From Bacteroidales bacterium (GTDB lineage Bacteria > Bacteroidota > Bacteroidia > Bacteroidales > UBA12077), in the NCBI GenBank assembly GCA_019038645.1, contig JAHOYT010000022.1, positions 998 to 64,997 of the forward strand: a DNA stretch of 64,000 nucleotides. Direction: 5' to 3'. The notes beneath the pieces were generated by a model, which saw nothing but the letters and a program-made list of their open reading frames with translations, searched no databases and was not told the DNA's origin. The translations under genes were made by a program, and so were the position numbers. Numbering within the stretch: position 1 is the stretch's first letter; every line of letters begins with the position of its first letter. This document shows positions 1 through 64,000 of this stretch, one piece after another.

Positions 1-7
1 ATATGTT

Positions 8-1306
8 TTATTCCATTGTAGGCCCTTCAACTAAAGTAAATTCAGGATCTGGTCCGGCTTTAGAAACCTCAAACTTCATGTTATAGTTTCCGTCTGTACC
101 ATCATAAGTTTTAAACACTACTCTGTAACCCATTTGCACTCCATTAACTAATTCAAGTGCATTAGGATACAACTCTGGCAACAATACTGTTCCTAAAGCT
201 TCTTCAATAGCTTCTGCCCAGCTATCAAATACTTCTGCATTAAAGTTTCTGAGATCGAAATTACTATAATACGCACTTGCTCCGAAGTAATTATCTGTAT
301 TATCAGGATAATCATCAGTATTGGTCAGGTTAGCATTCACATAATCAACAATTAATTGAAAGTCTGCGCTTACCATTGTAACCAGTTCGGTTGGATCAAA
401 TACCCAGCCATCACCATTATGTATAAACTGGTTGCTTACTTCAACTATAGCATCATACTGAGTCCATGTTGTACCATCATAGTGGTATTCCTGTGCTCTT
501 GTATAAGTTGTACCTGAAGAATAGTATTTATAAACAATCACTCTTTCCGCACCTGCCTGATCATATGGAAATATTAACTTTAAGAACGTTGGTAAATAAT
601 CTTCCGGTGCATCAGAACTTGAAAAATTATTATATGCTCCCGGATCACCCATTGAGTCATAATCCGCATCAACTAATTCATACGTATTAAGAACCATCCA
701 GGCTGTACCGTCAAAATATACATACGCATCTTTTGGATTTGTTGAGCCATCATAGTATTGATAATTAATAACGTTTAGGTCTCCCTCTTCAGCATCAGTA
801 TATAATGTTAAAAGAAAATCAGGCATGTATTCTTCCGGCAAAATAGAGCTTGAAAAATTGTTATAATAACCCGGATCTCCGTATTCAGTTCCCATTGCAT
901 CATAATCAGCAGTAACTAGTACATAAGTATCATCAGGACTTCCTACTTTATCTAAATAATCAATGCCTAAATAATTGTTGTACGTTATTAATGCCATAGA
1001 ACCCTTGTCAAGAACCTCGTAGGTTTCTTCCAGAACATAAGGAATATATTCTTCTGCTGTGTAATACTTATTAAATGCTTCCATTTCTTCAATGTTTTCA
1101 GCATTAACAGTGTCCTCATCAGTTACTGCATCGTCGATTGCATAGCCTGATGCTATAGCATAATCGTCAGCAGTTAAAGTGATAGTAACTTCTGCACTTA
1201 TCGGATCTTCTGCTGCATCTATTTCATCGTAGATGTCTTCCATTGGGTCGCAAGCATTAAGAATTACAAACCCAATTAAAATAAATATTGATAATATTTT
1301 TTTCAT
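8..1306 (-). CDS. Surface lipoprotein with about four internal ~90-100 aa repeats, encoded directly downstream of a TonB-dependent receptor; function unknown
   Basis: 432-aa ORF. Signal peptide ends in a lipobox (LNAC) followed by acidic residues (CDPMEDIYDE), fitting the Bacteroidota surface-lipoprotein export signal. The module ADYDxMG..G.YNNFSSS..PE(D/E)Y(M/L)P.FL recurs, with degenerate first and last copies. There is a 19-nt gap to the receptor gene. Confidence 0.6.
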   Translation of the reverse strand: MKKILSIFILIGFVILNACDPMEDIYDEIDAAEDPISAEVTITLTADDYAIASGYAIDDAVTDEDTVNAENIEEMEAFNKYYTAEEYIPYVLEETYEVLDKGSMALITYNNYLGIDYLDKVGSPDDTYVLVTADYDAMGTEYGDPGYYNNFSSSILPEEYMPDFLLTLYTDAEEGDLNVINYQYYDGSTNPKDAYVYFDGTAWMVLNTYELVDADYDSMGDPGAYNNFSSSDAPEDYLPTFLKLIFPYDQAGAERVIVYKYYSSGTTYTRAQEYHYDGTTWTQYDAIVEVSNQFIHNGDGWVFDPTELVTMVSADFQLIVDYVNANLTNTDDYPDNTDNYFGASAYYSNFDLRNFNAEVFDSWAEAIEEALGTVLLPELYPNALELVNGVQMGYRVVFKTYDGTDGNYNMKFEVSKAGPDPEFTLVEGPTME

Positions 1307-1325
1307 AATTTATCTATTTTCTTAA

Positions 1326-3965
1326 TTAAAATCTAATTTTTAAACCTATTGACCATGATCTTCCCCATCCATAATAAACTCTGGCTGTAGTATGATCGTG
1401 AGTACCACCATCAGTTGCATCTGAAATATATTCAGTATCTAACAGATTATTAACATTACCAAATAATGTTGCGTTCATATCAGAAACTTTGAAATTATAG
1501 CGTAAGTTCATGTCAATTAGGCTATAAGCAGGCATTTCCCATGAATCAGGATTTGTATCGCCCTCTTGAGTTCCTCTGCCTAAAATATCAAAATCAGCAA
1601 AAAGATTATCATAGTAATTATAATCAGCACCTATTTTTAAGCCCTTTAATAATTCATAATCAACACCTAGAGCCATAGTCAATTGTGCAGCATCACCAAC
1701 ACGAACATCCTTAACATATAAGTCAATAGTTGCAACCTCTACCTGGTTTTCATCAAATACTCCAACATCTTCTATATCATCCAGCCATCTCCAGTCACCT
1801 ACTGAAACAAAACCGCTAACCTGAAGTCCTTCTAATGGTTGAGCAACAAAGTCTGCTTCAACTCCCATATGAGTAGCATCAACACCTAAGATATTGGCTA
1901 TATAATATGTTCTGTCACCAGTTACCGGGTCATCCTGTGAAATTGATTTTGTAAATGTTTTATCCTTCCAGTTAGTGTAATATGCATTTACGTTTGCAGT
2001 AATAATTCCGGATCTGTAACCATATCCTACTTCAGCACTTAATATTTTTTCATTTTCAGCCTGATCATTAATAAGGTTTATATAGTTAAGAAAAACAGCA
2101 TCAAAATCCGGCTGACGCTGAAAATAACCTGCATTAAAGAATACATTATGGTTTTCGGTTAGATTATAGTTAGCACCACCCTTAACCATGAAACCAAGGA
2201 AATGTACCCAATCACTTTTCTGTCCGTTCATTGCTTGATCAAATTTAACCTGACCAATATCATCTACAATAGACTGTTCAAGATCGCCACTGGCATCTGC
2301 TTCGATTTCTGCAATATAATCATCGGTAAAATAGTTGAAATAATCTACTCTTTGATATGATTTGTCAGAAACAGAAAGAGAAACGAAGGATGCGAGTTTA
2401 TCTAATTTGTATTCAGCCTGACCAAACAGACCTGCCCAAGCTACATGTCCATCGTTATAATAAGCAATTTTATCACCTACATCAACAACTTTGGTAGTAT
2501 TGTTATAATCAACGTCATCAACATAAAATTCACCGCCTAAAAGATCAAGAACTTCACGATAATGTTCTCCTTTATAATAACGGCCATCAACGCCTAATAA
2601 TACATCTAAATTGCCAAGATCTTTGTTAAATGAAGTCAACAATCCGTACCAGTTGTGATTATTATTAGATGATCTCATTATTGATTCTGAACCATCAACT
2701 CCACCATCAGCAATATTTTCATCAACAATACGATCAAAATCAATTTGACCTTCTCTTAAGTAAGTGTAAAACTTTGAAGTGTTACCATAATTTCCTGTTC
2801 CACCACCAGTACCAATAGATGCATAAATTGCAGTTGTCATACTTGTATTTTCATCCATTGTCCAAAAATGGTTTAATATTGCTTGTGGCTTGTGGTAAAA
2901 GTTCTTTCTCAGATAATAAACTTCTCCATTTTTATAACCCCAGTCAGCATTATATCTTATTCCTTCTTCCTTGAACTTCTCAATTGATTGCTCAGAAGTT
3001 CTCTGACCATGCCATTGAGGTGCTCCGAAAAGAGAAAAAGCTACAGTATGATTATCGTTAACTCTTTTAGAAATATTCATAAAATATGAATATGATACAA
3101 ATTCTGTAGCGTCAACATAACCGTCTCCTTCTGCTTTTGCCACAGAAATTGTAGCAGCCCAGTCACTTTCACTTAACCCAGTTGATAATGTAAAACCGAA
3201 TTTGTTATAACCATCAGCACCAACTGTTGAAAATGCACTTCCGCCAGTTTTTGCATCCGTGGTTTTTGTAAGGATATTTAATGTACCACCTAATGAAGGT
3301 ACAGCCATCTTAGATGCTCCAAGACCTCTTTGCACCTGCATAGAACGTGTAACATCTGCTAAACCAGCCCAGTTTGACCAGTATACCCATCCGTTTTCCA
3401 TATCATTTACTGGCACACCATTAATCATAGTAGCCGTATTTCTTTGGTCGAAACCACGAATATTTATTCTTGAATCACCAAAACCTCCACCTTGCTTTGT
3501 TGCATAAACACCCGGGGTTGATTTTAATATTTCAGGATATTCCTGTGTTCCTAATTTCTCAGCAATCTGCTGAGGTTTAATTGTTGACAGTGCAACAGGA
3601 GTTTCTCTCGCGATAGCAACTGATGCCACAACTCTAACTTCATTTAAGTTAATGGCGTCGGCTTCAAGAGCTATTTTACCAAGATCAAGATCTCCTGTAA
3701 CTGATAAATCTTTTACCTGTTCAAGATATCCAACATACGAGAAAATTAATTTTTGGTCTCCGGACGGAACAATAATATTAAAACTTCCATCCAATGCAGT
3801 TGCAGTACCTATTGTTGTACCATCTACAACAATTGATGCACCAATAAGTGCCTCGTTGGAATTTGCATCAACGAGAATACCTGTAACTTTTGACTGGCCG
3901 AATGATGCAAGACTTACAAGCATCAGCGCCACAATTAAAAATTTACTTTTAAAGATTTTCATCAT
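1326..3965 (-). CDS. TonB-dependent outer-membrane receptor with N-terminal carboxypeptidase-regulatory-like domain
   Basis: 879 aa with a signal peptide. CarboxypepD_reg-like segment: KVTGILVDANSNEALIGASIVVDGTTIGTATALDGSF. Plug motifs: PGVYATKQGGGFGDSRINIRGFDQRNTATMINGVPVND. Long beta-barrel ending in a terminal aromatic residue (GLKIRF). Confidence 0.9.
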   Translation of the reverse strand: MMKIFKSKFLIVALMLVSLASFGQSKVTGILVDANSNEALIGASIVVDGTTIGTATALDGSFNIIVPSGDQKLIFSYVGYLEQVKDLSVTGDLDLGKIALEADAINLNEVRVVASVAIARETPVALSTIKPQQIAEKLGTQEYPEILKSTPGVYATKQGGGFGDSRINIRGFDQRNTATMINGVPVNDMENGWVYWSNWAGLADVTRSMQVQRGLGASKMAVPSLGGTLNILTKTTDAKTGGSAFSTVGADGYNKFGFTLSTGLSESDWAATISVAKAEGDGYVDATEFVSYSYFMNISKRVNDNHTVAFSLFGAPQWHGQRTSEQSIEKFKEEGIRYNADWGYKNGEVYYLRKNFYHKPQAILNHFWTMDENTSMTTAIYASIGTGGGTGNYGNTSKFYTYLREGQIDFDRIVDENIADGGVDGSESIMRSSNNNHNWYGLLTSFNKDLGNLDVLLGVDGRYYKGEHYREVLDLLGGEFYVDDVDYNNTTKVVDVGDKIAYYNDGHVAWAGLFGQAEYKLDKLASFVSLSVSDKSYQRVDYFNYFTDDYIAEIEADASGDLEQSIVDDIGQVKFDQAMNGQKSDWVHFLGFMVKGGANYNLTENHNVFFNAGYFQRQPDFDAVFLNYINLINDQAENEKILSAEVGYGYRSGIITANVNAYYTNWKDKTFTKSISQDDPVTGDRTYYIANILGVDATHMGVEADFVAQPLEGLQVSGFVSVGDWRWLDDIEDVGVFDENQVEVATIDLYVKDVRVGDAAQLTMALGVDYELLKGLKIGADYNYYDNLFADFDILGRGTQEGDTNPDSWEMPAYSLIDMNLRYNFKVSDMNATLFGNVNNLLDTEYISDATDGGTHDHTTARVYYGWGRSWSIGLKIRF

Positions 3966-4249
3966 AGAATTGTTTTAAGGTTTGGTTTAACTTTTATTTT
4001 AAAATATACAATAATACAAAAGTAGAATTAAATAGAATATCAAATATATCGAAAATATTAAGTTTCTGTTAAATTAAGCCATATAAACATATTAACATAT
4101 GTTTTAATCCGGTTTATTTTAAATGCTTTAACAATTGGGCGGTTTAAAAACAATAACTCCTTAAATTAACAATTGTTAATAACTTGTGGGGACAAGATTT
4201 TTAATACTGTGTGCTTAAAAAGCAGATTTGTCGGATATTAAAAGATCTG

Positions 4250-6616
4250 TTATCTGTAGTCATAATTGTAACCGTAACCATAACCATAATTATAGTTATA
4301 ACCTTTATTCTTAATATTAATGTCATTAATAATAAGATTAGTGTTTTTAATATTCTTTTTCTCTAAACTGTAGAATAAATGTGACAACATCTTTTTCCTG
4401 GAATAATTATGTCTAACTATGAAAACACTGGTGTCGGCAAATTTTTCAAGTAACAGGGCATCTGAAACTATACCTGTTGGGGGTGTGTCAAGAATTATAT
4501 AATCAAACTTTTTTCTTAGCTCTTCAAACAGAGCTTTGGTCTTTTCAGAAGCAATTAATTCTGATGGGTTTGGGGGGATGGGCCCGGTAGGTATCACTCT
4601 TAAATTTGGAATTTCTGTTTCAAAAATTATATCTTCCATGTTACAATTTCCGCTTAGAAACGTACTCAATCCCATCTCATTATGAAGATCCATTAATTTT
4701 GAAACAGAAGGCCTTCTTAAGTCAAAACTTAATAGGACAACCTTTTTTTGATATAACGCAAAACTCGTAGCCAAATTAATAGAAATAAAACTTTTCCCTT
4801 CCTCCATCATTGTTGAAGTAATCATAATCACGGGAGTCTTAATTTCTCCTAATACGTATTGGAAATTAGTACGTAGCGACCGGAAAGACTCTGCAATAAT
4901 AGAATTAGGAGAATTGTGTACAACCAGTGGATTTTTTTCTTTATTATGAATAATATTACCTAAAATGGGTTTGTCAATTATCTTTTCAACATCCGAAATA
5001 TCAACTATTTTGTCATTAAAATAATCATATAATAAAATACAACAAACAGGTAAACCCAGACCCATTATAATACCTAATAATAATATAACTTTTTTATTTG
5101 GAGAAACCGGATCGGGTTTAATTAATTTAGGATAATCAATGATTTCATTTTCAGGAAAAGTTGAAGCTTTTGCAATTTGTAGCTCAGACTTTTTTCTTAA
5201 TAAAAAAGTATATAAAGCATCCTGTAACTGAAACTCTCTTTCATAAGTAAACAGCATTCGCTGAGTTTCCGGGAGTGACTGTACTTCAATTGTCAACTTA
5301 TCTATTCTTTCATTTATATCATTAAGCGATATTTTTGCTCTGTCAATAGAATTCAGAATGTTTTCCAATAAAGTGTTTTTTTGGTTATCGATTTTCATTT
5401 TTACACTCTCTAAATACGGATTATCTTTTTTAGAGTTAACCATAATATCAACTTTTTCTGAATAAAGTCTGGTCAGCTCAATAATTAAATTATTAAGCAA
5501 CTGGTCGTCAATTCCCATAGATGAAGGGGCTATAACATCCTGTAGATCTTTACTGTCAGACAAATATTCCTGCAGATAAGTGTAGTATTTTTGCTTTAGA
5601 ATTAATTCTGCCTTTTGATTTTGAAGACTCTCCAGATTTTGATAAGCTTGTTGAGACTGAAAATCGATATTCATAACTTTTTGAGACGACCTGTAAGCCC
5701 CAAGGCGTTTTTCTGCACTTTTCAGTGAATCAGCAATGCTATTAATCTGACTATTAATAAATTCTATCGTATTAATTGCTATTTTATTCTTTTTCTCTAC
5801 TCCTCTGTTTAAATAAACATCCAACAACCTGTTTAAAAAATCAATTGATTTAGAAACATTCGTGCCATCATAAAATATTTTGATAACAGACGAATACTTT
5901 ATGTCTTCTATTTGTATTTTTTGAAATTCATTAGTAAGAGACTCTAAGGTTCTAAACTTAAATAAATAAATTTTTTCATTCTCAATTTTTGCTAATTCCT
6001 TGATTTTAAATTTAAAATAATCATTAGTAAAATAAACATCCTTATAAATAGTATCATCTATTTCAACATCAAACAACTCCTTAACAATTCTTTCTTCACT
6101 GTAGGAATAAACCAAACCATTAATTGCTGAAGACCAAACATGAAAATGTCCATTTTTAAGTTTTTGCAAATAAATATCAATTTCAACAAGTTGAACATGA
6201 GAAGAATCGTATTCTATAATAAATGGAGTTTCGTTATATATTTCATTAATTCTGTACTTTTCTTTCTCAAAATATGAAACAGAAAAATCAAGTTCCTTCA
6301 TTGTCCGTTCTGTAAGATGATAAGAGTTAAGAATCTCTATTTCATTTCTTAATTTATATTCAGACATTGAACTAAATGGGGACACTGCATTTTGTATAAT
6401 TGCATCCGGATCCATTAAAGATTGCTCATCTTTAATTAATAGTGAAGATTCTACCCTATAAACCGGTGAAGTAGTTTTTATTACAAAGAATGATACCAAT
6501 AATCCCAGTACAAGAGAAATTGGGAATACATACCAAAACCTTAAAAGCCTGTATATATAAGCTTTTAGGTCAATTGACTCTTCTTCAAAATTTTGAAATT
6601 GACTATTATTTACCAT
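4250..6616 (-). CDS. Polysaccharide co-polymerase / BY-tyrosine kinase (Wzc/GumC-like chain-length determinant)
   Basis: 788 aa. It has an N-terminal TM segment, a long coiled-coil periplasmic region and a second TM segment. The C-terminal P-loop ATPase carries Walker A (TSTMMEEGKSF) and a Walker B-like DTPP. The tail is tyrosine-rich (GYNYNYGYGYGYNYDYR). It lies immediately downstream of a Wza-like gene. Confidence 0.85.
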   Translation of the reverse strand: MVNNSQFQNFEEESIDLKAYIYRLLRFWYVFPISLVLGLLVSFFVIKTTSPVYRVESSLLIKDEQSLMDPDAIIQNAVSPFSSMSEYKLRNEIEILNSYHLTERTMKELDFSVSYFEKEKYRINEIYNETPFIIEYDSSHVQLVEIDIYLQKLKNGHFHVWSSAINGLVYSYSEERIVKELFDVEIDDTIYKDVYFTNDYFKFKIKELAKIENEKIYLFKFRTLESLTNEFQKIQIEDIKYSSVIKIFYDGTNVSKSIDFLNRLLDVYLNRGVEKKNKIAINTIEFINSQINSIADSLKSAEKRLGAYRSSQKVMNIDFQSQQAYQNLESLQNQKAELILKQKYYTYLQEYLSDSKDLQDVIAPSSMGIDDQLLNNLIIELTRLYSEKVDIMVNSKKDNPYLESVKMKIDNQKNTLLENILNSIDRAKISLNDINERIDKLTIEVQSLPETQRMLFTYEREFQLQDALYTFLLRKKSELQIAKASTFPENEIIDYPKLIKPDPVSPNKKVILLLGIIMGLGLPVCCILLYDYFNDKIVDISDVEKIIDKPILGNIIHNKEKNPLVVHNSPNSIIAESFRSLRTNFQYVLGEIKTPVIMITSTMMEEGKSFISINLATSFALYQKKVVLLSFDLRRPSVSKLMDLHNEMGLSTFLSGNCNMEDIIFETEIPNLRVIPTGPIPPNPSELIASEKTKALFEELRKKFDYIILDTPPTGIVSDALLLEKFADTSVFIVRHNYSRKKMLSHLFYSLEKKNIKNTNLIINDINIKNKGYNYNYGYGYGYNYDYR

Positions 6617-6653
6617 ATTCAGAAAATAACAATATAAACCCTAAAATAAATTA

Positions 6654-7430
6654 TTATTTAAATAATGCTACTACAATTGCTGCAGTCGAAATTGTTGATA
6701 AAAAAATTGAATATGGGAAATTATCAAATGCAAATGATTTGCTTTTTAATGGTTCAATATAAACAACATCATTGGGCATTAAATAAAACTGATCAGATTG
6801 TAATACGCCATTATCAGTTAAATCTAAATAATGCATTTCTGAACCGGTTAATGTCTGCCGAACAAGTTTAACCTTTTTAAGGTTTCCAAAGTTATTAGTT
6901 CCACCAGCCTGAGCAATTGCCTGCAATATATTAATTTGTTTATTTTTAATAATAAAAGTACCGGCACTTACAACTTCTCCAAGTACAGAAACCCTGTAAT
7001 TTACCAACTTAACCACCACGGTTGCTTCTTTAAAATACTCATTTACTGTCTTTTGAAGCAAGTCGTTAACTTCTTTAACGGTCATCCCTTTAACGTATAC
7101 TTTATCAATAAATGAAAAGTTAATATAACCATCTTCTTCAATTCTATAACTATTCAAATTTTGATACGTTGCAGTCATAGGGTTAGGAAAATCTGTTTGA
7201 AATAATCGACTTGTTTTTTGATCAACACTGTGTACATTTATATACAGTTGATCTCCTGGTTGCAAATTATAAACAGTATTTCTGTTATTTAGAAATCCCG
7301 AAGAAATATCTTCTACTGATTTTTCCTGCAACAACTGTACTTTTTTCTGTGAAACACATGATGAAAATAGGAAAGCCACTATTACAAATCCTGTAATAAG
7401 TTTAAGGGTATAATTCGCTCTTGTTTTCAT
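6654..7430 (-). CDS. wza: Polysaccharide export outer-membrane protein (Wza family, Poly_export + SLBB)
   Basis: 258 aa. Lipoprotein-like signal (FSSC), the Poly_export signature YNLQPGDQLYINV, and an SLBB-like segment (VSVLGEV..AGTF). It lies upstream of the Wzc-like gene. Confidence 0.85.
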   Translation of the reverse strand: MKTRANYTLKLITGFVIVAFLFSSCVSQKKVQLLQEKSVEDISSGFLNNRNTVYNLQPGDQLYINVHSVDQKTSRLFQTDFPNPMTATYQNLNSYRIEEDGYINFSFIDKVYVKGMTVKEVNDLLQKTVNEYFKEATVVVKLVNYRVSVLGEVVSAGTFIIKNKQINILQAIAQAGGTNNFGNLKKVKLVRQTLTGSEMHYLDLTDNGVLQSDQFYLMPNDVVYIEPLKSKSFAFDNFPYSIFLSTISTAAIVVALFK

Positions 7431-7452
7431 GATATATTGTTTTAATTATTTT

Positions 7453-9501
7453 TTAGTTTTTTGATAATTTTATTGCGTCTTTAGTATTAATTTTTTGTCC
7501 GTTTTTGTAAGCTACAATAAATGCTCCATTAACACCCGATATTTCTTTCATTTCTACAGCTTTATAATATGATTTTAAATTACCTATCGAGTACTTAAAC
7601 CAATCATTTTCTTCTATTAAGTATACATTTGGTTCAATGCAACATATATTTTTTATTTGATTAACCGTTAATTTCCCCGGACTTGCTGCTATCTGAACTT
7701 TAAAAACCAGATCTGTATTTTTCGATATCCAGTCTTTATTAATTACGGGTTCAAAACACTTTTGTGATTTCTTTGCCTCCAACACATTCATTTTATTGTT
7801 GCCTTTAAATGCAATTACAAATGCACCTTTTGCACCACATTTTTTTCTGAATTCATTGGCATCATTAAAATTATTAAACTCTCCAACCGAATATTTATAC
7901 CAGTTATCTTCTTCAAATTTGTTGATTTTTTCATGCCCGGAATAAATCGCATGTAATTTTTCAGACGTTAACTGTCTTTTGTCAGCAGCAATCTGTACTT
8001 TAAATACTATAATATTTTTTTGTGTTATATCTGACAATTTTCCCTTTCTTGCCAAATACAAAGGAACTTTTATTTCGTCATTGTAAGCTACGATAAACGA
8101 TCCTTTAACATTTAAAGACTCCTTTAATCTTACAGCCTGTTCATATGAATTATGTTTCCCTACTGAATATTTATACCAATTTTCTTCTTCAATCATATCA
8201 ACAGATTCATCACCCAGATAAATATTGTTCAGTTCTTTTTTCAACATTTTAATCCTTTTGGCAGCTATCTGAACTTTAAATATTAAACCTGCCGGTAAAT
8301 CTGATGCAATTTTATCTTTTTCGTAAGTAGGTTTTTTTCTGTCCCTTTTTAAAGCAAACAAATCAACTTTAACTCCATTCTTATATGCTACAACAAACGC
8401 ATCACCAACACTTAAAGTTTTTTTGTAATCATCAGCTTCTGAAAATGTGTTAAAATCTCCGATAGAATATTTACTCCATCCTTCCTCGATAATCATTTTA
8501 ATTTCTTTATTTCCATTATAAATTCGCCGTAACGTATTTTGAGATAACGGTTTTTTATCAGCTGCTATCTGAACTTTATATATTATATCATCACTAACTT
8601 CAGAATATGTGTCTTTAATGTTAGTTTCAGGTGTCTTTGAGCTTATTTCATCTGCCTGCTTTAAAATATTTTGATTTATTGATTCTGCAACTATATCAAC
8701 TTCATCTGGTTCGATTATTTCAGCATCCTCTGCTTCAGAATACAGATAATCATCCCAAACATCTTTCATGCTGGTCACAGACAAAGAATCAGAATAAAGC
8801 AGATTTCTGAATATATTAAGGGACAAAACTGAATCTTCCGTGTTTACATAGTTTATATATGCATTTAATAACTCTTCATTTATAACAACTTCTTTACCAT
8901 TCTGGTCCGTACTTAACCTTGTTTGGTCCTCTATATCAATTTTTTGATTTCCGGAATAAATATCAATTACCTGATTTAGCCTGTCCAAACCAGATTTTTC
9001 ATGCTCCTGAGCATTAAGCAGTTTTAGATAACGCTCATCCTTTTCTCTTTTTTCAAGTTTATACGCTTCATTTCTCAACTTTTCAGCCTTGTAAAATAAC
9101 TCCTCAGCCTGCTCTTCCATTAATTTTAATTCCAGAGGGATTTCGTTATTGACTAAAAACTTAGTTTTCAGTTCAGGGATAACGTTTTTAAGCACATTGA
9201 ACTCAATGAAATTTGCTTCTTTTTGCAATTCCACCGCACTCAGCTGACAATCAACAGCTTCATCTTTTAGCTTTTCTGTCTTATTAGCATTTTTTGGATT
9301 TGAAGCATCATATTCAGCTATTTCCGAATATAAAGAATTTGCTTTATCAATGAGTTTTTGAGCTTCCTGATTTAACTTTTGTGCTTTTTCCAGTTTTTTT
9401 TGATCTTCTTTATCAAAAGGAAGGTCTTTAGTAAACCCCATCAATAAAAAAATTGATGAAATCATCCAAATTATCAGATACCTTTTCCTTGCTTGATTCA
9501 T
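7453..9501 (-). CDS. Secreted/anchored protein with N-terminal coiled coil and four tandem SPOR-like (peptidoglycan-binding) repeats
   Basis: 682 aa. Four ~75-aa repeats each begin (Y/F)KVQIAA and contain W(S/Y/F)KYS(I/V)G ... (A/S)F(V/I)(V/I)A(Y/F)K, the typical SPOR pattern. The N-terminal ~170 aa is rich in K/E heptads. Confidence 0.7.
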   Translation of the reverse strand: MNQARKRYLIIWMISSIFLLMGFTKDLPFDKEDQKKLEKAQKLNQEAQKLIDKANSLYSEIAEYDASNPKNANKTEKLKDEAVDCQLSAVELQKEANFIEFNVLKNVIPELKTKFLVNNEIPLELKLMEEQAEELFYKAEKLRNEAYKLEKREKDERYLKLLNAQEHEKSGLDRLNQVIDIYSGNQKIDIEDQTRLSTDQNGKEVVINEELLNAYINYVNTEDSVLSLNIFRNLLYSDSLSVTSMKDVWDDYLYSEAEDAEIIEPDEVDIVAESINQNILKQADEISSKTPETNIKDTYSEVSDDIIYKVQIAADKKPLSQNTLRRIYNGNKEIKMIIEEGWSKYSIGDFNTFSEADDYKKTLSVGDAFVVAYKNGVKVDLFALKRDRKKPTYEKDKIASDLPAGLIFKVQIAAKRIKMLKKELNNIYLGDESVDMIEEENWYKYSVGKHNSYEQAVRLKESLNVKGSFIVAYNDEIKVPLYLARKGKLSDITQKNIIVFKVQIAADKRQLTSEKLHAIYSGHEKINKFEEDNWYKYSVGEFNNFNDANEFRKKCGAKGAFVIAFKGNNKMNVLEAKKSQKCFEPVINKDWISKNTDLVFKVQIAASPGKLTVNQIKNICCIEPNVYLIEENDWFKYSIGNLKSYYKAVEMKEISGVNGAFIVAYKNGQKINTKDAIKLSKN

Positions 9502-9657
9502 TTCACAAAACTAGCTTAAGATTATGAATTGTTGCTAAAATAACAATTTATAGTAATTCGAATCATCATAAAACTAAATAATATACACTAAAACGCAAGC
9601 AATTTATAAATTTTACAACTGACTATCTAATAAAAGTGACATATATCACCATCAATT

Positions 9658-10959
9658 TCAATCTATAAAGTTCAAAATTTTTAATGTTGCACCCCTGTTA
9701 TTATTTACATAATCGGCAGCAGTTTTTCCAATAAACACTGCATTCTCCAAATTATCAGTTAAATGTTCTATTTTATCTTTTAAGGCTTCATGTCCTGAAA
9801 CTGAACAAGCTCCTCCCAAATTTATCAGGTCAACGGCTTCCTGAAATTTCTTGTAATTTGGCCCAAACAACAAAGGCACACCAAAGGTTGCTGCCTCCAA
9901 GGTATTATGTATTCCTTTTCCAAATCCGCCACCGATATATGCTATATCACCATAGTTATAAAGTGATGAAAGCATTCCAATACTATCAATTATTAATACC
10001 TGAGCAGTGCTAATATTTTCACTATTTGCATCAGAATATTTTAGTGTTTTTAGATTTGGTAGTATCAGCTTAGTGATCCGTACAATATTTTCATGATGTA
10101 TTTCATGAGGAGCAATTATGAGCTTTAATTTATTATTACTTTCATTAAAATACCTTAATAAAATTTCCTCGTCAGGTTTCCAGGTACTTCCGGCAACCAG
10201 AACCAGACTTTTGTCTTTGAATTTCTCAATCAGGGGCAATTTTTTGGAATTTTCGGCTATCGAATAAACCCTGTCGAACCGGGTATCTCCTGTAACACTT
10301 ACATTGTTTAAATTTATTCCGGCCAGTAATCTTTTGGATTCATCATTTTGAACAAAAAAATGCTTAAAATTCCTTAACAATTCTTCGGATTTACGGCCAT
10401 ACTTTTTGAAAAAACGTTGTTCCTTTCTAAAAATACCAGAAATCAGATAAAGCGGAATTTCCCTTTTGCCAATTTCCTTAATAAAATAAAACCAAAATTC
10501 ATACTTCACAAAAAATACAATGGAAGGATTTACAATATTTAAAAAACGTTTTGCATTCTTTGGAGTATCCAACGGAAGGTAAAATATATAATCTGCATTT
10601 TCATATCTCTTTCTTATTTCATAGCCCGACGGAGAATAAAAAGTTAGAAGTATTTTATATTTTACATATTTTTCTTTAAACGACTCAATCACAGGCCTTC
10701 CCTGCTCAAATTCTCCGAGCGAAGCGCAATGAAACCATGCAATTTTACTTTCAGAATTTATTTCTTGTTTAAGCTTTCTGAAAATCCCTTTTCTCCCTTT
10801 GATCCAAAAACGTGCTTTTTCATTAAAAACAGAAGCAATCGCAATTAAAACGAAATATATTCTTATACCAAAAAGATAAAAAATGGTCATAAATTGTAAA
10901 TTGAAATACAACAACAAATTTAATAGTCTGGAATCGTTTTTAATAAAATTTCTGTTCAT
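9658..10959 (-). CDS. waaA: 3-deoxy-D-manno-octulosonic acid (Kdo) transferase
   Basis: Contains WFHCASLGEFEQGRPVIE and a C-terminal GGSF/GGHN-like region (GGGFGKGIHNTLEAATFGVPLLFGPN), typical of KdtA/WaaA. The true start is probably the internal Met at 10890 (MTIFYLFGIRIYF...), which gives about 410 aa. Confidence 0.9.
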   Translation of the reverse strand: MNRNFIKNDSRLLNLLLYFNLQFMTIFYLFGIRIYFVLIAIASVFNEKARFWIKGRKGIFRKLKQEINSESKIAWFHCASLGEFEQGRPVIESFKEKYVKYKILLTFYSPSGYEIRKRYENADYIFYLPLDTPKNAKRFLNIVNPSIVFFVKYEFWFYFIKEIGKREIPLYLISGIFRKEQRFFKKYGRKSEELLRNFKHFFVQNDESKRLLAGINLNNVSVTGDTRFDRVYSIAENSKKLPLIEKFKDKSLVLVAGSTWKPDEEILLRYFNESNNKLKLIIAPHEIHHENIVRITKLILPNLKTLKYSDANSENISTAQVLIIDSIGMLSSLYNYGDIAYIGGGFGKGIHNTLEAATFGVPLLFGPNYKKFQEAVDLINLGGACSVSGHEALKDKIEHLTDNLENAVFIGKTAADYVNNNRGATLKILNFID

Positions 10960-11109
10960 TAATTACAAAAAACAACTTTACCCCTGATTTTCTGAACCTT
11001 ACACGACCACTTTCTTATATTTTAAACAAAAAAAGAGTGTTTACATTGAAAAAAATCTAATATTTTTTAACATTTCCCTTGTTTTCTAAAGATTTTTTAT
11101 ACTTTTAGG

Positions 11110-11188
11110 CGTCAATTAAGAAATTTCTTGATACCCTAATCCTAAAATTTAAACCCAAAGGTCTTCACAAAGAAGGCCTTTTTGTTTT
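11110..11188 (+). ncRNA. Candidate small RNA or 5' leader ending at the orphan terminator (speculative)
   Basis: A near-consensus -7 box TActTTTa lies at 11100-11107, with cTTG 18 nt upstream (11078-11081). These would start a ~75-80 nt transcript that contains the 12-nt palindrome AAGAAATTTCTT (11118-11129) and ends at the terminator, 53 nt before the ORF at 11241. Confidence 0.2.
11157..11188 (+). terminator. Orphan intrinsic-terminator-like hairpin in a divergent intergenic region
   Basis: 10-bp stem AAAGGTCTTC / GAAGGCCTTT (one G-U pair), 5-nt loop ACAAA, followed by TTGTTTT. There is no + strand gene upstream, because waaA is divergently oriented. Confidence 0.5.
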
Positions 11189-11240
11189 ATAACATTTCGG
11201 TTCTAAATTTCAACATTTCACAATTATTTCCGTTCTTTAA

Positions 11241-14200
11241 TTGCTTATATTTAGATTAGTTAAATTATCTGTTTTGCAAAAAGCAATTATCACTATATTA
11301 TTTATTCTTTTTGGCCTGATTGGAAAAACCCAGATTACGGGAAATTTGCGTACAAAATCAATAACTCTACCTGACGATACTATCTTCGTTGACACATTAA
11401 GTATTGTACCAGGCTCGGAAATAATTTTTGATAACAATAAAAAAATAATACCTGATACACTTTATAGTTTTGACCATTTACAGGGAATATTGATACTTCC
11501 TGATTCGATCAGGGCAAATAATTTTGCATATCCCTTAGTTATTTCGTACCGTGTTTTTCCTGTCAACTTTTCTGAGCCATGGTATCATCGCAAAAAAGAA
11601 GAAACGATAATTGTCGGTCCTGTTTTAGCATATCCCGACAATAAAAAATATAATTACAGGGATAACATTTTAAACGACAACCAGCTGGACAAGAGGGGAA
11701 GTATAGCACGTGGAATAACTGTAGGAAACAATCAGAATGCTGTTATAAATTCAAATCTCAATATGCAAATTTCGGGAAAATTGAGCAATGACCTGTATAT
11801 TCTGGCTGCAATTTCAGATGAAAATATCCCGATACAAGCTGATGGTAATTCACAACAAATTCAGGATTTTGATAAAGTTTTTATCAAGTTATACAATAAC
11901 AAAACCAGCCTGATTGCCGGGGATTTTGAAATAAACAAGCCCACAGGACATTTTATGAATCTTAACAGAAAAGTCCAGGGAGGATTATTGGAAACATCTT
12001 TTGATAATAAAAAAAACATCCGTGCCAGTTTAAAATCAACAATAAGCGGAGCTATTTCTAAAGGGAAATACTGCCGGCAAACTTTTCAGGGACAGGAAGG
12101 TAATCAGGGACCATATAAATTAAAAGGCTGTGAAAATGAACAGTATATTATTGTGCTGTCGGGAACAGAAAAAGTTTATATAAATGGACAAGTTCTGACA
12201 AGAGGCAAAGATTATGACTATGTTATTGACTACAATACCGGTGAAATTACTTTTACGGCAGGCAAGCCAGTTACAAAAGATTCCAGAATTGCAGTAGAAT
12301 TTGAATATTCGGAAAGGAGTTATTCAAGATACATGATTTACAGTACTAACGAGTTCAAAACCAAAAACGGTAATTTCTGGTTAAATATTTATTCTGAAAA
12401 GGACAGCAAAAATCAGCCAATAAATCAGGATTTAACAAATGAACAAAAACAATATCTTTCCGAGTCGGGAGACAGTATCGAAAATGCTTATGTGCTAAAT
12501 GTTGATAGTACTGAATTTAAAAACGATTATGTGCTTTATGAAAAAAAGGATACGCTGGTTAACGGGATCGTGTATGGATTTTATCAATATTCAACAAATC
12601 CGGAAAAGGCTGTTTACTATCCGGGGTTTAGTCAGGTTGGTGAAAACAAAGGTAATTATGTTCAGATACAAAATTCGGCTAATGGAAGAGTTTTTGAGTG
12701 GGTTGCTCCGGCAGGAGCTATTCCTCAGGGAAACTATGAGCCTGTTCGTTTATTAATTTCTCCGAAAAAACATCAAATGATAAGCTTTGGGGGAAATATA
12801 AATTTAAATCCGACCAGCTTAACAAATTTTGAATTTGCTCTAAGCAATTATGACATAAATACTTTTTCGGAAAGAGACGCATCTGACAATATTGGATATG
12901 CACTAAAACTGGCTTTTCAAAAATCCCTCTTAAATTCAGACACCACATTGAATTTGTTAAAAACCAATATTAACTGGCAACTGCTTAATAAAAATTTTAA
13001 AGAAATTGAAAGATTCAGGACAGTTGAGTTTGAAAGAGACTGGAATATTATAAAGCCATTCTCTAATGATGAGCATTTAGCTGAATTGGGAATCCTGTAC
13101 AGGCGTAAAAAAACTATTTTAAGCAACTATACATTTAGCTTGCTAACTGATAATAATGAGTATACAGCTTATAAAAACAAACTTGATGGTTCACTAAACA
13201 AATCGGGTTATTCTGTGTATTTAAACTCCGGAATTCTTAATACAAACTCAGGAATTTATGAAACACAATTCATTAGGTATCTGGCAGGTATTTCAAAATC
13301 GTTCAGCGTCCTGGAATCGGGAATAGAACATGAAATGGAACAAAACAAATGGAATAATACTGAAAATGATAGTTTAGTGCCTAATAGTTTTAGCTTTACT
13401 TCATATCGGTTTTTTATTAAAAGTCCGGATTCTCTGATTAATAAATATTCTGCCAGCTATACCTTGCGAAGCGATTTCCTGCCTGTTAACAATAGTCTTA
13501 TGCAAAGTACGGAATCGGAAGATTTTCAAATTGGTTTTGCATTATTAAAAAATCCGTCTAATATTTTAAAAACGAATATCAACTATCGAAAACTTCTATA
13601 TACCGATACAACAATTATTAAAGGCCAACAGGAAAACACACTTACGGGGCGAATTAATTACAATTTCAGGCTTTTTAAAGGAGCAATTTCGTCATCCGTA
13701 TTTTATGAAGCTGGAACTGGTCTTGAGCCTAAAAGAGAATTTAGCTATTTAAAAGTGGCAACAGGACAAGGAATTTATACATGGGAAGACTACAATAATA
13801 ACGGCATTGCAGAGCTTGACGAATTTGAAGTTGCACAATTCCAGGATCAGGCAAGTTATATAAGGATATATTCACCCGGAACTGAATACATAAAAACGTA
13901 TAAAAATGAGTTTAGCCAGATTCTCAGTATCAGACCAGCAGTAATATGGAAAAATAAAACCGGACTTAGAAAAATTTTATCAAGGTTTTCAAATAATCTG
14001 GCATGGCAAATAAATCAAAAAACGACTGATGAAATGCCTGAACACAGTCTTAATCCTTTTTATACATCAAACGACAGCACAATAATTAATACAAATCAAA
14101 ATATCAGAAATACATTTTCTTTTAACAGAATTAGTTCAAAATTTGGCATTGATTATATTTATCAGAAAAACATTAATAGTATTTTGCTTTCAAATGGTTT

Positions 14201-14732
14201 TGACAAAAAGAACAGATATCTGAACAGAATAAATGTCAGATGGAAATTTGCTGATGCTTTTGTGCTCACCAATTCATTTGAATCTGGACGGAAAAAGTAC
14301 GAATCTGAATTTTTTAGTATAAAAAATTTTGATATTGAAGCCTTTATTTACGAAATAAAAATTAGGTATCAACCGGGATATCAAACCAGAAGCGAGATTA
14401 ATTATAGCTACTCTGATAAAAAGAATGTTTTATTCGTTGAAAATTGTTTTATAAATAATCTAGGTGCAGAAATAAATTATTCCGTGACAAAGAAGGGAAA
14501 CTTATTAGTAAAAGGGAATTACTTAAATATTAATTATAACTCAGATCCTAACACTTCTGTTGCCTATGAGATGCTTCAAGCTTTAAAACCCGGACATAAT
14601 GCCACATGGAATATTCTTTTTCAAAGAAAAATAGCGGAAAATCTTGAAATGAACTTTAACTATAACGGAAGAATTTCTGAAAACATTAATGCCATTCATA
14701 CAGGAAGCCTGCAGTTAAGAGCATTTTTCTAA
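11241..14732 (+). CDS. Large (about 1150 aa) conserved-hypothetical outer-membrane beta-barrel protein
   Basis: A single 1163-codon ORF. The hydrophobic N-terminal signal is KAIITILFILFGLIGKTQ. The C-terminal two thirds are rich in alternating beta-strand patterns and end in an aromatic residue (LQLRAFF). There is no ATG near the 5' end; candidate starts are TTG at 11241 or 11274. No family name could be assigned by eye. Confidence 0.55.
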   Translation: MLIFRLVKLSVLQKAIITILFILFGLIGKTQITGNLRTKSITLPDDTIFVDTLSIVPGSEIIFDNNKKIIPDTLYSFDHLQGILILPDSIRANNFAYPLVISYRVFPVNFSEPWYHRKKEETIIVGPVLAYPDNKKYNYRDNILNDNQLDKRGSIARGITVGNNQNAVINSNLNMQISGKLSNDLYILAAISDENIPIQADGNSQQIQDFDKVFIKLYNNKTSLIAGDFEINKPTGHFMNLNRKVQGGLLETSFDNKKNIRASLKSTISGAISKGKYCRQTFQGQEGNQGPYKLKGCENEQYIIVLSGTEKVYINGQVLTRGKDYDYVIDYNTGEITFTAGKPVTKDSRIAVEFEYSERSYSRYMIYSTNEFKTKNGNFWLNIYSEKDSKNQPINQDLTNEQKQYLSESGDSIENAYVLNVDSTEFKNDYVLYEKKDTLVNGIVYGFYQYSTNPEKAVYYPGFSQVGENKGNYVQIQNSANGRVFEWVAPAGAIPQGNYEPVRLLISPKKHQMISFGGNINLNPTSLTNFEFALSNYDINTFSERDASDNIGYALKLAFQKSLLNSDTTLNLLKTNINWQLLNKNFKEIERFRTVEFERDWNIIKPFSNDEHLAELGILYRRKKTILSNYTFSLLTDNNEYTAYKNKLDGSLNKSGYSVYLNSGILNTNSGIYETQFIRYLAGISKSFSVLESGIEHEMEQNKWNNTENDSLVPNSFSFTSYRFFIKSPDSLINKYSASYTLRSDFLPVNNSLMQSTESEDFQIGFALLKNPSNILKTNINYRKLLYTDTTIIKGQQENTLTGRINYNFRLFKGAISSSVFYEAGTGLEPKREFSYLKVATGQGIYTWEDYNNNGIAELDEFEVAQFQDQASYIRIYSPGTEYIKTYKNEFSQILSIRPAVIWKNKTGLRKILSRFSNNLAWQINQKTTDEMPEHSLNPFYTSNDSTIINTNQNIRNTFSFNRISSKFGIDYIYQKNINSILLSNGFDKKNRYLNRINVRWKFADAFVLTNSFESGRKKYESEFFSIKNFDIEAFIYEIKIRYQPGYQTRSEINYSYSDKKNVLFVENCFINNLGAEINYSVTKKGNLLVKGNYLNINYNSDPNTSVAYEMLQALKPGHNATWNILFQRKIAENLEMNFNYNGRISENINAIHTGSLQLRAFF

Positions 14733-14755
14733 TAGAAGTACACAAGTATATATCT

Positions 14756-15976
14756 CTAAAAAGCAGCCATCAGTAAATCCAGATCCTTAGATGGAATATC
14801 GAAATAATTACCAATCCTTGCGTTTGTTAAAATCCCGTTATACACATAAACACCGTGTCGCAAACCAATATCCTCCTTTAACTGTTTTTGCACACCACCG
14901 GCTTCCGCTACGTTTAAAAGTAAAGGGTTAAACACATTACTTAATGCTATTGAAGCTGTCCGTGCCACACGGGAAGCAATGTTAGGAACACAATAATGAA
15001 TTACTCCAAATTTTGTATATACGGGATTGTAATGACTTCTGCATTCAGAAGTTTCAATACAACCGCCCTGATCTATGCTTAAATCAATAATTACAGCTCC
15101 TTTTTTCATTTCTTTTACCATGTCCTCGGTAATAAGAAACTGAAACCCTTTTTCTCCCGTATGCATTGCTCCAATTACCACATCGGCCGACTTAAGATGT
15201 TTTTTTATTACGCGTGGATGAAATACCGAAGTAAATAATCTTTCCGATAAATTTGTCTGTAATCTTTTAAGCTTTGAAATAGAATGGTCAAATACTTTTA
15301 TAAACGATCCAAGACCTATTGCAGCACGTGCAGCATACTCTGCTGCTGTGCCGGCACCAAGGATAATTACTTCTGTTGGTGTAATACCCGTAACTCCACC
15401 TAACAACACTCCTTTTCCATTATGAACATTACTTAAATGCTCGGCCGCTATTAAAATAGATGTGGTTCCTGCAATCTCGCTCATTGAACGAACAACGGGA
15501 TAACAATTTTCCTTATCCTTTAAACCCTCAAAAGAAATTGCAGTAACTTTTTTTTGCATTAGTTTTCTAATATATTCTTCTGATTGTGAAGGCCAATGTA
15601 ATGATGAAAAAAGAATCTGGTTGTTTTTAAAGAGTTCTATTTCTTCAATTGTTGGCGGTGCAATTTTTAATATAATATCACACCGATAAACATCTGATTT
15701 GTTATCTACTATTTGTGCCCCGGACTCACTATAATTTGAGTCAGTATAATTTGCTGCCGCTCCGGCGTTCTTTTCTATGAATATTTCATTCCCATTATTT
15801 ACAAGGATTTCAACCGCTTCAGGAGTTAATCCAATCCTGCTTTCGTTTTTTGTGTCTTCTTTGGGAATCCCAATTACAAGTTTTTGCCTTTTTTTACCTG
15901 TTTCAAGCATTTCTTCCTGAGGCAAAAATCCTGTATTTCCAAAAGTATATCCTGATTTTTCTTTTTTATCCGACAT
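14756..15976 (-). CDS. ald: Alanine dehydrogenase / PNT-family NAD(H)-dependent dehydrogenase
   Basis: 406 aa with AlaDH/PNT N- and C-domain architecture. The Rossmann motif is VIILGAGTAAEYAARAAIGLG. It has a short N-terminal extension relative to classical Ald. Confidence 0.7.
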   Translation of the reverse strand: MSDKKEKSGYTFGNTGFLPQEEMLETGKKRQKLVIGIPKEDTKNESRIGLTPEAVEILVNNGNEIFIEKNAGAAANYTDSNYSESGAQIVDNKSDVYRCDIILKIAPPTIEEIELFKNNQILFSSLHWPSQSEEYIRKLMQKKVTAISFEGLKDKENCYPVVRSMSEIAGTTSILIAAEHLSNVHNGKGVLLGGVTGITPTEVIILGAGTAAEYAARAAIGLGSFIKVFDHSISKLKRLQTNLSERLFTSVFHPRVIKKHLKSADVVIGAMHTGEKGFQFLITEDMVKEMKKGAVIIDLSIDQGGCIETSECRSHYNPVYTKFGVIHYCVPNIASRVARTASIALSNVFNPLLLNVAEAGGVQKQLKEDIGLRHGVYVYNGILTNARIGNYFDIPSKDLDLLMAAF

Positions 15977-16087
15977 AATAACTCTGATTTTGGGATATTA
16001 TTAAAATCTCTTGAAGACAACCAAAATAATACAAATACTTTGCATTTTCAAGTATTTTGAACTGATCTTTATTAAAACAGAAAATGT

Positions 16088-16504
16088 TTAGCGCCAGTTA
16101 ATGGTTCTACTCCCGTCTTTGTTTTCCACAAGTTGCACATAGGCTATATTTTCAGGAAGTAACTCAGCAATTTTATCAGGCCATTCTATAAAACAATAGT
16201 TCCCGGAATAAAAATAATCCTCATATCCAAAATCATACACTTCTTCTATTTTATTAATCCGGTAAAAATCAAAATGATATATCACTTCTCCGTTACCCGT
16301 CTGATATTCGTTAACTAAAGCAAATGTGGGACTTGTTACAATTTCAACAACGCCCAGTTCATTGCATAAAGCTTTAATAAATGTTGTTTTCCCAACTCCC
16401 ATCGGACCAAAAAAAGCAAACACTTTTTTACCGCGCATAATTCGTAAAAATTTATCGGCAACAACATTCAAGTCTGATAACGATTTTAATGTTAACGAGT
16501 CCAT
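16088..16504 (-). CDS. tsaE: tRNA threonylcarbamoyladenosine (t6A) biosynthesis ATPase TsaE
   Basis: 138 aa with P-loop FFGPMGVGKTTF, then SPTFALVNEY ... HFDFYR, the typical YjeE/TsaE pattern. Confidence 0.9.
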   Translation of the reverse strand: MDSLTLKSLSDLNVVADKFLRIMRGKKVFAFFGPMGVGKTTFIKALCNELGVVEIVTSPTFALVNEYQTGNGEVIYHFDFYRINKIEEVYDFGYEDYFYSGNYCFIEWPDKIAELLPENIAYVQLVENKDGSRTINWR

Positions 16505-16526
16505 ATATGCAATTTAAGAAAAAAAT

Positions 16527-18083
16527 TTAATTATTCGGGCTTAAAATAATAAATGGGATAATCATTTCTTCCATGGATACTCCACCGTGCTGAAATGAAT
16601 CTTTGTAATAGCTTACATAATAGTTAAAGTTATTGGGATAGGCTAAAAAATCATTATTCAGAGCAAATATATAACTTGTACTTAAATTTGATTTGGGAAG
16701 ATAAGCTTTTTCAGGATTTCTTATTTCAAAAACTTCTTTAGGATTATAATTCAGGTTTCTACCGTTTTTGTATCGTAAATTTGTCGAAGTATTTTTATCT
16801 CCAACAACTTTTACCGGATTTTGCACTCTCACAGTACCATGATCAGTAGTAATTACAATTTTCACTTTTTGTTGCTGCAATTCCTTAATTAAGGTAAATA
16901 ACGGAGAATGTTTAAACCACGATAAGGTTAAAGATCTGTAAGCAGGCTCGTCATTTGCAAGTTCACGAATCATTTCAATTTCGGTTCTTGCGTGCGAAAG
17001 CATATCTATATAATTATAAACCAATACGTTTAGCTGATTATTAAGTAAGTCTGCTATGTTTTCCACAAGCTTTTCTCCTGTTTTCAGGCGACTAACCTTT
17101 TCGTAAAAACTCTTATAATCCTTACCATATCTTTTTAGCTGAGCCCGTAGAAGCTCTTCTTCCTTCATGTTTTTGCCCCCTTCTTCATCGTCATTTAACC
17201 AATATTCCGGATATAATTTTTCAATTTCCGATGGCATTAAACCTGCAAAAATTGCATTACGGGCATATTGGGTTGCTGTAGGTAAAATACTACAATACAA
17301 CTCTTCACTTTCGACTGTAAAGTATTCACTAATAAGAGGCTGAATAAGTTTCCACTGATCGTATCTGAAATTATCTATTACGAGAACAAATACTTTTTGC
17401 TCCTGATCAAGTAAAGGAAAAATTCTGTCTTTGAACAAATTTGGCGACAACATTGGTTTGCTCGGATCTCCGCTTAACCATAACTCATAATTGTTTTTAA
17501 TAAATCTGGCAAAATTATTATTGGCATCTGATTTTTGCATCTGAAAAACTTCCTGCATTCCTGATTCTTCGTTTTGTTCCAGTTCCAGTTCCCAAAAAAC
17601 CAGTTTTTTGTAAAGCTCAACCCAGTTGTCAAAAGTTTTTGCTTCAGAAATCTGCAATCCTATTTTACCAAATTCCGATTGGTATCCGGACAATGTTTTT
17701 TCTGATATTAATCTTTTGGTATCTATATTTTTTTTTATACTTAAAAGTATTTGTTTAGGATTAACCGGCTTGATCAGATAGTCTGCAATTTTGGACCCAA
17801 TTGCCTGATCCATAATATCCTCTTCTTCACTTTTGGTAATCATTATTACCGGAATATCGGGTTTAATTTCCTTAATTATCGTTAATGTTTGTAAGCCGCT
17901 AAGGCCAGGCATATTCTCGTCAAGGAAAATCAGATCAAAATCATGCTTACGAACTTCTTCAATAGCATCGTCGCCATTACTTGCAGTAGATAAATCGTAT
18001 CCTTTTTCTTCCAGAAAAAGGATGTGTGGCCTTAGAAGATCTATTTCATCATCTGTCCATAAAATCTTAATACTCTTCATCAC
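16527..18083 (-). CDS. porX: Response regulator with receiver + PglZ/alkaline-phosphatase-like domain (PorX-type T9SS regulator)
   Basis: 518 aa. The N-terminal CheY-like receiver has the phospho-acceptor context DLIFLDENMPGLSG. The large C-terminal PglZ-like domain contains ITTDHGTV. Size and architecture match PorX. Confidence 0.8.
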   Translation of the reverse strand: MMKSIKILWTDDEIDLLRPHILFLEEKGYDLSTASNGDDAIEEVRKHDFDLIFLDENMPGLSGLQTLTIIKEIKPDIPVIMITKSEEEDIMDQAIGSKIADYLIKPVNPKQILLSIKKNIDTKRLISEKTLSGYQSEFGKIGLQISEAKTFDNWVELYKKLVFWELELEQNEESGMQEVFQMQKSDANNNFARFIKNNYELWLSGDPSKPMLSPNLFKDRIFPLLDQEQKVFVLVIDNFRYDQWKLIQPLISEYFTVESEELYCSILPTATQYARNAIFAGLMPSEIEKLYPEYWLNDDEEGGKNMKEEELLRAQLKRYGKDYKSFYEKVSRLKTGEKLVENIADLLNNQLNVLVYNYIDMLSHARTEIEMIRELANDEPAYRSLTLSWFKHSPLFTLIKELQQQKVKIVITTDHGTVRVQNPVKVVGDKNTSTNLRYKNGRNLNYNPKEVFEIRNPEKAYLPKSNLSTSYIFALNNDFLAYPNNFNYYVSYYKDSFQHGGVSMEEMIIPFIILSPNN

Positions 18084-18128
18084 AAATACATTCTGATTTA
18101 TAAACCTGCAGTCAATTCAATACAAAAA

Positions 18129-20834
18129 CTATTCCGTATAGTTTTTATTATAAAACATCAGGTAATTACGAACAATTTTCTCTTTAGCTAATTTTGTCAG
18201 GTTACCCTCTGCAATTATAAAATACTGATAATCTGAAGTGTTAACATCTCTAAAGATAGTCTCTTTTTCTGTTTCAAGTTTATTATAATATTCCAGACCT
18301 TCAACAGCATTTTTAAATTGCTTTACCGTAATAATTGAAAAGAAATCATTGAATTCTTTGTTTTCAATATCGTAACTTTTCTGAATAAAGAAATCAAGGT
18401 TAAAATTAATGATATTGAATTTCAACTGGTTTATATCTGATTCTTTTGATATAACAATTGCAAAATAATGCTTTTCTTCAGGAGTATATGTATATATTTT
18501 CTCTATTTCATCAATTGTTTTCTGCACTTCCTCATCCTCATTTAATCCTGATTCATAAAGCATTCCTGATTCTTTTGTTAAACCAATGTCTGCAATATTT
18601 TTAAATTCATTTTCCTGAATAGATGCCAAAATCTCTTCAGCTGCCAGAGCAACAGGGTCTTCCCGAAATTCAGGTATTAATTTTTCAAGTTCCTTTTTCA
18701 AAATAATAATACCATAAACTTTTCCCATTGAAAGAGCTTTTACATATCTGTATTTAGGTATATAAACCTTATCTGAATACATATTTAAAGCAACATTACA
18801 ACGGGTTATTACTTCTGAGAATTTGTTCTGCCTGTAGAAATCAAGTGTTATCTGATAATATTCTTTTCTGTCCTTTTCTTCTCTTTCGAATTGCTGAAAA
18901 TAGTCCGGATCAATTAAAACCTTTGCATATTTTGAATCCGGATAATTTCTAATAATGATATTTTTATAAACATCAGCCTGAGCACTGTTTTCTTCCTGCA
19001 AATAAACTTTATACATGCTATAATATGCAGCTACCTTGTATTCGCTTTCTGAATATCTTTCAGTAAGTTCTTTATAAGCATCCAAAGCCAATGGATAATC
19101 TTTAAGATTATTACGATAAACCTCGCCAACATTGTACAGTCCTGATTGTATTTTTTTGTGCGACATCTCCATGGCTGAATCAGTAAGAGGAAGATCAACC
19201 ATGTAATATTCAGGCGTTTTATCATCTAAACCGGTTTTATTATCGATAATTTCGTCTGAAAATTCTGTTTCTATAATTTGCTCAATACCAACAGCCTGTT
19301 TGTTTTTTCGTCTCCAGTTATCTTCCAGCTTTCTGGTTCCCCAACGTCTTTTAAACTCGGGCTGACCAAAACTTTTTGCTGATTGATTGTAAAAATACCA
19401 TTTCCCTCCTTCTGTTAACGATGAAGCCGGTCGTGAACCAGTTCTGTTAACTCCGGCCATTTCTGCCAGTTCTCTGGCTTTTTTTCTTTCCAGATCTTCT
19501 GCTTCCTTTTCCCTTAAATCCTGTATAATATTTTTAATAAAATTATTTCTTTCCTGTTCAGACATTTTAGCTACCATTTGTAAACTGTCCTGATGCCTCA
19601 CTTCTTTCAGATTTTTAACCAGCCTTGACAAATACTGATTTTTTACCGATAATTCTCTGTAACCAGGAAAATCCGGATCAAGTGAAACAACTGCGCTATC
19701 AAAATATGCCTGCGATTCAACATAATCGGTTCTGTCGAAATAAAGATTTGCAAGTGCAAGATATGATAAGGCTTTCTGATTTGTATTTGAAACACTGGTT
19801 TTTGCCGATAAATGATAATATTCAATAGCCTGGCTTATTTTATCATTTTTCATTTCAAGTTCTCCAAGGGCGAAATAAATCTGATCCTGATAATCAATGT
19901 TCTTATCATCTTTAAGCATCGCTAATAATTCAGATTTTATTGAACCGGAAGATTTCCCTCCTGAATATAATGTTGCTCTTTTTATTTTAGCATTAAAAGC
20001 CATTTCGTAGGGAGGATTCATTTTGATAACCGCCTCATAAAGTTCCGAAGCTTCACTAAAACTTTCATTCTCTTCCTGCAACTGAGCATGAATATATGTT
20101 AATCTAATTCTTTCCTTTTTCTTTTTAACCAACAATAATGCTTCGCTAATATATGGTTCTGCTTCACCATATTTTTGCTGTTTTAAATAAAAATCAGCAA
20201 GCGTTAAATTAATTTGATAATTTAGTTTTTCGGGATAATCGATGTCAGTTAGTAAAAAGTCAATAATATTTTGTGCTTCGCGAAAATCCTTTAATTGAAC
20301 ATTTGACCTAACCAGCCAGTTATATGCAAGGTATTTTGCTTTTGGATCATCATATTGCTTAATAATAAAATCAAAAACTCTAATAGCACTAGCATAATCG
20401 GCTTGATAAAAGAACGCTTTCCCCATTATTAAATAGGAATCGTCGATATAAGCGTTATATTCATTTTTATTATAAAAGTCCTTGTCTTTTTGAGACATGG
20501 CACTTTTACTCTGATCAGGTTTTGTGGTAATTGAATGTAATCTTATTGATTTTGTAGATTTTTCAATTGTTCTGTCCATTCCCGGTTTAATAGAAGCTGA
20601 AAGTTGTTCATCACCATAAATAAAAACAGGGAGTATTTGGGAATAATCATCGGTATGTGCTACTTCATAGGTCTTTAATCCTTCTTTGTAACTCTCAGTA
20701 CCATTGAATAAAATATTATATTTAGTTGTTAAACCATGATAAAATCTGGTAAGACCGGTGTTTTTTTTGGTTGAACATCCAAAAAACAAACCCATTATTA
20801 TTAAAAACAAAAAATATTTTAAACCTTTATTCAC
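18129..20834 (-). CDS. sprE: TPR-repeat periplasmic lipoprotein, SprE/PorW-like (T9SS / gliding motility)
   Basis: 901 aa. Lipobox FFGCSTKKNTG is followed by the SprE/PorW-like N-terminal motif RFYHGLTTKYNILFNG. Multiple TPR-like repeats are present. It lies 45 nt upstream of the porX-like gene. Confidence 0.6.
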   Translation of the reverse strand: MNKGLKYFLFLIIMGLFFGCSTKKNTGLTRFYHGLTTKYNILFNGTESYKEGLKTYEVAHTDDYSQILPVFIYGDEQLSASIKPGMDRTIEKSTKSIRLHSITTKPDQSKSAMSQKDKDFYNKNEYNAYIDDSYLIMGKAFFYQADYASAIRVFDFIIKQYDDPKAKYLAYNWLVRSNVQLKDFREAQNIIDFLLTDIDYPEKLNYQINLTLADFYLKQQKYGEAEPYISEALLLVKKKKERIRLTYIHAQLQEENESFSEASELYEAVIKMNPPYEMAFNAKIKRATLYSGGKSSGSIKSELLAMLKDDKNIDYQDQIYFALGELEMKNDKISQAIEYYHLSAKTSVSNTNQKALSYLALANLYFDRTDYVESQAYFDSAVVSLDPDFPGYRELSVKNQYLSRLVKNLKEVRHQDSLQMVAKMSEQERNNFIKNIIQDLREKEAEDLERKKARELAEMAGVNRTGSRPASSLTEGGKWYFYNQSAKSFGQPEFKRRWGTRKLEDNWRRKNKQAVGIEQIIETEFSDEIIDNKTGLDDKTPEYYMVDLPLTDSAMEMSHKKIQSGLYNVGEVYRNNLKDYPLALDAYKELTERYSESEYKVAAYYSMYKVYLQEENSAQADVYKNIIIRNYPDSKYAKVLIDPDYFQQFEREEKDRKEYYQITLDFYRQNKFSEVITRCNVALNMYSDKVYIPKYRYVKALSMGKVYGIIILKKELEKLIPEFREDPVALAAEEILASIQENEFKNIADIGLTKESGMLYESGLNEDEEVQKTIDEIEKIYTYTPEEKHYFAIVISKESDINQLKFNIINFNLDFFIQKSYDIENKEFNDFFSIITVKQFKNAVEGLEYYNKLETEKETIFRDVNTSDYQYFIIAEGNLTKLAKEKIVRNYLMFYNKNYTE

Positions 20835-20964
20835 CAGACAAATAATTTAACCTGCAACCAACTATTTCAAACCACATTTTTGCTGAAATATTATATAAAA
20901 TTGCTATTTATTTTTTACAAATTTAAGGAAAGTATAAAACTAGTAAATAAATTGAATATGACAT

Positions 20965-21001
20965 AAAAGAAAATGGATGTTAAAATTAACATCCATTTTC
21001 T
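20965..21001 (-). terminator. Intrinsic (symmetrical) terminator after the apbC-nifU pair
   Basis: A 30-nt near-perfect palindrome AAAATGGATGTTAAAATTAACATCCATTTT (20970-20999) gives a 12-13 bp stem. It has its own T-run on both strands and lies 32 nt downstream of the nifU-like stop. Confidence 0.5.
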
Positions 21002-21030
21002 CAAATATCATTTAATTTTCTACATACAAA

Positions 21031-21276
21031 TCAAGCTGAAATTACTTCTTTGATTTCAGGAATTTGCTTTTTAACTGCCTGTTCAACTCCATTTTTTAAT
21101 GTTTGAATACTGTACGGGCATGATCCGCATGCTCCTAACAATTCTACTTTCACAACCATATCATCGGTTAATTCCACAAATCTGATATCTCCACCATCTG
21201 CTACAAGATATGGCCTTACCATTTCAATTGATTCATTTATTCTTTTTTCAAGATCTTGTCTTCTAGCGTCATCCAT
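21031..21276 (-). CDS. NifU/Nfu-type Fe-S cluster scaffold domain protein
   Basis: 81 aa with the Nfu C-terminal domain pattern (LVADGGDIRFVEL ... LLGACGSCP). Confidence 0.85.
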   Translation of the reverse strand: MDDARRQDLEKRINESIEMVRPYLVADGGDIRFVELTDDMVVKVELLGACGSCPYSIQTLKNGVEQAVKKQIPEIKEVISA

Positions 21277-21298
21277 TTTTATTAGCTTTTAGATTATA

Positions 21299-22414
21299 TT
21301 ATTTAGTTTTTATTTCAACTCTTTTTGTTGGTTCTAACTTAGCATTTCTTTCATCAACCGCTTTTATTACAGAAGCTGATAATTCCTTAAACGCTTTTTC
21401 TACCAATGAACCATCCGTCAGTACAGCTGGATTCCCAAAATCTCCTCCTTCGCGAATACTTTGAACGATAGGAATTTGACCAAGAAAAGGAATATTTTCC
21501 TTTTCTGCAAGATTTTTACAACCATCTTTACCAAAAATATAATATTTATTATCCGGTAATTCTTCGGGTGTAAACCACGACATATTTTCAATTAAGCCTA
21601 AAACGGGAACATTTATATTTTTTCCAGTGAACATTTTTATTCCTTTAATAGCATCTGCCAAAGCAACATCCTGAGGAGTGCTCACAATTATAGCTCCTGT
21701 TACAGACACTTCCTGTACCAGTGTCAAATGAATATCACTTGTTCCGGGAGGTAAATCAACAACGAGGTAATCTATTTCGCCCCACTCTGCCTGATGAATT
21801 AATTGTTTTAAGGCGCTTGTTGCCATTGCTCCTCTCCAAACCAAAGCATCTTCAGGATTAATAAAAAATCCAATGGACAACACTTTAACACCATAATTTT
21901 CAACCGGTGTAATCATATCAACCTCATTGACCTTACGAACAAAAGGTCTTTGTCCTTCTACATTAAACATTTTTGGAATTGACGGGCCGTAAATATCTGC
22001 ATCAATCAATCCAACTTTCGCTCCTGTTTTTGCAAGAGAAACTGCCAGATTTGTTGCAACTGTCGATTTCCCAACGCCACCTTTACCTGATGCAACTGCA
22101 ATAATGTTCTTAACATCTTTCATGGTTTGCGCATCCGGAGTTCCTTTTGTTTCTTTTTTCTCAGGAGATTTAATTTTGATATTATCAGTAAAATCAAGAT
22201 CTTTTCCTAAATGTTGTTCTATGGCCTGAATACAAACTTTGTGCATTGAATTAATAAACGGATCGTTAGGTTTTTTAAAACTTAGCGTAAAACCGGCTTT
22301 GTTTCCTTCAATCCAGATATCATCAACCATTCCCATTACCACAATATCCTGAGCAGTTTCAGGATGCTTTACATTCCTTAATGCGTCTAATATTTGTTTT
22401 TTAGAATATGACAT
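21299..22414 (-). CDS. apbC: Mrp/NBP35-family Fe-S cluster carrier ATPase (ApbC)
   Basis: 371 aa. N-terminal DUF59-like domain, then the deviant Walker A IAVASGKGGVGKST, plus VDLPPGTSD and a C-terminal region typical of Mrp/ApbC. Confidence 0.9.
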   Translation of the reverse strand: MSYSKKQILDALRNVKHPETAQDIVVMGMVDDIWIEGNKAGFTLSFKKPNDPFINSMHKVCIQAIEQHLGKDLDFTDNIKIKSPEKKETKGTPDAQTMKDVKNIIAVASGKGGVGKSTVATNLAVSLAKTGAKVGLIDADIYGPSIPKMFNVEGQRPFVRKVNEVDMITPVENYGVKVLSIGFFINPEDALVWRGAMATSALKQLIHQAEWGEIDYLVVDLPPGTSDIHLTLVQEVSVTGAIIVSTPQDVALADAIKGIKMFTGKNINVPVLGLIENMSWFTPEELPDNKYYIFGKDGCKNLAEKENIPFLGQIPIVQSIREGGDFGNPAVLTDGSLVEKAFKELSASVIKAVDERNAKLEPTKRVEIKTK

Positions 22415-22519
22415 GTTATTATCCTTATTTTTATTTAATTTAAATTAACGCAGCAAAGATAATTATTATTTAATTATTTGAGCACAAATTTTGGCTATTG
22501 TGTTCGGCAAGAAAGTTAT

Positions 22520-22870
22520 TTATTTTAATTCCTTTAAAGGGTCCCAAAAATACTTTTCAAAATTGACTATTTTATCATTTTCAATTTTAATACCCTCATT
22601 TTCCAGAAGTTGTTTCATTGAATTTGAATTTCCGAAATGATGTTTTCCTGTAAGAACTCCGGACCGATTTACAACTCTGTGAGCAGGAACATATTCACTC
22701 TGGTGATGCGAATCGTTCATTGCCCAACCCACTACTCTGGCAGATTGTGCTGTTCCGAGATATTTTGCTATTGCACCATAACTCGTTACCCTTCCCTTTG
22801 GAATTTGACGGGCAAGATTGTAAACCATGTTAAAAAAACCTTCTTTATTCTTCGTCTTTTGGTTCTTCAA
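22520..22870 (-). CDS. Alkyltransferase-like (ATL) protein: MGMT-family DNA-binding domain lacking the acceptor cysteine
   Basis: Shows the MGMT DNA-binding-domain pattern (IPKGRVTSYGAIAKYLG..SARVVGWAM). The active-site PCHRV motif reads PAHRVVNRSG, with the Ala codon at 22682-22684. The annotated start overlaps the trmB 3' end by 26 nt; the internal Met at 22828 (MVYNLARQ) may be the real start. Confidence 0.8.
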   Translation of the reverse strand: MKNQKTKNKEGFFNMVYNLARQIPKGRVTSYGAIAKYLGTAQSARVVGWAMNDSHHQSEYVPAHRVVNRSGVLTGKHHFGNSNSMKQLLENEGIKIENDKIVNFEKYFWDPLKELK

Positions 22871-23543
22871 GTTTTACCTGTTTATTTAACTTAAATCTTA
22901 AATAATATATTGGTTTGCCTTGCGCAAGAAATTGTTTCTCGTAAAATGTTTTTATTGACAAAATATCGTTAACAATTCCTGAATTATAAAGATCGTTAGT
23001 ATCAATACTTAGTTCTAATCTATTTAATTCAATTAGCTTTTTTGTATATGTATACAAATCAGCATTATCGGTTTTTAGATTAACATATCCGTCTTGTTTA
23101 ATAAACCCCTGATAATATCCCAGAAATCTTGTTGAAGTAAGTCTTTTATAATACTTTTTGAGTTGAGGATCGGGGAAAGTAATCCAGATTTCTGAAACTT
23201 CCGCTTCGCCGAAGAATGAATTTGTAAGATCTACTCTGGTTCTTAAAAAACCAACATTTTTTATTTCATCATCGAAGGCAGTTTTAGCTCCTCTCCACAT
23301 TCTGGCTCCCTTTATATCAATCCCCAGAAAATTTTTATTCTTATATTGTTTAGCAAGACCAACTGTATATTCTCCTTTGCCACACCCGAGTTCCAAAACT
23401 AAAGGATTGCTATTACCAAAGAAATCTTTGGCCCATTTTCCTTTTAACCGGTAATCTTTATTAAAAACTTCATCAAATGGTGGTTGCACAACATGGTTAA
23501 AAGTTTCCATTTCAGCAAACCTTGATAGTTTATTCTTTACCAC
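22845..23543 (-). CDS. trmB: tRNA (guanine46-N7)-methyltransferase
   Basis: 232 aa. SAM motif LELGCGKGEYTVGLA, then FPDPQLKK and the remaining TrmB pattern. Confidence 0.9.
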   Translation of the reverse strand: MVKNKLSRFAEMETFNHVVQPPFDEVFNKDYRLKGKWAKDFFGNSNPLVLELGCGKGEYTVGLAKQYKNKNFLGIDIKGARMWRGAKTAFDDEIKNVGFLRTRVDLTNSFFGEAEVSEIWITFPDPQLKKYYKRLTSTRFLGYYQGFIKQDGYVNLKTDNADLYTYTKKLIELNRLELSIDTNDLYNSGIVNDILSIKTFYEKQFLAQGKPIYYLRFKLNKQVKLEEPKDEE

Positions 23544-23563
23544 TTTAACTCATTATTTTAAAC

Positions 23564-24046
23564 TTAGCGAATTTCAACTTTTTCAATTCTTAAACCGATA
23601 TCCGAAATAAATTCCAGGTTATCTGTTCTCATTGCCTGTATGTATTCAAAAGTATATACACCGGAAACAGGGAATCGAATGCTTTTCTTATATAAAAACT
23701 GATTATCATATATGTCTCCCCAACCACTGCCAGTCCATTTACCACGTTCATCGGCCAGATAGCATTCAAACGTATCACGAAGGAAAGATCCGCCGGGCGC
23801 CGTTGTCTGCACAAAAATAAACAAATTCTGCATTTTATACCTTGAGCTGTTTCGAACGTTAATATAAATATTGTGAGGATTGATTGTATCCTGAACATCA
23901 ACTTCAAACTTTAATATTGAATCCTTGTGCCATATAAAACCAGGAATTTCTACGTTTCTTTCATATACCTGATGCGGGTCACATGAACACAATATAATAA
24001 CAAAAAATACAAACAAAAAGATATTAAGAATTCTGCCTTTTGTCAT
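23564..24046 (-). CDS. gldH: Gliding-motility / T9SS-associated lipoprotein GldH
   Basis: 160 aa with lipobox ILCSCD. Size and sequence pattern resemble GldH. Its position immediately downstream of a PSP1/YaaT-like gene matches my recollection of the gldH neighbourhood in Flavobacterium. It overlaps the upstream gene by 23 nt. Confidence 0.65.
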   Translation of the reverse strand: MTKGRILNIFLFVFFVIILCSCDPHQVYERNVEIPGFIWHKDSILKFEVDVQDTINPHNIYINVRNSSRYKMQNLFIFVQTTAPGGSFLRDTFECYLADERGKWTGSGWGDIYDNQFLYKKSIRFPVSGVYTFEYIQAMRTDNLEFISDIGLRIEKVEIR

Positions 24047-25181
24047 TTCCGTGTCTTTTGTGTTTATTATTTCTTTTCTTCTTTTTCTTTATTTTCTTTT
24101 CGTCAAAACGGGTTAAGCTTTCCTGTCCGACTTCATTTTTAAAATCAAGAGGACCTTCTGTTGCAGCTGAAGATAAATCAATAAGGGCATCTACTTTCTT
24201 CCCTTTTTTATTAAGGTCTATTATTTCCTTTACTCTCTCGACGGGTACCGGTGTAAAATTCACGAGATTAACAGGATCAAATGTATACCACATAATACCA
24301 CGAAAAATATCTGTTTTGCTATGGTGTGCCTGTCCTGTTTTTGTTTCCAGTACGATTTGCGTTGAAGGAAAATCCTTTTGAGCATCGATATAACAATCAA
24401 GCTCGTAGTTTAGACAACATTTTAATTTACCACATTGTCCGGCCAGCTTTTGAGGATTAAGCGAAATTTCCTGATAACGGGCAGAGTTAGTGGTAACAGA
24501 AACAAAGTTTGTAATCCATGTTGAACAGCAAAGTTCTCTCCCACACGATCCTATTCCGCCTATTCTTCCTGCTTCCTGCCGCGCCCCGATCTGACGCATT
24601 TCAATTCTGATTTTAAATTTTTCAGCTAAAATCTTTATTAATTCACGAAAATCAACTCTCTCGTCCGCAATGTAATAGAATATTGCCTTTGTCTTATCTC
24701 CCTGATATTCAACATCTCCAATTTTCATTGCGAGTTTAAGATCAGAAGTAACCTGACGTGTTTTCAGCATGGTTGAATCTTCCAGAGATACAGCTTCGTA
24801 CCATTTCTCCAAATCTGCAGGCTTTGCTTTTCTGTAAACTTTTTTAAATTCATGTTCTGCAGGATTTATTCCAAGTTTATGAAGCTGAATACTTACCAGC
24901 TCGCCCATAATTGAAACAACTCCTATATCATGACCCGGTGAAGCTTCAACAGCAACAATATCACCTTTTTTTAGTCGCAGAGAGTTTGCATTAATAAAAA
25001 ATTCCTTACGGGTATTCTTAAACCGGACTTCAACAATATTATATTTCAGAACCGAATCAGGGATTTCACTCAACCAGTCGAAAGCATTAAGTTTACTACA
25101 ACTTTCCGGTTTTATGCAATTACATGATGATATATTATTTTCAGGCTGACTACCTGATTTTTCTTTTTCAATGTTATCCAT
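24024..25181 (-). CDS. PSP1 domain protein (RicT/YaaT-like) with lysine-rich C-terminal tail
   Basis: 385 aa. PSP1 C-terminal-domain pattern with a Cys cluster (GSCGRELCCSTW ... GQCGKLKCCLNYE). The tail is KKIKKKKKRNNKHKRHG. Confidence 0.85.
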   Translation of the reverse strand: MDNIEKEKSGSQPENNISSCNCIKPESCSKLNAFDWLSEIPDSVLKYNIVEVRFKNTRKEFFINANSLRLKKGDIVAVEASPGHDIGVVSIMGELVSIQLHKLGINPAEHEFKKVYRKAKPADLEKWYEAVSLEDSTMLKTRQVTSDLKLAMKIGDVEYQGDKTKAIFYYIADERVDFRELIKILAEKFKIRIEMRQIGARQEAGRIGGIGSCGRELCCSTWITNFVSVTTNSARYQEISLNPQKLAGQCGKLKCCLNYELDCYIDAQKDFPSTQIVLETKTGQAHHSKTDIFRGIMWYTFDPVNLVNFTPVPVERVKEIIDLNKKGKKVDALIDLSSAATEGPLDFKNEVGQESLTRFDEKKIKKKKKRNNKHKRHGNDKRQNS

Positions 25182-25269
25182 AACTTACATGTTATACTCT
25201 ACAAAATCAATCTCACAATACAAATATCTCTTAGGATAAAGACATTTCAATTAGCAAAAGTAATGAAAA

Positions 25270-26397
25270 TTACTTTTTTATCAATTTAATAACCTTTAAA
25301 GCTAAATCTAAAAATACGATTTTATTATATGCATTCATTTCAATATCGGAATGAGCGCAGTTTAATGCTTCATAAATCTGAGAAACATTTTCCTGATTAA
25401 TAAACTGAGAAAATTTCTCTGAAAACTCTAATTCCTGCTTCGTAAGATATACCAGCTCTCTATTTTCAATGTTAAGCATAAAGTTATCGCGTATAAGCCT
25501 AAGTGTATATGATAAAAAGTTCTTTTGTTTTTCCCGTCCTATTCTGGAAATTTCATCAACCCAGTCGATTATTTCAATAACTTTTCGCTGATAAGATAAG
25601 CGCATGAATTGTGTAAACTGATCAAAATTATAATTATCTTCTTCAGTTGAATTTATCAAATTTTGTACATTTAAATAATTGCCGTTTGCCAGATGAGTTA
25701 TATCACTGGCCTTTTCAGGAGATAACCCAAACCTGTCGCAAAGTGCACTTCGCATACTTTCATTATCAATTTTAGGAATTTTTATTAATTGAGTTCTTGA
25801 AAGTATGGTTGGTAATATTTGTTCTGAATTTTCAGATACCAGTAAAAAAAGAGTTTTTGCCGGTGGCTCCTCAATAAACTTCAATAATTTATTTGCAGCA
25901 AAAGCATTCATTTTTTCCGGCAACCAAATAATCATTATTTTATAATCAGATTCAAAAGTTTTCAGATTCAGTTTCTTTAAAATCTCAGAACTTTCGTTCT
26001 TGCTAATAATTCCCTGTTTGTTCTCAACATCAATTATTTCATACCACTTGTTTTGATTTATATATGGGTTTTCAATAATTGTTTCGCGCCATTGCGCAAT
26101 ATAATCATCACTAACGGGATTTTTCTTAACAGCTTTTGAAGTTGAAACCGGATATACAAAATGCAGGTCGGGATGTACTAGTTTATGAAATTTTAAACAA
26201 GAAACGCAAACTCCGCAGGAATCCTGTTCCTGTTTATTTTCGCATGATACATATTGTGAATATGCAATAGCAAGTGCAAGATTCCCTGAACCTTCCCCTC
26301 CAAGAAATAGCTGAGCATGACTAATTCTGTTCTCCTTAATAGTATGAACTAGTTTTTCCTTTATTTTCTTATGACCAACAACTTCTTTAAACTGCAT
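25270..26397 (-). CDS. holB: DNA polymerase III delta-prime subunit
   Basis: 375 aa. The AAA+-like N-terminus HAQLFLGGEGSGNLALA is followed by a zinc-module Cys cluster (C..C..C..C), LKFIEEPP and the SRT/SRC sensor (ILSRTQ). Confidence 0.85.
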   Translation of the reverse strand: MQFKEVVGHKKIKEKLVHTIKENRISHAQLFLGGEGSGNLALAIAYSQYVSCENKQEQDSCGVCVSCLKFHKLVHPDLHFVYPVSTSKAVKKNPVSDDYIAQWRETIIENPYINQNKWYEIIDVENKQGIISKNESSEILKKLNLKTFESDYKIMIIWLPEKMNAFAANKLLKFIEEPPAKTLFLLVSENSEQILPTILSRTQLIKIPKIDNESMRSALCDRFGLSPEKASDITHLANGNYLNVQNLINSTEEDNYNFDQFTQFMRLSYQRKVIEIIDWVDEISRIGREKQKNFLSYTLRLIRDNFMLNIENRELVYLTKQELEFSEKFSQFINQENVSQIYEALNCAHSDIEMNAYNKIVFLDLALKVIKLIKK

Positions 26398-26688
26398 AAA
26401 TTCTAAATAATTTTATATACTTTTTTAACTCCCGGAAGGATAATTAGCAAAAATAACAATAAACAAAATACAAACCACAAAGAACCTCAAATCAAAATTT
26501 AAAAAAATTTATTGAAAGGGGGAAAGATATGTAATTTCACCTGTCACTGTGCATTACGGGTCTTAATATCAACTAATTAATCTATTCGGCTTGCATTCGG
26601 AGCATAAAGCATTTTAGTTTTAAGCTTATACTCAAAAGTTTAATAAAATATATTTCTATCTTTAACACATCATCTAAAAGCTCCAAAC

Positions 26689-27879
26689 ATGTATTCTATC
26701 GACAATTATAATTTTTCAGGGAAAAAAGTACTAATGCGGGTAGACTTTAACGTCCCGTTAAACAATAAGCTTGAAATAACAGATGATACTAGAATTATTA
26801 CAGCAATTCCTACGATTCAGAAAATTATTACTGAAGGAGGATCAATAATTCTGCTTACACATTTAGGAAGACCAAAGGGGAAATTTAACGAAAAAATGTC
26901 TCTAAAAATTATTCTGCCTCATTTAAAAAAAATTCTTGGTCGTGAAATAAAATTTGCACCTGATTGTATTGGTATAAAAGCGGAAAAATTAGCTAAAAAC
27001 TTAAATCCTGGTGAAATTCTATTATTGGAAAATTTGAGATTTTATAAAGAAGAAACAGATGCTGATGAAGGTTTTGCACGGCACCTTGCCGGTCTTGGTG
27101 ATGTATATGTAAATAATGCGTTTGGTACTGCACACAGAGCACATGCCTCTACGTATACCATTGCAAAACATTTTCCTAAAAAATGCATGTTTGGTTATCT
27201 GGTCGAAAGTGAAATAAATAATATTGATAAAATTCTGCATCAGCCCTTGCATCCATTTACAGCAATTCTTGGAGGTTCAAAAGTATCCAGTAAAATTCAT
27301 ATTATTGAAGCTTTACTTGAAAAAGTTGACAATCTGATTATAGCCGGTGGAATTGGATTTACTTTTGCAAAAGCAATGGGAGGAAAAATAGGAAGCTCGT
27401 TGGTGGAAGATGCCTACCTGGATTTTGCACGTCATATTATTAGCGAAGCAAAAAATAATAATGTCAAATTATACTTACCTACGGATTGTGTTATTGCAAA
27501 TGAATTTAGAAATAGTGCAAAAATTGATCATTGCAACATCAATGAAATACCCGATGGATGGATGGGACTTGACATTGGAATTAAATCTGCAAATCGATTT
27601 GCAGAAGTAATCGAAAATTCTGAAAAAATACTTTGGAACGGCCCGATTGGTGTTTTTGAAATGCCAAGTTTTTCAATGGGAACGCTAAAAACGGCAATGT
27701 CTGTAGCCCGTGCTACAGATAAAGGAGCATTTTCCCTAATTGGTGGCGGTGATTCAATTGCTGCCGTAAATAAATATAGCTTAGCACATAAAATTAGTTA
27801 TATATCAACCGCCGGAGGTGCGTTACTGGAATACCTTGAAGGAAAAGAACTGCCAAGTATTAAAGCAATTAAGCAAAAT
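26689..27879 (+). repeat. PGK unit 1 of the intragenic tandem duplication
   Basis: It aligns end to end with 27880-29070. I estimate about 70-75% protein identity by eye, with clear DNA divergence, so it is not an assembly duplicate. Confidence 0.9.
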
Positions 27880-29073
27880 TTGACAATTGACAGATACAAT
27901 TTCGAAGGTAAAAAAGTTCTGATGCGGGTTGATTTCAATGTGCCAATGAACGAAAACAGAGAAATTACTGATGCCACAAGAATTATAACTGCTTTACCTA
28001 CTGTACGGAAAATATTAGCTGAAGGTGGTTCTGTTATATTTTTAACTCATTTAGGCAGGCCAAAAGGAAAATCTGATGAAAATCTTTCGTTAAAACATAT
28101 TCTACCGTTTTTATCAAAAGCGCTTGATAAAAAAGTGAAATTTGCGGCTAACTGCATTGGAGAAGAAGCTATAATTGCAGCTACTGTGCTCCAACCCGGA
28201 GAATGCCTGTTACTTGAAAATCTTAGATTTCATAAAGAAGAAACAGATGCAGATGAAAGCTTTGCGAAACAATTAGCCGAACTTGGAGATACTTATGTTT
28301 TTAACGCTTTCGGAACTGCACACAGAGCGCATGCTTCAACGTATACGATTAACAAATTTTTTCCTGAAGATAAAATGTTTGGTTATCTGGTGGAAAATGA
28401 AATTAACAATATTGATAAAGTTATTAAGAAAGCCAAAGCGCCGTTTACTGCCATACTTGGCGGATCAAAAGTATCTACTAAAATACAAATCATTGATGCA
28501 TTAATTGAAAAAGTTGACAATTTGATTATTGCCGGTGGAATTGCATTTACTTTTGCTAAGGCTATGGGTGGTAAAGTTGGAAATTCTCTTATAGAAGATG
28601 ATTTTATTGATGTTGCTAAAAAGATTATTACAAAAGCGCAAGAAAACAGCGTAAACCTTTATCTGCCTACGGATTGTATTATTGCGGATGAATTTAATGA
28701 TGATGCTAATATTGAGCATTGCGAAATAAATAAGATAAAAGATGGCTGGATGGGACTGGATATTGGAATAAAATCAGCCAACGAATTTACTGAAGTAATT
28801 GAAAACTCTTCTACTATACTTTGGAACGGACCAATTGGTGTATTTGAAATGTCGAATTTTTCGATGGGAACTTTAAAAATTGCCATGGCTGTTGCCCGCG
28901 CTACAGATAAAGGAGCTTTCTCGCTAATTGGTGGTGGAGACTCAATTGCTGCCGTTAACAAATATAGTCTTGCTTATAAAATAAGCTATATCTCTACTGC
29001 CGGTGGTGCTTTGCTTGAATATATTGAAGGAAAGGAATTGCCTGCGCTTAAAGCTATAAAGGAAGATATATAA
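26689..29073 (+). CDS. pgk: Tandem-fused double phosphoglycerate kinase (PGK-PGK, two complete units in one ORF)
   Basis: 794 aa. Residues 1-397 and 398-794 each form a full PGK. Both carry RVDFNVP, THLGRPKG, LLENLRF.KEE, NAFGTAHRAHAS, AILGGSKVS.KI, WNGPIGVFE, GGGDS and STAGGALLEY. There is no stop codon or frameshift at the junction (27871-27890, ...KQN|LTIDRYNF). Confidence 0.95.
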   Translation: MYSIDNYNFSGKKVLMRVDFNVPLNNKLEITDDTRIITAIPTIQKIITEGGSIILLTHLGRPKGKFNEKMSLKIILPHLKKILGREIKFAPDCIGIKAEKLAKNLNPGEILLLENLRFYKEETDADEGFARHLAGLGDVYVNNAFGTAHRAHASTYTIAKHFPKKCMFGYLVESEINNIDKILHQPLHPFTAILGGSKVSSKIHIIEALLEKVDNLIIAGGIGFTFAKAMGGKIGSSLVEDAYLDFARHIISEAKNNNVKLYLPTDCVIANEFRNSAKIDHCNINEIPDGWMGLDIGIKSANRFAEVIENSEKILWNGPIGVFEMPSFSMGTLKTAMSVARATDKGAFSLIGGGDSIAAVNKYSLAHKISYISTAGGALLEYLEGKELPSIKAIKQNLTIDRYNFEGKKVLMRVDFNVPMNENREITDATRIITALPTVRKILAEGGSVIFLTHLGRPKGKSDENLSLKHILPFLSKALDKKVKFAANCIGEEAIIAATVLQPGECLLLENLRFHKEETDADESFAKQLAELGDTYVFNAFGTAHRAHASTYTINKFFPEDKMFGYLVENEINNIDKVIKKAKAPFTAILGGSKVSTKIQIIDALIEKVDNLIIAGGIAFTFAKAMGGKVGNSLIEDDFIDVAKKIITKAQENSVNLYLPTDCIIADEFNDDANIEHCEINKIKDGWMGLDIGIKSANEFTEVIENSSTILWNGPIGVFEMSNFSMGTLKIAMAVARATDKGAFSLIGGGDSIAAVNKYSLAYKISYISTAGGALLEYIEGKELPALKAIKEDI
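27880..29070 (+). repeat. PGK unit 2 of the intragenic tandem duplication
   Basis: It begins with a TTG codon (27880-27882) at the position equivalent to codon 2 of unit 1. It ends ...LKAIKEDI followed by a stop. Confidence 0.9.
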
Positions 29074-29095
29074 GAACCATATTAAATCGTTCAAA

Positions 29096-29134
29096 TTAGG
29101 ATCACGAATTAAAGTGATTCTAATTTTATTGCTT
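29096..29134 (+). terminator. Candidate intrinsic terminator after the PGK-PGK gene
   Basis: 10-bp stem TTAGGATCAC / GTGATTCTAA (one G-U pair), 8-nt loop, followed by TTTTATTGCTT. Confidence 0.45.
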
Positions 29135-29191
29135 AAAAAACAATTTTGAAGTAAATTGTGTTCCCTTTCTTTAATTAATTTCTAATTCAAC

Positions 29192-29197
29192 AGGAGG
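29192..29197 (+). promoter_or_regulatory. Canonical Shine-Dalgarno sequence AGGAGG, 5 nt upstream of the ATG at 29203
   Basis: The sequence reads CAGGAGGTAAAAATG. None of the other ~43 start regions in this window has a comparable purine-rich SD. Confidence 0.6.
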
Positions 29198-29202
29198 TAA
29201 AA

Positions 29203-30489
29203 ATGATTGACAAATATAATATTCCATTAATACAGGATGCAGATCTTAACGGTAAGGTAGTGTTGGTTCGTGTTGATCATAATGTGGTAAAAAAAGGGAT
29301 TATTCATGATCCGTACAGAATTGATGCTACCATCGGAACATTGTATCATATTAATGCAAAAGGAGGCAAAATAATTTTAATGTCGCATGTTGGACGGCCA
29401 AGGGACAAAAAAACCGGAGACATTACAATCGGAAAGGACACATCGGTAGAACCAATTGTTGAATACCTCAGAAATAAACTTCATATCAGCATGAAAATTC
29501 CTGATTTTTATCCTCATGAAAATAAAGGATACATTGGAATTGAAACATCAATAAATCACTCAATCCGCGAATTGAAAGAAGGTAAAATAGACGGAATTTA
29601 CTTACCAAATACACGTTGGTTTCAGGGCGAAGAGTCAAAAGATTCTGATATGGATCGTTTTGCAAATCAGCTTGCCGGATTAGCAGACATATTTGTTAAT
29701 GACGCATTCGGATCGTGGCAGCCTCATGCTTCTACTATTGGAGTAAATAAATATTTACCGTCTTATGCAGGATTCTTAATGCAAAAGGAAATTGAAAACC
29801 TTGAGCGAATTTATAGCCCACAATCCCCTTTTATTGCTGTTGTGGCAGGTTCAAAATTTGATACAAAGATTGATTCTTTATATGCTTTGATTAAAAAAGC
29901 TGATTATCTGGTTTTAGGAGGTGTTATTTATAATGCATATTTATATGCAAAATATGGTATCGAGATAAAAGGTATTTCACAAGATGATGTAGCTCATGCA
30001 AAAAAATTTGTAGAATTCAGCGAACAACATCCCGGCAAATTAATTGAGCTTCCGTTTATTATTGAATCAGACACACTGGAAGGAAAATTTGAAGGGAAAA
30101 ATCGTGTCCATAATATTCATGAATTAAAGCCCGGAACAAAACTAAATTATGTTCTTGATGTAGCAAAAGAATCATTTTACGAAGATAAAATTCATAAAAT
30201 TTTCTCAACGGCGCGAACAGTATTTGTTAATGCTGTAATGGGTTTCACGCCACATTTCAACGAAGGAACAATTGCCCTGGATGAATTAATTGATGAAAAT
30301 ATTGAGGCAGTAAAACTTTACGGCGGCGGTGATACAATGCAGGAACTAAAAAGATTATTACCGGGATTATACATCGTTGCTCTCGACAGCCCTAAGTACT
30401 ACATCTTTACAGGTGGGGGAGCTGTTTTAAAAGCAATTCAGGAAGGAACAACTTTAGGAATTGAGCCCGTAAAGGTTTTAACAAAATAA
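29203..30489 (+). CDS. Divergent phosphoglycerate-kinase-fold protein (PGK-like kinase, substrate uncertain)
   Basis: 428 aa. It retains RVDHNV, SHVGRPRD, NTRWFQGEE, VAGSKFDTKI, GGGDTMQE and FTGGGAVL. AFGTAHRAH is replaced by AFGSWQPH, and WNGPxGVFE by VNAVMGFTPHFNE. Confidence 0.75.
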   Translation: MIDKYNIPLIQDADLNGKVVLVRVDHNVVKKGIIHDPYRIDATIGTLYHINAKGGKIILMSHVGRPRDKKTGDITIGKDTSVEPIVEYLRNKLHISMKIPDFYPHENKGYIGIETSINHSIRELKEGKIDGIYLPNTRWFQGEESKDSDMDRFANQLAGLADIFVNDAFGSWQPHASTIGVNKYLPSYAGFLMQKEIENLERIYSPQSPFIAVVAGSKFDTKIDSLYALIKKADYLVLGGVIYNAYLYAKYGIEIKGISQDDVAHAKKFVEFSEQHPGKLIELPFIIESDTLEGKFEGKNRVHNIHELKPGTKLNYVLDVAKESFYEDKIHKIFSTARTVFVNAVMGFTPHFNEGTIALDELIDENIEAVKLYGGGDTMQELKRLLPGLYIVALDSPKYYIFTGGGAVLKAIQEGTTLGIEPVKVLTK

Positions 30490-30530
30490 AAAAAATCGCA
30501 TTTTTGCACTTTAAAAAATATAGAAGGAGC

Positions 30531-30694
30531 TGTTCAAAAACAATTTTAAGTTAATCAACACTTCGACAAGCTCAGTGTGACAAGCTGAAATACAAAAAGT
30601 TGTCATGTTGAGCCTGACTGCCGCCCGCCTGCCGGACGGACAGGTTAGGCAGGTTTATCGAATCACAAACAATTTTTTGGCTTTTTGGACAACA
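30531..30694 (+). repeat. REP/MITE-like nested-palindrome intergenic element, copy A (degenerate, with GC-rich core)
   Basis: Outer arms are TGTTCAAAAAC (30531-41) and GGCTTTTTGGACAAC (30679-93). Inner arms are CTTCGACAAGCTCAGTGTGAC (30561-81) and TTGTCATGTTGAGCC (30600-14). The GC-rich segment CTGCCGCCCGCCTGCCGGACGGACAGGTTAGGCAGG is very atypical for this AT-rich DNA. Confidence 0.6.
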
Positions 30695-30738
30695 TCTTTC
30701 TTTCACAAATTTTCTGTTCTATTAATTTATTATAAAAT

Positions 30739-32076
30739 ATGAAAGCTTTTAAGGCATACGACATTCGGGGAATATATAACGAAGATTTTAATAAAGATGA
30801 TGCTTATAAAATAGGGTATTTCTTACCCGAACTTTTACAGGCTGATAATGTTTTAGTTGGCAGGGATGTACGAATTTCATCTGATGAAATATTTGAATAT
30901 CTTGCTCAGGGAATTGTCGATAGCGGCGCAAACGTTTATAACATTGGCATCTCTACGACTCCAATGGTATATTACATAACTGCAAAACATAAATTTGCTG
31001 CTTCGGTGCAAATTACTGCATCGCACAATTCACGTGAATATAACGGAATGAAAATTTCAAAATCGAATGCTTTGCCTGTTGGTTTTGATACAGGCTTAAA
31101 AGAGCTTCTCGAAATGATACAAACCCGTGAAGTTGTGATTGCCGATAAAAAAGGGAAAATAGTTGATTATAAAGTTAAAGGCGAATATGTTGAATTTTTA
31201 AAGACTTATGTTCAGGATTATTCTGACCTTAAAATGGCCGTAGATTGTTCAAACGGCATGGCCGGATTACTAATTAAAAAACTATTGGGGAGAAAACCTG
31301 TTTACTTATTTGAGGAACTTGACGGCAGTTTCCCAAATCATGAACCAAATCCTTTAATTGAAGAAAATGTTGCTGATCTTAAAAAAACAGTATTAAGTGA
31401 AAAATGCGATATCGGAGTTATTTTCGATGGCGATGCCGATCGGGTAATGTTTGTTGACGAAAAAGGACAGTTTATTTCTCCTGATTTAATTATTGGGCTT
31501 ATGGCTCATTATTTTCTTGAAAAAGAAAAAGGTGCTGTTCTTGAAGATATTCGTACATCGAAAGCTGTTAAAAAGTATGTTGAAAAGCTGGGAGGCAAAA
31601 TGCATACCTGGCGCGTGGGAAGAGCTTATGCTGCGCCAAAATTAAGAGAGATTAAAGGTATTTATGGTGGTGAGCTGGCTGGTCATTATTATTTTCGCGA
31701 TTTCTTTTATTCCGATTCAGGTATTTTAGCGGCATTAATCGTATTAAATCTTCTTGTACGATTTAAAAAAGAAGGAAAAACCATGTCGGAGCTAATTTCT
31801 GATATCAGCAAATATGCAAATTCCGGCGAAATCAATTTTAAAATTGTACAGAAACAGGAAGCTATGGAGGCTTTAAAAGATTATTTTGTTGCCGAAGAAG
31901 AGCCTATGGAAATTCTTGATTTTGATGGCTATCGTCTTGAATTTAAGGATTGGTGGTTTAATGTTCGCCCTTCGAATACTGAACCTTATTTGCGATTATT
32001 AGCCGAAGCTGATAATGAGGAAATCCTTAAAACAAAGTTAGCAGATATTAAAACGATTCTTAAGAAGTTTAAATAA
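30739..32076 (+). CDS. Phosphomannomutase / phosphoglucomutase (alpha-D-phosphohexomutase family)
   Basis: 445 aa. Active-site serine loop TASHNSREYNGMK, metal loop FDGDADR, sugar loop GGELAGH, and the C-terminal phosphate-binding motif RPSNTEPYLR. Confidence 0.9.
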   Translation: MKAFKAYDIRGIYNEDFNKDDAYKIGYFLPELLQADNVLVGRDVRISSDEIFEYLAQGIVDSGANVYNIGISTTPMVYYITAKHKFAASVQITASHNSREYNGMKISKSNALPVGFDTGLKELLEMIQTREVVIADKKGKIVDYKVKGEYVEFLKTYVQDYSDLKMAVDCSNGMAGLLIKKLLGRKPVYLFEELDGSFPNHEPNPLIEENVADLKKTVLSEKCDIGVIFDGDADRVMFVDEKGQFISPDLIIGLMAHYFLEKEKGAVLEDIRTSKAVKKYVEKLGGKMHTWRVGRAYAAPKLREIKGIYGGELAGHYYFRDFFYSDSGILAALIVLNLLVRFKKEGKTMSELISDISKYANSGEINFKIVQKQEAMEALKDYFVAEEEPMEILDFDGYRLEFKDWWFNVRPSNTEPYLRLLAEADNEEILKTKLADIKTILKKFK

Positions 32077-32091
32077 ATTATTGCCGGAATT

Positions 32092-32210
32092 ATCCAAAAA
32101 GTAATATTTTAATCAGACTTGTCATGTTGAGCGAAGTCGAAACATCTCAATATTAAATAAAACAGATTCTTCGACTTCGCTCAGAATGACTATTAATTGA
32201 CTTTTTGGAT
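32092..32210 (+). repeat. REP/MITE-like nested-palindrome element, copy B (best preserved); probable bidirectional terminator between convergent genes
   Basis: The inner 26-nt inverted repeat is GTCATGTTGAGCGAAGTCGAAACATC (32121-46) and GATTCTTCGACTTCGCTCAGAATGAC (32165-90). It forms 22 Watson-Crick pairs plus 1 G-U, with an 18-nt loop. The outer inverted repeat is ATCCAAAAAGT (32092-102) and GACTTTTTGGAT (32199-210). Confidence 0.75.
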
Positions 32211-32221
32211 ACTCCTGATTT

Positions 32222-33664
32222 TTACTCCCCATTTTTAAAAAGATTATATAATACTTTGAGGTTAATTAACCGGAAAACAAAAGCAAGAATCAGCGATAAA
32301 ACAATAATTCCCACAAATTTATACATCCAGAACAGATCAACATGAATGGAAAGTTTTGCAATTGCAAAAACACCTGCTACAAAAAGTGATAATATCGCAA
32401 TTCTTTTAATATTGATATTAAATTTAAATATTCTTTTCGCAATAATAACCTGAGTAATTGCTACAATGGATTGCGTTATTAAGCTTGCTATTGCAGAACC
32501 CAGTGCAAAATACTTTGGTATAAGAATCAGGTTTAATATAATATTTATTGCAACTCCTCCGGCTGCTAACATATTTAATTCCCTTAAATTGCCATTAGCA
32601 GTAAGTAAAGTTCCAAAAATATAACCAAATGATATTCCGATAAAACACAATATTAATACTCCAAATATCGATGAGGATATTTCAACATGCTGATGATATA
32701 ACAAATCTATTAGTTCAACTCTGTAAAAATAAGATGCAAAAGTTACACCCAGAACAGGTACAATTAACAATAAAAATGAAAAGAGAGTTAACTGATTAAC
32801 CGACTCTTTCTGTTTTATCATTCGGGAAAATATGGGAAGAAGAAGCACTGCAAAAAGAAAAGCAAACATTGCTGCTGCATCTAAAACTCTGAAACCCTGC
32901 GCATAAATTCCTGCCTGCACTTTTCCATCAGGCAGCAATCTTTCCAGCATTACCGAATCGACCCTGTAATAAAAAACCATTAAAAGCGCCAGTAATGCAT
33001 ATGGATAACTTTTTTTCAATGTAGCAAGAAAGTATCTTCTGTCAAAATTCAAACTTAATAGTTCTGCCTTGTTGTAAACAATCACAAGTGTAATTAACAT
33101 AGTCAATACATAAGCTACAGTTTGAGCATAAACAAACCATTCAATTCTAAAATCAGTATTTGTTATTCCTCCCCAAAGTAAAACGCTGCAAATTAAAATC
33201 ATTAATGCACGATCAAGCACAGAAATAAAACTGTCGGTTTTAAAGTAATGCAACCCACTTAGATTCGACCTAAGATATAGGATAAAAGATGCAATAAATT
33301 GATTTAAAATCAGGAATAATAAAATCTGAAACTGTCGCCAGTCATAACCAATAAAAAAGCCTGCAACAATAGTAACCACAGCATACAATATTGCCAGCAA
33401 TAGCTTTAATCCAACAATATTCGATAATGATTTGCTTAACAATTGATTATGCTGTGCTATATTCCGGTTGTTGTAGTTAGTAATTCCTAAATCGAGCAGC
33501 ATATTCAACAATAAAGAAAAGTTGAAAAGCGAAAAGTAAAGGCCATACTCTTCGGCACCAACAACGTTCTGAACAGTCCGGTCGATGCCAAATATCCAGA
33601 ATGGCTTAATCAACAGATTAAGTAATAATAATAACGAAAGATTGGTGAAAAACTTTCTTTTCAC
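32222..33664 (-). CDS. Polysaccharide flippase (Wzx/MOP-superfamily polysaccharide biosynthesis protein)
   Basis: 480 aa, highly hydrophobic with 12 or more predicted TM helices and the typical N-terminal pattern of Wzx/RfbX-type transporters. It is adjacent to methyltransferase and glycosyltransferase genes. Confidence 0.7.
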   Translation of the reverse strand: MKRKFFTNLSLLLLLNLLIKPFWIFGIDRTVQNVVGAEEYGLYFSLFNFSLLLNMLLDLGITNYNNRNIAQHNQLLSKSLSNIVGLKLLLAILYAVVTIVAGFFIGYDWRQFQILLFLILNQFIASFILYLRSNLSGLHYFKTDSFISVLDRALMILICSVLLWGGITNTDFRIEWFVYAQTVAYVLTMLITLVIVYNKAELLSLNFDRRYFLATLKKSYPYALLALLMVFYYRVDSVMLERLLPDGKVQAGIYAQGFRVLDAAAMFAFLFAVLLLPIFSRMIKQKESVNQLTLFSFLLLIVPVLGVTFASYFYRVELIDLLYHQHVEISSSIFGVLILCFIGISFGYIFGTLLTANGNLRELNMLAAGGVAINIILNLILIPKYFALGSAIASLITQSIVAITQVIIAKRIFKFNINIKRIAILSLFVAGVFAIAKLSIHVDLFWMYKFVGIIVLSLILAFVFRLINLKVLYNLFKNGE

Positions 33665-33691
33665 AATAAGTAAATTAGAAATATAAAGTTA

Positions 33692-34438
33692 CTAAAGTTT
33701 CAGGTAATCACAACGTTCTGCCGGAATAAAGAAAAAATTCTGATATCCCTTTCTTTCTTTGTATTCTTTTAAAATATTTTCCTGATTTATAAATACTTTG
33801 TAGTTTAATTTGCTGATAAACCCTAAACTTCTTTCCCTATTTTCACTTTCCCATAGCTCACAATAAATCACGGGCCTGTTTTTTTGTATTAATTTCTCAG
33901 CACCTTTGAGTACATTATACTCATACTCCTCAACATCAATTTTAACAGCATTTATTTTTATGTTCTTAAGCTCTTCAATATCATCCAAACGCTTCATCTC
34001 AACATCATATAAATGCCCACTATTTTTTTTGTTTATTTCCTCAACATGACTTAAACCATGAAAATAAACTTTATTAAATTCAGGCATTACCATTTTAACC
34101 TTATCATTTTTATTTCCAACTGCATGTTGATAAATCTTCACATTTAACAAATTATTTTTCCTTACAATTCTTTTTAATACTTTTATATTATCTAATACCG
34201 GTTCAAATGAGTGCACCGCTGATTCAGGAAGTTTTTTTGAAAAACAGTATGTCATTACACCAATGTTGGCACCAATATCCAACACATGTTCTCCATCTTC
34301 AATTATGTCCATAAATCTCAAAAAATCTTTCTCATTTTTATCGTATGGTAATTTTAAAATTACATATCGGGCAAATAAAAAAAGGTAATTATGCAGTCCG
34401 AAAGTTTTTTGAAGTATGTATTTTATTAAGTTCTTCAA
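33692..34438 (-). CDS. FkbM-family SAM-dependent methyltransferase
   Basis: 248 aa. SAM motif VLDIGANIGVMTYCFS and a downstream FEP...N motif, typical of the FkbM family. Confidence 0.75.
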   Translation of the reverse strand: MKNLIKYILQKTFGLHNYLFLFARYVILKLPYDKNEKDFLRFMDIIEDGEHVLDIGANIGVMTYCFSKKLPESAVHSFEPVLDNIKVLKRIVRKNNLLNVKIYQHAVGNKNDKVKMVMPEFNKVYFHGLSHVEEINKKNSGHLYDVEMKRLDDIEELKNIKINAVKIDVEEYEYNVLKGAEKLIQKNRPVIYCELWESENRERSLGFISKLNYKVFINQENILKEYKERKGYQNFFFIPAERCDYLKL

Positions 34439-34491
34439 TTTTTTAGCATCTTTGTTACAAAGATATGATAATCCATTAAAACTGTTCCCAT

Positions 34492-35622
34492 TTGAATATT
34501 GCTGTTAACACAAGAGTTTTATTAAAAAACAAACTGGAAGGTATTGGTTGGTTTACCTACGAAACTATGAAACGGATCACAAAGAATCATCCGGAACATA
34601 ATTTCTATTTTATTTTTGACAGACCATATGATAAGGAATTTATTTTTTCTGATAATGTTTATCCTGTTGTTATCGGCCCGCAAGCGCGACATCCGGTTTT
34701 ATTTTATTACTGGTTCGAAAAATCAATTCCAAAAATTCTGAAACAAATCGATGCTGATATCTTTATTTCGCCAGACGGCTATTTGTCGTTAAGGCCTGAC
34801 GTTAAGTCTATTGTGGTTATTCACGATGTCAGTTTTATGCATAATCCAAAAGATTTCCCTTTTGGTATTAGGAATTATTATCAATATTTTTTTCCGCGTT
34901 TTGCACAAAAAGCAAATAAAATAGTAAGCGTTTCTGAATTCTCAAAACAGGATATTGCCCAACAGTTTAATATAAACTCCGATAATATTGATGTAGTTTA
35001 TAATGGATCAAATGAAGTATATAAACCATCGCCTGATGAGGAAATAATAAAAACTAAACAACAGTATACTGAAGGAGTTGACTTTTTTATTTTTGTAGGA
35101 GCTTTAAGTCCACGTAAAAATGTTGCAAATCTTCTTTTAGCATTTGATTTGTTTAAATCCAAAACCAGAAGTGATTTGAAGCTGGTTATTGTAGGCGGGA
35201 AAATGTTTAAAACAAAAAGCATAAAAGATGTTTTTAACAAAATGATCTTTAAGAATGATGTCGTTTTTACAGGCAGATTAAATCCTGTCCAGCTTAAAAA
35301 TCTTTACAGCGCAGCACTTGCTTTAACTTTCGTGCCCTATTTCGAAGGATTCGGAATTCCTATTATTGAAGCTATGTATTGTGACACAGCAGTAATAACT
35401 TCCAATGTTACATCTATGCCTGAAGTGGCAGGAGATGCCGCCCTGTTTGCTAATCCGTTTTCTGTAAAATCCATTGCTGATGCAATGGAAAAAATCTACA
35501 GTGATTCTGATCTTCGAAATAAGTTTATAGAAAAAGGTAAAACTCAAAGACAAAAATTTAGTTGGGATAAAACTGCTGGTAAATTCTGGAATAGTATCGA
35601 AAAAGTAATGTATGACTATTAA
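34492..35622 (+). CDS. Glycosyltransferase family 4 (GT-B, GT1-domain)
   Basis: 376 aa. E-x7-E region [41 protein letters not shown] start at 34492. It overlaps rnhB by 11 nt. Confidence 0.85.
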
Positions 35623-36229
35623 AACACAGTTACTTAGCTTTTTTGAGCAGGGAGTTGTAGAAGCTGGTTGCGATGAAGCCGGTCGTGGTTGTCTTGCAGG
35701 ACCTGTTGTTGCTGCAGCAGTTATTCTTCCGGCAGATTTCGCTCATCCGGTTTTGAACGATTCAAAAAAAATAAACGAAAAAAACAGGTATTTACTTCGT
35801 GAAGAGATTGAAAAAACAGCCATTTCGTACGCCATTGGCATTATTGATAATAAAGGAGTTGATGAACTCAATATTTTAAAAGCTTCAATTATGGCCATGC
35901 ATAAAGCCCTTGATTCTCTTAAAATATTACCTGATCATGTAATAATAGATGGAAATAAGTTTATAAAATACAAAAACATCCCACATCAATGTATTGTAAA
36001 GGGTGATTCAAAATATTATTCCATTGCAGCAGCATCCATTCTGGCAAAAACATACCGCGATGATATTATGAATGATTTACACCAGAAACATCCGGAGTAT
36101 AACTGGAAAAGAAACAAAGGGTACCCAACAAAAGAACACCGGCGGGCAATCAAAGAGTTCGGAACAACTCCGTTTCATCGAATGACATTCAGGCTTTTAG
36201 ATGAACAATTAACTTTAGATCTTAATTAA
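35612..36229 (+). CDS. rnhB: Ribonuclease HII
   Basis: 205 aa with the catalytic motifs GCDEAGRGCLAGPVVAAAV, DSK and IIDGN. Confidence 0.95.
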   Translation: MTIKTQLLSFFEQGVVEAGCDEAGRGCLAGPVVAAAVILPADFAHPVLNDSKKINEKNRYLLREEIEKTAISYAIGIIDNKGVDELNILKASIMAMHKALDSLKILPDHVIIDGNKFIKYKNIPHQCIVKGDSKYYSIAAASILAKTYRDDIMNDLHQKHPEYNWKRNKGYPTKEHRRAIKEFGTTPFHRMTFRLLDEQLTLDLN

Positions 36230-36236
36230 ATGGAAC

Positions 36237-36290
36237 TTGTCATTCCTGACGAAGCTAAGCGGAGATTAGGAATCTCAAAAAAACAGAGAA
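36237..36290 (+). repeat. REP-like element, copy C (partial/degenerate)
   Basis: CTTGTCATTCCTGACGAAGC shares the TTGTCAT..TGA(G/C)C.AAG core with copies A and B. A small hairpin forms between ATTCCT (36242-47) and AGGAAT (36268-73). ATCTCAAAAAAAC resembles the outer module. It lies between the convergent rnhB and rlmN genes. Confidence 0.45.
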
Positions 36291-37334
36291 CTATTTTTTC
36301 TTCCCTGCCAATTGCCCACAAGCTGCGTCAATATCCATTCCACGGCTACGACGAACGTTCACAACAAGGTTTTTACTTTTCATAAAAGTGACAAACTCAT
36401 TAAACGAATCGTTCGGCGATTTTTTAAATCGCTTATCGCTTGTTGAGTTGTATTCGATAATATTAATTTTTACAGGAAAACTCTTGCAATATTCAGCGAA
36501 CTCCTGCGCATCTTTTAATGAGTCATTTATACCTTCCATCAATAAATATTCAAAGGTTATGCGTTGGTTTGTTTTTTCATTAAAATAAACCAGCGAATCT
36601 CTAAGTTCAGACAATGAGTTCCGTTTATTAACGGGCATAAATTCACTTCTTTTTTTATCATTAGCCGAATGCAACGAAACTGCCAGATTAAACTTAACAT
36701 GATCGTCTGCAAGTTTTTTTATCATCCTTGGCAAACCAACTGTTGAAAGTGTAATTCGTTGCGGAGACATTGCGAGACCTTGTTCGGATGAAACCATTTC
36801 CATTGATTTCAAAACATTGTCATAATTCAACAATGGTTCTCCCATTCCCATTAAAACAATATTTGTTAACGAAAGATTATATTTATCATCAGCCAGTTTC
36901 ACAATTTCCACAATCTGATGATAAATTTCACCAACGCTTAAATTTCTTGTGAGGCCCATTTTTCCCGTAGCACAAAATTCGCATCCCAAATTACATCCAA
37001 CCTGTGACGATATGCATGCTGTCGCCCTGTTTTCTGAGGGGATTAAAACTCCTTCAACTAAAGCTCCATCGAATAGTTTAAATGCAATTTTTATGGTTTT
37101 GTCTTTACTTACCTGTAAATCCTCAACTTTAACCGACTGAATTATAAAATTATCATCTAATAAAGTCCTTAGGTCTTTTGAGATATTCGTCATTCCTTCG
37201 AAACCAGTTACAGGCTTTTTCCATAGCCATTCATAAATTTGTTTTGCCCGAAAAGCTTTTTCTCCATTTTTAACTAAAATATTTTTAATTTCGTCAAGAG
37301 ATAAAGTCAAAATATCTATTTTATTTTCTATCAT
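36291..37334 (-). CDS. rlmN: 23S rRNA/tRNA (adenine-C2)-methyltransferase, radical SAM
   Basis: 347 aa. Radical-SAM cluster motif GCNLGCEFCATG, then MGMGEPL and the C-terminal catalytic Cys in the DIDAACGQL context. Confidence 0.95.
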   Translation of the reverse strand: MIENKIDILTLSLDEIKNILVKNGEKAFRAKQIYEWLWKKPVTGFEGMTNISKDLRTLLDDNFIIQSVKVEDLQVSKDKTIKIAFKLFDGALVEGVLIPSENRATACISSQVGCNLGCEFCATGKMGLTRNLSVGEIYHQIVEIVKLADDKYNLSLTNIVLMGMGEPLLNYDNVLKSMEMVSSEQGLAMSPQRITLSTVGLPRMIKKLADDHVKFNLAVSLHSANDKKRSEFMPVNKRNSLSELRDSLVYFNEKTNQRITFEYLLMEGINDSLKDAQEFAEYCKSFPVKINIIEYNSTSDKRFKKSPNDSFNEFVTFMKSKNLVVNVRRSRGMDIDAACGQLAGKKK

Positions 37335-37376
37335 AATTAATTGATCTGTTCAAAATTATTGAGTAAAAATCCGAAA

Positions 37377-37384
37377 CAAAGGTA
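37377..37384 (-). promoter_or_regulatory. Candidate Bacteroidota -7 promoter box TAccTTTG for rlmN
   Basis: An exact TAnnTTTG match on the minus strand, 43 nt upstream of the rlmN ATG. A second exact match (TAatTTTG, 37351-37358) lies closer. The expected chance frequency in AT-rich DNA is not negligible. Confidence 0.3.
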
Positions 37385-37492
37385 TATTAAAAATCAATCC
37401 TTTTTAATTTAAATTAAACTAAACACATATTATTCAATCTAAAAATTATTAACTATTCTAAAGAAAATTCATATAATCTAAATCAATACAAC

Positions 37493-39640
37493 ATGAAAAA
37501 AATATTAGCTTTTTTTAGTGTCATTTTGCTTTTTAATATTTCAATAAAGGCTGATGAAGGAATGTGGTTGTTACCACTAATTCAGGAATTAAATATTGAT
37601 GAAATGCAGCAAATGGGTTGCGAATTGTCAGCAGAAGAAATTTACAGTATTAACAAAACAAGTTTAAAAGATGCCATTGTGATGTTCGGTCGTGGATGCA
37701 CCGGAGAAGTAATTTCAGATCAGGGACTTGTTTTAACCAATCATCATTGTGGACGTAGAAATATTCAACAACACAGCTCTCCTGAACATGATTATTTAAC
37801 AGATGGATTTTGGGCAGCATCAATGGAAGACGAAATACCAACTCCAGGGCTTAATATCACATTTCTTGTTCGTATTGAAGATGTTACAGATAAAATTTAT
37901 TCTGTATTTCTTGATGGTATGACAGAAATAGAAAGGCAAGATGCAGCTACAATTAAAGGTGACAATCTAGCCAGGGAAGCTACAGCAGGAACACATTACA
38001 GCGCAATAATTAAAAACTTTTATGGTGGTAATAAATATTATATGCTTGTTTATGAGAAATTTACTGATATAAGAATGGTTGGAGCTCCTCCGTCATCGAT
38101 AGGTAGATTTGGTGCCGATACCGACAACTGGATGTGGCCCCGTCATACTGGGGACTTCTCTCTTTTTAGAATTTATGCTAATAAAGATAACAAACCAGCA
38201 GATTATTCAGAAGACAACGTTCCTTACAAGCCAAAACATCATTTGCCAATTTCAATTAAGGGTATTGAGAAAAACGATTTTGCTATGATTTTGGGTTATC
38301 CCGGAGGAACAGACAGGTATATGACATCAATGGAGATTGATGAACTAATTAAAATAACGAATACAAACAGAATATTTATTCGGGGAATCCGACAGGAAAT
38401 ATTATTGGAAGATATGCTTGCTAATGATACTGTTCGAATTAAATATGCTAATAAATATGCAGGATCAGCCAATTACTGGAAAAATTCAATTGGAATGAAT
38501 AACGCTCTTAAAAAACTTAAGGTTATTGAAAAGAAGGAGGAAAACGAAAATAATTTTACGAATTGGCTTAGTGTAGATTCAAAAAGAAAAGTACAATATG
38601 GTGAAGCTTTATCATTAATTAATAATTCTGTTAACTCAAGAAAAGAGTATTTACATGCAAAACAATATATAAGTGAAAGCATGTTAAAAGCTATGGAAAT
38701 TTTTGATATTGCGTATGATGCGAAAAATCTTTATGATGAATTTGGTTCTGAAAATAAAGAAGTATTTGAAAGTACTGTAAATGATCTTAAAATAAGTGCT
38801 GAAAAATTTTATAAAAATTATAATGCACCAACAGATCAAAAAGTTATACCTGTTATGTTAAAGGTATTTGCAGAGAATGTTGATGAGCAATTTTATCCCG
38901 AAATCTACAATACAATTAAAAGCAGATATGGCAATGATTACAAGCAGTTTACAAACGAAATGTTTGAATCCTCTATTTTCACAGATAAAGCAGAATTATT
39001 TAAGTTTTTAGAAAATCCATCAAAAGAATTTTTAGAAAAAGATCTTGCTTTTGTGGCAGCTAATTCTATAAACGAAAAATATGATAAAATAGTTGAAAAA
39101 CTAGATGTGATAAATCGTGATTTTGACAAAGGTCACAGATTATATATTGGCGGTATCATGGAAATGAACAAAGGTAAAGCCATGTATCCGGACGCCAACT
39201 TCACTATGCGCTTAAGCTATGGCTCAGTTTTAGACTACTATCCAATGGATGCAGTACATTATAACTATATAACTACATTAAAAGGTGTAATGGAAAAAGA
39301 AGATCCTGATAACTGGGAATTTGTTGTTCCTGAGAAACTAAAGGACCTTTATAACAATAAAGATTACGGACAATATGGACTAAAAAACGGTGAAATGCCT
39401 GTTGCGTTCCTTTCTACAAATGATATAACGGGCGGAAATTCAGGAAGTCCTGTTATTAATTCAAAAGGAGAACTTATTGGAACTGCCTTTGACGGAAACT
39501 GGGAAGCAATGAGTGGTGATATTGTTTTTGAATCAGAATTGCAACGTTGTATAAATGTTGATGTTCGATACACACTATTTATTATTGAAAAATTTGCCGG
39601 AGCGCAAAGATTAATTAATGAAATGACCATTATTAAATAA
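37493..39640 (+). CDS. dpp7: S46-family dipeptidyl-peptidase, DPP7 type
   Basis: 715 aa. Signal peptide, then the mature N-terminus ADEGMWLL, which is characteristic of the S46 family. Catalytic His in TNHHCG and Ser in GGNSGSPV. The residue 18 positions after the catalytic Ser is Gly (AFDGNWE), as in DPP7, rather than Arg as in DPP11. Confidence 0.85.
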   Translation: MKKILAFFSVILLFNISIKADEGMWLLPLIQELNIDEMQQMGCELSAEEIYSINKTSLKDAIVMFGRGCTGEVISDQGLVLTNHHCGRRNIQQHSSPEHDYLTDGFWAASMEDEIPTPGLNITFLVRIEDVTDKIYSVFLDGMTEIERQDAATIKGDNLAREATAGTHYSAIIKNFYGGNKYYMLVYEKFTDIRMVGAPPSSIGRFGADTDNWMWPRHTGDFSLFRIYANKDNKPADYSEDNVPYKPKHHLPISIKGIEKNDFAMILGYPGGTDRYMTSMEIDELIKITNTNRIFIRGIRQEILLEDMLANDTVRIKYANKYAGSANYWKNSIGMNNALKKLKVIEKKEENENNFTNWLSVDSKRKVQYGEALSLINNSVNSRKEYLHAKQYISESMLKAMEIFDIAYDAKNLYDEFGSENKEVFESTVNDLKISAEKFYKNYNAPTDQKVIPVMLKVFAENVDEQFYPEIYNTIKSRYGNDYKQFTNEMFESSIFTDKAELFKFLENPSKEFLEKDLAFVAANSINEKYDKIVEKLDVINRDFDKGHRLYIGGIMEMNKGKAMYPDANFTMRLSYGSVLDYYPMDAVHYNYITTLKGVMEKEDPDNWEFVVPEKLKDLYNNKDYGQYGLKNGEMPVAFLSTNDITGGNSGSPVINSKGELIGTAFDGNWEAMSGDIVFESELQRCINVDVRYTLFIIEKFAGAQRLINEMTIIK

Positions 39641-39664
39641 TCGGTTTAAATTAATATCTAAAAG

Positions 39665-39697
39665 GGGATGCACGAAAATGTATCCCTTTATTTTTTT
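39665..39697 (+). terminator. Intrinsic terminator after dpp7
   Basis: Stem GGGATGCA / TGTATCCC (8 bp including one G-U pair), 6-nt loop, followed by TTTATTTTTTT. Confidence 0.55.
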
Positions 39698-39721
39698 ATA
39701 TTTATACCTTAAATAAAATTT

Positions 39722-40195
39722 ATGTCAAAAATCATAATATATACTGATGGTGCTGCGCGTGGAAATCCTGGTCCGGGAGGATACGGAATTGTAATGAAAG
39801 CCGGGCAACACAGAAAAGAACTTTCAGAAGGATTCAGAAAAACTACAAATAACAGAATGGAGTTATTAGCTGTTATTGTTGCGCTTGAAACACTCAAATT
39901 TGAAAATAGTAACGTTGAAATATATACTGACTCTAAATATGTTTCCGATGCTGTTGAAAAAGGCTGGTTATTTGACTGGGAGAAAAAGCAATTCAAAAAA
40001 AAGAAAAACCCGGATCTTTGGATCCGTTTTTTAAAAATTTACAGAAAACACTATGTTAAGTTTCACTGGATAAAAGGACACGCCAATATCCCCGAAAATG
40101 AGCGATGCGACCAACTTGCTGTTGAGGCATCTAAAGAAAGTAAATTATTAATTGATGAGGTTTATGAAAACAACAATGATTCCGGATTGTTCTGA
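39722..40195 (+). CDS. rnhA: Ribonuclease HI
   Basis: 157 aa with IYTDGAARGNPGPGGYG, NNRMEL, TDS.Y and W.KGHA..PENE.CD, which cover the DEDD catalytic residues. Confidence 0.95.
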   Translation: MSKIIIYTDGAARGNPGPGGYGIVMKAGQHRKELSEGFRKTTNNRMELLAVIVALETLKFENSNVEIYTDSKYVSDAVEKGWLFDWEKKQFKKKKNPDLWIRFLKIYRKHYVKFHWIKGHANIPENERCDQLAVEASKESKLLIDEVYENNNDSGLF

Positions 40196-40282
40196 TAATT
40201 AATCTTACCTAAAACTTATCAAGTTATTAAGATTATTCGTGTATAAGAATAATCATCTTATCAAAATTTGATTTTAGTAAAC

Positions 40283-40290
40283 TATTTTTG
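40283..40290 (+). promoter_or_regulatory. Candidate -7 promoter box TAttTTTG upstream of the vWA lipoprotein gene
   Basis: An exact TAnnTTTG match, 62 nt upstream of the ATG at 40352. Confidence 0.3.
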
Positions 40291-40351
40291 ATTTAAATTG
40301 TTTCAATTTAGATTAAATAACTAATTTTTTATAGAACATTAAAAACCCACT

Positions 40352-41311
40352 ATGAGAACCACGAAAATTTTGTTTTTATTTATTTCTTTATTTGCTTTAG
40401 TCTTCACTTCATGTGAGAAAGACGTAAATCTATCAATTGTCGAAAATGTGTATACAAGCGACGATTATTCTCTTAAGGTTATTATTTCATGGGATGCCGT
40501 TTCAGATGCTGACGGATATAACATTTACCGGGCAGATTATGATTACTCTGTTTATGAGCCCACAGAACTAATATATACAAAAATTGGTATAACATCTGCT
40601 ACTTCATACGAAGATTGGGATGTCCTTTCCGGAACAACTTATTATTACCGGGTGGAGGCATACAGTGGAAGCTCTACCGGTGCACTCAGTGATCCTATTT
40701 TAGGAATAACAACAACACTCACGGCAGCTGAAGCTTTTGATGTCCTTGCAGAATATACAGACGGTATAACATATAATGCATATTCAGCAGCAGAAGTTCC
40801 AACAATGATAAATCAAATTATTTCAAACCATGCCGTTCCTAATACCGATTTAGTTTTCCTTATCGATAATACAGCAAGTATGGTTGATGATATTTACCAG
40901 GTTCAGCAGGCGATTTCAAATATTATGGCTGCATTACCTTCAGGTACAAGAGTTGGCGCAGCTGTATATAATGATTTAAATGAAGATCCATACGGATGGT
41001 ACGACTGGGAAGATTTAACAACAATTTATTCTATTCCGTCAGAATTTATAAATACTATTTCTGTATATGGCGGCGGCGATTGGCCAGAATCTGTTTATGA
41101 TGGAATTGTTAATACCGTTAGCGATATGTCATGGACTTCCGGATCTAAAAGAATAATGATTGTTATTGGTGATGCTCCACCTTTAGAAGGCGATCTGACA
41201 AATTACACTTTAAATGACGTTATTGAAGAATGCACATCACTTGGAGTTACTATTAATCTTTATCCTATATTAATAGCAGGTTATAAAAAATCATCTCAGG
41301 ATTTTCAATAA
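40352..41311 (+). CDS. Lipoprotein with Fn3-like domain and von Willebrand factor A (vWA) domain
   Basis: 319 aa. Lipobox FTSCEKD with an acidic, surface-export-like signal. Fn3-like segment: SWDAVSDADGYNIYRA...YYYRVEAY. vWA MIDAS-like motif LVFLIDNTASM and a later VIGDAPP. Confidence 0.6.
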   Translation: MRTTKILFLFISLFALVFTSCEKDVNLSIVENVYTSDDYSLKVIISWDAVSDADGYNIYRADYDYSVYEPTELIYTKIGITSATSYEDWDVLSGTTYYYRVEAYSGSSTGALSDPILGITTTLTAAEAFDVLAEYTDGITYNAYSAAEVPTMINQIISNHAVPNTDLVFLIDNTASMVDDIYQVQQAISNIMAALPSGTRVGAAVYNDLNEDPYGWYDWEDLTTIYSIPSEFINTISVYGGGDWPESVYDGIVNTVSDMSWTSGSKRIMIVIGDAPPLEGDLTNYTLNDVIEECTSLGVTINLYPILIAGYKKSSQDFQ

Positions 41312-41331
41312 TTTTTAATATTATATTAAAA

Positions 41332-41356
41332 GGGAGACCCGTGTCTCCCTTTTTTT
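41332..41356 (+). terminator. Intrinsic terminator after the vWA lipoprotein gene
   Basis: Stem GGGAGAC / GTCTCCC (extendable by A-U pairs), 4-nt loop CCGT, followed by a T7 run. Confidence 0.7.
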
Positions 41357-41423
41357 GTTTTATATAGTCCTATTTTATATAAAATTTGAGGCAGTTTTCA
41401 TATCTTTTTTTAAATTTACGGAT

Positions 41424-44400
41424 ATGAAAAGAATTCTGATCTTAGTAATTTTTTCTATCTCTTTTTCTACAGACATTTTTCCTCAATTTGGTCAAAACAA
41501 AGTTATGTACGATCATTTTGACTTTGACGTTTATAACACTCCTCATTTTGAAATATATAATTATTTAAAAAACGACACCTTTCTGCTAAACCTTGGTCAG
41601 TTATCTGAAAGATGGTATACCAGACATTATGCAATGTTTTCTGATTCTCTTGAAAATAGCCCGGTAATTTTATATAACAATACTACCGATTTTAAACAAA
41701 CAACTGTTATTTCAGGCATTATTGGAGTGGGTACAGGTGGTGTAACCGAAGGGTTACGAAGCCGGGTTGTTATACCTGTAATGGTTTCCAATAAGGAAAC
41801 CGATCATGTGCTCGGGCACGAAATGGTGCATGTTTTTCAGTATAACCTTGTAAGAGAAAATGATAGTTTATCTTTTTCGTCTTTAATGAATACACCTTTA
41901 TGGATGATTGAAGGCATGGCTGAGTTTTTATCTATCGGTTCGTCAGATAACAGAACTTCAATGTGGATGCGCGATGCGGTTATAAATGATGATATTCCGA
42001 CTATAAAAGATATGACCCGAAAAATGGGAGAATATTTTCCTTATAGATATGGTCATGCATTTTGGGCTTATACTACCGGTGTATGGGGAGATAATGTTAT
42101 GCAACCGTTATTTTATCTTTCATTAAAAGCAGGAATAGAATTTGCATTTAAGGTGCATTTAGGAGTTGATTCGGATAGTTTATCAGTACTCTGGAATAAT
42201 TCCGTTAAAAATCATTACAATAAATTTCTTATTGATACAATTGCTCCTGTTGGTAAAATAATGTTTAATACAGAAAGTGCCGGTGAAATTAATTTGTCGC
42301 CGGTTTTAAGCCCTGACGGTAAATACATTACATTTCTCTCAAATAAAGAAGTCATTAATATAGATTTATTGCTTGCCGAAACAAAAAGCAATAAAATTAT
42401 TTCAAAATTAACTTCTTCACTCAGAAAATCGCATATTGATGATTTTAATTACATAGAAGAAGCCGGGTGCTGGTCGCCTGACGGGGAAAAATACATTATG
42501 ACTACCTTCACAAAAGGAACTAATAAATTTTTAATTGTTACACTTAAAAATAATAAAGTAAATTCCTCAGAAGAAATTGAAATAAACGGAATTGATGCCT
42601 TAATTAACCCTGAGTGGTCTCCTGACGGAAAATCAATATTATTTAACGGCCTGGTAAAAGGAAAAAGTGATTTGTATATTTACAATCTTGAATCTAAAGA
42701 TATTGAACAGTTAACTGATGATTACTATTCAGACCTTCAGCCTTCATGGTCAGCAGATGGAAGCGAAATTGCTTTTATTTCTGAAAGAGGACCCGATACT
42801 GACTTAGGTAACCAGGTTTATGGCTCATACAGATTATGTATTCTTAAAAAAGAAACCAAACAGGTTATTGTATATGATTTATTTGCTGGAGCTAATATAT
42901 ATAGTCCCCAATATTCACCTTCTGACTCATCAATTTATTTTTTATCCAATGCTGATGGCTTTAGAAACTTATACAAATATCATTTACATACAGGCGAAGT
43001 TTTTAAGCTTACAAAATTTGCAACCGGAATAAGCGGAATAACCGATCTTGCACCGGCATATAGTGTATCAAGAAAAACAGGGGAAGTTGCATACACATTA
43101 TATAGAAATAAAAAATATGAGATCTATGTTGCAAACCCTGAAGATTTCTTACAAATACCTGTGGACCCAAATGTAGTTAATCTGGATGCTGAATCTTTGG
43201 CTCCGGGTAAAATCCGAATTTTTAATGTAGTCGACCACAATCTGGACTACTCTATGTCGTTACCCGAAGATTCCTTTACAATACAAAGGTACGATCCAAA
43301 ATTTGAACTGGAATATATTGGATCAACAGGAATGGGAGTAGCTCAAAGTTCATACGGGACTTTTATTTCAGGTGGTGTTAGCCTGCTTTTTAGTGACATG
43401 CTTAAACATCATCAAATTTATACTATGTTAAATATTAATGGTGAAGTTTATGATTTTGGAGGTCAGCTCGCTTATATAAATTCTAAAAATCGAATTACCC
43501 TGGGAGGGTCTTTTTCTCATTATCCTTATAGAGGAATGTATTACTCAATATTTCCTGATACACTTTCAAACGGAACACTGATAAATGTTACAAATTACAG
43601 TTTAGTCAGAATATTTGAAGAAAATTTATCTTTCTTTTCTCAATACCCTTTATCGTCAAAACTCAGGTTTGAAGGTGGGTTGTCTTATGCGAGATACAGT
43701 TATCGAATAGATAGTTTAAATTACTATTATACACAGAATTGGTATTATCTGGGACAATCCAAAGGTAAAGTTGAAAATGTTCCCGAACCATTTAATGTTG
43801 GCAGTAGTTATATAGCGTTTGTCGGAGACGATTCTGATTTTGGAATAACATCTCCTCTTAATGGATACAGATATCGTATACAGGTTGGACAAATGTTTGA
43901 TAATTACAATATTACAAGCTTAAGCTTTGATCTTCGTAAATATTTCTATTTCAGGCCACTTAACTTATCTTTCAGGGCATTACATTACGGCCGTTATGGG
44001 AAAGATGCAAATGGGTTATATCCAATTTTTTTGAGTAACGAGTATTTAATCAGAGGTTATAACTTCAATGCAATATATTCATCTAATCAGTTATTTTCAG
44101 ATGAAGGACTCAGTCTCTCAAGAATAAACGGAAGTAAAGTTTTAGTAATTAACTCCGAAATCAGAATACCGTTTACCGGAATAAAAAGGCTCTCATTAAT
44201 AAAATCCAAATACCTGTATTCAGATATAGTACTGTTTTTTGATGCAGGCGTCTCCTGGACAAAAGATAAATTCCCGTGGCTATCAACCAGCGACATCAGG
44301 TTTTACTGGAATCCTACTCCTGACTATTACACGCCAATCTATAGTCTGGGGGCATCATTAAGGATAAATCTTTTTGGATATGCTATACTGGAACCATATA

Positions 44401-44471
44401 TAGCGTTGCCTTTTCAAATAGGTGATGTAACTTATTCTACAGGATTATTAATAAGTGGTGGAGGCTGGTAG
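41424..44471 (+). CDS. Multidomain envelope protein: MA-clan (HExxH) peptidase-like domain + PD40/TolB-like beta-propeller repeats + C-terminal Omp85/surface-antigen-like beta-barrel
   Basis: The ORF track starts at a TTG (41355), but the ATG at 41424 gives a good signal peptide (MKRILILVIFSISFS). Zinc motif GHEMVHVFQ with a downstream WMIEGMAEF (Peptidase_MA_2-like). Five PD40-type repeats are present (SPDGKYITFLS, SPDGEKYIM, SPDGKSILFNG, SADGSEIAFISE, SPSDSSIYFLSN). The C-terminal ~400 aa is beta-strand-rich. Confidence 0.6.
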   Translation: MKRILILVIFSISFSTDIFPQFGQNKVMYDHFDFDVYNTPHFEIYNYLKNDTFLLNLGQLSERWYTRHYAMFSDSLENSPVILYNNTTDFKQTTVISGIIGVGTGGVTEGLRSRVVIPVMVSNKETDHVLGHEMVHVFQYNLVRENDSLSFSSLMNTPLWMIEGMAEFLSIGSSDNRTSMWMRDAVINDDIPTIKDMTRKMGEYFPYRYGHAFWAYTTGVWGDNVMQPLFYLSLKAGIEFAFKVHLGVDSDSLSVLWNNSVKNHYNKFLIDTIAPVGKIMFNTESAGEINLSPVLSPDGKYITFLSNKEVINIDLLLAETKSNKIISKLTSSLRKSHIDDFNYIEEAGCWSPDGEKYIMTTFTKGTNKFLIVTLKNNKVNSSEEIEINGIDALINPEWSPDGKSILFNGLVKGKSDLYIYNLESKDIEQLTDDYYSDLQPSWSADGSEIAFISERGPDTDLGNQVYGSYRLCILKKETKQVIVYDLFAGANIYSPQYSPSDSSIYFLSNADGFRNLYKYHLHTGEVFKLTKFATGISGITDLAPAYSVSRKTGEVAYTLYRNKKYEIYVANPEDFLQIPVDPNVVNLDAESLAPGKIRIFNVVDHNLDYSMSLPEDSFTIQRYDPKFELEYIGSTGMGVAQSSYGTFISGGVSLLFSDMLKHHQIYTMLNINGEVYDFGGQLAYINSKNRITLGGSFSHYPYRGMYYSIFPDTLSNGTLINVTNYSLVRIFEENLSFFSQYPLSSKLRFEGGLSYARYSYRIDSLNYYYTQNWYYLGQSKGKVENVPEPFNVGSSYIAFVGDDSDFGITSPLNGYRYRIQVGQMFDNYNITSLSFDLRKYFYFRPLNLSFRALHYGRYGKDANGLYPIFLSNEYLIRGYNFNAIYSSNQLFSDEGLSLSRINGSKVLVINSEIRIPFTGIKRLSLIKSKYLYSDIVLFFDAGVSWTKDKFPWLSTSDIRFYWNPTPDYYTPIYSLGASLRINLFGYAILEPYIALPFQIGDVTYSTGLLISGGGW

Positions 44472-44479
44472 TTTTAATT

Positions 44480-44716
44480 TTATTCATCGATTTCCTCGTA
44501 ATCTACATAATCACCTTCATCTTTGTCTATCTTTTTACCCTTATTCGGTTTTGTGTTTATGGTAACATCTCCTTCTTTCTTTTGACTATTCTGAGACTCC
44601 TGATTTTTAAAGTTGCTTTGCGCGTTCTTTAACCAGGAACGAAAAACATACCTCGTAAAAATTCTTATTACAAAATATATTATCAAGACAACTAACAAAA
44701 ATCTAACTAAAGCCAT
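44480..44716 (-). CDS. Small membrane protein (DUF4834-like)
   Basis: 78 aa with a single N-terminal TM segment (FLLVVLIIYFVIRIF) and a polar, charged tail ending in an acidic DYVDYEEIDE. Confidence 0.5.
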   Translation of the reverse strand: MALVRFLLVVLIIYFVIRIFTRYVFRSWLKNAQSNFKNQESQNSQKKEGDVTINTKPNKGKKIDKDEGDYVDYEEIDE

Positions 44717-44811
44717 ATTATGTTTTTTAATCTTCTTCTTATGTCTTGCTTATTAATTGATATCTTTTTATAAAAGCAAAAGAAGAAGCTTATTTATTAA
44801 TAAACATTTTT

Positions 44812-44819
44812 TACTTTTG
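44812..44819 (+). promoter_or_regulatory. Candidate -7 promoter box TActTTTG for trpS
   Basis: An exact TAnnTTTG match, 41 nt upstream of the trpS ATG. It forms the left half of the 16-nt perfect palindrome TACTTTTGCAAAAGTA (44812-44827). Confidence 0.4.
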
Positions 44820-44827
44820 CAAAAGTA
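44820..44827 (-). promoter_or_regulatory. Candidate -7 promoter box TActTTTG for the divergent DUF4834-like gene
   Basis: The right half of the same palindrome read on the minus strand, about 104 nt upstream of the start at 44716. Confidence 0.3.
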
Positions 44828-44859
44828 CTATAATCAAACAATATATTAAATAAATCTTT

Positions 44860-45849
44860 ATGGAAACCGTTGTTAGTGGAATCAGATCAACAGGAAATCT
44901 GCATCTTGGGAATTATTTCGGTGCATTAAGAAACTTTGTTAAAATGCAGCATGAAAATAATTGCTTTTTCTTTATTGCTGATTATCATTCATTAACTACA
45001 CACCCAACTCCCGGAGATTTACACGGAAGTGTGAAACAGGTTTTAGCAGAATATCTGGCATGCGGACTTGACCCCGAAACAGCTACATTATATCTTCAAA
45101 GCGATGTTCCGGAAGTGACAGAATTATACTTGCTTCTTAACATGAACGCCTATATTGGCGAACTGGAAAGAACTACATCATTTAAAGATAAAGTTCGTAA
45201 ACAACCTGAAAATGTAAATGCCGGCTTGTTAACATATCCTGTTTTAATGGCGGCGGATATTCTTATTCATAATGCTTCAAAAGTACCGGTAGGTAAAGAT
45301 CAGGAACAAAATCTTGAAATGGCACGTAAATTTGCACGTCGCTTTAACAATATGTACAAAGTTGAATACTTTACAGAACCACAACCCTATAATTTTGGTG
45401 AGGCATTAATTAAAATTCCTGGTCTGGATGGAACCGGTAAAATGGGAAAATCAGAAGGGAATGGAATATACCTAGCTGATGATCCGGCAGTTATTCGCAA
45501 AAAAGTTATGCACGCTGTAACTGATAGCGGACCAACTGAAATGAATTCCGAAATGGCTGAGCCAATTCAAAATCTATTTACTTTAATGGATGTTGTTTCT
45601 GAAAAAAACACAATAGATTTCTTTAAAGAAAAATATGCAAATTGCGAAATAAGATACGGCGATTTAAAAAAGCAACTGGCTGAAGATATTATTAATTTCA
45701 CTTCTCCAATTCGCGAAAAGATTCTGGATATTTCTGCAAATGAAGACTATTTAAGAAAAGTAGCAGGAATGGGAGCAGAAAAAGCCCGAGAAAGTGCAGC
45801 AAAAACAGTTAAAGAAGTTCGGAAAATTATTGGATTTAAGCCGTTTTAA
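44860..45849 (+). CDS. trpS: Tryptophan--tRNA ligase
   Basis: 329 aa, class I aaRS. HIGH motif GNLHLGNYFGA and KMSKS motif KMGKS, with the overall TrpS pattern. Confidence 0.97.
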   Translation: METVVSGIRSTGNLHLGNYFGALRNFVKMQHENNCFFFIADYHSLTTHPTPGDLHGSVKQVLAEYLACGLDPETATLYLQSDVPEVTELYLLLNMNAYIGELERTTSFKDKVRKQPENVNAGLLTYPVLMAADILIHNASKVPVGKDQEQNLEMARKFARRFNNMYKVEYFTEPQPYNFGEALIKIPGLDGTGKMGKSEGNGIYLADDPAVIRKKVMHAVTDSGPTEMNSEMAEPIQNLFTLMDVVSEKNTIDFFKEKYANCEIRYGDLKKQLAEDIINFTSPIREKILDISANEDYLRKVAGMGAEKARESAAKTVKEVRKIIGFKPF

Positions 45850-45902
45850 AATAGATATGAGATACTCGTAATGTATATTGGGGATAGTAATAATTAATTC
45901 AT

Positions 45903-46367
45903 TTAAGGTTTTACTATTACTTCAACACGAACTGCTTTTTCTTTAATTGATTTCTCCAGGAAGGCATGATAAGGTAATGATATTCCAGCTATATGTGTAT
46001 CATCTCTGGTAATTGTTATTCTGTATATAATTTCAATATTATTCCCCTCTGCTTTTTCATCAGTAATTGAGCCTCCTCCATCGATACTCTTTGTTCCGAT
46101 TATTAATAAGTATTTTTCAAAATCAATTTTGGGGATATTCTCCCCTGTTACATATTTTGTAATATCACTTTCGGAATAAATCAAATAATAGGCATCATTA
46201 ACATATTCTGGCTTTAACAATAAATAACAATCATCACAACCAAAATCAGTAATTTTTTTAATCTCCATGGGTTCAAGGTCTCCTGTATCCACAATATCTT
46301 CCTCACAACTAAATACCATTAAAAATATTATTCCGCACAGGAATAATACTTTACTTATGTTTATCAT
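45903..46367 (-). CDS. Small lipoprotein of unknown function (paralog of 46403-46879)
   Basis: 154 aa. Signal plus lipobox VFSCEEDIVD, acidic after the Cys (surface-export-like). The N-terminal region is similar to the neighbouring ORF. Confidence 0.5.
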   Translation of the reverse strand: MINISKVLFLCGIIFLMVFSCEEDIVDTGDLEPMEIKKITDFGCDDCYLLLKPEYVNDAYYLIYSESDITKYVTGENIPKIDFEKYLLIIGTKSIDGGGSITDEKAEGNNIEIIYRITITRDDTHIAGISLPYHAFLEKSIKEKAVRVEVIVKP

Positions 46368-46402
46368 AAATTTTTAGTTTTAATGCCGCTTTAGATTAGT
46401 TA

Positions 46403-46879
46403 TTAATTTGTTGCAGATTTGATGATTACCTGAATGAAATGTAAAAAAAGTATATCAGTTGTACATAGATTGAAAATCATTTCATTTTCATTAGCGATTA
46501 AATATAAAATCTTAACCTCATACTTATAGCGTAATGAGTCAGGAAAATAAGTAGAATTCCTATAATTTTGAAAATATGATTCTGGGATTTTGTAAAGAGT
46601 ATCGGATATATTTTTGTAAAGAGTATCGGATATATTACTAATAACATTTGCTGGCATTTTATAAATACTGTCAGAAAGGTTATAGGTAACCAATGTATCT
46701 TTTAAATCTGTTGATATGATAACATATCCTATTCTGTAATGATGGTTTATGGTGCAAGGGTCAAAACCAACAATATAACCTTCGGCTAATTTAATTGGCT
46801 CATCATCATCTTTCTCACAGCTAAAAGCAATAAATCCAATTATTCCAAACAAAAATACTATTTTACTGAGGTTTGTCAA
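46403..46879 (-). CDS. Small lipoprotein of unknown function with in-frame 8-aa tandem repeat
   Basis: 158 aa, apparent TTG start, lipobox AFSCEKDDDE. ISDTLYKN/ISDTLYKI is duplicated. Confidence 0.45.
   Translation of the reverse strand: MTNLSKIVFLFGIIGFIAFSCEKDDDEPIKLAEGYIVGFDPCTINHHYRIGYVIISTDLKDTLVTYNLSDSIYKMPANVISNISDTLYKNISDTLYKIPESYFQNYRNSTYFPDSLRYKYEVKILYLIANENEMIFNLCTTDILFLHFIQVIIKSATN
46591..46638. repeat. 2 x 24-nt near-perfect tandem repeat inside the lipoprotein gene
   Basis: TGTAAAGAGTATCGGATATATTTT is followed by TGTAAAGAGTATCGGATATATTAC (22/24 identical). The repeat is in frame. Confidence 0.9.
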
Positions 46880-47172
46880 TACATTATTAATTTTTAGGTT
46901 TAAAAAACAAAAATAAATTTAAGCATAATTAAAAAAAAGAACTATGCTTCTACCTGTTAATTCCCAAAAACCACAAGAGGTGACCCCTTAACTTGAAGTT
47001 TTTTTTCGCACTTTTTAAACAAAAAGGATTAATGGCATGAATATCAACAATTAAGCGTTTTAAAAAAAAGATACTGGTTTTAAACCTTTTTAAATAAGAT
47101 TGAACTTAGGGTCGGGAGTATTGAAATACTTTTATTGGTGATTCCCGCAATTCAAATCACTATACTTTTTTC

Positions 47173-47988
47173 TTAAATAAACATTAATAAACTAACAGCC
47201 ATAACCATCATTCCTAATACTAAGCCATAAATTGATAAATGGTGCTCTCCATATTCCCTTGCTGCCGGCAAGAGCTCATCTATTGAAATAAATACCATGA
47301 TTCCTGCAACACCGGCAAATAAAATTCCAAATATAGTAGGTGACAAAAAAGGCATTAAAATTAAGTACCCTATTAATGCTCCAACAGGCTCTGCCAGGCC
47401 AGATAAAAATGAATTCCAAAACGCTTTCTTTTTATCTCCTGTAGCAAAATATATAGGAACAGAAACAGCTATTCCCTCAGGAATATTGTGAATGGCTATG
47501 GCAACAGCAATAGCAATACCCAAACCAGGATCAGTTAAGGCTGCTGTAAACGTTGCTAATCCTTCAGGGAAGTTGTGAATAGCAATTGCTAAAGCCGTAA
47601 ACATTCCCATTTTCATTAACTTCTTATTTTTATACTCTTTTTTAGCATTCTCATCCATTTCCTCAACCATGCGAATTTCATGTGGATTTTCAATTGACGG
47701 TATTAACTTATCAATTAAAGCAATTAATAGCATGCCACCGAAAAATGATATTACAGTGATCCACGAGCCCATTCTTTCTCCCATTTCAGCAATAAGTGAG
47801 TCTTTTGCTTTAAAAAAGATTTCCACCATTGAAACATAAATCATTACTCCTGCAGAAAAACCCAGTGCCAGTGATAAGAATCTGGTATTTGTGGTTTTAG
47901 TAAAGAAAGCAAGAACGCTACCAATTCCTGTTGATAAACCAGCGAATAAGGTTAAACCAAAAGCGAATAATACTGTTTCTGTAATCAT
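47173..47988 (-). CDS. zupT: ZIP-family zinc transporter ZupT
   Basis: The ORF track starts at a TTG (48027). The ATG at 47988 ([12 protein letters not shown]...) gives ~271 aa, matching ZupT length. It has 8 TM segments and the conserved motifs HNFPEGLA and IAIHNIPEG. Confidence 0.85.
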
Positions 47989-48063
47989 TTTTTCAATTAT
48001 TTGGGTTATGAAAAATATATAGAGCAATCTAACAATATCCTCTGTAAAAAGTTTAATTCTTTG

Positions 48064-49245
48064 TTACACATTAACTTTTTTTGCCCGTTTAAACAATTTG
48101 CTTCTGTCGAATAAATATCGATAAGTAACATGTGTTTTTAAAATTTTGGATCCTACCTGCTGTAATACTTTCATCATACTTGGATTAAAATCTCCAATCC
48201 AGTTAAACTGCAGGTGTTTATATGGAAAATTCTTTTTTAAAGCTTCGTTAGCAAAAGCCATTACAATTCCACCTTCAATTCCTTTTGCCTGGTATTCAGG
48301 AATAATGCCAAAAATCAATCCTAAAACAGTATCGCATTTCCCTATTGATTTGTAAAACAGGAATTTAAGCTTCCCAATTAAGTTCATCTTACCATTCAGG
48401 TATTTAACAATTTGATTTATCTCGGGTACCTGAAGAAAAAAAGCAATTGGTTCGTTCCCAAAATAAGCAAACCACATAATACGCTCATCTAAAATGGGTT
48501 TTAAGCTTTTCATTAAAACTTTTGCATGAGCAGGCTTCATTTCTGAAACGCCTGGAAATCTTGCCCAGGCTTTATTATATATTACTCTAAAATCTTCGGT
48601 AAACCTTTCAGGATTTTTCTTATCAAAGTGTTCAAAATGATATTTTGGGTTTCGTTTTAATCGCTCCGCCTTCTCTTTTATTACATCGCTTAAGCCTTCT
48701 TTGTTAACTAACCGATAATAAGTATACTGATTAAAGTAATTTTCGAAACCATAAGCTTCGAACAAATCCTTATAGTAAGGAAAGTTGTAAGGCATGCAAT
48801 AATTTGGAGGATACTCAAAGCCATCAACCAGGCATCCCCACCAACGATCACGATCACCAAAATTTATAGGTCCGTCCATTGCTTCCATTCCTTTTTCCTG
48901 TAACCAATCTTTGCATTTATCAAATAAAGTAAATGCAGCTTCTGTATCATTTATACAATCGAAAAACCCCATTCCTCCTGTGGGTTGATCATTTCGGGCG
49001 GCAGTTTTTTTATCGTAGAATACTGCTATCCGGCCAATGGTTTCTTCTTTATCATTTACAAGTATCCATAGGGAAGCCTCGCCATTTCTGAAAAGCTTAT
49101 TCTTTGATGGATCAAATACATTTTCAATATCCTGATCTAACGGACGTACCCATTGTTTTTCATTTTTATACAACCTGGCCGGAAAGCGAATAAATTCCTT
49201 TTTTGAAAATTTATCTGAAACCTGAATCAATTTATACTTACTCAT
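48064..49245 (-). CDS. Hypothetical protein with C-terminal GNAT-like acetyltransferase fold
   Basis: 393 aa. The possible acetyl-CoA motif-A-like segment is IIPEYQAKGIEGGIV. No confident family assignment by eye. Confidence 0.4.
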   Translation of the reverse strand: MSKYKLIQVSDKFSKKEFIRFPARLYKNEKQWVRPLDQDIENVFDPSKNKLFRNGEASLWILVNDKEETIGRIAVFYDKKTAARNDQPTGGMGFFDCINDTEAAFTLFDKCKDWLQEKGMEAMDGPINFGDRDRWWGCLVDGFEYPPNYCMPYNFPYYKDLFEAYGFENYFNQYTYYRLVNKEGLSDVIKEKAERLKRNPKYHFEHFDKKNPERFTEDFRVIYNKAWARFPGVSEMKPAHAKVLMKSLKPILDERIMWFAYFGNEPIAFFLQVPEINQIVKYLNGKMNLIGKLKFLFYKSIGKCDTVLGLIFGIIPEYQAKGIEGGIVMAFANEALKKNFPYKHLQFNWIGDFNPSMMKVLQQVGSKILKTHVTYRYLFDRSKLFKRAKKVNV

Positions 49246-49251
49246 ATAATA

Positions 49252-51351
49252 TCACTCCTTTTTTGACCATTTTAATAATATCCTTGCAATGTTTGTAGCA
49301 TGTCCGTTAATTGCTCTGAGCATGGTCATTAGTTCAACATGTGTTTTGCTACTCGATATAGTTTCAATAATTTCGTCTTTTAAGCGTTCAAAATGCTGTT
49401 TTTCCAACTCGATTTCCATATTTCGATATCGTCTGTATTTCTCTTTCATTGCTTTTGCTTTTTCCAAATTTACATTTTCAAATACATCCAACGCTCTGCT
49501 TAATTGTTTTTGGGTTTTTGTATGATAATTAATAATCTCATTTTTGCCATCCACAGAAAATTCAAAGTCCATCTTACTCCATTGTTCAGCTTTTTTTATC
49601 ATAACTGTAGATATGATATCAGCAATTTGCTCAAATTCTTTTACAGTATACATCAACTGGAATGATTCATTTACGCGCTCTTCATTCAGATTCTCGCGGG
49701 TAATTTTTAATATAAAATCATTAATCTGATCACGCAAAAAATTAACTTCCTTTTCTTTTTCGTTTATGTCATAAATAACTTCTGTTTTTTTAACTAAATA
49801 TGGAATTATAATGTCTGCTGTCATATTCTGAACTAATTTACCCATTCGGATCGTTTCTTTCTTGGCTAAACTTAGTGCTAACGAAGAATTTTTAACCATG
49901 CTATAATCGAGATAAACTGTTCTTAAAATTGGCTCTTCGGTAATTTTTAACGGTAGAATTCTTTCAATTAACTTTGAAAAAACAATTGTAAATGGAAGAA
50001 TTAAGAAAGTAAGGACTATATTAAAAACGGTATGAGCATTGGCTATTTGGCGCGGAACAGTATTTGCTAAAACAGTAAATTCATCATTAACTGAGAAACT
50101 TTTAGGTGATAAAAATCTAACAATTTCTGCAAACTGCGGAATCCAGAATATAAAAATCAAAACACCAATTACTTTTATAAGAGTATGTGCTAAAGCAACT
50201 TGTTTTGCTTCCCTGTCTGTTTTTATACTTGCTAAAATAGCTGTAATAGCTGTACCTATATTCGCACCAAATAAGAGTGGAATTGATGCTTCCAGACTTA
50301 ACAATCCCTGTGTTGATAAGATAATCATTATACCAATAAAAGCACTGCTACTTTGAATTAAAGCTGTAAATGCGGCTCCAACAAGTATTCCTAACAATGG
50401 ATTTTCCAGTTTTACAATTGAATCAATAAACGGAGCATAAGATCTTAAAGGATACATTGATTCTGACATAATGTGCATCCCGAAAAACAGAATCCCAAAT
50501 CCAAGAATAGTTTTACCAATATTCCGTACACTGGCTGATTTTGTAAATGAATTCATCAAAAACCCAATTCCAATTAAGAAAAGGGAATAATCAGTTAACT
50601 TAAATGCAATTAACTGTGCAGTAATGGTCGTTCCAATCCCCGCGCCCAGAATTACGCCAGTGGTTTGCCTGAATTTCATCAATTTGGAATGCACAAAACT
50701 AACCAGCATTACAGTAGTAGCACTACTGCTCTGTATTACCATAGTAACAAATGTTCCAACACCAACTGCTATGAATCTGTTATGTGTAATCTGACTTAAC
50801 ACCGAGCGCATTTTATCACCGGCCGCATTCTGCATTCCGTCGCTCATCATATTCATCCCCAACAAAAACAAGCCTAAACCACCAATCAATCCAGCAATCA
50901 GGAGAAATACCCAGTTGGTTTTTCTGGCAAAAACTTTATAAATCAAAAAATTGGTTTCCGGGTAATCCAATAACTGAGCAGATATTTCATACATTCCTTC
51001 TTTCGAACCCAAAATCACAAATGTTTCAGCAATTCCGAACGAATCTGTATAAATTAAAGTATCGCGTAATCTAAAACTTCTATCACCATCAGGAACAGAA
51101 ATTTTATTAAGTTTTATGGTCAGATCTTTAACAGGTTCATTTTCTTTATTTAAAACTTTTACACGAATTGGTTTGTCGGTTTTCAACCGGGCTGTCTGCG
51201 TTTGTAAATCTCCGGAGAAACCCGGAATCGTTTTTGAAACAGGTTTTATCAGTTTATAAGATTCATAAAAAGTGAGGCTGTCATTTTGAGCGGGTGCAAA
51301 ATATGATAGCAAAATAAACAGGCCTGATAATATCCCTATTTTGAGTTTCAT
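49252..51351 (-). CDS. Na+/phosphate cotransporter family protein (NptA-like, PhoU-like C-terminal domain) with extra N-terminal secreted beta-rich domain
   Basis: 699 aa. The Na/Pi cotransporter repeats include GLFLLGMNMMSDGMQ, QSSSATT and QSSSAF. The C-terminal region is helical and PhoU-like. The N-terminal ~140 aa comprises a signal peptide plus an Ig-like beta domain. Confidence 0.8.
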   Translation of the reverse strand: MKLKIGILSGLFILLSYFAPAQNDSLTFYESYKLIKPVSKTIPGFSGDLQTQTARLKTDKPIRVKVLNKENEPVKDLTIKLNKISVPDGDRSFRLRDTLIYTDSFGIAETFVILGSKEGMYEISAQLLDYPETNFLIYKVFARKTNWVFLLIAGLIGGLGLFLLGMNMMSDGMQNAAGDKMRSVLSQITHNRFIAVGVGTFVTMVIQSSSATTVMLVSFVHSKLMKFRQTTGVILGAGIGTTITAQLIAFKLTDYSLFLIGIGFLMNSFTKSASVRNIGKTILGFGILFFGMHIMSESMYPLRSYAPFIDSIVKLENPLLGILVGAAFTALIQSSSAFIGIMIILSTQGLLSLEASIPLLFGANIGTAITAILASIKTDREAKQVALAHTLIKVIGVLIFIFWIPQFAEIVRFLSPKSFSVNDEFTVLANTVPRQIANAHTVFNIVLTFLILPFTIVFSKLIERILPLKITEEPILRTVYLDYSMVKNSSLALSLAKKETIRMGKLVQNMTADIIIPYLVKKTEVIYDINEKEKEVNFLRDQINDFILKITRENLNEERVNESFQLMYTVKEFEQIADIISTVMIKKAEQWSKMDFEFSVDGKNEIINYHTKTQKQLSRALDVFENVNLEKAKAMKEKYRRYRNMEIELEKQHFERLKDEIIETISSSKTHVELMTMLRAINGHATNIARILLKWSKKE

Positions 51352-51559
51352 TATAACAAATTTAAGCTTGTTAATTTACTTTTGAAAAAAGAAGTGAATA
51401 AATATTGATTTCAAATTATATTTTCTTTCTAAAGCTTATATAATTGGTTTTGGAGATCAAATGATGAAAGTTTTTCAAAGAATCTAAACAAAAACGAAGC
51501 TGTCTACAAAATCATTAACTGCATCCTCAACTTGTATTATATAACTTAATAAGAAATTA

Positions 51560-52621
51560 TCAAAATCTAATCTGTCCGTTTAAATCAACACAAAACTGAT
51601 TCTCATACATTTTAAAATCGTTAAAGTCAAAGGAAACCTTATTGCGTGCAACAGTTCTGATTAAACCTTCATTTTTAAGTGTGTAAAAATCATTTGTGTT
51701 TTTTACCTGACTTGCTAACTGTTTTGATAAAACTGTTATGTTACTTAAAATCCCTGAAACATAACCATTCCACAAGCCTCGTGTAAGCCTGAAAGTATTT
51801 AATTCTGAATCGGTACTATCCCGGGCAAACTCTAAATCAGTTCTGTAATTATACGTTCTCCCTTCAAAAATTATTAATTTTTCACCATAAATAGATGAAA
51901 TATCATATTCCCTGTTTACGACTCTATAATTATACTGTGAAATTAAATCAGCAGAATCACTATTTGCTATATTATCCTTTATAAAGAAATTAAAAAACTC
52001 AATTTTTTCGTGTCTGAAATTTTTTTCCATGAAAACCTGAAGATGTTCTCCTTTAACTTCAAGAGTATCCACATTTTTTTCGGAATCAGAATCGTAATTA
52101 AATTTAATTAATACAATTCCTTCGTTATATTTCGTATAAAACGTATCGACCAATGTAATTCCCGAATTGTCATAAGGAATTGTTGCCTTTGATAAAGAAA
52201 AATCCTGAAACTTAGTTGAGTATAATGAGTATTTTCCTGATTCGTGTAAATTGGTATAATCATCTGTAATATTACTAATGGTGCTATAATTCATTAGTGC
52301 AAAAATTGCCTTAGCTCTCAAAATTGCCTGCTTAAAAGCCTCGTCTTTTTCCATATTAGGATCAGAATAAGCAACTACTCTGGCCGGATTACTAAAATCT
52401 ACCGGATTAAAAACCCAATCGGGAAGTTTTTCGGGGATTCTGTCGTACAAATTTCTTTTTGCATTTGTTGTATCCTGATATTCATCAAATTCCTGATTAA
52501 ATACATTTTCTTCGTAATTCTTTTTATCCTTATCAATTAAGTTTGAAGAAGTAGTTTCCTGAGCTGGAAGTATTGAATTACTGAAAAAAAGAATGGTTAT
52601 TAAAACGGCAAAATATTTCAT
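51560..52621 (-). CDS. Secreted hypothetical protein downstream of a TonB-dependent receptor
   Basis: 353 aa with a signal peptide (ILFFSNSILPAQE). No recognisable motif. Confidence 0.4.
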   Translation of the reverse strand: MKYFAVLITILFFSNSILPAQETTSSNLIDKDKKNYEENVFNQEFDEYQDTTNAKRNLYDRIPEKLPDWVFNPVDFSNPARVVAYSDPNMEKDEAFKQAILRAKAIFALMNYSTISNITDDYTNLHESGKYSLYSTKFQDFSLSKATIPYDNSGITLVDTFYTKYNEGIVLIKFNYDSDSEKNVDTLEVKGEHLQVFMEKNFRHEKIEFFNFFIKDNIANSDSADLISQYNYRVVNREYDISSIYGEKLIIFEGRTYNYRTDLEFARDSTDSELNTFRLTRGLWNGYVSGILSNITVLSKQLASQVKNTNDFYTLKNEGLIRTVARNKVSFDFNDFKMYENQFCVDLNGQIRF

Positions 52622-52722
52622 TTTCTAAACAATTAGTTCGATGATCAAAAACTAAAAATACCAATTTAATTTATTTTCTTTGCAATCTTTGAACCAAAAA
52701 TTTCTATCCGGATATTTTTTTG

Positions 52723-55131
52723 TTAAAAATTAGCTCTAAGTCCAACGATAAGGTTTCTGCCCGGAGCTACAATACCTGAAGAATAAGGTCTGTAGCGGTT
52801 ATCCAAAATATTTTCCATTCCTAAATTAATTGTGCCCCAATCTTTAAAATTATATGAAGTCATAACATTCAGTGTCCACCAGGCCGGAGAATATGGATTA
52901 CCATTATTATCAGTGGCATACATATAAGGTTTATCCTGTTCGCCTGGAGCTAAGTTTTCGTACTTTATTTCTCCGTTATAATCGGCAAACACTGATGCAG
53001 TAATTCCTTTATGTGAATATGTAAATCGTGTACTACCAAACAGGGGAGCGGAATGCCGTAATGCAATTCCATCCTGATCTTCACCATGTGTGTAATTCAG
53101 TACAGATTTCAATTTAAGATTATTAAGTAATTCGATATTAGCAGAAGCAGTGAATCCATAAATATAAGCCTTATCAGCATTAACAATTGCAAGCACTTTG
53201 CTCATCTCATTTTTATAAATAATGGAATCTTTACCATTAAATGTAAAATCCCTACGAACAAGCGCATTTGTTAAATAAGTATAAAATCCCGTGATACTTA
53301 ATGTAGCCACATCTAATATTTCTTTCTGAATTCCCAGATCAACATTATAGGCATATTCGGGTTTCAGGTTTTCATTCGGAACAATAATCGTTCCCGGCTC
53401 CGGGTCAAAAATCTTAGCCATATCGTCTATGTTAGGAGCATGAAAACCAGATGAAAGATTTAAGTTAAACTGCCATTTTTCATTCGGACGATAAACAAAT
53501 CCCATAGAGCCATTAACCGCACTATTATTAACAGATATTTCATCAAAAGGAAAATCAAAAAATGAAGTATCATCTATGGTAGAATATAAACTTACATAGT
53601 TAGCGCGGATTCCGGCAATGGTTGTAAATTTTTCACTAAAATTCTTTTTATAACTTAAATAAGCAGCTAGTGTTGCATAACGATTTAATCCATCCGGATA
53701 TCGTGATTGCTCATCAATTACGCTCCCTGTAGAAATGTTTTTAGTATGTGAATTTGAATTTACGGAATTATAAACAGCTTCAATTCCATAAAAGAGCTGA
53801 TTTTCACGTTTCAGGTTTTTATCAAAATCAATATTCAGCGAATATGCATCTACATTTTCGGTTGATTCAGTTAGCTCGTCACTCCTGTATCTTCGATCAT
53901 GACGGCTTTCTTCATAATCCTGATAGGCAATTGTAAACTTTGAATTATCGAATAACAAATTGGGCTTTGAATATTTAACATTCAATGCATGCATCATCCA
54001 TTTTTGAGGACCATAATACCAATCGCCATATTTTAGAGTTCCATCCGCATATTGAATAAGTCTGTCGTATCGCGGAACATCGGATAGTTTCGAGTAATGA
54101 AATGCATAAGTCATATCCAGATTTTTCGTTGGTCTGAACCGTAACTTTTGCATAAGATTAATCTGGTTATATCCCGATTCAACCTGAACATTTGGATCGC
54201 TATTAGTAAAAATAGAATCAACTCCATTTATTTGCCTTACATATTCTGTACGTTGATATTCCGAATTATTATGGCTTCCCATTCTTAAATCATCATAATC
54301 GCTATAAGTTATGCTTGAAAGAAATCCCCATTTTGAACCACCAACATTAAAATCAAAATGTCCTGTTTTTTCATTATTTGCACTTGAATATCTACTAAAA
54401 GCGTTTCCGGAAAATTGCAATTTTTCACTTGTTGAAAGCTTAACCCTTAATGTATGAAAATCCATAACACCACCTAAGGCATCACTTCCATATGTTACCG
54501 AACCCGGACCAAAAATCACTTCACTGCTTTCTACAGCATTTGCATCTAAAGAAATTATATTTTGTAAATTCCCTTCCCGATAAATAGCATTGTTCATTTT
54601 TACGCCATCAATAACCAGTAAAACTGTATTAGAAGAAAATCCGCGAATCATAGGGCTACCTCCACCAAGCTGGCTTTTTTGAATAAAAACTTCGTTTGAA
54701 TTTGCTAATAAATCGGCCGTAGTTTGAGGATTATCAAAAATGATTTCTTTTTTCGATAAACGAGTTATTTTATTTGGAACCTCCTTCGCATTTTGTTCCC
54801 ACCGGTAAGCAGATATTACATATTCTGCAATTTCAATTATCTTTTTCTCCAGATAAACCACATGATTCATATTAATCAAATCTATTTTTGTAGTAACGAG
54901 TTCATTGTAAGATGGATGCTGAAAGTAAATCGGTTCATCATCTGAAAATTTATCTAAAGGAACTTCGCCTTCCGAATTTGAAAGTGCCGATTTTACTTTC
55001 TGCTCATTAAAAATAGCAACATCTGCAACCGGTTCATTCGTTTCTGCATCTTTAATTAAGAGTGTCTGACTAAAAGAACAAATTGAAAAAAATAAACTTA
55101 TAAGAATTAAATATGTTGTTTTAGATATCAT
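52723..55131 (-). CDS. TonB-dependent outer-membrane receptor with CarboxypepD_reg-like N-terminal domain
   Basis: 802 aa. N-terminal segment LLIKDAETNEPVADVAIFNE. Plug motif GGGSPMIRGFSSNTVLLVIDGVKMNN. The barrel ends GLRANF. Confidence 0.9.
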   Translation of the reverse strand: MISKTTYLILISLFFSICSFSQTLLIKDAETNEPVADVAIFNEQKVKSALSNSEGEVPLDKFSDDEPIYFQHPSYNELVTTKIDLINMNHVVYLEKKIIEIAEYVISAYRWEQNAKEVPNKITRLSKKEIIFDNPQTTADLLANSNEVFIQKSQLGGGSPMIRGFSSNTVLLVIDGVKMNNAIYREGNLQNIISLDANAVESSEVIFGPGSVTYGSDALGGVMDFHTLRVKLSTSEKLQFSGNAFSRYSSANNEKTGHFDFNVGGSKWGFLSSITYSDYDDLRMGSHNNSEYQRTEYVRQINGVDSIFTNSDPNVQVESGYNQINLMQKLRFRPTKNLDMTYAFHYSKLSDVPRYDRLIQYADGTLKYGDWYYGPQKWMMHALNVKYSKPNLLFDNSKFTIAYQDYEESRHDRRYRSDELTESTENVDAYSLNIDFDKNLKRENQLFYGIEAVYNSVNSNSHTKNISTGSVIDEQSRYPDGLNRYATLAAYLSYKKNFSEKFTTIAGIRANYVSLYSTIDDTSFFDFPFDEISVNNSAVNGSMGFVYRPNEKWQFNLNLSSGFHAPNIDDMAKIFDPEPGTIIVPNENLKPEYAYNVDLGIQKEILDVATLSITGFYTYLTNALVRRDFTFNGKDSIIYKNEMSKVLAIVNADKAYIYGFTASANIELLNNLKLKSVLNYTHGEDQDGIALRHSAPLFGSTRFTYSHKGITASVFADYNGEIKYENLAPGEQDKPYMYATDNNGNPYSPAWWTLNVMTSYNFKDWGTINLGMENILDNRYRPYSSGIVAPGRNLIVGLRANF

Positions 55132-55252
55132 TGTTTATCACGGATTATCAATGTTTTGCAAATTTACTATTTGATTACATTTGTTAATATAGGTTTAATC
55201 AATTTTTAACTATGTTTGCCAGCATATATTTCGCTTATAGAATTATATTTAA

Positions 55253-55260
55253 TATTTTTG
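55253..55260 (+). promoter_or_regulatory. Candidate -7 promoter box TAttTTTG for the 55291-61214 operon
   Basis: An exact TAnnTTTG match, 31 nt upstream of the ATG at 55291. Further exact matches lie at 55211-55218 (TAtgTTTG) and about 55176-55184 (TAcaTTTG). Confidence 0.3.
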
Positions 55261-55290
55261 ATAAGAACTGAAAAAATCACTTAATATCCT

Positions 55291-58050
55291 ATGCTAAAGA
55301 AAGTTTTAATTGGAATTGTAATACTAATATTGCCTGTTTCCGTATACGTGGGATACAAATATATTAAAAAACAACAATTGCCCGATTTTAATATTTATAA
55401 AGCTGTTCCCTTAGATGCTTGTTTTATTATTGAAAGTTATGATTTTATTGATAAAATATCTGATATAAGAGCAGAAAATAAAATATGGGAAGAACTTATT
55501 CTGTTTCCATCAGTAAAAAACTTCGATTCCGATCTGGAATACTTAAACAAACTTTCTGACCAAAATCAAATCATAAAAGAATTAACTGACAACAACCAAT
55601 TAGTAATTTCGGCACACAAATTAGGTAAAGCCGATTTGGGATTTATATTTTTAATTCGATTACAAAATTTTCGTGATAAAAAATCTCTGCTACAGTCTAT
55701 AACAAGTTTAATTAGTACAGACAAAATAATTAAAACCCGTGATTACAATAACGCCAGAATATATATTGTAAAAACAGAAGATAAGGAACTTAACTTTTCG
55801 TTTAGCAATGGGATTTTAATGTTTAGTTCTTCTTCTATTTTAGTTGAAAATGCAATACGACAATCCGAAGCAAAAGAATCAATTTTAAACGACCGGACAT
55901 TTTTAAAAGTGCAAAAAACTTCCGGCAAAAATGTTGATGCCAATATATATTTGAATCTTTCAAATTTCAACAATATTATTTCAAAAACCTTAAATAAACA
56001 GCAAAGCTCTGTTATTTCAAAGATGGCCAATTTAGGTAACTGGACGGAACTTGATGTTAATTTAAAAAAAGATGCTGTTTTGTTAAACGGATTTACTTTC
56101 AGTAACGATTCGCTTAATAATTATCTGAATATATTTCTTGGGCAAGAAGCTGTTGATCATAAAATGAATAGCATTCTTCCTTCCAATACTTCATTATTTG
56201 TATCATTCGGAATAAGTAATACAGATCAATATTTAAAATCATATAAATCATATCTTGAGAAACAAGGAAAAATTAATCAGTATCAGTTATTTATCGATCA
56301 ATACAAAAACAAATACGCAATTGATCTGGAATCATTTTTAAAAACGCAGTTAGATGAAGAAATTGGTGTTGTTTTAACTGATATTCCTGGCGGTAATGTT
56401 AACGAAAACATGTTTGTCGTTATGCGTACCAAAAGTAAAAGTATCGCTGAAAATAACATTGAAGATATTATCACAAAAATTGCAGCCATTAATAACAATA
56501 AAAAATCAAATTATATTAGCGAAGTACGAATCGATAAAGAAACTACATATAAAGTTTACTCATTGCCAATTAGCAATTTATACCGAACATTTTTTGGAAA
56601 TATATTTCCGGAATTTAAAAATCAATATTTGACATTTATTGATAATTTTATTATTGTAAGTAGTTCGAAAAACTCGCTTTCAACATTTATTCATTCAAAC
56701 ATTCTGCAAAAAACACTGGAAAACGACATGAAATTCGAACGTTTCTCTGATTATTTATCATCGAAATCGAATTTCTACTTTTATACTAATATGTACCGTT
56801 CACCTACATATATTTCAGAATTATTAAATCCAAATCTTAAAAAAGGATTAAACACTCATATTGAAAGCTTCAGAAAATTTCAGGCTTTTGCGGTACAATT
56901 TCAGCAAAACAACAGTATGATTTACAATAACTTATATCTGCAATATATTCCTGAAATAAAAGAAGAAGCTGTTACTGTCTGGGAAAGTCATTTAGATACA
57001 ACTACAAACTTTAAACCTGTTTTAGTTACAAATCATTATACTAAAGAAAATGAAATTTTTATTCAGGACCTGAATAACAAAATATATCTGATAAACAAAG
57101 TAGGCAGAATTTTATGGAAATTTCAGCTTAGCGAAAAAATTAACAGTGAAGTTTATCAGGTTGATTTTTTTAAAAACGGGAAGCTTCAGTTGTTATTTAG
57201 TACCGAAAATAAAATTCATTTAATAGACCGAAACGGAAACTATGTTGAACGTTATCCTGTTAAATTACGTTCACCTTCGACTGCCGGAATAGCATTATTT
57301 GATTACGATAAAAACATGGATTACAGAATAATTATCCCGTGCAAAAATAAAAATGTGTACCTATATAACATTGAAGGCAACCTTATAAACGGATGGAAAT
57401 TTGGACAGACAGATACACAAGTTAATAAACCTGTTCAGCATTTCAGGATAAATTCAAATGATTATATTGTATTTGCCGATCAGTTCAGAATTTATATTCT
57501 GAATCGCCGGGGCGAAGAGAGGATTAATGTTAAAACACAATTTTCAAAATCTGTAAATAATTCGTTTATTCCTGAATCCGGAAATAACATAAATTCCGGC
57601 TTTGTGACAACCGACGTTTCAGGTTTAATCAAAAAAATAAATTTGGACGGAACGGTTGAAACAAAACAAGTCGGTGAGTTTTCTGCTAATCATTTTTTCG
57701 ATTATCAGGATATTAATGCCGATGGATTTAAAGACTATATCTTTTTAAATAAAAATAAACTGGCAGTGTATAAAAGAGATGGTTCCGGTATTTTTAATTA
57801 CAAATTCGACAAAAACATTGAATCTTCTCCGGTTTATTACTATTTTTCCTACGATGACAGAAAAATTGGAGTAGTTTCGAAAACAACTAATGAAATATTT
57901 TTGTTTAACAGTGACGGAAGTTTGTATAACGGCTTTCCTCTTAAGGGAAGTACTCAGTTTTCTATAGGTTATCTTGAAAATGTAATGAACAAGTTTAACT
58001 TAATAGTTGGTACACAATATAACTTTTTGTATAATTATTCCGTAAATTAG
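55291..58050 (+). CDS. Membrane-anchored hypothetical protein (DUF3352-like N-terminal region, C-terminal beta-propeller-like repeats)
   Basis: 919 aa with a single N-terminal TM anchor (VLIGIVILILPVSVYVGY). The C-terminal ~350 aa contains six or more repeats of the type N(K/E)I(Y/H/F)L(I/F)N..G....G(W/F/Y)P, resembling PQQ/FG-GAP-like propeller blades. Confidence 0.45.
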   Translation: MLKKVLIGIVILILPVSVYVGYKYIKKQQLPDFNIYKAVPLDACFIIESYDFIDKISDIRAENKIWEELILFPSVKNFDSDLEYLNKLSDQNQIIKELTDNNQLVISAHKLGKADLGFIFLIRLQNFRDKKSLLQSITSLISTDKIIKTRDYNNARIYIVKTEDKELNFSFSNGILMFSSSSILVENAIRQSEAKESILNDRTFLKVQKTSGKNVDANIYLNLSNFNNIISKTLNKQQSSVISKMANLGNWTELDVNLKKDAVLLNGFTFSNDSLNNYLNIFLGQEAVDHKMNSILPSNTSLFVSFGISNTDQYLKSYKSYLEKQGKINQYQLFIDQYKNKYAIDLESFLKTQLDEEIGVVLTDIPGGNVNENMFVVMRTKSKSIAENNIEDIITKIAAINNNKKSNYISEVRIDKETTYKVYSLPISNLYRTFFGNIFPEFKNQYLTFIDNFIIVSSSKNSLSTFIHSNILQKTLENDMKFERFSDYLSSKSNFYFYTNMYRSPTYISELLNPNLKKGLNTHIESFRKFQAFAVQFQQNNSMIYNNLYLQYIPEIKEEAVTVWESHLDTTTNFKPVLVTNHYTKENEIFIQDLNNKIYLINKVGRILWKFQLSEKINSEVYQVDFFKNGKLQLLFSTENKIHLIDRNGNYVERYPVKLRSPSTAGIALFDYDKNMDYRIIIPCKNKNVYLYNIEGNLINGWKFGQTDTQVNKPVQHFRINSNDYIVFADQFRIYILNRRGEERINVKTQFSKSVNNSFIPESGNNINSGFVTTDVSGLIKKINLDGTVETKQVGEFSANHFFDYQDINADGFKDYIFLNKNKLAVYKRDGSGIFNYKFDKNIESSPVYYYFSYDDRKIGVVSKTTNEIFLFNSDGSLYNGFPLKGSTQFSIGYLENVMNKFNLIVGTQYNFLYNYSVN

Positions 58051-58074
58051 ATTGCGTATTAAAATTTCATCGAT

Positions 58075-59733
58075 ATGAACAAATTAAAACTTTCCCAAAT
58101 AATAAAAACCATTCTACCGGTTTTCTTTGTATTTATTTTCTGGCAGTGTATGCATGATGAATTTGATTTTAATAAACTTAGTACAGAGGCAGAAATTAAT
58201 TCAGGTTTATTAATGCCACTTGCTTATGGTTCACTTTCCTTTGATGATATTATTAGCAGTTTTGATAATTCCGGGTTTCTGGAGGAGGATGCCGACGGTT
58301 TATTATATCTTACTTATGCAGACTCATTAATTTCTTTTATTGCTGAAGATTTACTTGAAATTCCGGAGCAAGACTTTTTTCAGTTTTTTATCCAGACCGA
58401 TTTTGCTTTTCCTCCTGGCTGGGACACTGTAATGGTTAACAAAAAACAGAATTTTCCTTTTAGCTTTGCAAATAATGAGAAACTTGACAGTATGATTCTC
58501 GAAACCGGAAATCTTATCTTTGATATAAGCTCTGAATTTCAACATACAGGCCAAATTGTAATGACATTTCCTAATATCACATTAAACGGAACACCATTAG
58601 TAAAAACCGTTGATGTTGACGATCCAAGCGGTAATTTTTCAGCAAGCGTAAATGAACCTATTGATGGTTATACAATTCATCTTAATGATTCATCTGGTGT
58701 AGACTCTATGTTTTTACCCGTTGAATTTCACGTTGAGCTATATTATGAATCAGGAAATCCGGATCCTGCTCCAACCGATAGTATAAAGGTTGTTGCTAAA
58801 ATTTCTGCACTAGAATTTGAATCCATTTTTGGTTATATCGGCGATTATGAGATGTTAAGTGAAGCCGGTGAAATGGATCTTGGGTTTTTTGACAGTCCCG
58901 TGGATGGATATATTGAATTTGAAGAACCTATTATTAATCTGAATATTCAGAATTCATACGGTGTTCCGGCAGCAATGACGCTTAAACAATTTAAAGGTTT
59001 TAACAATAACGGAGATTCCATTGCACTCACTTTTGGTTCAGAAGATACCCTTGCATTTGAATATGCTTTTCCACGATTAAGTGATTACTTTAATTCAGAT
59101 ATTTTAAAGGACACTACAATTTCAATAAACAATGGGAATTCTAATCTGCCGGAATTTTTGGCTTTTATGCCATCGGTAATGGAGTACAATATGTCTGCCA
59201 AGTCAAATCCTGACGGAAATGTGGAATATAACTTTGTAACAAACGAAAGCGAAATTAATGTGGGATTTGAGTTTATTTTACCCTTATACTTTAAAGCAGA
59301 CAGTTTTGCATTAATGGACACAATTGATTTTAACCTTTTTGAAGATGCTGATTTTGTTGAAAAAATAACAATTAAGCTGGATGTTTCTAATGGTTTGCCT
59401 CTCGATATTGATTTTCAGATTATTTTCACAGACTCATTGTACAATCCTATTGATTCCTTGTTTGAAGCAAATTTTCAGCCCGTTATTGAATCTGCAAGCT
59501 TAAATGATGATGATAGTGTTAAAGATCCGGGTATTAAGACATCACTTATTGAGTTTACAGGAACAGATATTGAAAACCTTGAATCTGTTAAATTCGGATT
59601 GCTTAGAGCAGGATTAAAAACTCCTGACGATGATGATGGAAATCTAATTCCTGTTAAATTCTATTCAAACTATGCAGTTGATTTTAGCATAAGTGTTGGC
59701 ATTGAGGTGAAGGCAAATACTAATGACTTTTAA
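58075..59733 (+). CDS. Acidic hypothetical envelope protein (possible lipoprotein)
   Basis: 552 aa. The hydrophobic N-terminus ends ...FIFWQCMHDEFD, a possible lipobox followed by acidic residues. There is a 24-nt gap to the upstream gene and an 11-nt gap to the downstream gene. Confidence 0.4.
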   Translation: MNKLKLSQIIKTILPVFFVFIFWQCMHDEFDFNKLSTEAEINSGLLMPLAYGSLSFDDIISSFDNSGFLEEDADGLLYLTYADSLISFIAEDLLEIPEQDFFQFFIQTDFAFPPGWDTVMVNKKQNFPFSFANNEKLDSMILETGNLIFDISSEFQHTGQIVMTFPNITLNGTPLVKTVDVDDPSGNFSASVNEPIDGYTIHLNDSSGVDSMFLPVEFHVELYYESGNPDPAPTDSIKVVAKISALEFESIFGYIGDYEMLSEAGEMDLGFFDSPVDGYIEFEEPIINLNIQNSYGVPAAMTLKQFKGFNNNGDSIALTFGSEDTLAFEYAFPRLSDYFNSDILKDTTISINNGNSNLPEFLAFMPSVMEYNMSAKSNPDGNVEYNFVTNESEINVGFEFILPLYFKADSFALMDTIDFNLFEDADFVEKITIKLDVSNGLPLDIDFQIIFTDSLYNPIDSLFEANFQPVIESASLNDDDSVKDPGIKTSLIEFTGTDIENLESVKFGLLRAGLKTPDDDDGNLIPVKFYSNYAVDFSISVGIEVKANTNDF

Positions 59734-59744
59734 ATTTTTGACTC

Positions 59745-61214
59745 ATGACCCTAAATCAAATTAAAAAGATCTTTTTTACTGTAACCTGTTTTGTTATTAT
59801 TTTAGGTTCTGTAAATGCACAGGATAGTCAGACTTTATACTATATGAACAGAGTTCCTCAAGCAACAATGATGAATCCTGCAATGCAGCCAGCCTGTAAT
59901 TTTTTTCTTGGTTTGCCTGTAGTTTCATCTTTGCAGCTTGATGTTGGAAATAACAGATTGGCCTTAACTGATATAATTATGAAGCATCCAACACAGGATT
60001 CCTTAATTACATTTTTACATCCCGATGCAACAGTTAATACAATTGACTTTCTTAATAAACTTGGCGAAAACAATTTCTTCTATGAAGATTTTAGAACTGA
60101 TCTTCTTTCCTTTGGATTTAGATTAGATAGCTGGTACTTTTCTTTTAACTTGTCGGAAAGACTTTCCTCCTCTATAAATTATCCAAAAGATTTAATGGAA
60201 TTAGCGCTCGAAGGAAATAGTCAGTTTATTAATACAAATGCTGATTTAAGTTACCTGGGTATAAATTCGTCTTTTTACCGCGAATATGGATTAGGAATTT
60301 CAAAAGAAATTAACCAGAATTTATCCGTGGGAATAAGAGTAAAAGTATTATTCGGACATGCAAATATTACTTCTGATTATAATGAAAACAGTTTTACCAT
60401 GTATTCCAGCAGAGATTCCATTTATTTAAATGCTGATGCTGTTATCAATACTTCATCTCCGTTAATTGCAACAACAAACGCCGACGGAGATTTTGAAAGT
60501 TTTGAATTACCCGGATATATAGAAAATGCTGATACAGATTCCTTAATCGATCTTGCTCTTGCTCACACCAACACAGGATTTGGTGTTGATTTTGGTGTTT
60601 ATTACAAACCAATAGATAAGCTTTCATTATCACTAAGTGTTATTGACCTGGGTTATATAAAATGGAATGCGGAAGATGTTACAAATCTTGAACTTAAAGG
60701 TAGTTACTCTTTTACAGGGGTTGATGTAAGTAGTGAAATTGGTGGTACTGATACAGTGGCAGATCCTTTTGATGATATGATAGATTCCCTGACAAACTGC
60801 TTTACAATTTCAAATAACTCCGACTCCTATACAACCGGACTTGGAGCAAAAATTTATATTGGAGGTAACTATGCTGTTTCCAAAAAATTTGATGTTGGCT
60901 TTTTATCACGCACATATTTCTATAACAGCAATCTAAATCAGGCATTTACTTTTTCCGCTAATGTCAGACCAATTAATGGTTTATCGGCTAGTCTGAGCTA
61001 TTCAATAATGAACGGAACCTATAACAATATTGGTTTTGGATTGGTTTTAGGCGGTGCTCCATTACAGCTTTATGTTGTTACAGACAATGCTTCAGCAGCG
61101 CTTTGGGGGCATGAAACATCGTCCTTTAATTTTAGATTTGGACTTAATGTTGCATTTGGTTGCAGACAAAAAACTAAAACAAAAGATACTCCTATGCTAA
61201 AATCTGTTTTTTGA
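59745..61214 (+). CDS. Outer-membrane beta-barrel protein, PorP/SprF-like or DUF5723-like
   Basis: 489 aa. After the signal peptide (GSVNAQD) comes YYMNRVPQATMMNPAMQP, which resembles the N-terminal (Y/F)..N....NPA motif of the PorP/SprF family. Amphipathic beta-strands run throughout and the protein ends in a terminal Phe. Confidence 0.45.
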   Translation: MTLNQIKKIFFTVTCFVIILGSVNAQDSQTLYYMNRVPQATMMNPAMQPACNFFLGLPVVSSLQLDVGNNRLALTDIIMKHPTQDSLITFLHPDATVNTIDFLNKLGENNFFYEDFRTDLLSFGFRLDSWYFSFNLSERLSSSINYPKDLMELALEGNSQFINTNADLSYLGINSSFYREYGLGISKEINQNLSVGIRVKVLFGHANITSDYNENSFTMYSSRDSIYLNADAVINTSSPLIATTNADGDFESFELPGYIENADTDSLIDLALAHTNTGFGVDFGVYYKPIDKLSLSLSVIDLGYIKWNAEDVTNLELKGSYSFTGVDVSSEIGGTDTVADPFDDMIDSLTNCFTISNNSDSYTTGLGAKIYIGGNYAVSKKFDVGFLSRTYFYNSNLNQAFTFSANVRPINGLSASLSYSIMNGTYNNIGFGLVLGGAPLQLYVVTDNASAALWGHETSSFNFRFGLNVAFGCRQKTKTKDTPMLKSVF

Positions 61215-61380
61215 TATTACCCTGAATATATTAAATAGACTGAATACAAAGCTTTACCGTGCATACAATCTCTTTTTTTCGACTTTAATAATACCAGAGT
61301 CTAAAAATCGCACATATACATACAAATTATTTAAATTTATAAATACTTATATACTAACCTATTAATTGAGTATTAGAGCC

Positions 61381-61415
61381 TTTGGTCGAAATTAATTTAA
61401 ATTTTGGTCGAATTT
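61381..61415 (+). repeat. Direct repeat TTTGGTCGAA(A/T)TT x2 with 22-bp period, upstream of the FadL-like gene
   Basis: The copies lie at 61381-61393 and 61403-61415. They are followed immediately by T8-C-T9 (61413-61430). Confidence 0.8.
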
Positions 61416-61473
61416 TTTTTCTTTTTTTTTAACAGAAAAATTATCTTAGTCCGGTAATCAAAATTAAAAAATT

Positions 61474-63192
61474 ATGAAAAGACTATCTTTACTTTTAGCA
61501 GGAATATTAAGCCTGCCACTTTTCTCTTACTCAGGCGGTATTGTAACAAACCAGAATCAAAGTGCTGCCTACATACGTATGTTTGCCCGCGATGCCTCAA
61601 CAGACATTGATGCGGTATTTTTTAATCCTGCTGGTTTAACAAAACTTGACGATGGATTTTATTTATCATTGAACAATCAGTACATTTCTCAGAACAAGTC
61701 CGTTATTTCGGATTATCAGCTTCTGGATGGAGCACCTGTTGAATATCTGGGTGAAGTTAAAGCTCCGTTATTCCCTGGTATCTATGCTGCTTATAAAAAA
61801 GGTAAAATTGCAGTATCTTTAGGTATTAACCCAGTAGGTGGTGGAGGTAGCGCTATTTTCGATACCGGATTACCTTCATTTGAAATGCCTATTTCTGAAT
61901 TAGTTCCGGGCCTTGCCGGATTAGCACCTGTTGGTGCAGCTGCAGGCGTTGATCTTGGTGTAACAGGATATGGTTTAAATGCTTATTTAGATGGAAGCTC
62001 TGTTTTCTGGGGATTCCAGGCTGGTGTTTCTTATGAAATAAACGATATGTTCTCAGTATATTTAGGAGGTAGATTTGTTTATGCAAAAAATACTTATACC
62101 GGATATTTAAAAGATATTACAGTAGAAAATGAAGGTGTTATGATGCCTGCTACTGATTTTATTAATCTAAAAGCAATTCCTACAATTGACGGAACTGTTA
62201 CTAACCTTAATGGTATAATTGCAATTCCGGACAATGTATCACCAATTATTTCTGGTGGCGGCGGAGGCTTAACCCTTGATCAGGCAGAAGCATTCGGTTA
62301 TTTAGATGCCGCAAGTAAAGCTGGTATAATTGCAGGTTTAGGTGCTATTGGAATTACAGATGCTTCTACAATTACAATTCAACAAACAAGTGATGCTATT
62401 ACTGGAGCCACACCAACATTACAAGGTAATATAACTGCACTTGAAACAAACAAAGCTGTACTGGAAGCTACTGCTGCTTTGGTTGCAGATCAGGATGCTG
62501 ATATTGTTCAGACCGGAACAGGTATTACTCCGATTATCGGTGTAAACATTAGCCCAAATGATAAGTTAAACATTGGTTTAAAATATGAATTTCAAACTAC
62601 ATTAGAACTTGAAAATAGTGTTGATCCGGGAATGGGATTTTTAACAGGTTTTGATGAAACTACCGGAGATCCAGTGTATCTATATACTGATGGAGAAACA
62701 TTCAGAAACGATATGCCCGCAATGTTTTCTGTTGGTTTCGATTATAAAATCACAGATAAATTTATAGTTGCCAGTGGATTCCATTATTATTTTGATAAAA
62801 ATGCTAATTATGGTAGAAAACTTAACGGAATATATGTTGAGAACAGCGATGTAATAGACAGAAATGCTACTGAATTTGCATTAGGATTACAATACAATGT
62901 TTCTGAAAAAATGCTGCTTAGTATAGGTTATTTGATGACACAAACTGGTGTTTCAGAAGCTTATCAAACTGATTTAAGTTACAGTAATCATTCTAATACT
63001 ATTGGTTTTGGTGGAGCATATTCTGTTTCTTCAATGATTGATCTGAACTTAGGATTTGGATATACTATGTATCAGGAAGCAAGAAATATATATAGTGTTA
63101 ATGGTCTTACAACAACTGAAACTTATGATAAAGACAATATCTTTATTGCTTTAGGTCTTGACTTTAAATTAGGTGGTAAAAAATTTGATTAA
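61474..63192 (+). CDS. FadL/OmpP1/TodX-family outer-membrane transport beta-barrel with a large inserted loop
   Basis: 572 aa. The N-terminal pattern after the signal peptide (NQSAAYIRMFARDASTDIDAVFFNPAGL) is typical of the FadL family. A ~140-aa Gly/Ala/Thr-rich insertion lies at about residues 212-349. Confidence 0.6.
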   Translation: MKRLSLLLAGILSLPLFSYSGGIVTNQNQSAAYIRMFARDASTDIDAVFFNPAGLTKLDDGFYLSLNNQYISQNKSVISDYQLLDGAPVEYLGEVKAPLFPGIYAAYKKGKIAVSLGINPVGGGGSAIFDTGLPSFEMPISELVPGLAGLAPVGAAAGVDLGVTGYGLNAYLDGSSVFWGFQAGVSYEINDMFSVYLGGRFVYAKNTYTGYLKDITVENEGVMMPATDFINLKAIPTIDGTVTNLNGIIAIPDNVSPIISGGGGGLTLDQAEAFGYLDAASKAGIIAGLGAIGITDASTITIQQTSDAITGATPTLQGNITALETNKAVLEATAALVADQDADIVQTGTGITPIIGVNISPNDKLNIGLKYEFQTTLELENSVDPGMGFLTGFDETTGDPVYLYTDGETFRNDMPAMFSVGFDYKITDKFIVASGFHYYFDKNANYGRKLNGIYVENSDVIDRNATEFALGLQYNVSEKMLLSIGYLMTQTGVSEAYQTDLSYSNHSNTIGFGGAYSVSSMIDLNLGFGYTMYQEARNIYSVNGLTTTETYDKDNIFIALGLDFKLGGKKFD

Positions 63193-63214
63193 TTAAAAAT
63201 AATTTGATATTTAC

Positions 63215-63248
63215 ATGCCCTTCGGGTTTCCTGAAGGGCATTTTTTTT
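63215..63248 (+). terminator. Intrinsic terminator after the FadL-like gene
   Basis: 9-bp stem ATGCCCTTC / GAAGGGCAT, 9-nt loop, followed by a T8 run. Confidence 0.75.
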
Positions 63249-63255
63249 AAAAATC

Positions 63256-63957
63256 ATGAAAAACAGAATCCTTATCTTTTTCCTGTTTATATTATTTTCT
63301 ACAATTACTTATTCTCAGGTATTTGAAAACCCTATTGCCGCTAAACAAAGTCACCCGAAACTTGAAATAAACCGAATTGAAATTACTGATAGTTCGACTA
63401 TTATTTCATTAAAAGTAACAAATAAACGCAATCAGGGAGGATGGTTTTGCGCCGATGAAAGTATCCATATCAAAAATTCTATCGGAACGGAAGTTTATGA
63501 ATTAGTAAAATCAGAAAATATTCCCACATGTCCTGATCAACATGAATTTGCCTATACCGGCGAAGTACTTGAATTTAACCTCTATTTCGAAAAAATATCG
63601 GATACAATTAAATTTATTGATCTCATTGAAAATTGCGATAATGCTTGCTTCTCATTCCATCGAATAATCCTTAACAATGAGCATAATGAAAAAATAAGAG
63701 CTTTTGAAAATGGGTTTGACTTATATCAAAAAAATGAATTCGAAAAATCAACTCCGTATTTTGAAAAAGTATTAGATGGAAATGTAATTATTCAATCTCA
63801 AATCAATGGTCTTGCTTATTATTATCTGATTCTCATATATAAAAATATTGGCGATACAGAAAAGGTTAATATCTGGTATAAAAAACTACTAAATTCCGAT
63901 ATTCAGGATAAAGAAACTTTTATTAAAGAATTAGAAGGTAAGATTGATATTCAATAA
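63256..63957 (+). CDS. Secreted hypothetical protein with C-terminal TPR-like helical region
   Basis: 233 aa with a signal peptide (FFLFILFSTITYSQ). The C-terminal helical repeats (AFENGFDLYQKNEFEKSTPYFEKVL ... YYYLILIYKNIGDTEKV) look TPR-like. Confidence 0.4.
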   Translation: MKNRILIFFLFILFSTITYSQVFENPIAAKQSHPKLEINRIEITDSSTIISLKVTNKRNQGGWFCADESIHIKNSIGTEVYELVKSENIPTCPDQHEFAYTGEVLEFNLYFEKISDTIKFIDLIENCDNACFSFHRIILNNEHNEKIRAFENGFDLYQKNEFEKSTPYFEKVLDGNVIIQSQINGLAYYYLILIYKNIGDTEKVNIWYKKLLNSDIQDKETFIKELEGKIDIQ

Positions 63958-63960
63958 AAG

Positions 63961-64000
63961 AGACTATCTCAAAAGTCCTTTTTGTCATCTCCAACTTGAT
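63961..64000 (+). repeat. REP-like element, copy D (truncated by the window end)
   Basis: The outer-module-like ATCTCAAAAGTC (63966-77) is followed by TTTGTCATCTCC, which contains the TTGTCAT core (63982-88). It begins right after the stop of the upstream + strand gene. Confidence 0.35.

Follow-up and report, generated by a model that had tools for sequence, protein, structure and literature searches.

The stretch of Bacteroidales DNA analyzed here (64,000 nucleotides, called the window below) carries a gene, pgk-pgk, in which two full-length phosphoglycerate kinase (PGK) units are placed in tandem within one open reading frame of 794 amino acids (positions 26689 to 29073, plus strand). The gene was recognized by its reading frame, its profile match, and its orthologs. 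It starts with ATG and contains no internal stop. Unit 1 (residues 1-397; 26689 to 27879, plus strand) extends from the initiator Met to the last-codon position of single PGKs. Unit 2 (residues 398-794; 27880 to 29070, plus strand) begins at what would be codon 2 in a single PGK. The units are connected by a seamless in-frame junction, K-Q-N/L-T-I-D (27871 to 27891, plus strand), without a stop or linker, and the junction DNA reads AAG CAA AAT/TTG ACA ATT.

The 794-aa protein was searched against the Pfam profiles, and PF00162 (PGK) was matched twice at full length with an E-value of 2.6e-298. The best stretch aligned residues 4-386 with profile positions 1-379 of 379, and the total score was 988 bits against a cutoff of 27. 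Each half was also matched by PGKs of the PDB, at E-values as low as 1e-116. These results verify the proposal of a first-pass annotation, made from the sequence before any database search, that two complete PGKs share one reading frame and are joined without a linker at the codon-2 equivalent of unit 2. Similarly, all the hallmark motifs listed in that annotation are present twice. With 794 amino acids and two units per ORF, the protein departs from the usual single-unit PGK form of about 45 kDa. Faint matches of residues 23-78 to PF06962 (rRNA methylase) and MnmM were treated as spurious because no individual domain was significant and the position lies inside the PGK N-domain.

Upstream of pgk-pgk and divergent from it lies holB (DNA polymerase III delta'; 25270 to 26397, minus strand), which served as the synteny anchor. 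A terminator-like hairpin with a stem of 13 pairs and a T-rich tail after it (29093 to 29126, plus strand) was located 20 nt past the pgk-pgk stop by a consensus scan, which returned 6 sites in the region against 3.5 expected. The hairpin suggests that pgk-pgk may be its own transcription unit. Directly downstream, outside the fusion, is PGK3 (29203 to 30489, plus strand), a divergent PGK-family paralogue of 428 aa with about 30% identity to either PGK unit, and it could supply or modify PGK function. In PGK3, Trp and Gln take the places of human His169 and Arg170. It is followed by a phosphoglucomutase/phosphomannomutase-family gene (30739 to 32076, plus strand) that is co-conserved with PGK3 in the subclade of the window. 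The Rfam scan of the window gave no matches, with no known riboswitch or leader. The sigma-70 promoter scan gave fewer matches than shuffled sequence; it is uninformative here, as Bacteroidota promoter motifs differ.

Divergence, distribution and origin of the fused units

The two units are identical at 293 of 395 aligned residues (74%) with no gaps, and the alignment is offset by one residue, so that residue 2 of unit 2 corresponds to residue 3 of unit 1. The DNA identity is 72.5%, or 78/88/51% at the three codon positions, and identical runs in register reach at most 19 nt. The NG86 comparison of the units gave a dN of 0.19, a dS of 1.48, and a ratio of 0.13. In 40-residue blocks the identity ranged from 0.57 to 0.80 in the N-domain and from 0.53 to 0.90 in the C-domain, with means of about 0.70 and 0.78. 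Both the 70-75% identity that had been estimated by eye and the stronger divergence of the N-domain were borne out by these values.

Structure prediction, a check that had been proposed together with these estimates, was carried out by AF2. The model of the 794-aa protein has a mean pLDDT of 83.8 and a pTM of 0.68. Each unit was predicted with confidence as a two-lobed Rossmann-like PGK fold, and Foldseek comparison with the PDB gave target-normalized TM-scores of 0.84-0.91 (1PHP, 1VPE, 3Q3V, 2IE8). Residues 385-403, which span the junction, have a pLDDT below 50.

The spread of double PGKs of about 800 aa was also determined. The same fusion was found in more than 120 protein clusters (90% identity) and in at least 26 species-level Bacteroidales genomes, in which the orthologous ORFs encode 791-799 aa. 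Among the assemblies that carry it are OY781043.1, a MAG at chromosome level, and contigs as long as 4.6 Mb; identical DNA was recovered from three independent assemblies of one population. The unit length is 397 aa in most of the genomes examined and 396-400 aa in a few more distant ones. Judged by record titles, the relatives of the window organism are MAGs from varied environmental samples. The fusion is therefore not rare within its clade and already present in public databases. The first-pass annotation had regarded a PGK-PGK enzyme as undescribed. This holds for the literature, where our search found no paper on such an enzyme, but it does not hold for the databases, where the architecture occurs in these clusters, and multi-PGK proteins occur in at least one further bacterial lineage and in several eukaryotes.

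Phylogenetic analysis was performed by neighbor-joining on corrected distances. The fused halves formed one clade with a bootstrap of 100, which contained none of the 53 single Bacteroidota PGKs; deep nodes within the fused clade have modest support of 64-82%. The fused pgk always has holB as its upstream neighbor, and single pgk genes of related Bacteroidota have holB in this position too, which shows that the fusion occupies the ancestral pgk locus.

Quartet topologies were then compared along the alignment of the units. Within columns 1-200, the orthologous topology was the commonest (46-56 of 84) in the three segments that show it most clearly. Within columns 201-395, the within-lineage topology was found in 80-84 of 84 quartets. 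The orthologous topology was also recovered within subclades (L011 versus the other members of group A, 11/11; L024 versus group B, 7/7). This pattern suggests one ancestral fusion, after which the C-terminal domains probably underwent partial gene conversion. Repeated independent duplications within the Bacteroidales clade, as an explanation for the lineage-wise pairing of the N and C halves, are less likely, since the members have their junction register and unit lengths in common and the orthologous topology is the commonest N-terminally and is recovered in subclades. The 74% identity of the halves is no simple date for the duplication, given the signs that they evolved in concert.

The origin may be pictured as a tandem duplication in situ at the ancestral pgk locus, a single event at the base of the clade, which in its simplest form would be intragenic and cover codons 2-397. 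Strong purifying selection would then have acted on both units, and gene conversion would occasionally have homogenized them, chiefly in the C-terminal domains. An earlier description of the junction, in which the stop, spacer, and ATG of an ancestral gene pair are gone, is correct in that all three are absent. However, it presumes a two-gene intermediate, and a one-step intragenic duplication of codons 2-397, which yields the same product, is at least as parsimonious.

Comparison with known PGKs and fusion enzymes

PGK is generally a monomer of about 45 kDa, and its dimerization has been proposed as a stabilizing adaptation (PMC7729029). The canonical PGKs of Geobacillus stearothermophilus (1PHP) and Thermotoga maritima (1VPE) are 46-48% identical to each unit of the window's protein, and like these units they show full-length PF00162 and all substrate-site and catalytic residues. 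The protein of the window differs from them in that a single chain of 794 aa covalently holds two units with no linker between them. PGKs with more than one unit per particle include the homodimers of Pyrococcus woesei, Methanothermus fervidus, and Corynebacterium glutamicum and the tetramer of Sulfolobus solfataricus. These oligomers are formed from separate chains of about 45 kDa and come mostly from hyperthermophiles, whereas the link in the window's protein is covalent and genetic.

The Thermotoga PGK-TIM protein (fus; NF010569) is similar in that PGK is part of a larger bacterial fusion polypeptide. In the window, however, the partner is a second PGK, which makes a homo-fusion and not a bifunctional enzyme. 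NF010569 was matched only via its PGK part, at profile positions 5-394 of 645, twice, and its 984 bits exceed the cutoff only through the summing of two PGK units. PF00121 (TIM) had no match in the 794-aa protein. Membership in the PGK-TIM family, as the NCBIfam match would imply, is ruled out by the absence of a TIM domain.

Whole-enzyme tandem duplication and fusion has produced the mammalian 100-kDa hexokinases and eukaryotic phosphofructokinase (PFK). Both halves of hexokinase II are still catalytic, while one half of hexokinase I and of PFK became regulatory. Hexokinase II is the closest analogue to the residue pattern of the window's protein. No divergence between halves comparable to that in hexokinase I or PFK is visible in PGK-PGK, and the family and domain of life also differ. 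PGK-PGK offers a bacterial parallel to these fusions at a stage with both halves intact.

At least one further bacterial lineage acquired a doubled PGK on its own. The much smaller P0244 family (P0244 and P0393-P0398; 7 clusters, 797-799 aa) comes from a bacterium with 68% GC. Its two units likewise follow each other without a seam, and Leu stands in place of the Met of unit 2. The family shares only about 43% identity with the window's protein, which indicates an independent origin. Its halves are 72% identical, with a between-half dN/dS of 0.39, higher than that between the halves in the window. The gene is chromosomal and lies upstream of tpiA. Multi-PGK proteins were also found in several eukaryotes.

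The circularly permuted yeast PGK 1FW8 aligned across the junction (query residues 69-461). It demonstrates that the PGK fold survives a covalent connection between its N- and C-termini. 1FW8 is engineered and has a single unit, whereas the window's protein keeps both complete units. Natural circular permutation is classically presumed to pass through a tandem duplicate, and PGK-PGK provides a natural instance of such an intermediate.

Probable activity of the two units and alternative explanations

The equivalents of the 3-PG/1,3-BPG-site residues (D23, N25, R38, H62, R65, R122, H169, and R170 in human PGK) are present in both units and invariant in 113 fused proteins. The equivalents of K219, E343, and D374 are likewise invariant in both units, and that of N336 is nearly invariant in unit 1. 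In the window, the C-domain residues are K198/K594 (human K215), K202/K598 (K219), N317/N713 (N336), and E324/E720 (E343), and GGGDS (371-375) occurs twice. The catalytic residues of both units are thus kept in the window's protein, as had been noted at first reading, and both active sites are probably functional. The K215 equivalent is Gln in 8 of the 113 fused proteins, in unit 2 only, and these form a sublineage of 8 clusters. The loss of this catalytic Lys suggests that full activity of unit 2 may not be indispensable everywhere.

The two units evolve under similar constraints. Each has 85 invariant columns, the conservation profiles of the units correlate with r=0.88, and no position is diagnostic of one unit across the 113 proteins. 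Only 5 differences between unit 1 and unit 2, all conservative, are fixed in the subclade of the window. Between orthologs, unit 1 has a dN/dS of 0.034-0.091 and unit 2 one of 0.035-0.116, which shows that both units are under strong purifying selection. In group B, a distant subclade, non-synonymous change in unit 1 is about 1.7 times that in unit 2.

The reading that we prefer, with a probability of roughly three in four, is that pgk-pgk encodes the housekeeping PGK of an uncultured low-GC Bacteroidales clade, a protein of about 87 kDa in which two complete and equivalent units form a covalent pseudo-dimer. Each unit would have its own N-terminal 3-PG/1,3-BPG domain, hinge, and C-terminal nucleotide-binding domain. 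Each would catalyze the reaction 1,3-bisphosphoglycerate + ADP <-> 3-phosphoglycerate + ATP by the usual hinge-bending closure, and we infer that the two units act independently of each other. Candidates for the selective advantage are doubled dosage or stability, or the fusion may have been kept by a neutral ratchet.

PGK is a textbook monomeric two-domain hinge-bending enzyme. An alternative, which we consider unlikely, is that the units have been sub- or neo-functionalized or are structurally interdependent, so that the fusion would be a regulated or cooperative PGK and not two independent sites. The units could be specialized in direction (glycolytic versus gluconeogenic), in the use of another nucleotide, or in regulation, or they could be coupled by allostery or by swapping of terminal helices. 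The Lys-to-Gln change confined to unit 2 and the higher evolutionary rate of unit 1 in group B are consistent with specialization, and hexokinase I and eukaryotic PFK are established precedents for halves that turned regulatory after duplication and fusion. At the junction, unit 1 contributes its C-terminal helix and unit 2 its N-terminus, elements that are packed on the N-domain in normal PGKs, and AF2 is unsure in exactly this region. However, the window's protein and 105 of the 113 members have all key residues intact in each unit. The lack of any family-wide unit-diagnostic position, the few conservative differences fixed in the window's subclade, and the nearly identical dN/dS of the units also argue against specialization, and gene conversion between the units opposes divergence.

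A further form of coupling, which we regard as quite unlikely, would have interdependent units linked through swapped terminal helices or an N-domain interface. Closure of the hinge in one unit would then affect the other, and the units would work cooperatively, by half-of-the-sites behavior, or in some sublineages as a catalytic and a regulatory unit. If true, this would represent a type of regulation not known for PGK, and the Lys-to-Gln sublineage would be a first step to a pseudo-enzyme regulatory unit.

Whether the ORF yields one polypeptide was judged from the junction codon. The register is identical and in frame in 25/25 junctions examined. The junction codon of the window is TTG, a permitted bacterial start, which stands in only 2 of 25 orthologous junctions; in the other 23 the codon is TTA, CTA, CTT, TTT, TTC, TAT, or CAC, none of which is a start codon. 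Because a possible start occurs in only 2/25 genomes, these codons argue for one polypeptide of about 87 kDa. The first-pass annotation had pointed to TTG as the first codon of unit 2; the codon is there, but it is apparently incidental, and internal initiation at it is made very unlikely by the non-start codons of the 23 orthologs. It is accordingly very unlikely that the fusion is a mere means of co-expressing two isozymes, released as separate PGKs of about 43 kDa by internal initiation at or near the junction or by linker proteolysis. The low confidence of residues 385-403 gives them a linker-like look in the AF2 model, yet their conservation is that of the normal PGK C-terminal helix and not that of a linker. 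In one NCBI annotation the product is reduced to 384 aa by a start at an internal Met, but this call begins 14 residues inside unit 2 and loses conserved N-terminal residues, and its DNA is identical to that of assemblies in which the full ORF was called.

It is highly improbable that the fusion is a neutral duplicate with one redundant unit degenerating to a pseudo-enzyme domain. The Lys-to-Gln sublineage and the faster unit 1 of group B would fit such decay. For the gene of the window, this reading is already contradicted by the dN/dS of 0.03-0.12 in both units, by the 85 invariant columns in each, and by the absence of frameshifts and stops from all 25 genomes. The saturated dS between the units further indicates an old fusion. 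An assembly or sequencing artefact, or two adjacent ordinary pgk genes whose stop was lost by local error, has a practically negligible chance, for although tandem repeats are prone to mis-assembly and an unrelated 789-aa double PGK (P0400) consists of a 1173-bp sequence repeated exactly, with 0 mismatches, it is effectively refuted by the 27.5% of DNA positions that differ between the halves with no shared run above 19 nt, by the 25/25 in-frame junctions in independent assemblies including Mb-scale contigs, and by a junction position kept across proteins 62-91% identical to the window's protein. The initial view of an old, selectively maintained duplication and no artefact is thereby upheld. 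P0400 itself could be an artefact or a very recent event.

If the two units of the pseudo-dimer merely work independently, the biological consequence is modest. PGK-PGK is nevertheless a ready system for the effects of covalent pairing on stability, dynamics, and kinetics, and a clean case of concerted evolution within a single essential gene. One of its sublineages may just be beginning the loss of the catalytic lysine. The fused-PGK clusters in public databases are mostly unnamed or labeled just 'phosphoglycerate kinase'. Annotation pipelines apply this label or cut the protein to one unit, and the architecture is hidden in most metabolic reconstructions of sediment and digester Bacteroidales.

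The fused pgk gene and its occurrence

The gene pgk-pgk lies at positions 26689..29073 on the + strand, begins with ATG and contains 794 codons with no internal stop. PF00162 (PGK) was found twice at full length in its product by Pfam (E=2.6e-298). When unit 1 (residues 1-397) was aligned with unit 2 (residues 398-794), 293 of 395 residues were identical (74%) with zero gaps, at a one-residue offset, so that the first residue of unit 2 corresponds to codon 2 of unit 1. The DNA identity between the units is 72.5% (78, 88 and 51% at codon positions 1, 2 and 3), and the longest in-register identical run is 19 nt. The units differ by a dN of 0.19 and a dS of about 1.2-1.5, which is near saturation, with a dN/dS of 0.13-0.16. 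The junction sequence is AAG CAA AAT / TTG ACA ATT. All the features described in the first-pass annotation, two full-length PGKs in one seamless ORF, are present in the ORF, Pfam and alignment results. Weak matches to PF06962 (rRNA methylase) and NCBIfam MnmM were also seen at residues 23-78, inside the PGK N-domain. They contain no significant individual domain, a faint match of the same kind is precomputed for many fused-family members, and the similarity is probably a spurious one between Rossmann-like folds.

The protein search found at least 120 clusters (90% identity) of fused proteins of 791-799 aa, with 100% query cover and 62-91% identity, drawn from NCBI, JGI, ENA and Logan assemblies. 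Several dozen additional fused clusters were found in a further search. Clusters that carry a name are labeled 'phosphoglycerate kinase', and their MAG sources are given as Bacteroidales, Marinilabiliales or Bacteroidota. When one genome per GTDB species was scanned, the fused form of ~2.4 kb was found in 26 genomes among the matches listed. Nearly all are labeled uncultured Bacteroidales MAGs, the exceptions being one Marinilabiliales, one Bacteroidetes and one Acetofilamentum sp. The carriers include the chromosome-level MAG OY781043.1 (3.94 Mb), and fused-family members are also located on contigs of 0.47, 0.93 and 4.6 Mb. The next-best matches, from other Bacteroidota, have a single pgk of ~1.19 kb.

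None of the 25 junctions examined interrupts the reading frame, and all share one register (...AIKQx / x-[ST]-x-D...). Most genomes encode units of 397 + 397 aa, and lengths of 396-400 occur in a few distant genomes. The 411-kb contig of Bacteroidetes bacterium GWF2_33_16 is represented by three independent assemblies (L083, L084 and L085), in which the DNA is identical and the 795-codon ORF is intact. The open junctions, the 26 genomes and the identical independent assemblies verify the earlier claim of a real fusion; it is not an assembly artefact, and it is not unique to the window. In L084 (GCA_001768565.1, MEOE01000023.1, 1480-3867), only a 384-aa PGK from an internal Met is annotated by NCBI on this intact ORF, which indicates that annotation can hide the doubled architecture.

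Conservation and predicted structure of the two units

The finding is real, and its first interpretation was essentially right. With a probability of about three in four, pgk-pgk encodes a housekeeping PGK in the form of a covalent pseudo-dimer, in which two equivalent active sites in one chain would each act independently. The gene would have arisen once by in-situ tandem duplication at the ancestral pgk locus, after which purifying selection would have retained both PGK units and gene conversion would have homogenized them.

Residue conservation was surveyed in an alignment of 113 full-length fused proteins. The equivalents of human D23, N25, R38, H62, R65, R122, H169 and R170 in the 3-PG/1,3-BPG site, and of K219, E343 and D374 of GGGD[ST] in the nucleotide/transfer site, are invariant in both units. 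The N336 equivalent is invariant in unit 2 and is Asn in 111/113 unit-1 sequences. There are 85 invariant columns per unit, and the per-column entropies of the units correlate with r=0.88. Among the 113 proteins, no position combines conservation of at least 90% within each unit with a difference between the units. In group A (the window and loci L001-L013), five fixed differences were found, all conservative: Y2/L, L55/F, I182/V, K313/T and Q396/E. Comparisons between orthologs gave dN/dS values of 0.034-0.091 (unit 1) and 0.035-0.116 (unit 2). Judged from these alignments, neither unit is decaying and neither carries a signature of specialization. The invariant site residues and the low dN/dS of each unit agree with the proposal that both units keep their catalytic residues without decay. 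The dS near saturation, together with a per-unit ortholog dN/dS of no more than 0.116, also supports the proposed old and selectively maintained duplication.

The main rival explanation, that the PGK units are functionally coupled or that their specialization is incipient, is unlikely beside this shared conservation. The K215 equivalent is replaced by Gln, in unit 2 only, in eight related clusters (P0068, P0070, P0071, P0073, P0074, P0076, P0077 and P0078; 71-74% identical to the window protein) that keep the other key residues. This replacement may be a first step toward an inactive or regulatory second unit. The window protein has Lys at this position in both units (K198 and K594). The units also differ in evolutionary rate in group B, a distant fused subclade (L017-L022 and L027), where unit 1 shows ~1.7x the non-synonymous change (dN) of unit 2 and markedly longer branches, unlike the subclade of the window.

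Only 2 of the 25 genomes open unit 2 with TTG. The others have TTA, CTA, CTT, TTT, TTC, TAT or CAC, none of which is able to initiate translation. The junction is therefore not conserved as a start site for separate translation of unit 2, and internal initiation at its TTG is improbable.

AlphaFold2, with an 87-sequence alignment as input, was used to model the product (mean pLDDT 83.8, pTM 0.68), and both units were predicted as confident PGK folds. Residues 385-403, which comprise the C-terminal helix of unit 1 and the N-terminus of unit 2, were modeled as coil with pLDDT <50, while the equivalent terminal segments of the other unit are helical. By Foldseek, each unit matched solved PGKs with target-normalized TM-scores up to 0.91, and no solved chain spanning both units was found (query-normalized TM <=0.47). 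No PDB sequence of more than 511 residues matched the product. 1FW8, an engineered and circularly permuted yeast PGK, aligns over the junction (query residues 69-461). The N- and C-termini of PGK are near each other; the alignment is consistent with this proximity and indicates that joining the termini is structurally tolerated.

Origin, evolution and genomic setting

The single PGKs of relatives are 395-398 aa, from 'MKNID...' to '...KAIREG'. Unit 1 is complete up to the position of their last codon. Unit 2 lacks a counterpart of codon 1 and is one residue longer at its C-terminus. The loss of a stop codon, spacer and ATG between two tandem genes, as first proposed, fits this junction. However, the junction is explained equally well by a single step in which codons 2-397 of a 398-codon gene were tandemly duplicated within the gene, so that 1-397 is followed by 2-398. 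The protein P0400 (L086 6001-8370; GCA_029782595.1), a PGK of 789 aa encoded in a Firmicutes-like cggR-gap-pgk-tpi-pgm-eno operon, is an extant case of the one-step route, if genuine. It consists of MNFN, codons 5-395 twice, and DNK. Its 1173-bp copies are in frame with 0 mismatches, whereas the halves in the window are deeply diverged; the repeat reflects either a very recent duplication or an artefact of assembly. The neighbors of P0400 look odd: tpi is 379 aa and the enolase is split into two calls.

The genes flanking the locus are ordinary Bacteroidota housekeeping genes, with gldH, a PSP1-domain gene and holB upstream, and RNase HII and rlmN further downstream. The GC content of the window is 32.5%. 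The divergent holB is upstream of the fused gene, and in many related genomes it is found upstream of a single pgk as well; this places the fusion at the ancestral pgk locus, where it arose in situ.

A neighbor-joining tree (200 bootstraps) was built from 106 sequences, including the separated N and C fused halves, 53 single Bacteroidota PGKs and 3 contig-end fragments. The fused halves form one clade with 100% support, and all genuine single PGKs are outside it. This indicates that the fusion was born within the lineage and not through a foreign second pgk. Inside this clade, the halves are grouped by lineage and not as all N versus all C. In group A, the N halves (91%) and the C halves (95%) are each monophyletic and form sister groups (82%); the arrangement recurs in group B with 64% support. 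Both halves of each genome pair up in L014-L016, with weak support. The median identity between halves is 72% in the 113 fused proteins, with 56-59% in group B and 73-77% in group A.

In sliding windows, the quartets of group A versus group B are mosaic along the alignment. Within columns 1-200, the orthologous topology (N+N, C+C) leads in three windows (46, 56 and 53 of 84 quartets), and in the remaining windows it is about tied or second. Within columns 201-395, the within-lineage topology is found in 80-84 of 84 quartets. The orthologous topology is clean within subclades (L011 versus the rest of group A, 11/11; L024 versus group B, 7/7). Taken together with the common junction, these topologies suggest one ancestral fusion followed by episodic intragenic gene conversion, mainly of the C-terminal domains, as the best reading, which is suggestive and not proven because distance methods only were used. 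Such conversion would account for the greater similarity of the C-domains noted in the first-pass annotation.

Directly downstream of the fused gene, after a terminator-like hairpin (29093-29126, +), is PGK3 (29203..30489, +), a divergent PGK-family gene of 428 aa (PF00162, E=3.8e-82). The fused gene is therefore not the sole source of PGK-family protein in these cells. PGK3 is ~30% identical to either fused unit, and its family is very tightly conserved (76-94% identity in 120 clusters). All 120 keep the equivalents of human D23, N25, R38, H62, R65, R122, K215, K219, N336 and GGGDT. All of them have Trp for His169 and Gln for Arg170, no position corresponding to Glu343, and three to four short insertions. 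On account of these changes among otherwise kept catalytic residues, PGK3 could act as a kinase whose acceptor site is altered. The family is labeled Bacteroidales, Desulfobacterales, Desulfobulbaceae and an Altiarchaeales bin, and was possibly spread by horizontal transfer. A strong Shine-Dalgarno-like AGGAGG is directly upstream of its ATG (29188-29205), and no such motif is upstream of the fused pgk. This motif is atypical for Bacteroidota genes and is compatible with a foreign origin of PGK3.

A phosphoglucomutase/phosphomannomutase-family gene (30739-32076, +; 445 aa, all four Pfam domains) directly follows PGK3 and is co-conserved with it in group A. The pair is kept even where an endonuclease gene splits pgk-pgk from PGK3, and the two co-occur in L001, L004-L006, L008-L010, L013 and L083-L085. 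In a Desulfobacterales genome (L082), PGK3 is alone with no adjoining mutase.

Comparison with other PGKs

PGK is the paradigm of a monomeric hinge-bending enzyme, and its natural tandem form, unstudied so far, is of specialist interest. The functional consequence is expected to be modest unless the PGK units prove coupled. The closest functional analogies are the 100-kDa hexokinases and eukaryotic PFK, both with duplication-fusion histories.

PGK is generally a ~45-kDa monomer, with dimeric exceptions in P. woesei and M. fervidus, a homodimer in C. glutamicum, a tetramer in Sulfolobus, and fusions in Thermotoga (PGK-TIM) and kinetoplastids, where PGKs are joined to other domains (PMC7729029). 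No PGK-PGK enzyme is mentioned in that review, and nothing relevant turned up in full-text literature searches for PGK-PGK, tandem, double, fused or duplicated PGK. The first-pass annotation, which knew of no described PGK-PGK enzyme, is supported to this extent, and the Bacteroidales doubled PGK appears undescribed. However, the architecture itself is recurrent and present in databases, in the Bacteroidales clusters, in a second bacterial family and in eukaryotes.

Doubled PGKs proved rare when 1.84 billion cluster representatives were searched exhaustively with HMMER. Besides the Bacteroidales representative P0241 with its fragments, the search recovered P0244, P0248 and P0250. P0244 is a 797-aa protein, 43% identical to the window protein, from a small family (7 clusters, 797-799 aa) of a bacterium with 68% GC; its gene (L081 8001-10394, on a 358-kb ENA contig) is upstream of tpiA. 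Between its halves, the identity is 72% in protein and 77% in DNA, and dN/dS is 0.39. The junction (...ALTV / LPFRT...) is seamless, with the Met of unit 2 replaced by Leu (CTG), as in the window fusion. This family is clearly an independent second bacterial origin of PGK-PGK; among bacterial doubled PGKs, no family approaches that of the Bacteroidales in size or age.

Eukaryotic database proteins of 865-2090 aa also contain two to four or more PGK-like units. The mollusc proteins P0248 (1031 aa) and P0392 of Bulinus truncatus and P0250 (1918 aa) of Aplysia californica have degenerate catalytic motifs. The protein of Amphidinium carterae is 2090 aa (P0464), and protist multi-PGK transcripts encode 732-787 aa. 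Plant gene models are 865-909 aa (P0399, P0401-P0403), and some of them may be merged tandem genes.

Follow-up and report, generated by a model that had tools for sequence, protein, structure and literature searches.

A bacterial member of the PGK4 subfamily, with conserved phosphoryl-transfer residues and altered ligand contacts, encoded beside a canonical PGK-PGK fusion in Bacteroidales

Phosphoglycerate kinase (PGK) is usually treated as a single, universal and vertically inherited glycolytic enzyme. A further PGK-type subfamily, which in plants and algae coexists with canonical PGK, was named PGK4 by Foflonker & Blaby-Haas in 2020, who termed its gene alga-specific (PMC7826186). According to the same study, PGK4A is the sister group of PGK4B of land plants, in which a PGK-like domain is fused to a TrmB-like methyltransferase, as in rice LOC_Os10g30550. 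In Mamiellophyceae the gene stands in a PGK4A-GAPDH3-ArsJ arrangement, a neighbourhood that is not universal among PGK4, homologues also occurring in genomes where the ArsJ route is missing (PMC7826186). In Chlorophyceae the corresponding genomic position is held by PGK3, a more canonical-like protein akin to actinobacterial, chlamydial and deinococcal PGKs; the Chlamydomonas gene has the ArsJ/GAPDH3 neighbourhood and its mutant is arsenate-sensitive (PMC7826186). Divergent paralogs of another kind are the PGKL proteins of trypanosomatids and diplonemids, which no longer have residues that substrate binding and catalysis require (PMC7729029). In our literature search PMC7826186 was the sole relevant paper; no report on a divergent bacterial PGK clade and no biochemically characterised PGK4 member was found.

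The gene described here occupies positions 29203..30489 on the forward strand of a 64-kb window (the whole stretch of DNA that was analysed) and encodes 428 residues from an ATG start. As the initial annotation had noted, it follows a PGK-PGK fusion and is separated from it by a hairpin. The fusion (26689..29073, forward strand, 794 aa) is a tandem of two canonical units that are 74% identical to each other, with two full PF00162 matches (988 bits), and its stop codon lies 129 nt from the downstream ATG. Within this spacer, a terminator-like hairpin at 29093..29126 (forward strand), recognised by its match to the consensus, has a 13-bp stem, an 8-nt loop and a T-rich tail, and a Shine-Dalgarno-like AGGAGG at 29192..29197 (forward strand) ends 5 nt before the ATG. 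Of the 39 ORFs in the window that reach 150 aa, just two are preceded by a Shine-Dalgarno core of at least 5 nt, and GGAGG is kept 5' of the orthologous gene in four other loci. Having its own ribosome-binding site and lying after a terminator-like hairpin, the gene is probably transcribed separately from the fusion. Scans at Rfam gathering thresholds of the window and eight diverse loci returned tRNA and 5S rRNA only, with no riboswitch or RNA leader. Directly downstream (30739..32076, forward strand) lies an alpha-D-phosphohexomutase of the PMM/PGM type with domains PGM_PMM_I-IV, whose best NCBIfam match is PMM/PGM PRK09542 at 382 bits, under the cutoff of that model.

The PF00162 profile search proposed in the initial annotation matched the protein over its full length (276.7 bits against a cutoff of 27, E = 3.8e-82; residues 10-413 on model positions 1-377 of 379), at about half the roughly 500 bits of each canonical unit, and the identity to the two fusion units, which had been put by eye at 25-30%, was 29.0% and 29.5% by BLASTP. 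PF00162 is its sole domain. Against NCBIfam there was a single match, to the bifunctional PGK/TIM equivalog PRK13962, at 202 bits vs. a cutoff of 883, and no model there names the PGK4 subfamily. The AF2 model of the protein (pLDDT 92.6, pTM 0.88) has the two-domain, Rossmann-like PGK fold, and the top 50 Foldseek matches in the PDB were all PGKs (TM 0.70-0.87, E down to 1.9e-30). The ORF is intact at every locus, and its dN/dS (omega) of 0.021-0.053, compared with 0.038-0.056 for the fusion and 0.035-0.050 for the phosphohexomutase, places it under purifying selection no weaker than that on its neighbours, with none of the relaxed selection that the initial annotation had associated with a pseudogene-like relic.

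To assess the active site, MAFFT alignments of 114 non-redundant members of the clade and 94 canonical PGK representatives were compared; three-letter residue names with numbers such as Arg170 follow canonical PGK numbering, from which the equivalents in the protein itself differ. All of the PGK motifs listed beforehand were found in the translation, namely RVDHNV (residues 23-28), SHVGRPRD (61-68), NTRW..GEE (136-144), VAGSKFDTKI (214-223; 29842..29871, forward strand), GGGDT (374-378; 30322..30336, forward strand) and FTGGGAVL (402-409). VAGSKFDTKI carries K218 and K222, the equivalents of catalytic Lys215 and of the nucleotide-phosphate ligand Lys219, which are invariant in the clade as they are in canonical PGK, while GGGDT, the phosphoryl-transfer loop, supplies the equivalents of the Mg/gamma-phosphate ligands Asp374 and Thr375. 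The phosphoryl-transfer set of the protein is thus complete (R39, K218, K222, N343, D377, T378, G374-376 and G404-406), and across the clade conservation reaches 100% for Lys215 and Lys219, 99% for Asn336 and 97% for Gly372-Thr375, where the non-matching rest consists of gaps in truncated sequences.

Two segments had been reported as changed, and both changes proved real and subfamily-wide. At the start of helix 5, where canonical PGK has AFGTAHRAH, the protein reads AFGSWQPH (residues 168-175; 29704..29727, forward strand; HMMER alignment to 1vpe and MAFFT), so that Trp172/Gln173 stand where His169/Arg170 would be and one residue is deleted; the canonical pair is absent from all 114 clade members. 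In the strand-J loop, the canonical WNGPxGVFE is replaced by VNAVMGFTPHFNE (residues 342-354; 30226..30264, forward strand). The loop of the protein (VNAVMGFTP) retains Asn336 and Gly340 but has Val, Ala and Val in place of Trp335, Gly337 and Pro338 and lacks Glu343 through a deletion, leaving the ribose subsite formed by Pro338 and Glu343 without either residue; across the clade Glu343 is absent in 100% and Pro338 replaced in 99% of members. Among the canonical PGKs, by contrast, 98-100% have His169, Arg170 and Glu343 (Arg170 99%, Glu343 98%) and 90% have Pro338. The statement that the transfer loop is kept and some substrate contacts are changed is therefore borne out in essentially every member, but to call the 3-phosphoglycerate (3-PG) site "rewritten" goes too far, as six of its seven canonical ligands are retained at 98-100%: Asp23 (98%), Asn25 (98%), Arg38 (99%), His62 (99%), Arg65 (100%) and Arg122 (100%). 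Of the basic patch around the 3-phosphate, His62, Arg65 and Arg122 are present and His169 and Arg170 missing. Nineteen further positions are invariant in a clade-specific manner, including Pro135 (Glu in canonical PGK) and Phe402 (the hinge Ser392 in canonical PGK), and inserts relative to canonical PGK follow Arg65 (DKKTG...), precede the Arg122 strand and follow GGGDT. The DKKTG insert is conserved, and its Lys69/Lys70 might conceivably stand in for Arg170. An Asp218-to-Thr change, considered as a partner of the Arg170 loss, was dropped, Thr or Ser being common at this position in canonical bacterial PGKs (Thr 49%, Asp 36%).

The subfamily was monophyletic in 100 of 100 neighbour-joining bootstraps. 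It has members in no fewer than 80 species-level genomes of Bacteroidales, Cloacimonadota, Spirochaetota, Desulfobacterota, Thermodesulfovibrionia and some archaeal-labelled MAGs, and others among green algae and early land plants; with a median pairwise identity of 57% they are more conserved than housekeeping PGK (41%). In a search seeded with an algal member, proteins of Klebsormidium, Physcomitrium, Marchantia, Ceratodon and Riccia were intermixed with bacterial ones. The Klebsormidium, Physcomitrium and Marchantia proteins are 53-57% and prasinophyte-type proteins 49-50% identical to that of the window, with which all of them have NDAFGSWQPH and FVNAVMG in common; closer homologues of the latter reach 70-95% identity. 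From taxa, motifs and tree, rather than from the accession list of PMC7826186, the 428-aa protein is a member of the PGK4 subfamily. Of the distinct, unannotated clade that the initial annotation proposed to look for, the distinctness stands and, together with the strong purifying selection and the two intact canonical units alongside, argues for a non-redundant protein; the clade is, however, already known as PGK4. Its large prokaryotic membership is not described in PMC7826186 and is new relative to that work. A tblastn search of 72,556 plasmids and 50,697 phage records gave canonical PGKs only, at no more than 34% identity, and no carriage of PGK4 on mobile elements.

Gene context was then compared across loci. 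Within related Bacteroidales, the canonical PGK-PGK fusion lies 5' of the PGK4 gene in at least 25 loci, and the phosphohexomutase follows it directly in 34, some of which differ in their upstream context, making the latter the most persistent neighbour of PGK4 in this order. PGK4 also adjoins a single canonical pgk at one other locus, and in Cloacimonadota two PGK4 genes stand in tandem. A canonical PGK co-occurs in every case where the complete genome or locus was open to inspection, namely this window, the Bacteroidales chromosome OY762280 and the locus with the single pgk. The search for a conserved context suggested in the initial annotation was negative beyond this order: ORF clustering of 87 loci revealed no neighbour conserved outside Bacteroidales, and additional loci from Desulfobacterota and other groups had unrelated neighbours and no conserved operon. 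Apart from pgk adjacency and the Bacteroidales phosphomannomutase, prokaryotic gene context is uninformative. One eukaryotic member lies about 1 kb from a GAPDH of the ArsJ-associated type (best family NF033735) and an ArsJ transporter (NF033734, 346 bits), in agreement with the published PGK4A-GAPDH3-ArsJ arrangement, and by comparison with PMC7826186 its contig appears to derive from a Mamiellophyceae-like marine picoeukaryote. This neighbourhood, typical of Mamiellophyceae PGK4A, was found at the two loci fetched for that member; tblastn with the algal ArsJ and GAPDH gave no match in the window or in any prokaryotic locus fetched. The lack of a GAPDH/ArsJ partner or conserved operon in prokaryotic neighbourhoods is an observation that counts against the reading we prefer below.

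Taken together, these data lead us to favour, at about even confidence, the hypothesis that the PGK4 gene encodes an active, specialised and non-redundant kinase of the 3-PG/1,3-bisphosphoglycerate (1,3-BPG) type. With Arg38, Lys215, Lys219, Asn336, Asp374, Thr375, the glycine loops and the hinge retained, the protein is predicted to be catalytically competent. Asp23, Asn25 and Arg38 would hold the carboxylate and 2-hydroxyl of the substrate, and His62 with two of the three arginines (Arg65 and Arg122) its 3-phosphate; the conservation of six of the seven 3-PG ligands argues for a 2-hydroxy acid with a distal anion, that is, 3-PG or a near isostere. Phosphoryl transfer would then take place between a nucleoside di- or triphosphate and the carboxylate of 3-PG or a very close analogue, with an acyl phosphate such as 1,3-BPG being made or consumed, the distal phosphate presumably being gripped with one positive charge fewer (Trp-Gln for His169/Arg170) and the nucleotide sugar held differently (Glu343 deleted, Pro338 to Val). 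Beside the housekeeping PGK-PGK fusion, such a second PGK could be specialised through altered affinity, nucleotide preference or anion regulation. The two canonical PGK active sites already present in the organism count against a plain isoenzyme, a role that needs a reason, and one possibility is the supply of 1,3-BPG to a dedicated partner. On the marine picoeukaryote contig this partner may be the ArsJ-type GAPDH, and the position of the algal member next to ArsJ-type GAPDH and ArsJ suggests that the subfamily has been kept on the GAPDH/1,3-BPG axis. In Bacteroidales the partner might be the adjacent phosphohexomutase, an enzyme that requires a phosphorylated activator. Mammalian PGM2L1 uses 1,3-BPG (PMC9426568), which a passage of PMC11404074 likewise gives as its donor. 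By analogy, 1,3-BPG might prime the phosphohexomutase through Glc-1,6-bisphosphate, a speculative idea that we keep as subsidiary, since the two genes are neighbours in Bacteroidales only.

A change of ligand would leave the same fixed difference at His169, Arg170, Glu343 and Pro338, and this counts against the specialised 3-PG/1,3-BPG-type kinase. The initial annotation had suggested a kinase for a different carboxylate or phospho-acceptor, and it is conceivable, if clearly less probable to us, that the PGK machinery has been redirected to another acceptor or another phosphoryl donor. The acceptor might be a 2-hydroxy acid whose distal group, compared with a phosphate monoester, has less charge or more bulk, such as a sulfonate, a phosphodiester or an arsenic-containing analogue, and the donor one whose sugar is not free ribose. 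Loss of the four residues in about 99-100% of the clade vs. their 90-100% retention in canonical PGKs, the nineteen additional invariant positions, the higher conservation of the subfamily compared with housekeeping PGK and the constant presence of a canonical PGK all speak for such a change. The invariance of six 3-PG ligands and all nucleotide-phosphate ligands, on the other hand, limits the substrate to a close look-alike of 3-PG; about 90 prokaryotic loci contain no neighbour gene suggestive of an alternative pathway, and the only informative neighbourhood, the algal one, includes GAPDH. The ribose contacts count against it as well: the E343A variant of human PGK still turns over despite a roughly 10-fold higher Km(ADP) and a roughly 270-fold drop in kcat/Km, so that the Glu343-ribose hydrogen bonds boost catalysis but are not required for it, and the base is bound by a non-specific hydrophobic clamp (PMC2441801). 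Together these points weaken the claim of a different acceptor, and nothing in the analysis singles out another substrate. Were it nonetheless true, which we regard as a tentative alternative, PGK4 would be an acyl-phosphate-forming kinase for another 3-PG-like acid or donor and not a 3-PG kinase, spread by horizontal transfer across anaerobic bacteria, some archaea, green algae and early land plants and hidden under the annotation "phosphoglycerate kinase".

Much less probable is a helper function in arsenate detoxification, as proposed for algal PGK3 and PGK4A, in which the protein would work with an ArsJ-type GAPDH and keep glyceraldehyde-3-phosphate and 3-PG cycling during export of 1-arseno-3-phosphoglycerate. 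The ArsJ and GAPDH genes adjoining the eukaryotic clade member fit this published hypothesis, as does the arsenate sensitivity of the Chlamydomonas mutant (PMC7826186); that mutant, however, concerns PGK3, which is another subfamily, PGK4 homologues exist in genomes without the ArsJ route, and the tblastn searches of the window and the prokaryotic loci were empty. Lastly, a decaying or catalytically dead paralog like the trypanosomatid pseudoenzymes, which a third PGK unit at the locus with only half the Pfam score of a canonical unit might suggest, is highly improbable in view of the intact ORFs, the confident AF2 model and catalytic residues conserved at 97-100% from bacteria to land plants, and its pseudogene version is rejected on dN/dS and residue conservation.

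Beside the familiar enzyme, PGK4 thus represents a second, sharply delimited and identically annotated lineage, which seems to extend across phyla and domains. The signature NDAFGSWQPH; FVNAVMG lets annotation pipelines tell it from true pgk, and its prokaryotic members form a large pool of readily expressed proteins for biochemical and crystallographic work. Should its substrate or donor differ, PGK4 would stand for a reaction of central or stress metabolism that has so far gone unrecognised, new to the metabolism of both anaerobes and plants; should it prove an ordinary PGK, Arg170 and Glu343 would be dispensable in a natural enzyme.

Compared with known PGK-type proteins, the PGKL pseudoenzymes resemble the protein as divergent, extra members of the family, but it retains the catalytic residues that they have lost and is under strong constraint (omega 0.02-0.05). 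Chlamydomonas PGK3 is likewise a non-housekeeping paralog, set apart as a separate subfamily by the description in PMC7826186. From PGK4B, again by that paper's description, the protein differs in being unfused, with no C-terminal TrmB-like domain (PF02390); a separate TrmB-like gene does lie 5.7 kb upstream on the opposite strand (22845..23543, reverse strand), which may be coincidence. With canonical PGK (EC 2.7.2.3; T. maritima 1VPE, G. stearothermophilus 1PHP and human PGK1) it shares the two-domain fold (TM 0.79-0.87), the transfer residues, the hinge glycines, the carboxylate and 2-hydroxyl ligands and His62/Arg65/Arg122 of the basic patch, and it departs from it in overall identity (28-35%), in WQ for His169/Arg170, in the missing Glu343, in the extra inserts and in the Phe at hinge Ser392. 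The closest relatives are PGK4/PGK4A of green algae and early-diverging streptophytes: whereas the eukaryotic PGK4A genes of Mamiellophyceae adjoin ArsJ and GAPDH3, the bacterial genes do not, and prasinophyte PGK4 proteins carry additional Cys-rich segments, yet all belong to the same clade and bear the same signature motifs.

The divergent phosphoglycerate kinase (PGK)-fold gene at 29203..30489 (+), referred to here as the PGK4 gene, is an ATG-initiated open reading frame of 428 aa that begins 129 nt after the stop codon of the PGK-PGK fusion (26689..29073, +; 794 aa), which contains two complete PF00162 domains (988 bits over two stretches) whose canonical units share 74% identity. As described in the initial annotation, the spacer of about 130 nt contains a terminator-like hairpin (29093..29126, +; 13-bp stem, T-rich tail), every quoted PGK motif is present in the translation, and identity to the two canonical units lies between 25 and 30% (29.0% and 29.5% by BLASTP). 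The suggested profile check revealed that PF00162 covers the protein end to end with 276.7 bits, about half the score of a canonical unit (at homologous locus L046, the lone canonical PGK reaches 507 bits). The nearest solved structure is T. maritima PGK (1vpe, E = 4e-45), and the sole match in an NCBIfam scan of the protein was far under its cutoff. Related Bacteroidales share the fusion ORF (794–816 aa) at 25 or more loci, and cluster representatives of 795–797 aa exist (P0141, P0142). A Shine-Dalgarno-like AGGAGG (29192..29197, +) ends 5 nt 5' of the PGK4 ATG. Shine-Dalgarno use is rare in Bacteroidota, and a core of at least 5 nt was present in only 2 of 39 large ORFs of the window; AGGAGG or GGAGG is found just upstream of the orthologue in L008, L015, L031 and L048, and the signal is kept among Bacteroidales copies of 72–95% identity. 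It may have been left by a horizontal origin, or may serve as a special signal for translation.

A word-indexed search of 5.8 billion proteins returned more than 100 matches at 76–94% identity, labelled Bacteroidales, Desulfobacterales, Desulfobulbaceae and, once, as an Altiarchaeales MAG, all annotated plainly as 'phosphoglycerate kinase'. Exhaustive HMMER searching of 1.84 billion 50%-cluster representatives recovered just a few full-length representatives of the clade (56%, 47%, 43%, 41% and 39% identity), below which scores fell to canonical PGKs (32–38% identity, ~150 bits). A GTDB scan using one genome per species gave 216 related stretches; among the best 80 of these 216, full-length matches were 56–95% identical to the query, with MAG labels of Bacteroidales (sediment, horse and other gut), Spirochaetota/Leptospirales, Cloacimonadota, Desulfobacterales and Thermodesulfovibrionia. 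A neighbour-joining tree, with canonical PGKs (both window units among them) as outgroups, recovered the clade as monophyletic in 100 of 100 bootstraps; the distinct clade that had been anticipated thus exists, but it is already named PGK4 (PMC7826186). Because phyla are intermixed in this tree, and because a Desulfobacterales PGK4 (80%) resembles the query more closely than do certain copies from Bacteroidales (72%) whose loci encode an 84% identical alpha-phosphohexomutase (PMM), the sequence relationships point to movement of PGK4 by horizontal transfer; no PGK4 copy was found among the plasmid and phage records searched. The subfamily is better conserved than housekeeping PGK, with a median pairwise identity of 57% (114 non-redundant proteins) vs. 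41% for canonical PGK (94 representatives) and 32% between the two sets.

An Altiarchaeales-labelled MAG contig (L002; 1704..1946, 10001..11287) encodes, in addition to two 5S rRNA genes and DUF7343 HTH genes, a PGK4 that is 78% identical to the bacterial query, and the copy P0400 lies on a contig binned as Hodarchaeota; these archaeal-binned copies reflect either inter-domain transfer or mis-binning. Cloacimonadota MAGs carry two tandem PGK4 paralogs, ~73% and ~60% identical to the query (L045 6609..9302; L057 2577..5217; L058 7995..10618; L059 484..3099; L082 7950..10597), both with the full PGK4 signature and a complete set of catalytic residues. In the tree, the ~60% copies make up a lineage of their own, and single-copy Cloacimonadaceae genes a further, separate one.

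Ligand positions, in canonical numbering and with roles taken from the literature (PMC7729029, PMC2441801), were compared across the 114 clade members, the 94 canonical representatives, the two window units and human PGK1. Kept in 97–100% of clade members are the 2-hydroxyl ligands Asp23 and Asn25, Arg38 (carboxylate and catalysis), the 3-phosphate ligands His62, Arg65 and Arg122, catalytic Lys215, the nucleotide-phosphate residues Lys219 and Asn336, the hinge Thr-Gly-Gly-Gly and, in agreement with the initial annotation, the phosphoryl-transfer loop Gly372-Gly373-Asp374-Thr375; all phosphoryl-transfer residues are in place. Among residues found in 90–100% of canonical PGKs, His169/Arg170 are lost in 100% of the clade (Trp-Gln, a one-residue deletion, then Pro), Glu343 is deleted in 100%, and Trp335, Gly337 and Pro338 are changed to Val, Ala and Val in 92–99%. 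The initial annotation proposed a rewritten 3-PG site; His169/Arg170 are indeed lost, but with 6 of 7 canonical 3-PG ligands present the site is modified, not rewritten. Another 19 clade-specific positions are invariant, including Pro135 (canonical Glu), Trp139, Asp220, Tyr243 and Phe402 (canonical hinge Ser392), and conserved inserts follow the Arg65 loop (DKKTG) and GGGDT and precede the Arg122 strand. Asp218-to-Thr was dropped as a hallmark because the change is not clade-specific.

From this pattern we infer that PGK4 is active as a kinase, making or consuming an acyl phosphate of a 2-hydroxy acid that bears a distal anionic group. The chances are about even that it would be a specialised kinase for 3-PG/1,3-BPG whose distal-phosphate and sugar subsites are altered. 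Conservation of the His62/Arg65/Arg122 triad favours this reading, since drift would be expected were no phosphate held. So does the behaviour of human PGK, in which the Glu343-ribose hydrogen bonds boost catalysis and are not required (E343A raises Km 10-fold, lowers kcat/Km ~270-fold and still turns over), the base being held by a non-specific hydrophobic clamp (PMC2441801). Further, PGK4A of Mamiellophyceae occupies the GAPDH3/ArsJ-adjacent slot held in Chlorophyceae by the more canonical-like PGK3 (PMC7826186), and prokaryotic PGK4 repeatedly lies beside other pgk genes, namely the canonical fusion (25 or more loci in Bacteroidales), a single canonical pgk (L046) or a second PGK4 paralog (Cloacimonadota). 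A plain isoenzyme is disfavoured by the clade-wide loss of three of four near-universal (90–100%) residues, with Pro338 replaced in 99%, by coexistence with canonical PGK wherever checkable and by the unusually high conservation. A different substrate, as originally proposed for a non-redundant enzyme, or a different donor is the less probable reading; the evidence indicates no alternative substrate, although the clade is distinct and non-redundant. That the bacterial copies serve an arsenate role, recalling the algal ArsJ neighbourhood, is improbable, neither ArsJ nor GAPDH being found near PGK4 in the window or the fetched prokaryotic loci. That the divergent gene is a dead paralog, a relic under relaxed selection, is scarcely credible: dN/dS is 0.021–0.053 (Nei-Gojobori; orthologues in related Bacteroidales, 84–95% protein identity), equal to or lower than that of the fusion PGK (0.038–0.056) and phosphomannomutase (0.035–0.050). 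The ORF is a live gene whose product is an intact, strongly constrained protein of the PGK fold; its AlphaFold2 model (38-sequence alignment) has a mean pLDDT of 92.6 and pTM of 0.88, and the top 50 Foldseek matches in the PDB are phosphoglycerate kinases only (E down to 1.9e-30, TM 0.70–0.87).

The suggested check on genomic context failed to reveal conservation across the clade, as neighbours outside Bacteroidales are unrelated (ispG, an Fe-hydrogenase-like gene, typA, SAH hydrolase, regulators, secreted proteins). No Rfam element was found upstream of the gene in the window or eight diverse loci. The most persistent Bacteroidales partner is the downstream alpha-phosphohexomutase (30739..32076, +, in the window), present in 34 loci, some with a different upstream side. 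A gene for a secreted endonuclease I with a Por secretion tail separates the fusion, or its former site, from PGK4 in some Bacteroidales (L005/L007 8223..9905; also L031, L048, L049, L076); the fusion-PGK4 adjacency is thus breakable, while that of PGK4 and PMM persists. Alpha-phosphohexomutases need a hexose-1,6-bisphosphate activator. Mammals make it from 1,3-BPG, and the only bacterial route known starts from fructose-1,6-bisphosphate (PMC9426568; PMC11404074). Considering the mutase adjacency, the activator need and the mammalian use of 1,3-BPG, it is conceivable that PGK4-made 1,3-BPG would prime the adjacent enzyme.

On a JGI metagenome contig (L091/L092), a 489-aa Response_reg-PFK fusion gene (5837..7306, +) lies two genes upstream of a PGK4 (P0374) that groups with Desulfobacterota-type members. 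The window also encodes an MGMT-like DNA_binding_1 protein without the catalytic Cys (22520..22870, −; PAHRV, alkyltransferase-like (ATL) type), overlapped by a TrmB-like Methyltransf_4 gene (22845..23543, −) 5.7 kb upstream of PGK4, and a similar protein that likewise lacks the Cys (PWHRV) is encoded 19–20 nt after the tandem pair in Cloacimonadota (L057 5238..5546, L058 10637..10945). The three-way PGK4/ATL/TrmB association may be chance; the land-plant PGK4B branch is fused to a TrmB-like methyltransferase (PMC7826186).

Two 50%-cluster representatives look eukaryotic. The cluster of one, P0128, includes P0286, which sits on marine contigs with the eukaryotic genes Fcf1, Nop16 and UBP; a GAPDH ~1 kb away has 'ArsJ-associated GAPDH' (NF033735) as its best NCBIfam family, and the adjoining MFS transporter matches ArsJ (NF033734, 346 bits). 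The same arrangement was described for Mamiellophyceae 'PGK4A' by Foflonker & Blaby-Haas 2020 (PMC7826186), where PGK4 is a non-canonical PGK-like subfamily of prasinophytes and streptophytes whose function is stated to be unknown. A P0128-seeded search retrieved proteins of Klebsormidium nitens, Physcomitrium, Marchantia, Ceratodon, Riccia and Adiantum interleaved with those of Desulfosarcina, Thermodesulfobacteriota, WOR-3 and a Hodarchaeota-labelled MAG, all sharing NDAFGSWQPH, VAG(A/S)KxDTKI, FVNAVMG, GGGDT and FTGGG. These motifs, together with identities to the query of 53–57% (streptophyte) and 49–50% (prasinophyte-type), identify the window gene, by sequence, as a bacterial member of PGK4. 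Our literature search found no later paper characterising the subfamily, and its large prokaryotic membership appears undescribed. Unlike the bacterial members, prasinophyte-type PGK4A (P0302, P0323, P0332, P0350) has an insert rich in Cys (DGCGCVPxDGxC) and a CxxxxxCxC tail at the C terminus, for which the ArsJ/GAPDH neighbourhood (locus L088/L089) makes a metal-, arsenite- or redox-sensing role conceivable.
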